This document shows positions 1 to 32,116 of a stretch of DNA of 32,116 nucleotides, in pieces. Every line of letters starts with the position of its first letter. The first letter of the stretch is position 1. The notes below the pieces were generated by a model. The model was not told the DNA's origin, did not search any database, and saw only the letters and a program-made list of their open reading frames with translations. Source of the stretch: Sphaeroforma arctica JP610 (Eukaryota). The translations under genes and the position numbers were made by a program. The DNA lies in contig NW_014040057.1 of the NCBI RefSeq assembly GCF_001186125.1, forward strand, positions 1 through 32,116, given 5' to 3'.

Positions 1-3
1 ATA

Positions 4-52
<49 letters not shown>

Positions 53-71
53 TATATATATATATATATAT
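1..71. repeat. (TA)n microsatellite
   Basis: Directly visible TA dinucleotide run with a few interruptions. Confidence 0.95.
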
Positions 72-1282
72 ACTGTGGTCCTTATATAAATAAAATATGA
101 CATTATAAAACGGGCAAATGAAAAGAGACATAGATACGGCTACATTGTACAACTTTCACACACCTACACAGGGGCTCGCCCACATAGTTCAAAACTCGTA
201 TGAAATATGTTGCACATACATTGCGAGAGAGTCTCTCAGATTCGTCAGCCTGTCGTACACCTTTGGTTTTCGCAGTCTCGCTGACTCTCCTCGAGTTTTT
301 TGATGTTGTTGCATTACGTTTAGTTAATAATCCATAGTGTGATGATACTGACGGCAATGAAGTTAGTTCTAGTTCGTTTCTCGACAAGTCGTCTTTGAGT
401 AGCGAGTTCATCTTGCCACTTTTGTGTTTAAGCAGCAACTCTTGTGTATAGGGATACAGCACCTATAATTTCTAGTCATGAATGTCCACTGCTGAGATGT
501 TACGTATTGTAATTACTCTCCTGGAGAACTACGTATTATCGTTACACTGCTGACTACCACGCTTATGAGTATGTACATATGCTATGTGGCAGTATTTGTA
601 TTTACTATAGTGCGTATGCCGTATAGTCTACTACTTTTTATTTTGAAACAAAACAAAAAAAAGAATGTAGTCGCGGACTCGCCTCTTTCTACTTGTGTAA
701 ATAAATACCTTGTTTGTTTGTTTTTAAATTACCCGTGCATTGTGTTTTTGTTTTTGTTTTTCTCTTTTTTGTTTTAAATAAATATTATGCCTGATTTAAA
801 AAATAAAATTACAAGAGTATGAAATAGATGTTTGATAAACTTTGTTCTATCCTGATAGGATTTTATAAATATGGAAACAGAAAATCACTGGTTGGAAATT
901 AGGAGAATATAAAAGAATCAGTAAAATCAGTAATCACATATCTGGTGTTATAGTGTTGTGTTTATATTTATATATTTTTTTATTAACAAAATTTTAATAG
1001 ATAAAAACAATAGAACAAAGTATGTACAGTACTCAACTACCCACTGCCTCAGTTAAAATATATATAAATGACTTTGTCTAAACGACACCCGTGAGACCCG
1101 TCACTATAAAATTATTAACGCCAGAGCCCTAGTATTCATCATGACCCTCTGGAATTGTCTCTCAGAAATGATTTTGTCCCTGAGAGAATCCAATTTTCCC
1201 TGAAAGAATCCATTTTTCATCTAGCGACAATTTCTACCAAGTATGTATATGTATATGAACCGAGTGAAATTATTTTGAATTT

Positions 1283-2601
1283 AACAGGACAAAATTCCTT
1301 GGACCTGAAATTTACAACAGAACGGGACAAAACCGAATTCAACATTGTTGAACTACAATTGCAATTGTCAAATCAAACGATCATATTTTACATATTTAGC
1401 CTTCTTTTCTTCTTGTTGTGTATATTTAGTTTAGAAGGCTATGAAACGATATATTTTTATAAATACTATTCAGAAGTATGGACCCATGAATTCACGCTCA
1501 CAGGTTTATTACAGAACATTGGCACTCTCTAGTCTGAATTGTTGTATTCTATTTCAGGTGATAGGTAGGTGTAGATTATGTACCGAAAACTGATACTTGA
1601 CTGTTGTATCGGTAAAGATTTTTTTTGCGCAGTGTACACGCTTAATAGTCCGGTACTTGGACCAAAGTCGCCATACGTGGGCCCATAAATATCGAACCTA
1701 CCTTTGCGAATGGACCGGATGCGCTTTTGGACATGGGCTCGGGAGTTAATAATTTTATAGTGACGGGTTTTGTATAGACAAAGTCTATATATATAGTATT
1801 TTTAAATATGTATAAAATATATCTGCAGACTGCAGACTGCAGACCTAAGCTCAATACGATTTGCCTATATGCGATAAACTTCAAACGTAAACGCAAAAGG
1901 TTTGGTTTTTTAAGCGTTTTTTAAAGTATATCGGGGGCAAATCAACTATGAAAATTTTCCAAATGTGTACCTGAAAATTGACCTTTTTTAATGAAGAGGC
2001 GATTTGAAACTATTCACAACCGACACAGTGAAGAATAGGACAATTCATGACAGTTAGGCCGCCTCAAAAAATGTACTTATTTGTAAACCCATAAGACTCC
2101 CCGATATACTTTACAACGCTTAAAAAACAAACTTTTTGCGTTTACGTTTAAAGTCTATCGCATACAGGCAAGCCGTTTTGAGCTTAGCCCTGGGGCCCTG
2201 GAGGCCTGGCCCTTGCACTGTGCAGAGCACAGAAAATAGAGTTAAATAACTGAAAACTCCAGAGTACACTCCAGAGTCGGATATCCTACATTCCTGTCGA
2301 TAACCGAACCACGGATTGTCGACAATCATTCAAACACATTGTGAATGACGAATCACACACACAGTCTCTCTGGTCTACTCTTTTAGTCTCTAAAATTTCA
2401 CTCTCTCTATCTTGGTCTCTCCCTCCTTCGGTAACTCCTTCCTCGCAGTGACTCGATTCCTCAGTGAGAACCCCCAGTCCCCCACCAGGAGGCCCCCACC
2501 AAAGGCTCTAGCCCTAGAAGGGAGTCGGGACTTGGGACTCTAGACACTCTTCCCCCTATGTCTCTGTTGTAAATTTCAGGTCCAAGGGATTTTGTCCTGT
2601 T
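1283..2601. repeat. 39-bp inverted repeat pair (1283-1321 / 2563-2601), probable remnant of a non-autonomous DNA transposon
   Basis: aacaggacaaaattccttggacctgaaatttacaacaga is the reverse complement of 2563-2601 with 1 mismatch. The core ccttggacctg recurs near 2802-2812. Confidence 0.6.
1845..2187. mobile_element. MITE/foldback-like element with ~90-bp imperfect terminal inverted repeats
   Basis: 1845-1936 (ctaagctcaatacgatttgcc...aaagtatatcgggg) is the imperfect reverse complement of 2099-2187. The ~160-bp spacer has no recognisable coding content. Confidence 0.7.
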
Positions 2602-2976
2602 CTGTGATTAATACATTTTTCAGAATAAAGCTTCAAAAAAAAAATCACTTGGTTTATATAGGCTCGGACGAAATTTAGAGTATCGGGTGCCGTATAAATA
2701 CCAGGTACATAATGTACATTACTATTTTCTTGAATATATATTCTGAATAAAAAATTGTAAAATGAATTTTCAGAACAGGATAAATAACAAAAATGAAAAT
2801 ACCTTGGACCTGGAAAGTGGAAATGCTGGCATTTACAAAAACCGAACGGGATTTCACTGAAATTTCACTGAAATTTCACACCCGCACAAAAAACCCTTCT
2901 TTTTTTTTCACTCTCAGTGAAATATACTGAAATAAAAACAGACCGGGATTTCACTGAAATTTTACTGAAATTTCAC

Positions 2977-3106
2977 CATCGCCTTCTAAATTAAACATTC
3001 ACACACCGAAAAAAAACCCCCCCCTTCTATTTTTACTCAGTGAATGATTCTATTTGGATACTATAGTTGTTGTTTTTTTAACCCCGAAAACAAATAGAAG
3101 GCGATG
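2977..3106. repeat. 130-bp segment bounded by a perfect 12-bp inverted repeat (catcgccttcta / tagaaggcgatg)
   Basis: Perfect IR seen directly. It lies inside a duplicated gggatttcactgaaatt... block (about 2840-2925 and 2935-3045). Confidence 0.45.
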
Positions 3107-3559
3107 AGCAAAAAAGTTATATTTTGCTTTTATCAAAAAATATTTTTAAAATATATATTTATTTAGTGAATGAATTTATGTTAGTACCGAACATCTGGTT
3201 TTCTCTGAAGCCGGTAACCGTCAGAATTTTGATTGTAAAATATATACTTTATATTACACCTCGTAACTCGACCATATCTGCTTTGAATACGGTATGTGCT
3301 TCGAGTAGACGTGGTGCATTTCAACCACCTAAGAAGCAAACTAAATGAGTGCAGAAATGTTTGTGTGGAGTGCGCGATTGTCTTAGTTGTGTCAGCCGTA
3401 AAATATCATTACTGAAAGGTCAAGCGAAAAGAGAGAACATTGAATCGGTAACCATGAAAACTCGCAAGTGGTTGTATCGATTGAATCCTGCTCTATTCAC
3501 GGAAGCAGAGATAGTTACTGCGTTGGCCACAAAATGAGGTACAAGAAAAACAAACAACT

Positions 3560-4095
3560 GTAGAAAACTAGAAATACGGCCTCCGGGAAGGTGAAGCAAA
3601 GAATATGATTCTGCACTTTGCCGTTATAATTATGGACTTAATTATATAAAACAGGGAGATATCAATAGCAGACTGTGCAACCCCAGTTATCTTAGCTCTC
3701 TTAGCAGTCGATCAATATAAATCTGATGGAACGAATAGTAAAACAAGAGTAGTATTAGACCTGTCGCCAATCAACAAACTAATTCCGCAACATAGTTTAT
3801 CCCCTTACCAATGATAAGCGAAATACTACGCAAAATGGAAGGTGCGACTATCTTTTCCAAGATAGACTTAAAAGCTGCATTTCATCAATTACAGATATAT
3901 GAGCCCCATAGAAAATACTTTTCCTTTGCTTGGCAAGGTAAACAAAAGTATCAGTTTAATGGTGCACCTGGCGGCTTACACATGTTACCTTTTGTCGTAC
4001 AACAAGTAATGATGAAACTATTTGCGGGCCTGTCAGATAACGTATCAGTCTATTTAGATGATATAGTTATCTTTACAAAGACAACACATGCGTGA
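3560..4095 (+). pseudogene. Ty3/Gypsy reverse transcriptase fragment (element E)
   Basis: KTRVVLDLSPINKLI, then after a frameshift IFSKIDLKAAFHQL...FNGAPGGL...VSVYLDDIVIFT (YLDD at 4051-4062). Truncated just after the catalytic motif; the 5' boundary is approximate. Confidence 0.9.
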
Positions 4096-5742
4096 CTAAA
4101 CTTTCTGATCTGCGTACCAACAGTGCAGAAAATTCTTCAAACTTACTTACTAATGAGGAACAACCTTTGGCTATTACCTTACCAAATAATAAACATAAGG
4201 CACCTACATCGGAAATGATTAATGGACTAAATACTAAACGACATAGAGTACAACATGAGTCTTGAACTCGTACATATAGGCACATACATACTCGATAAGC
4301 CATGACCGAAACCGTTTTACTTTCATACCTTCACGGACGTCCATAGTTCTAAAATCTACTGAGGACTATGTATAAATACGGCCTCCAGTCAGTCTAAAAT
4401 ATCAAGATCAAATGAGATAACACATTGTTTATTTATTTAAATTTATAGAAAAATTATTACAAGTTATTTTTCCAATATTTCCATAGGTGTTCTAAATTCA
4501 CTTTGATGGCTCCAATAGTCTGAATATTTGGTATGACTATTTTAGTTGGACTTGTTTGAGACAATAGTGGATGTAGGATATTATAAACTAAGTTTTATAA
4601 TCTCTGAACTATTACTTACAGATTTTGGTCTTCCCGTCAATCTCCAAAATCCAATGTCTTTTTCTTTTTTTAACTCTTCTTCAGATGGAACTTTATTTAT
4701 ATTAGCTAATGTATTAACTTGACTTACGTTCTTATGTCTATCTACAAATTAAGCATATGGTCACGAACACCTAGTACTTCTAGTGAAAATTATTCAATAA
4801 AGAACAGCTAGAGGTACATCCTGTGTGATCTAGGATATTAAGGCTCTTACCAAGAGGCAGTCCTAATCATTCCTACACAAGCTACCACTGCTAAATCCAA
4901 ATTGACTTAAATTGTATCTTAGTTTATTTAAAACATACTTTAAAACATGGAAATGTCCATCGAAGTTTACACAACGCAGTTCTCAACGCAAAACATTTCA
5001 GCATCACGGACTTGTACCTTACACAAAATGGCGCGCAAATACATCTTAACAAACACCCAGTTCCAGCACTGTCTTTCAGAGAACTTCAGTGGAAGTGGGA
5101 TTATCAATTGGATAGAGTTCCTGTAGTTTGGGGTGAAGTGGGAGCACAACACACTAAGTGTGTATGCACAAATAGCGAAGAGGTATGTGGTGAGGATATT
5201 TCAAGTACAGATGATATATTCTTACCATGCAATGTTGACGATGTGACCAAAAAAACTAGTATGCGATGATGGTTCCCGAATAAGGCTTGCACAGCGTATA
5301 TGAGTGCGAGCTATAGAAGAAAAGCGTTCAACTATTCGGATTCACAAACATCACTTCCATCCTTCAATATTTAACACAAATGCGAAGACACGAACACGAC
5401 TGAATTATGATGGTATTCTCCATTTCAAACCATATAGCTTATCGGATGAAATCTCGCCATGACTCACAGATACTTCTAGTAGCAGTCAAACCAACACACC
5501 TCGTTCATGTCCGGAGAAACGGCGTATTCTAGCACCCAGAAAGGATAGTTCACAGCTTAGACAGAATAGAACAACAGTAACATCAAACCAAACCAACGAT
5601 GTGTTCACTCCGATTCTGCGCACACATGCGCATGTTTTACCAATATCAGTACCCTCATCGAGCAACAACACAACACCCACTTCAATACCTGAGTCACGAG
5701 AGTACTTCATCTGTTTGCTGACAAAGGACTGTTTCTGTTTAG

Positions 5743-5963
5743 TGTGATCAGAATACAAGTACATAGGTTTTAGTTGTTTATTTTAGTTTTTTTACAGTTT
5801 ATCAGAATAATCTGATAAACTTAGTTTTTGCTGACTATTACAGCACATGACTTGTGACTCACTTTTAGAGTCACTAATTTTACAATTACTAATAAATGAA
5901 CAACGTCTCCCTCTCTACGGATAGAACGTTGCGATACAGTTATTGGAGCGTTCGTTTACCACA
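5743..5963 (+). repeat. 5' LTR of element A (221 bp)
   Basis: Starts TGTGATCAGAATAC and ends TTTACCACA. Matches 12726-12956 with roughly 14 substitutions plus small indels by eye. Confidence 0.93.
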
Positions 5964-6146
5964 TTTTTAATTTACCAATGAAGTTGTGAGTTTATTGGTA
6001 ATTAGGAAATATGCTACTTTATAATAATTGAATGAAATTTATTAGATTGTTCTACAGGAATACAACGGACGAAGAAAAAGAACACCGATTGTTATAATAG
6101 CGGAAGTAAGATGGCGCGACAAAATGACGAAATCTTTCAAAATCTA

Positions 6147-6598
6147 CCCGCGGTAGAAGACGATAGTGGGTACACAAGTAGTGATGCAAGTGCCACAATG
6201 CCATCGTTGATGTCGAGTAGTGGCAGCGAAGAGGAAGAGACGCTGAGACCGAACGATCAGCACGACCGATGGAATCAGCAAAAGATATCTGAAGTGAACA
6301 ATGGACGCTTCAGGCTCAATAGAAGCAGTATGGCTAGACAGCTCGAACGTTTCAGGCTTCCTAGACAGGTATCCCGCGGTAGAAGACGATAGTGGGTACA
6401 CAAGTAGTGATGCTAGTGCCACAATGCCATCATTGATGTCGAGTAGTGGCAGCGAAGAGGAAGAGACGCCGAGACCGAACGATCAGCACGACCGATGGAA
6501 TCAGCAAAAGGAATCTGAAGGGAACAATGGACGCTTCAGGCTCAATAGAATCAGTATGGCTAGACAGCTCGAACGTTTCAGGCTTCCTAGACAGGTAT
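6147..6598 (+). repeat. 226-bp tandem duplication (6147-6372 / 6373-6598)
   Basis: Two near-identical copies beginning cccgcggtagaagacgatagtggg. The duplication frameshifts the ORF that starts at ATG 6111. Confidence 0.95.
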
Positions 6599-8169
6599 CT
6601 AACTTTACTGTGGCTCCAAGAACGGAGGCAAACAATGACACTACGACCAAACCCAAGAAGCCCACGACCGAACCCAAGAAGCAATCGAATCAGGAACAGA
6701 CATCTGAAGTATAAGAACGAAATCAGCAGGACAAGAAGGACCAAACGGCCAAGACGAGGGTCCAGTCAGACGATCAGTTAAGTAGAAACGATGGTGCAAA
6801 ATAGTTTGGTGATTATATGTTGTAGAAACAAATAGTATGGGTGAAATTGTGGGTTAGATATCGAATTAGAACCCTATTCTGGAAATATTCTTGGTTAGAG
6901 GATGCTCTGTAGAAATTGCATGAGAGAAATGGAACCAGTGTATATGGTGAGTAAGATCTAAGGGGTTGTATGCATAGAAGCAATCGGGAATAGAATTAGC
7001 AATGTTGCTCCTACTGTAGATGGGCCAATGAGATATAATACTACAATAAATACGCCCTAACTCTAGACATAGACAAAGGGAAGAGTTAGGTAGTTCGCAA
7101 TGTCCCAGTTAGAACTGAAAGGGATTAAAACGAAGGTTATAAAGCAAGTAAGGACACAAAGAACAAGTCAGCGTAAATAATTATAGATATATACTATAAT
7201 ATCATAGGCATAGTACGTTACTAACGTGGTATGAGAGATTCTTCTTGACAAAATTGAGAGATCGAAGGGATAGAGAGTATGTACATATTTAAATGGTACC
7301 CAGGTACATTGAACAATGAGGTTAGCAATAAGATCGTGGAACGATACGGACTAATAGTACAATTTGAGTCTTACTGTAAATCAAAGAACCACCTTAGGAG
7401 TTACAGTACATAGACAAAGATGATATCTGGTAAATTAGGGGATGTCGAGGTAAGAATTGTATAATACACAGTTAGAATCCACAGAGGCACTAGGAACTAC
7501 TTGCCTAAGCAGAACTTTGTATTAGAGATGCTCGAAAGAAAGTACCAAGCAGGATCTAGAGGTAAACAGAGCAGTCCGTAGGGCACGACAGGCCGACAAT
7601 AGGCAGTTATATACCAATAACCGCAACGGCACATGTAGCTGCACAAGGGAGTAAGATTAGCAAAGGAAGGGGAGTAAAGCGAGAGCGGTGGAGCTCTCTA
7701 AGGAGCAAAAGTATGTCGCCGAAGAAGGATGTGACTCCACTAGGAGGTTGGAGTAGCACCCAAGGAGTGTAGGGTGAACCCCGACAATTATTTCATCGAA
7801 GGATATACGGCACCATAGTCTGCTGGAGGCATGAGCAGGATTCATGTACTATTGTATCACTCTGAAAAGGAACGTAGTGAAGGGCACGGAATAAATCTTT
7901 CCTGGAAAACAGTGTCGATACTTGCTGAGATGAGAAACGATCTCTAGGACGGAGAAGTATTTATACCCGACCTATTTCGAGGACGTTTACATACATTTCC
8001 AAACCTCCATTGAACCACACAACGTACTATTATGTACAACTTACGTCAAAGCCGTAGGTAGCAACATCTGACCCCTGAACGTCGGGAGGAAGACAACATA
8101 GACCGTCGAGGGACTAAGCGCCACTAGTCTGTCACGGACCATACCAGCCAACGAGCTGAGAACGGACGG

Positions 8170-10017
8170 ATGGAACTACAGAATGGAAAGATTCATCACC
8201 AAGCAGCGACTAACATTAGACGGGCATCCAAGACACCCAGGGGTGATATCAGCCTAACGAAGGAAGACGTGGTAATTAATGACGAGGCCAAAGGAGATCC
8301 CGACCTGCGTGCGGACAGGGGGCAGTCCATTACTGGTGATCATGTAGCTAGTAGTGGACTGCCCTCTTGTTCGTCTTCGGGTATTTCTGGAGCCTCATCT
8401 TCCGGTAACGAGCAACCACGCCTCCCACCTAATAAGCGTAGGCGTCGCCGCCGTCGTTCCAACAACAAGGGCACGGTGCAGGGCCAGTCGTCAACACAGA
8501 AGCTAACCGAACTCATGGCACAACAACAATCGCTCTTGGAGAAGTACGAACAAAGGCTGAAGCGTACATCTTCAGAACGGCCTACGACAATGTTGTCCGC
8601 GCACGAAGCGTTGACTAGCCCACATACACGGGGGCATTGTCTCCGAAGAGGAAGAGACTTTGTCGTCTCTGGAGGAGGCTCTGTCATTCCAAGAATTCGC
8701 ACGTGAGCAGGTGTTGGCCAAAAAAAAAACCACATGGGCAGGAAGCGCTCAAGAACAGGCAGGACCAGATGAGTACGACCTATCGCCAACAACAACAGCG
8801 ACAATCATTCGAGAGGGCAGCAACCAGTGAGCATGTACAGACGTCTAAGCGAGCGGAGACGACGTCGCTCACACCTCCACCCACACCGGCGAGTATTGAG
8901 AAAGTCGACAGGTACTACACGCACGTATGCTACACTTGAGCGACGAGTTATGCCAAGCAATAGAGGATAATAATACGGCTCGAGCTGAAGCTCTTAGGGA
9001 AGCGATCGAAACGCTTCGAGCCACGCTAGAGTCCCGTCCAGTGGAAAAGCGTCCGGTACCATCACCTCGTACATGGCCGGATTGGCCCTCGAATATATAC
9101 CACCTCCACGGCATCATAGAACGGGACATGAAGGGAGCTCTACTGGAGGCTTTAAGAACGCGCATATCGCAGAGTTAGATGATATTTGGAGCCTTACATG
9201 ATTCCACAAGATATTATCTTACTTTACGGCTGAGAAATCAACATTGGATTACATACGTGACAATTCTGAACGATTGAAGATGTGGACGCCACAACTACAA
9301 ATCGAACAGATTTGCTTGCACGAGACTCAAGGCACTGTTGATCCCGCGTTTCGTAAGCTTGCCAAGGGCCACAACCGCAACATGCACACCCCTATTACGG
9401 AACAAATGACACAGCTCATGGAGAACCACAGGAGGGCACGTGAACAAAGCCAGACGGATGCAGACTTCCAACAGAATTTATTAAACCACTGCATTGTTCA
9501 ACTGTTGGAGGAAGCTCTCAACGGCCGTACGTATGAACGCACTCTACAATTGCATCCCAAATGGCAGTTAATGAAGACTCACGAGCTTCTACAGTTGTTG
9601 AGTCCCGACATTCAGGACGCACAGCAGCGCACTGCGGCGCGACTCCAGAACCGTAATAATCGCGAAGGCCCACCAAGTAATGGGGCTCGTGACTACACCA
9701 ATAGCCGCCCTAACCCGCAGACAGTTCGACGACAGTCACAGAACTGGGCACAGCGACCCCAGCCGACATTACCCCCAACGTGTGCTGGATGTCAGGCACA
9801 AGCTCCGCCAGGTTCACGTCATATTTCGCGATGTCACCATTTCCGAGCGTCGCCCCCAGGGGGTACGGACGGCAGGGCGCGGCCGTATGACGCCAACCGC
9901 ACATCAGGAGACGCACAACCGGCACACAGACCGTCCGCAACTCCAACCTTAGGACAGGGACAGCCCAACAACCTGGGCAGAGACTTGGTCACTACACGCC
10001 CGACTCCGCAAGTATAG
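8170..10017 (+). pseudogene. gag-like region of element A, fragmented by frameshifts and stops
   Basis: Position directly upstream of RT; basic NLS-like PPNKRRRRRRR; helical central part; CAGC-x9-H-x3-C knuckle-like motif near the C-terminus. Confidence 0.6.
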
Positions 10018-11528
10018 GTGAACGCGATTGCGAACGACGACAGTTTTGTACCACCATCAGCAGCTACAGAGGTACACATCAACACGANNNNNNNNNNNNN
10101 NNNNNNNCAGGCACCGAACACGACGGAACCCGCCGATGCACGTCAACGGCTGGCACAGGATTTAGAGGCGAACGCGCAGATTGCTGACAAGGCGCGATGT
10201 CGTCTGGAAGGGAGCGAAGTTACCATTTTGGTAACCCGTGAACAGGCGATGCACATGCGCAGATCAACGCGTAACTTTATATCCGACCGGTGGCTACCAT
10301 ACGTGGACGAGCAGGTGAAGAAGTGGTTGGCGGATTTGGTGATCACGAAACGGACGACACCGACGACTGTTAACCTCCCGCTCCTTGCGGTCTCGACGTT
10401 TGGTGCAGAAGAGAACGTGAAGAAGGTACGCGTATGTTTAGATATGCGTGCTGTCAACGCGCTTATTCTGGGCAACCAGTTCTTGATTCCCAAGGTCAAC
10501 GAACTTATCTCTCGCCTCAAGAGTAAGAAGTACTACACTACGCTGGATATATCGGCGGCATATAATAGGCTACCGATCCATCCCGATTCACAATACCTGT
10601 TTAGCTTTACACACGAGCGTTATCAGTACTCGTTTACATCGGAACCTTGAGCACAATACTGGACTACTTGCCGGTCCACCACTATATCGACGATATAGTT
10701 ATTGCCAGCGACGACTATGACGAACATATTCGAACGGTGAAGAAGGTGATTCAACGTTTAAGATACCACAGTTTTAAGCTCAACCCCGCCAAGTGTCACT
10801 TTGCTATTCCCGAAGTGATGATCTTAGAGAAGAAGGTGTCGGCACAATGCATAGATATTGATCATGAGAAGCAGACCAAGCTTATCGACTGGCCTACCCC
10901 ACTACGGTACAAAGACATAGCCTCTGCCTTTGGATTAGCAAATTATCTTCATGAACATCTCCCCAACTTTGCGAACACGGTTGCACCTTTGCGCGAGTTA
11001 TGCAAACTCAAACCGAAGGAGTTGATCGGCGATCGTTGGGAGAAAAGACATGCACAGGCGTGGCAGGCAATGAAGGATGCAGTTGTCAATGCAGTGGCGT
11101 TGCACTTTCCGGTCGACGGTATACCATTGAACTTGGAAACCGACGCTAGCGATTACGGTTTGGGGGGAGCGTTATTCCAATGGGTCGACGGGAAGAAACA
11201 TTATTTAATGTTCTTTAGCAAGACTCTGAACCATGCGCAACAGAACTACGCTACACCAATGAAGGAGTTACTAGCCTTGGTGTACGGGCTGACACATTTT
11301 AGGGAACATTTGGATGGGCAACGGTTTACCGTCTTTACGGACCACAAGGCCCTGGTGTATATGAATACACGGCTCAAGCTTAATCTGATGCTCGAGAGAT
11401 GGCACCATATTATAGCACCGTTCTACTCTACCATATCACATATACCAGGAGTTCCGGACATGTTGAGCAGAGTACATGAGGGGACAGCGGAGCATGACGA
11501 ACCTGTGATACTGTACACAGACTGTTGA
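10018..11528 (+). pseudogene. RT and RNase H of element A
   Basis: RVCLDMRAVN, YTTLDISAAYNRL, HYIDDIVIAS, LNPAKCHF, LETDASDYGLGGALFQ, NYATPMKELLALVYG, VFTDHKAL. The PFGL..FQR segment is deleted with a frameshift near 10648. Confidence 0.95.
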
Positions 11529-11915
11529 CAGTTATTCCCTAGTTACTTTGAACAAGCGCAACAACACTTCGGTCTGAACAATATAGATGTATTTGCGGAC
11601 CCGTCTAACGTTCAGCTTCGTCGATTTCGGACTAAAGACAATGGGGAAGGGGCGTTTGCCCACGACTGGTCGACAGTCGATGGATGGATGAACCCACCAT
11701 GAGAGAAGATACATAGAATGTTACGCAAGATATGGACCGATGGTGCGAGGGCAACGGTGTGTCTGCCATGGGTACCAAGGGCACCATGGTTTGACCTGTT
11801 CAAACAGTTGTTGCAATCACAACCAGTACTGGTCCCACGAACGCCACACACGTTCCTCAAGTACGCTAAGTATGCCTGTGGCAAGACGCCATGGGGATAC
11901 ACAGTGATTGCACGA
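11526..11915 (+). pseudogene. Dam-like DNA N6-adenine methyltransferase domain in Pol of element A
   Basis: In frame with RNase H: *QLFPSYFEQAQQHFGLNNIDVFADPSN...AFAHDWSTVDGWMNPP*EKIHRMLRKIWTDGARATVCLPWVPRAPWF...CGKTPWG. Both stops are TGA at positions that are Trp in element C. Confidence 0.85.
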
Positions 11916-12116
11916 GTGGGACCCCCTAACGGGTTCAAACTGGACCCACTGTTTTCCCAGCGACTTGGGTATGCAGAACCAAAACACACGGCGTACGTAA
12001 TGTGTTTAGATACCGCGCGAGAGATCTCGGTGGCAATGGCGGATCCAGAAGGTCAACCGGCATTTGAGCGGGCGACGCCAGAAGAACAACAACGCCGTAC
12101 GCGACTCACACAAGCG

Positions 12117-22238: not shown

Positions 22239-24227
22239 GGTGCTGTTTGTCAGCTCGTTCGGTGGGACACTGGCCGTCAACTTTGGTTTGGTTCCATCTG
22301 GATATATCTTCCTCAGATGGGATGATATCTATTCAAATTTCCAGGTATGCTTAGTGATGTCCGGATTGAACCTTGAGCAACGAACTTTTATCACGCACCT
22401 CTGGTTTGAAAATTTTTTGTTCATAGAGTTATTCCAGGAACATTTTCTGGTTCTGAAACTCGATTCGACAACCCTGGTACTATTCGACGAGTGCTGGATA
22501 CTAGGATAGTTGTCACATATACATGTCTTGCCACCCAGTTGCAGTGGATCTCTAAACTATATAATTTAAACTTGTTATTGTTCTGAATCGTCGTTGTAGG
22601 TTCCCCTGTATATCGTGTGTATCGAACATATCGAACATTTATAGCCCAGAAGCATGCATTATTTGAGTTTGTACGTGTCGGATACGAACCCTGTCCTCGA
22701 TGTATTGGGCAAGACCACTAACGTATTGCGCTTACAATTGTTCTTCCACCTCAGATTTGGCGATTCTTCACGCCGTTCCTCTTCTATGGTAAGCTGGGAT
22801 TCAATTTTATAGTACATATGATATTTTTATATCAGTACTCGAAACTTCTAGAGACGGAGACGTACGAAGGAAAACCTGCGGACTATCTTTGGTTGCTGAT
22901 TGTGAATTCCTCTCTACTCATTGTATGTGCGAGCAAGCTTGTGTTCGGCCCATTCTACTCGAATGTTTATCTCGACTTAATAATACTCCACCTGTATTGT
23001 TGTCATTTGATTGCTATTAATATCCTGAGACGGGCGCGCCTTGAGTGGCAACCTACCTTGCACATCGACTATACATTAGTAATAAAGTCTCAGAAAGTAG
23101 CTCATAGCACATGCAGTTTTGCAGATTGTTTAGAGTGCCTGGCAGTCTTATACATGCCATACCTTCAATGTAGACCTCAGGGAACATATACAGTACTGCG
23201 AGGGATTGTGGATGAGCTTGCTCAGTGTTCACATGCTGTAGGGAGTGTATGTGCTGTTGCGTCCATGCTCAGGATTGAATTGTACTGTATGGCGCAGCCT
23301 AAGATCTACAAGCGTAGCGATAGCATGTTCGTAGTTTGCACGCGCACTCTATTTGATCGTTGAATGTCATCAATTACAGTCTCTTGCACCTCTTCTTCTT
23401 ATCAAGACTTGACATTTATGTACTCGTAGTAGACCATGGACAACTAAATCAATATTTTGGCTGTTTGACGACGTTCTGCAATACACCTTTCTGTCTCGTT
23501 TCAAGTGCTGAGTACCTCATTCTGTTTACCACAGTTCACCACTTTTCTTCTCCCATTTTTTATATAATTGTTAAGAAATAGCGGTCAATTTAGTTCATTA
23601 TGTATGAAACATGTTTGAATAGTTGGCTAATCGCGCATCTCGTCCCTATTTCAGATTTTTGGATTTCTGTGGCCGCTGCGTGTCCTGTCCATCTCTCTGC
23701 TGCTGTCATTGGTCTATGTTTGGTGTCAACTCAACAAGGACACGGTGGTCAGCTTCTTCTTTGGTCTTCGATTCAAGGTTAGTGCTTCGTTTAAGATAAG
23801 AAACCTTCGTCTGGTGTGTTGTGTTTCCTGGTTTCGTGCTCTACCGTCTCCTTATATCTAATTTGCTTGCTCTGTATTCCACTCACATAACTGCTGCGTA
23901 CACAACATCCAATTGTAATACTTTATTGGATTTCCCGTGCACACTAAGCGTTCGCACTAAATCTCTGATCGGCAAACCACCGCTGATGGTCGTACATTCC
24001 AATCATAAAACAACAGGCTCAGTATTTCCCGTGGGTACTGATGGGCTTTAACATCCTGATGGGTGGATATCCTCTGCTGGAATTCATTGGTGTGATGATC
24101 GGGCACAGTTTCTGGTTCATTACGTACTACTTCCCAGAGAATAATGGTTGGAGTCCGCTACCTACACCCGAATTTCTGTATGTTGTTCTACAATAATGTT
24201 TCACTCCGCGTGGCTTATTTTCGGTAT

Positions 24228-24260
<33 letters not shown>

Positions 24261-25633
24261 CTATATATATGTGTGTGTGTATGTAAACATTCATTCCCAA
24301 TTGAGTGGGATGGTCGGGATAGTGCCCCCGTTCAATTTTTATAAAGTGCTCTCGAGTATAACGGGAGCTTCATAAGCCGTGTTCCAATTGTGTGTTCAAT
24401 TGTTTGGCAGAGCTTAATACATAGTGATTTTGGCCATTCAAACCTATATTAATCCAGTTTGCCGTCGTTTACGCTATAAAATTGTATTGATGTCGAGGTG
24501 TGAGAGCTGAGTGAATGTTATGTGTATCGTATGCTTGCGTAATCGCTTGACTACTCATGCACCCATCGAACTGCCAATACTTGAATGACATGCACCCAAA
24601 AAGGGGAAAAAGTGAAAATGAGGAATTCAACTGTCACCGTCAGCGTGGCGGATCAGAATGAAAAGGGACTAGTCAAACACATACTTGTCTACATCTCGGC
24701 ATGGGCCGGTTTCATCACCCAATACAACCTATTTAATGTGCACACACAGTGTTATTAACAGAACTACTACCCTTCAATACAATATGTTTCCTTAAAACTG
24801 ACTGGTACCAGTTTGTACCTGTCTTCGCACATACATCGGCTGCAGTACCTGCATCGCGGAACCTCTTGACTTACACTGTACAGCACGCATATATTTTCTA
24901 TCTGCTCTGTGGCACCTCACCTCCATTTCATATCTAGCTGCGGTCTCGCAATCGGGTGTTTAGTACTCATATTTAGTTGCTTACGACTGGGTCTGATCAA
25001 CCAACCTCACCGTGTCCCGTCAATTCGCCAATTGTAAATGCTACTGCTCATGATCATCCACAGGATGTACAGTACTCAAGTAAACCTGGTTTACATATCA
25101 TTCTCTCTGGGGAAAAAGTATTCAAGATTACTAATATCGCTTCCGTGCACATGCACGAATAGGCGTGAATATTTCCCAGACAGGCGTCTGATATCTGGCA
25201 CACACGGGGCGCCAGTGGACCGTGGAGCTACATTCGAACAAAGAGCCGCCGCGGGCAATGTGCGGCAGGTATGTGGTTGAGTTTTGTGTCGGGCCAAAGG
25301 TGTCGGCTAAGTCTTAAGTTGTGTATTTGCGTTAGCATATGTATTATCGTTCTATATCTAAGCTTGATCTACAGTTTACATCACTATCGTTACACTACAT
25401 CGAATTTGGACTGCCAAGTCATTCGCGCAGGTCAGCGCGCGGGCTTCTCTATATATGATCGCTTGATGCTTTTCTCTGAAAGATGTGCCTTGATAATGTA
25501 GTCCAGAACGTTCTTACCTGCAGTTTCTGACGTTCTTTGTCAGATTGGTTATGTGCATGCGTTCACTAATTTTTCCCTTCCAATTCGACAGAGAGGATAC
25601 GACTGGGGTGCTGGACAAGCGCTAGGCAACTAA
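22239..25633 (+). CDS. DERL1: Derlin (Derlin-1-like ERAD membrane protein), 5'-incomplete; exons 22239-22344, 22755-22922, 23655-23777, 24017-24177, 25163-25268, 25592-25633
   Basis: GT-AG introns join in consistent phase to give ...IYSNFQIWRFFTPFLFYG...FLYQYSKLLE...PADYLWLL...LVYVWCQLN...FFFGLRFKAQYFPWVL...GVMIGH...PTPEFL...RGYDWGAGQALGN*. This includes the WR motif, GxxxG and a C-terminal SHP box. Confidence 0.93.
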
Positions 25634-26086
25634 ATACATTAAATACATATCATGATGAAAGCAGATGAAGGAGCGTGAGCGTTTCAGAAGAGTGTCTCTG
25701 CCACAAACCGGGCGAAAGGCGACTCGACGATCGCTCACCTGAGGGCCGTGCAATTGTGGTACAACTATGTCTATCACTTGCAAAGTATATCGATATTGTA
25801 AATAAAAATCAGCAAGTGGGTCGAGTGATGCAGTTGACTGTCTCGGTATGCTGCAAATACACCAGTGACTGTGGGAGTATTGGATTTGCGGACAGCTCCT
25901 ACGGTTCGCTTATCATCTATAATCCACCGGGGCTTCTGACCAACTCGGGATAAAAATAAATGCAAAACGGACTATGTCCAAACTACGTATGCACATCCAT
26001 ATACAGACAATTTTTGAGGTTTATTGGGTAGCTTTAAACAAGTTTATGAGGTTGTTGAGCAGCTTTAATGCTCTACAAGACTATTG

Positions 26087-26894
26087 TCAAAATACCATTT
26101 CCATAGTATTGAGGTCCGTGTAGTTGAACTTGTTCCCTTGTTCTGACTGCAACGGCGCAAACATCATAGATGTTAGTGCGCGCGGTGACCGTGGGCTGGA
26201 CGGGGTTGGGCGACCCAATCGAGGACAGTATGAGCTGTCTGAGTTTATCCTAACGAAGGGGCTATCAAGCTCGCCGGTGGGTGATAGTTTATGTATGAAG
26301 TTCCGACTTTTGTTCGACGGCAAGAGGTCGCTTTGCTGTCGGCAGCCGATGCCTCCGGCTTGTGTTGATTTCGTTTGCTGTATCTCTAGATGTGTTCACT
26401 GACGTAGCCATTTTGTCTGTACCACGCGCAGCCAGATTCTCCTTACCACAACAAGTAATATACCTATTTTGGCTGTGACTATCTGTATGTTGTTGTTGAG
26501 AATCTATCCGTTGCTCTGATAAATCTATCCGTCGTCCGCTTATGTCAGTTCGTTGTCCACCCGTCGATTCCGCCTGATCTTGTTGCTCTGTACGCGTCCC
26601 CACCGGTGTGGAATGCTGAAATTGTAAGTCCGCATCTTTATCTGATGTTTGTTGGCTGCGTTTATTTCCAAAGTATAAGTCGATCGTGAAATCTTCAAGC
26701 GCTATGATATTCTGTCTGCGAATAGCCTGTGTTGGGTCTGAATTTTGTTTTACAAGTCTGCTTGAACCTATGGAATTTGGTAATCTGGCTTTAGTCAATT
26801 TAGGAGGTGGTGCATTGGTATACATTTTATGCATCGCAAAGGCCATAATTCTAATTCTGATGCGAATACCGATGCAAAATTGCCTAAAATACAA
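26087..26894 (-). CDS. Hypothetical low-complexity protein (two overlapping ORFs, possibly spliced or frameshifted)
   Basis: 201-aa and 78-aa minus-strand ORFs with S/T/Q/R-rich composition in a more GC-rich patch; no recognisable domain. Confidence 0.35.
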
Positions 26895-27766
26895 ATAAGA
26901 AAGAAGATGGCTTCTGTTTCACTTAAATAGGTCTAGAAAGAAATTTGTGTACATGAAAGTACTGTATGTAACTGCATGAACCTTGTCATTCCTATTAATT
27001 TCTACATAATGATCTCAGCATTCCAACTCTCAACTGCAGTTTAGCATCCCGTACATAGGCTTTACTTCAACTAATATATACAATATTATTCTTATATTAC
27101 ATTACGAATGTGACTCGCTAGAGCACATCTGTACAGAAGACGATAGAACTTATCCTTTAAACCCCCTTTAAAGAGGTCCTCAAGGCTCAAGGTTCAAGTT
27201 TCTTAGAGGCCGAGTCGCCGAGGCCCGAGAGTGGGAAACTGGGGAAACCGGAACCCGGCATCTCTCGAGTAGAGGTCCAGGAGTCCAGTCACTTGAGAGA
27301 TCTCGACGATAGTTCTATAGTAGGCAATCGTTTTTAATCACCAGTTCTATTTACGGACATCACATCAGAATGCCCAAACCTCAAATGTCCTCAATCCGCT
27401 ATTACCTTTTAGAAAAAACCCAATAATTAAAAAAGGAGTCCAATAATTGAACGTTTTTAATACGCTTATTTACTTGATTTACAAACTTTAGCAACGTATA
27501 CGCAACAAAAGACGTGAAAAAACCTATTTACCTATTATTCAAATTAAATGGTCACCGTATCAATGATCTTCGAACATTTTAAACCTCAGAGCTCCGAATA
27601 TGCACCCGTAGAGCGAGCACCATAGGGCCAACCGACTTAAACATAACACGAATTCAAAGTTTACACCATGGCCTTCTGTAAAATTTAGGTTATGAAAAAA
27701 ACGTATTGCGGACCTGAAGCATTTGTGATTTTTTTTTAAATATGACTGAAATTTGAGGCAAAAAAA

Positions 27767-28057
27767 TGTAGCCTTCTTCTGAAATCAAACACGAAATACA
27801 TTCTTTTCTTTTATACTGCTACATATTTACTTTTTTTTAAAAGATAAATTCTTGTTTTATTTTAGTAGGCTACATACATATGTATTTTGGTATAAGATTT
27901 TTTTTATGATTTTTTTTATAAAAACCCCAAACCAATAGTGGTTTTTTTAAATTGAGAGTGTTATGATTTATTTTTTAAAAACCCAATATATTTATGAAGT
28001 CATGAACCAGTTCATATAAAAAATTCATTCCAAAAATGTCATTTGAAGAAGGCTATA
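27767..28057. repeat. AT-rich segment bounded by a 13-bp inverted repeat (MITE-like)
   Basis: tgtagccttcttc at 27767-27779 versus gaagaaggctata at 28045-28057 (12/13 match). Confidence 0.35.
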
Positions 28058-29065
28058 AAAAAACTCTTTGTGAGTCATCATATGTTTTTAAAAGTGATTT
28101 TTTTTAATTATGATATATTATTACCTTTTTGCTTTTTTATATCGTCTTATATATAAATATAAATAGCTTTTTTATTTGATCCTGTCGTTTTTGCAATGTA
28201 AAATTTCAGTGGTGGGTAGATAGGTTCTCGAGAAAAACTTGAATTTAAAAACAACCAAGTTGAGATTTGCTACAAGAATACGTATAGAATGCGTTTCAAA
28301 CTTTTAATGTTGAAAGGAATTGACTCCTACTTCCAGGAGAGTTTTAGGATTTAGGGTTTAATTATTATAATAAACATTTGTGTTGTAAACTATAATTATG
28401 GAAAATTGGTGTACGTTGTAAATACATCTAAGAATAGAAGCTGTAAGTTGTAAATTTAAAACAATTGGCATATGTTGTATATTACACTCGGTAAAATAAA
28501 ACATTTCTAAATATATCAATGATCATGAAAGTCGCAATATAATTTTTAAACCTGTGCTCATAAAACCAAAACCCGGGGGCAAACTGACAAACAAAAGCAA
28601 ACCTTTTTAAATAAGCCTAAAAGTATAAAGAATAAAAAAACTTACCCAATTGCAAACGCCGATCGCAGAACGAACTGACATGATGTAAATCTCACATACA
28701 TGATACAGGGACTTAACGGTCAACTGTGTCATAGTGCGACGCAAGCTTATACGGAATAGCAATAAGCCCAAGCTGACTGCACATTCGCGAACACTGCTGT
28801 ACACCAATTTAAAGATATCATATTCTACTTTATAACTTAAATGACGATCAGAATAATCTTGCCTTAAAGCTGTGGGTGATACAGCAACCTGCGCGCATTG
28901 CGCGGACGTGCAATCCACTGCAGAGCACGAATAGTAGCGGTACATACTGCAAATCATAAAATCTCTGGTGACATCTTATATATTGGGTTTGGACAATAGG
29001 ATCCGTTGAATAGTGCTAATTACCGTCCTTTTTGGAGCTACACTGCATTATAAAAACATAGCACC

Positions 29066-30541
29066 ATGGTGGACGATACGTCACTAAAGTCCACATCAGA
29101 CCGGACAGGGTCCGTATCTACATTCTTGCAGAAGGTGTTGGCGATGGTGGAAGAGTCCGAAAGCAGCAACTTGGTAGCCTGGACTCCTAACGGAGAAAGC
29201 TTCCGGGTTTACGACCCCGTCCCATTTGCTAAAGAAGTGCTTCCGCGGTTTTTTAAACACTGTAACTTCTCCAGTTTTGTGAGGCAGTTAAATATGTATG
29301 ATTTCCACAAAGTCATGGATGTTCAGCAGGGGGCACTGTCGGCAGCCAGGTCAAAGGAGTGGGAGTTCATTCACCCAAATTTTAAACGCGGGCAGGCCCA
29401 ACTGCTAGCCTTGGTGAAGCGCAAAGCAGGGTCCACAGAGGGTACCAAACCCAAGGGCGAGAACTTGAAAAGGGTTATGAGTGAGGTGCAAGCAATGCAG
29501 GAACAGCAGGCCGTCGTGGCACAAAAGTTGGAGCACCTGGACACCGACAACCGCATCATGTGGAATGAGATGGTGAAGCTTAAGAGCAGACACCAGCAAC
29601 AGCAACAAACTATCAATAGAATCTTGTATTTCTTGAGCTCTATATATTCGTCGGACAATCTGCCGAATCAGCTGAGAGACACGGACGATGTACTGCAACT
29701 GCAAGGCCAGGGACAGAACAACGGGCCTGGAGGGCAGTCGAACACATCGTCGTTATTACAGAACACCCCTTCCTTCAGCAATGCGCGTGGTAATCCAATG
29801 CAGCCGCCGTCCAGCTACAACAATCTGGCGGAGCAGCTTATGGAGTACACCAATGTAAGTAACAACGGGGGTGGGGGTATGATGAACGCATTAGGAAATA
29901 GCCCTGCACTCGCTGGAGGGGGTAATGGTGGTGTGGGCAATAGGTCGAACTCGGGTTTGGGCAACAACGTTATTAACAATACCGGTCTGGGTTCAAACAT
30001 CCCTATGGGTGGCAACAATTCGGGGGCGGGGGGTAATAACACCTCGATGATGTCCGGTAATAATGCAATGAACGTCAATAATCCAGGGTTAAGCAACAAT
30101 AACGGTAACATGGCTGCGGTGATGAGGTCAGGGAATGGTATAGGGGTAAATAACTTGGGTAGTAACCAGGGTATGGGGGGGAACAATTTCTCGGGCTTGC
30201 AAAATGACAACGTGAACTACTTGAATAACCGCAGTTCAATCAATAACTCATCGTCTCAGAATAACCTGGGCAATTCTAATTCTAATAACCTAGGATCACG
30301 CGCAAACGGTGCGAGACTGTCGGTGGGCGGCGGTTCGGGTATGGGCAATGACTCTAAGATGAATTTAGCGCAACACAATTCGAATATGGGCCAAAACAAT
30401 GCAGGATTGAACGGATCGAATACACCGTATGGTATGGGAGGAAATAATAATAACATGCCGTACAATACAGCCTCCCCGAATTTGCCCTATACCGACTTCC
30501 AACTGGCGAATATGGGAATGGGGGATGGCCAACAGAACTGA
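29066..30541 (+). CDS. HSF: Heat-shock transcription factor (HSF DNA-binding domain, HR-A/B coiled coil, Asn/Gly-rich C-terminus), 491 aa, intronless
   Basis: FLQKV...W..NGESF...FAKEVLPRFFKHCNFSSFVRQLNMYDFHKV...WEFIHPNFKRG...VKRK; heptad region ending LKSRHQQQQQTINRILYFL; strong Kozak context gcaccATGG. Confidence 0.97.
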   Translation: MVDDTSLKSTSDRTGSVSTFLQKVLAMVEESESSNLVAWTPNGESFRVYDPVPFAKEVLPRFFKHCNFSSFVRQLNMYDFHKVMDVQQGALSAARSKEWEFIHPNFKRGQAQLLALVKRKAGSTEGTKPKGENLKRVMSEVQAMQEQQAVVAQKLEHLDTDNRIMWNEMVKLKSRHQQQQQTINRILYFLSSIYSSDNLPNQLRDTDDVLQLQGQGQNNGPGGQSNTSSLLQNTPSFSNARGNPMQPPSSYNNLAEQLMEYTNVSNNGGGGMMNALGNSPALAGGGNGGVGNRSNSGLGNNVINNTGLGSNIPMGGNNSGAGGNNTSMMSGNNAMNVNNPGLSNNNGNMAAVMRSGNGIGVNNLGSNQGMGGNNFSGLQNDNVNYLNNRSSINNSSSQNNLGNSNSNNLGSRANGARLSVGGGSGMGNDSKMNLAQHNSNMGQNNAGLNGSNTPYGMGGNNNNMPYNTASPNLPYTDFQLANMGMGDGQQN

Positions 30542-31995
30542 TAAGGCAGTTACCTTCCATATTTCCACGGAAATATATTCATATCTACTATCCAATCCGA
30601 TTAGTATGGCTTTTGCTTACCACGCCAGCGTGTAAAGGCGTACTCGGATAACTCTACAATACTGGTTATCACTACAACTGTGTGTGTGTGGTATAAAGAT
30701 GATTGGACTTGTTTACGTAACGTCTTAAAAAGTCACTTTGATGCATTGACACCAGGTCTTTACAACTACAGACATACGCACGCCGAGTATTTGGTTGGTC
30801 CAGGCCGGATATTTATAGTTGATGATCTAATTATGTACGGAGTAACTGAGTATGCTACAGCCGACATTATATATGCTGAAGTTCACTTAATTTGGTGATC
30901 GGACAGCTAGCGTGGCGGTGATACGGGCAATGGGGTTGGCATACAGTAGGAAAGAACGGTTGCGGATTATTGAGGCTGTTTAATACAAGTCTGCACGAAG
31001 CGCGCCAGTTTTGCATTGTTTTTTCATAGATGCAGGCTTGTGCAAAAACCCTGGTCTCTGTACCCTCGACAATAATGCGCATGAATAAGATAATTGTCAC
31101 GGAAATATGGGAAGTTGACATGATTTGTAGCAGAATACTGTCTGGCCTGAAGCACAAGGCCGGAATCTAGGGTACTACTATTTGAGGATCGAAGTAGACG
31201 GCCTATAGATTCTTGGATGACGTTGATGTCTATGATAAGCAGCAATACGTGTATTTACTATTCTAATTTAAGCAGGCTTGCCATGCCACGAGTAGTCAAG
31301 ATTGTAATTTCATGTCAGAAATGGATGGGTTAATGAGAAACACTGTGCGGTTTGAGCTTATACGAATTCTTTCTTCGAAGACACCGAGCCATGAACTTAG
31401 GAAGAGTTCGAATTAGACAGTATGCGTTCAAATGCACAAGGCGCTTGCTTTTGCGTTCTAATGCGCATGACGCTCTCTCTTGGCTTTACGCTGGACCAGT
31501 GATTCTTGGATCCGTTCATCTATATAAAGTAACTAAGCTAGATTTTGGCGTTGTAAATTGTAAGGTTTAGCTTGTGGAAATTATAAATATATATATATAT
31601 ATAAACGACGACTATGACCGCAAATTGAACTCAATAGTCATAACGTACACACGTCGTATTGTATTTGGTTTGGAATATTTAGGTAATGTAGTGTGTACGA
31701 TTCATAAGCTGCAATTGAACACACTTTTGTAACCTTGAAAGTCCTTATAAAACTCCGCACTGTGAAACTGTTATTTAAATGTCAGGTTCGACGAGGGTAG
31801 CTAACATGAATACTTGTATTTCTAAGCCAGCTACAATGCTTTAGAATTGAAAACTGGAGGTTGTTAAGTATTATCCGCCTTTTCAATCTCCGAACATTAT
31901 CCGAGGCTTAATATCCCCAATGCGTATCAGTTAAATAGGCAAAGGCGAATTCAACAGAAACAGGCCGATGCACTACCGTTTGAGTGGTCTGTCAG

Positions 31996-31997
<2 letters not shown>

Positions 31998-32033
<36 letters not shown>

Positions 32034-32034
32034 G

Positions 32035-32116
<82 letters not shown>
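31998..32116. repeat. (TA)n-(TG)n microsatellite
   Basis: Directly visible. Confidence 0.95.

What the first reader, a model, noticed from the sequence alone, without database searches (positions are those of the whole stretch)
11526..11915. Second, diverged Gypsy family has the same MTase at the same position, hidden by two TGA stops
Seen: reading through TGA 11526-11528 and TGA 11700-11702 gives one frame from 10647 to 12278, joining RNase H, IDVFADPSN, WMNPP* (AAC CCA CCA TGA, i.e. a former NPPW), TVCLPWVPRAPWF, TFLK and ACGKTPWG to the integrase zinc finger. It aligns motif by motif with element C but differs at many intervening residues. Inference: the MTase is an old, selectively retained module of a retrotransposon clade rather than a one-off capture. 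Here it lies inside an element with direct-repeat LTRs, a PPT and a TSD, which argues against DIRS.
Basis: partly seen in the sequence, partly recalled or inferred. Interest (0 to 1): 0.85.

Follow-up and report, generated by a model that had tools for sequence, protein, structure and literature searches.

The report
Broken methylase-carrying Gypsy retrotransposon copy
This is a broken copy of a Gypsy-type jumping gene, likely from an ichthyosporean (a single-celled relative of animals), whose enzyme chain carries a conserved adenine-methylase-like domain that likely marks the element's own new copies; this kind of element was described in a 2026 preprint.

Summary
Observation confirmed. Frame 10605-12278 has only the two TGA stops and runs RT end, RNase H, Dam-like domain (PF05869), integrase zinc finger, inside a 7.2-kb element with TG..CA LTRs, a G9 PPT and a 4-bp TSD. 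The stops are decay of this copy: other copies in 4 of 4 laid runs mostly read a sense codon there. Differences among those copies are 24 of 33 synonymous (28% expected), so the domain is under purifying selection. It is 38-40% identical to intact family-C Pol and falls in a supported Gypsy-Dam clade with Sphaeroforma and Abeoforma proteins. That is the 'Ichthyosporean DAM-LTR' lineage of a May 2026 preprint, so the kind is known; this scan also found DAM-LTRs before in other genomes. Copy A is dead (RT and integrase deletions, frameshift). Additions: selection evidence; two deeply split families in one genome; a cryptic, cage-less chromodomain in family C and the Abeoforma element, which the preprint's text says this lineage lacks; and a closest solved fold of PCIF1 (RNA cap methylase), which keeps an RNA substrate open. 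Catalysis is untested.

The parts
5739..5742 (+). Target-site duplication TTAG, left copy
5743..5963 (+). 5' LTR of element A, TG..CA, 221 bp
5964..6008 (+). A/T-rich hairpin directly after the 5' LTR, where a tRNA primer-binding site is usual; role unknown
   Evidence: -13.7 kcal/mol, z -3.0, 1 of 200 shuffles as good; no 7-12 nt complement inside the LTR
9202..10017 (+). Gag-like ORF remnant with a Cys/His cluster near its end (lead only)
   Evidence: no Pfam hit; atlas hits mixed, several gag/CCHC clusters at 0.87-0.90
10088..10107 (.). Scaffold gap (20 N) where the protease is expected
   Evidence: relatives carry a protease
10270..10640 (+). Reverse transcriptase, N-terminal part; about 28 residues missing after 10640
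   Evidence: RVT_1 E 8e-6; gap between P0002 residues 344 and 373; loose ends at 10640 in 3 of 4 runs
10648..11420 (+). RT end (YIDD 10683-10694), connection, Gypsy-type RNase H (11124-11420)
11517..11918 (+). Dam-like (PF05869) N6-adenine methyltransferase-fold domain; motif I region IDVFA, motif IV NPP plus stop
11526..11528 (+). TGA stop 1, particular to this copy; relatives have Trp here
11700..11702 (+). TGA stop 2 in motif IV, particular to this copy; relatives have NPPW
12117..12236 (+). Integrase zinc finger, degenerate
   Evidence: Integrase_H2C2 E 0.029
12262..12440 (+). Start of integrase core in a shifted frame, stop at 12346, cut off by a deletion at 12440
   Evidence: loose ends at 12440 and a one-base difference at 12259 in other copies
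12716..12724 (+). Polypurine tract (G9)
12726..12956 (+). 3' LTR, 231 bp
12957..12960 (+). Target-site duplication TTAG, right copy
19656..20087 (-). Element C: Dam-like domain after RNase H (motif IV reads NPSW in this copy)
18450..18623 (-). Element C: degenerate chromodomain at the end of the integrase
   Evidence: Pfam Chromo E 0.0013, below cut-off; fold
16363..16905 (+). Element B: truncated RT, sister to family A; ends before RNase H, so MTase status unknown
   Evidence: 99/97

Best explanation
Element A is a dead copy of a Ty3/Gypsy LTR retrotransposon whose Pol carries a Dam-like methyltransferase-fold domain between RNase H and integrase, and in working copies this domain likely methylates adenine in the element's own newly made DNA, which would help new insertions stay transcribed. 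Shown here: the anatomy; that the two stops belong to this copy and not the family; purifying selection on the domain among family-A copies; an intact NPP[W/F] motif in 18 of 22 clade rows; membership of a Gypsy-Dam clade that holds Sphaeroforma and Abeoforma proteins (about 0.95 confident). Inferred: one ancient transfer from a DIRS-type element, then inheritance as families A and C diverged. Inferred from the preprint's model and not tested here: the domain travels in the particle with RT, meets single-stranded or RNA:DNA intermediates (it has no target-recognition domain of its own), deposits 6mA, and host AMT1 keeps the mark after integration, giving permissive chromatin (about 0.45).
For: Anatomy. 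Intact family-C relatives P0002/P0003 are single 1288-aa ORFs PR-RT-RH-Dam-H2C2-rve. Other copies read a sense codon at stop 1 in 99-100% and at stop 2 in 72-87% of summed contig depth in 4 of 4 runs. Differences that vary among copies: 24 synonymous of 33 (expected share 0.28, p 2e-7); differences particular to this copy: 0 synonymous of 7. 13 of 27 scanned hits have Dam followed by an integrase family. P0096 is named Sphaeroforma arctica, P0101 Abeoforma whisleri; both lie with A and C in a 98/92 clade. Model pLDDT 93 with a class I MTase fold, best match PCIF1. The preprint reports more 6mA and more transcription on DAM-LTR than on other LTR insertions in S. arctica and A. whisleri.
Against: The preprint's expression of representative eukaryotic DAM domains in dam-minus E. 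coli gave no added 6mA. The best structural match is an RNA enzyme, PCIF1 (Z 10.2, rmsd 2.8, 128 aligned), above E. coli Dam (7.6) and T4 Dam (7.4). Iyer et al. judged DIRS-type domains likely inactive. No ApT enrichment in element A (observed/expected 0.97). The 6mA link is a correlation that higher transcription alone could give. A and C are not resolved as sisters in the careful MTase tree and reach only 92/88 in the RT/RNase H tree, which had no Dam-less Gypsy rows, so a single capture is not proven. The selection count uses 40 of 57 table rows and only 11490-11780.
Confidence: 0.55

Rival explanations
1. Same element, but the domain is a PCIF1-like RNA methyltransferase that marks the element's own RNA (cap-adjacent adenine or the RNA strand of the hybrid) to aid stability, translation or packaging.
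For: The five Foldseek matches at E<=0.001 are all PCIF1/CAPAM, and rRNA m6A enzymes fill most of the next ranks; two DIRS-type hits also match Pfam PCIF1_WW weakly; Iyer et al. place DIRS MTases in the PCIF1 clade; it would explain the negative E. coli DNA assay.
Against: A shared fold shows no substrate; identity to PCIF1 is 12-16%. The sequence family is the phage DNA-methylase family PF05869, and the preprint's tree derives it from prokaryotic DAMs and links it to DNA 6mA and host AMT1. The 144-residue model covers only the catalytic part of the 482-residue PCIF1 chain.
Confidence: 0.23
2. The domain is kept as a non-catalytic module that binds nucleic acid, SAM or a host protein, and does not methylate.
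For: Negative heterologous assay; Iyer et al. call DIRS copies likely inactive; unchecked notes of this scan report Gypsy-Dam domains that lost the motif yet stay conserved.
Against: NPP[W/F] is intact in 18 of 22 clade rows; the four without it are A, C, P0100 and the long-branch P0133. The motif I aspartate and the two prolines are conserved in at least 90% of 75 aligned rows.
Confidence: 0.18
3. The TGA codons are read through or recoded, so copy A makes a working protein.
For: Both stops are TGA at positions where relatives have Trp.
Against: Other copies lack the stops; five further non-synonymous changes are particular to this copy; RT and integrase are deleted and frameshifted; LTRs differ by 6%.
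Confidence: 0.01
4. The MTase comes from a DIRS element nested in, or mis-assembled with, an ordinary Gypsy element.
For: RT-RH-MTase is the DIRS order; an N gap lies inside the element.
Against: RNase H, MTase and zinc finger share one frame; intact single-ORF relatives have the same order; no tyrosine-recombinase family in the ORFs scanned; the MTase groups with Gypsy rows.
Confidence: 0.02

Closest known systems
Ichthyosporean DAM-LTR lineage (Fernandez-Moreno et al., bioRxiv 10.64898/2026.05.21.726589; whole main text read, figures and supplements not seen)
   Same: Ty3/Gypsy Pol with a PF05869 Dam domain and Asn-Pro-Pro motif; hosts Pirum, Abeoforma, Sphaeroforma; A and C group with named Sphaeroforma and Abeoforma proteins.
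   Different: The text says this lineage lacks chromodomains; family C and the Abeoforma Pol end in a degenerate chromodomain. The text has no selection test and does not mention PCIF1. Whether family A itself is in their tables could not be seen.
DIRS1-type tyrosine-recombinase retrotransposons with an MTase domain (Iyer et al., PMC4738411, passages; de Mendoza et al., PMC5890265, passages)
   Same: Homologous Dam-like domain directly after RNase H; DIRS-like proteins are among the weaker hits of the profile search.
   Different: A has an integrase, direct TG..CA LTRs, PPT and TSD, and no recombinase was found.
PCIF1/CAPAM cap-specific adenosine N6-methyltransferase (PDB 6irw, 6irx)
   Same: Best solved fold for the model (Foldseek E 2e-5; Z 10.2).
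   Different: 12-16% identity; only the catalytic core is matched; substrate of the retroelement domain unknown.
Chromoviruses with group II chromodomains (PMC3350952, passages)
   Same: Chromodomain fold at the integrase end that keeps the central Trp and, in family C, lacks the first and third cage aromatics (alignment).
   Different: That paper reports group II only from plant elements; here it is in a holozoan protist clade, with a shortened loop. Deleted in copy A, so untested for family A.
KnitGypsy-Dnmt3 (PMC5890265, passages)
   Same: Gypsy Pol with a DNA methyltransferase under purifying selection.
   Different: Cytosine C5 enzyme, unrelated family.

Membership tests
Ty3/Gypsy LTR retrotransposon | Direct LTRs with TG..CA ends, TSD, PPT | tested here: met
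   linked across a 20-N gap
Ty3/Gypsy LTR retrotransposon | Pol order PR-RT-RH-IN | tested here: met
   RT-RH-IN order in A; protease only in relatives, hidden by the gap in A
Ty3/Gypsy LTR retrotransposon | Complete DDE integrase core | tested here: inconclusive
   cut off at 12440 in A; rve E 9e-13 in family-C relatives; no intact family-A Pol found
Ty3/Gypsy LTR retrotransposon | tRNA primer-binding site after the 5' LTR | tested here: inconclusive
   no TGG-type site; a hairpin lies there; one decayed copy only
DAM-LTR, ichthyosporean lineage | PF05869 Dam domain in an integrase-type Pol | tested here: met
   E 7e-6 in A (under Pfam's cut-off, within the preprint's 1e-5), E 4e-15 in P0002
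DAM-LTR, ichthyosporean lineage | Asn-Pro-Pro plus aromatic motif | tested here: met
   NPP plus stop in A; sense codon in other copies; 18 of 22 clade rows
DAM-LTR, ichthyosporean lineage | Dam domain groups with Sphaeroforma/Abeoforma/Pirum elements | tested here: met
DAM-LTR, ichthyosporean lineage | Ichthyosporean host | tested here: met
   window HSF: best hits 88% CFRG and 68% Ihof gene ids, fungi at most 55%; the meaning of the prefixes (Creolimax, Ichthyophonus) is recalled
DAM-LTR, ichthyosporean lineage | No chromodomain (descriptive statement in the preprint) | tested here: not met
   not met for family C and the Abeoforma Pol P0101; all scores lie under Pfam's cut-off, which likely explains the statement; region deleted in copy A
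DAM-LTR, ichthyosporean lineage | Raised 6mA and transcription on insertions | not testable with these tools
   reported in the preprint
N6-adenine methyltransferase (class I fold) | Rossmann-type SAM-binding fold with motif I and motif IV | tested here: met
N6-adenine methyltransferase (class I fold) | Methyl transfer to adenine | not testable with these tools
   needs an assay; published E. coli test negative
DIRS retrotransposon | Tyrosine recombinase in place of integrase | tested here: not met
   no recombinase family in the element ORFs scanned; integrase parts present
DIRS retrotransposon | Inverted or split terminal repeats, no TSD (recalled) | tested here: not met
   direct LTRs with TSD

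The most novel reading that the evidence does not exclude
The ichthyosporean DAM-LTRs are cryptic chromoviruses that carry a PCIF1-like RNA adenine methyltransferase plus a cage-less chromodomain: the enzyme marks the element's own RNA or RNA:DNA intermediate, not genomic DNA. This would explain the failed E. coli assay and be a transposon-encoded RNA-methylation system, kept under selection in several deeply split families of one genome.
Probability: 0.2. Interest if true: 0.72.

Novelty: already known. Interest (0 to 1): 0.3.

Why it matters
The kind of element is only months old in print and its enzyme has no shown activity, so independent evidence counts: purifying selection and an intact catalytic motif across families argue that the domain does something. 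Sphaeroforma and Abeoforma are cultured and have 6mA maps (per the preprint), so the substrate question (DNA, RNA or none) is directly testable, and the PCIF1-like fold says which substrates the failed assay missed. The hidden chromodomain would change how the lineage is classed. The copy itself is an ordinary dead insertion.

Tried and rejected
No whole genome is held for this window, so copies were compared only through assembled contigs of public runs. Word-index search for full-length family-A Pol: 0 of 720 candidates passed; only a decayed 146-aa family-A piece (P0100) came up. A-versus-C dN/dS: useless, third-position identity 38%, 10 of 24 four-fold sites alike. PDB sequence search with the MTase profile: nothing under E 0.8. 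No RNA holder listed on record for the stretch: nothing can be said on expression. Self-priming by pairing of the post-LTR bases with the LTR: no 7-12 nt complement found. ApT enrichment in the element: none. Quick MTase tree joined A and C at 83, but the careful tree left this open, so sisterhood is not claimed from it. A three-sequence chromodomain profile scored 9 of 20 targets at E<0.05 but P0002, P0003 and element C only at 0.13-1.3, and Pfam gave no Chromo row for P0003, P0260 or P0262. The wide structural search for the chromodomain model did not run. No tRNA genes in the window. Scan notes by place and by sequence: nothing. TGA recoding and DIRS nesting rejected (see rivals).

Full report
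Observation. The frame 10605-12278 holds only three stops: TGA 11526-11528, TGA 11700-11702 and the closing TAG. Read with X at the two stops it gives the end of RT, a Gypsy-type RNase H (E 6e-28), a Dam domain PF05869 (E 7e-6, 26.2 bits, under the curated cut-off of 28.1) and a degenerate integrase zinc finger (E 0.029). The match to element C is real: 130 of 370 residues identical, E 3e-74; the MTase alone scores 244 against at most 49 in 1000 shuffles.

Element. LTRs lie at 5743-5963 and 12726-12956 with TG..CA ends and 14 mismatches in 221 aligned bases; TTAG flanks both sides; nine G precede the 3' LTR. A 20-N gap at 10088-10107 covers the place of the protease, so the link between the two LTRs rests on the scaffold and the 4-bp TSD. 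The copy is dead for reasons beyond the stops: about 28 RT residues are missing at 10640 (loose ends there in 3 of 4 runs), and the integrase core starts in another frame, has a stop at 12346 and is cut off at 12440. No tyrosine-recombinase family matched the element ORFs scanned (most ORFs of 70 aa or more).

Host. The window's HSF gene is 88% and 68% identical to proteins with CFRG and Ihof ids (recalled as Creolimax and Ichthyophonus), against at most 55% for fungi. The top named MTase hit is a Sphaeroforma arctica protein. The host is an ichthyosporean, likely Sphaeroforma.

Are the stops a family trait? No. Contigs of four public runs were laid on 11490-11780. At stop 1, 99-100% of summed contig depth reads a sense codon; at stop 2, 72-87%, and part of the rest is one contig per run aligned with a compensating one-base gap. 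Relatives have Trp at both aligned positions. One contig of run X2 matches the window exactly over 11650-11780, so stop 2 exists as DNA, though that run may be the window's source; an assembly error at stop 1 is not excluded. Depth is not a copy number, and no contig spans the stretch.

Selection. The table showed 40 of 57 rows (the best supported). Classed against the window's codons, 24 of 33 rows that vary among copies are synonymous, against an expected share of 0.28 with strong transition bias (binomial p 2e-7); all 7 differences particular to this copy are non-synonymous, two of them the stops (Fisher p 6e-4). This is the pattern of a domain under purifying selection in working copies and neutral decay in this one. 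Limits: only the first two thirds of the domain, multi-hit codons not modelled, hidden rows not counted. Between A and C silent sites are saturated, so the split is old; identity to intact family-C Pol is 38-40% in the MTase, 52-54% in RNase H and 36-49% in RT.

Relatives. Two intact family-C Pols of 1288 aa read protease, RT, RNase H, Dam (E 4e-15 and 2e-14), zinc finger, integrase core. A profile of the A and C domains found 3602 proteins at E<=0.001, 150 listed. Of 27 that I chose for a Pfam scan (top-scoring or long), 13 have Dam followed by an integrase family, 2 have Dam ahead of RT, 1 carries phage-integrase domains. A careful tree of 54 MTase rows (the four A/C rows and the next best by score with enough coverage, plus two DIRS-like rows) puts A, C, the Sphaeroforma protein P0096 and the Abeoforma Pol P0101 in one 22-row group at 98/92, 18 rows labelled Gypsy and none DIRS; four other Gypsy rows fall outside; the branching inside is open and the root is a midpoint. 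An RT/RNase H tree of 19 rows joins A (with element B) and C at 92/88, and these with the Abeoforma group at 85/86; it had no Dam-less Gypsy rows. NPP[W/F] is intact in 18 of the 22 rows.

Fold. The model of the A domain (75-row alignment) has pLDDT 93. All five Foldseek matches at E<=0.001 are PCIF1/CAPAM; the wide search ranks PCIF1 first (Z 10.2, rmsd 2.8, 128 aligned), then RNA methyltransferases at 8-9, E. coli Dam 7.6 and T4 Dam 7.4. A fold gives no substrate, but it agrees with Iyer et al., who place DIRS MTases in the PCIF1 clade (PMC4738411, passages).

What is known. The preprint 10.64898/2026.05.21.726589 (whole main text read; figures and supplements not seen) defines DAM-LTRs and an ichthyosporean lineage in Pirum, Abeoforma and Sphaeroforma arctica, derives the domain from DIRS elements, reports more 6mA and transcription on these insertions, and found no methylation when domains were expressed in E. 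coli. Paper searches found no other description of this arrangement in the held library. Unchecked notes of this scan list 23 similar findings in at least 3 other genomes.

What this adds. (a) The selection evidence; the preprint's text has no such test. (b) Two old families in one genome with the domain at one place. (c) A cryptic chromodomain: the preprint says the lineage lacks one, but element C (18450-18623) hits Pfam Chromo at E 0.0013, the P0002 tail draws 28 of 30 atlas hits to Chromo clusters (score 0.91), the Abeoforma Pol scores E 5e-7 among 20 targets with a small profile, and the model of the C segment (pLDDT 78) matches chromodomain-bearing chains in all 40 listed rows, none at E<=0.001. 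In family C the first and third cage aromatics are absent, as in group II chromodomains (PMC3350952, passages). This region is deleted in copy A. The supplements may already show some of this. (d) The PCIF1-like fold as a reason to test RNA.

Mechanism. Most likely the domain is packaged as part of Pol and methylates adenine in the element's own replication intermediates, seeding 6mA that host AMT1 keeps (preprint model; inferred, about 0.45). RNA methylation (about 0.23) and a non-catalytic role (about 0.18) remain open.

Verdict. Real, correctly read, but a dead copy of a lineage already described. Novelty: already known. Interest 0.3, for the added evidence and the testable substrate question.

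Noticed in passing
window 5964-6008: Strong A/T-rich hairpin directly after the 5' LTR instead of a tRNA primer-binding site (z -3.0); may point to unusual priming, seen in one decayed copy only.
   Followed up: partly
window 6000-8100: About 2 kb of purine-skewed leader before the gag-like region, with a 226-nt tandem duplication (6147-6598, 97%); no Pfam family of note in its ORFs.
   Followed up: partly
window 13100-15120: Decayed PIF1-type helicase (E 1e-10) next to the 3' LTR, likely a Helitron-like remnant into which element A inserted.
   Followed up: no
window 15200-16905 (+): Element B: protease-like and RT remnant, sister to family A (99/97), truncated before RNase H and abutting an opposite-strand integrase piece.
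   Followed up: partly
window 16870-17731 (-): Integrase-core remnant of a further element with a roughly 146-149 nt repeat in its tail; no Pfam hit.
   Followed up: no
P0119, P0125: Unnamed polyproteins with endonuclease/phosphatase domain, Dam, RT, RNase H and integrase in one chain: an odd LINE-like/Gypsy mix, perhaps the Euglena-type elements of the preprint.
   Followed up: no
P0097-P0113, P0250: Many unnamed metagenomic Gypsy-Dam Pols fall in the same clade as the ichthyosporean elements, so the lineage is probably wider than the three named species.
   Followed up: partly
window 29066-30541 and 22722-23363: Host genes: heat-shock transcription factor with a long Asn/Gly-rich tail; Der1-like fragment.
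   Followed up: partly
window 1840-2192: 71-nt inverted repeat (86%) 211 nt apart, possibly a small DNA transposon.
   Followed up: no
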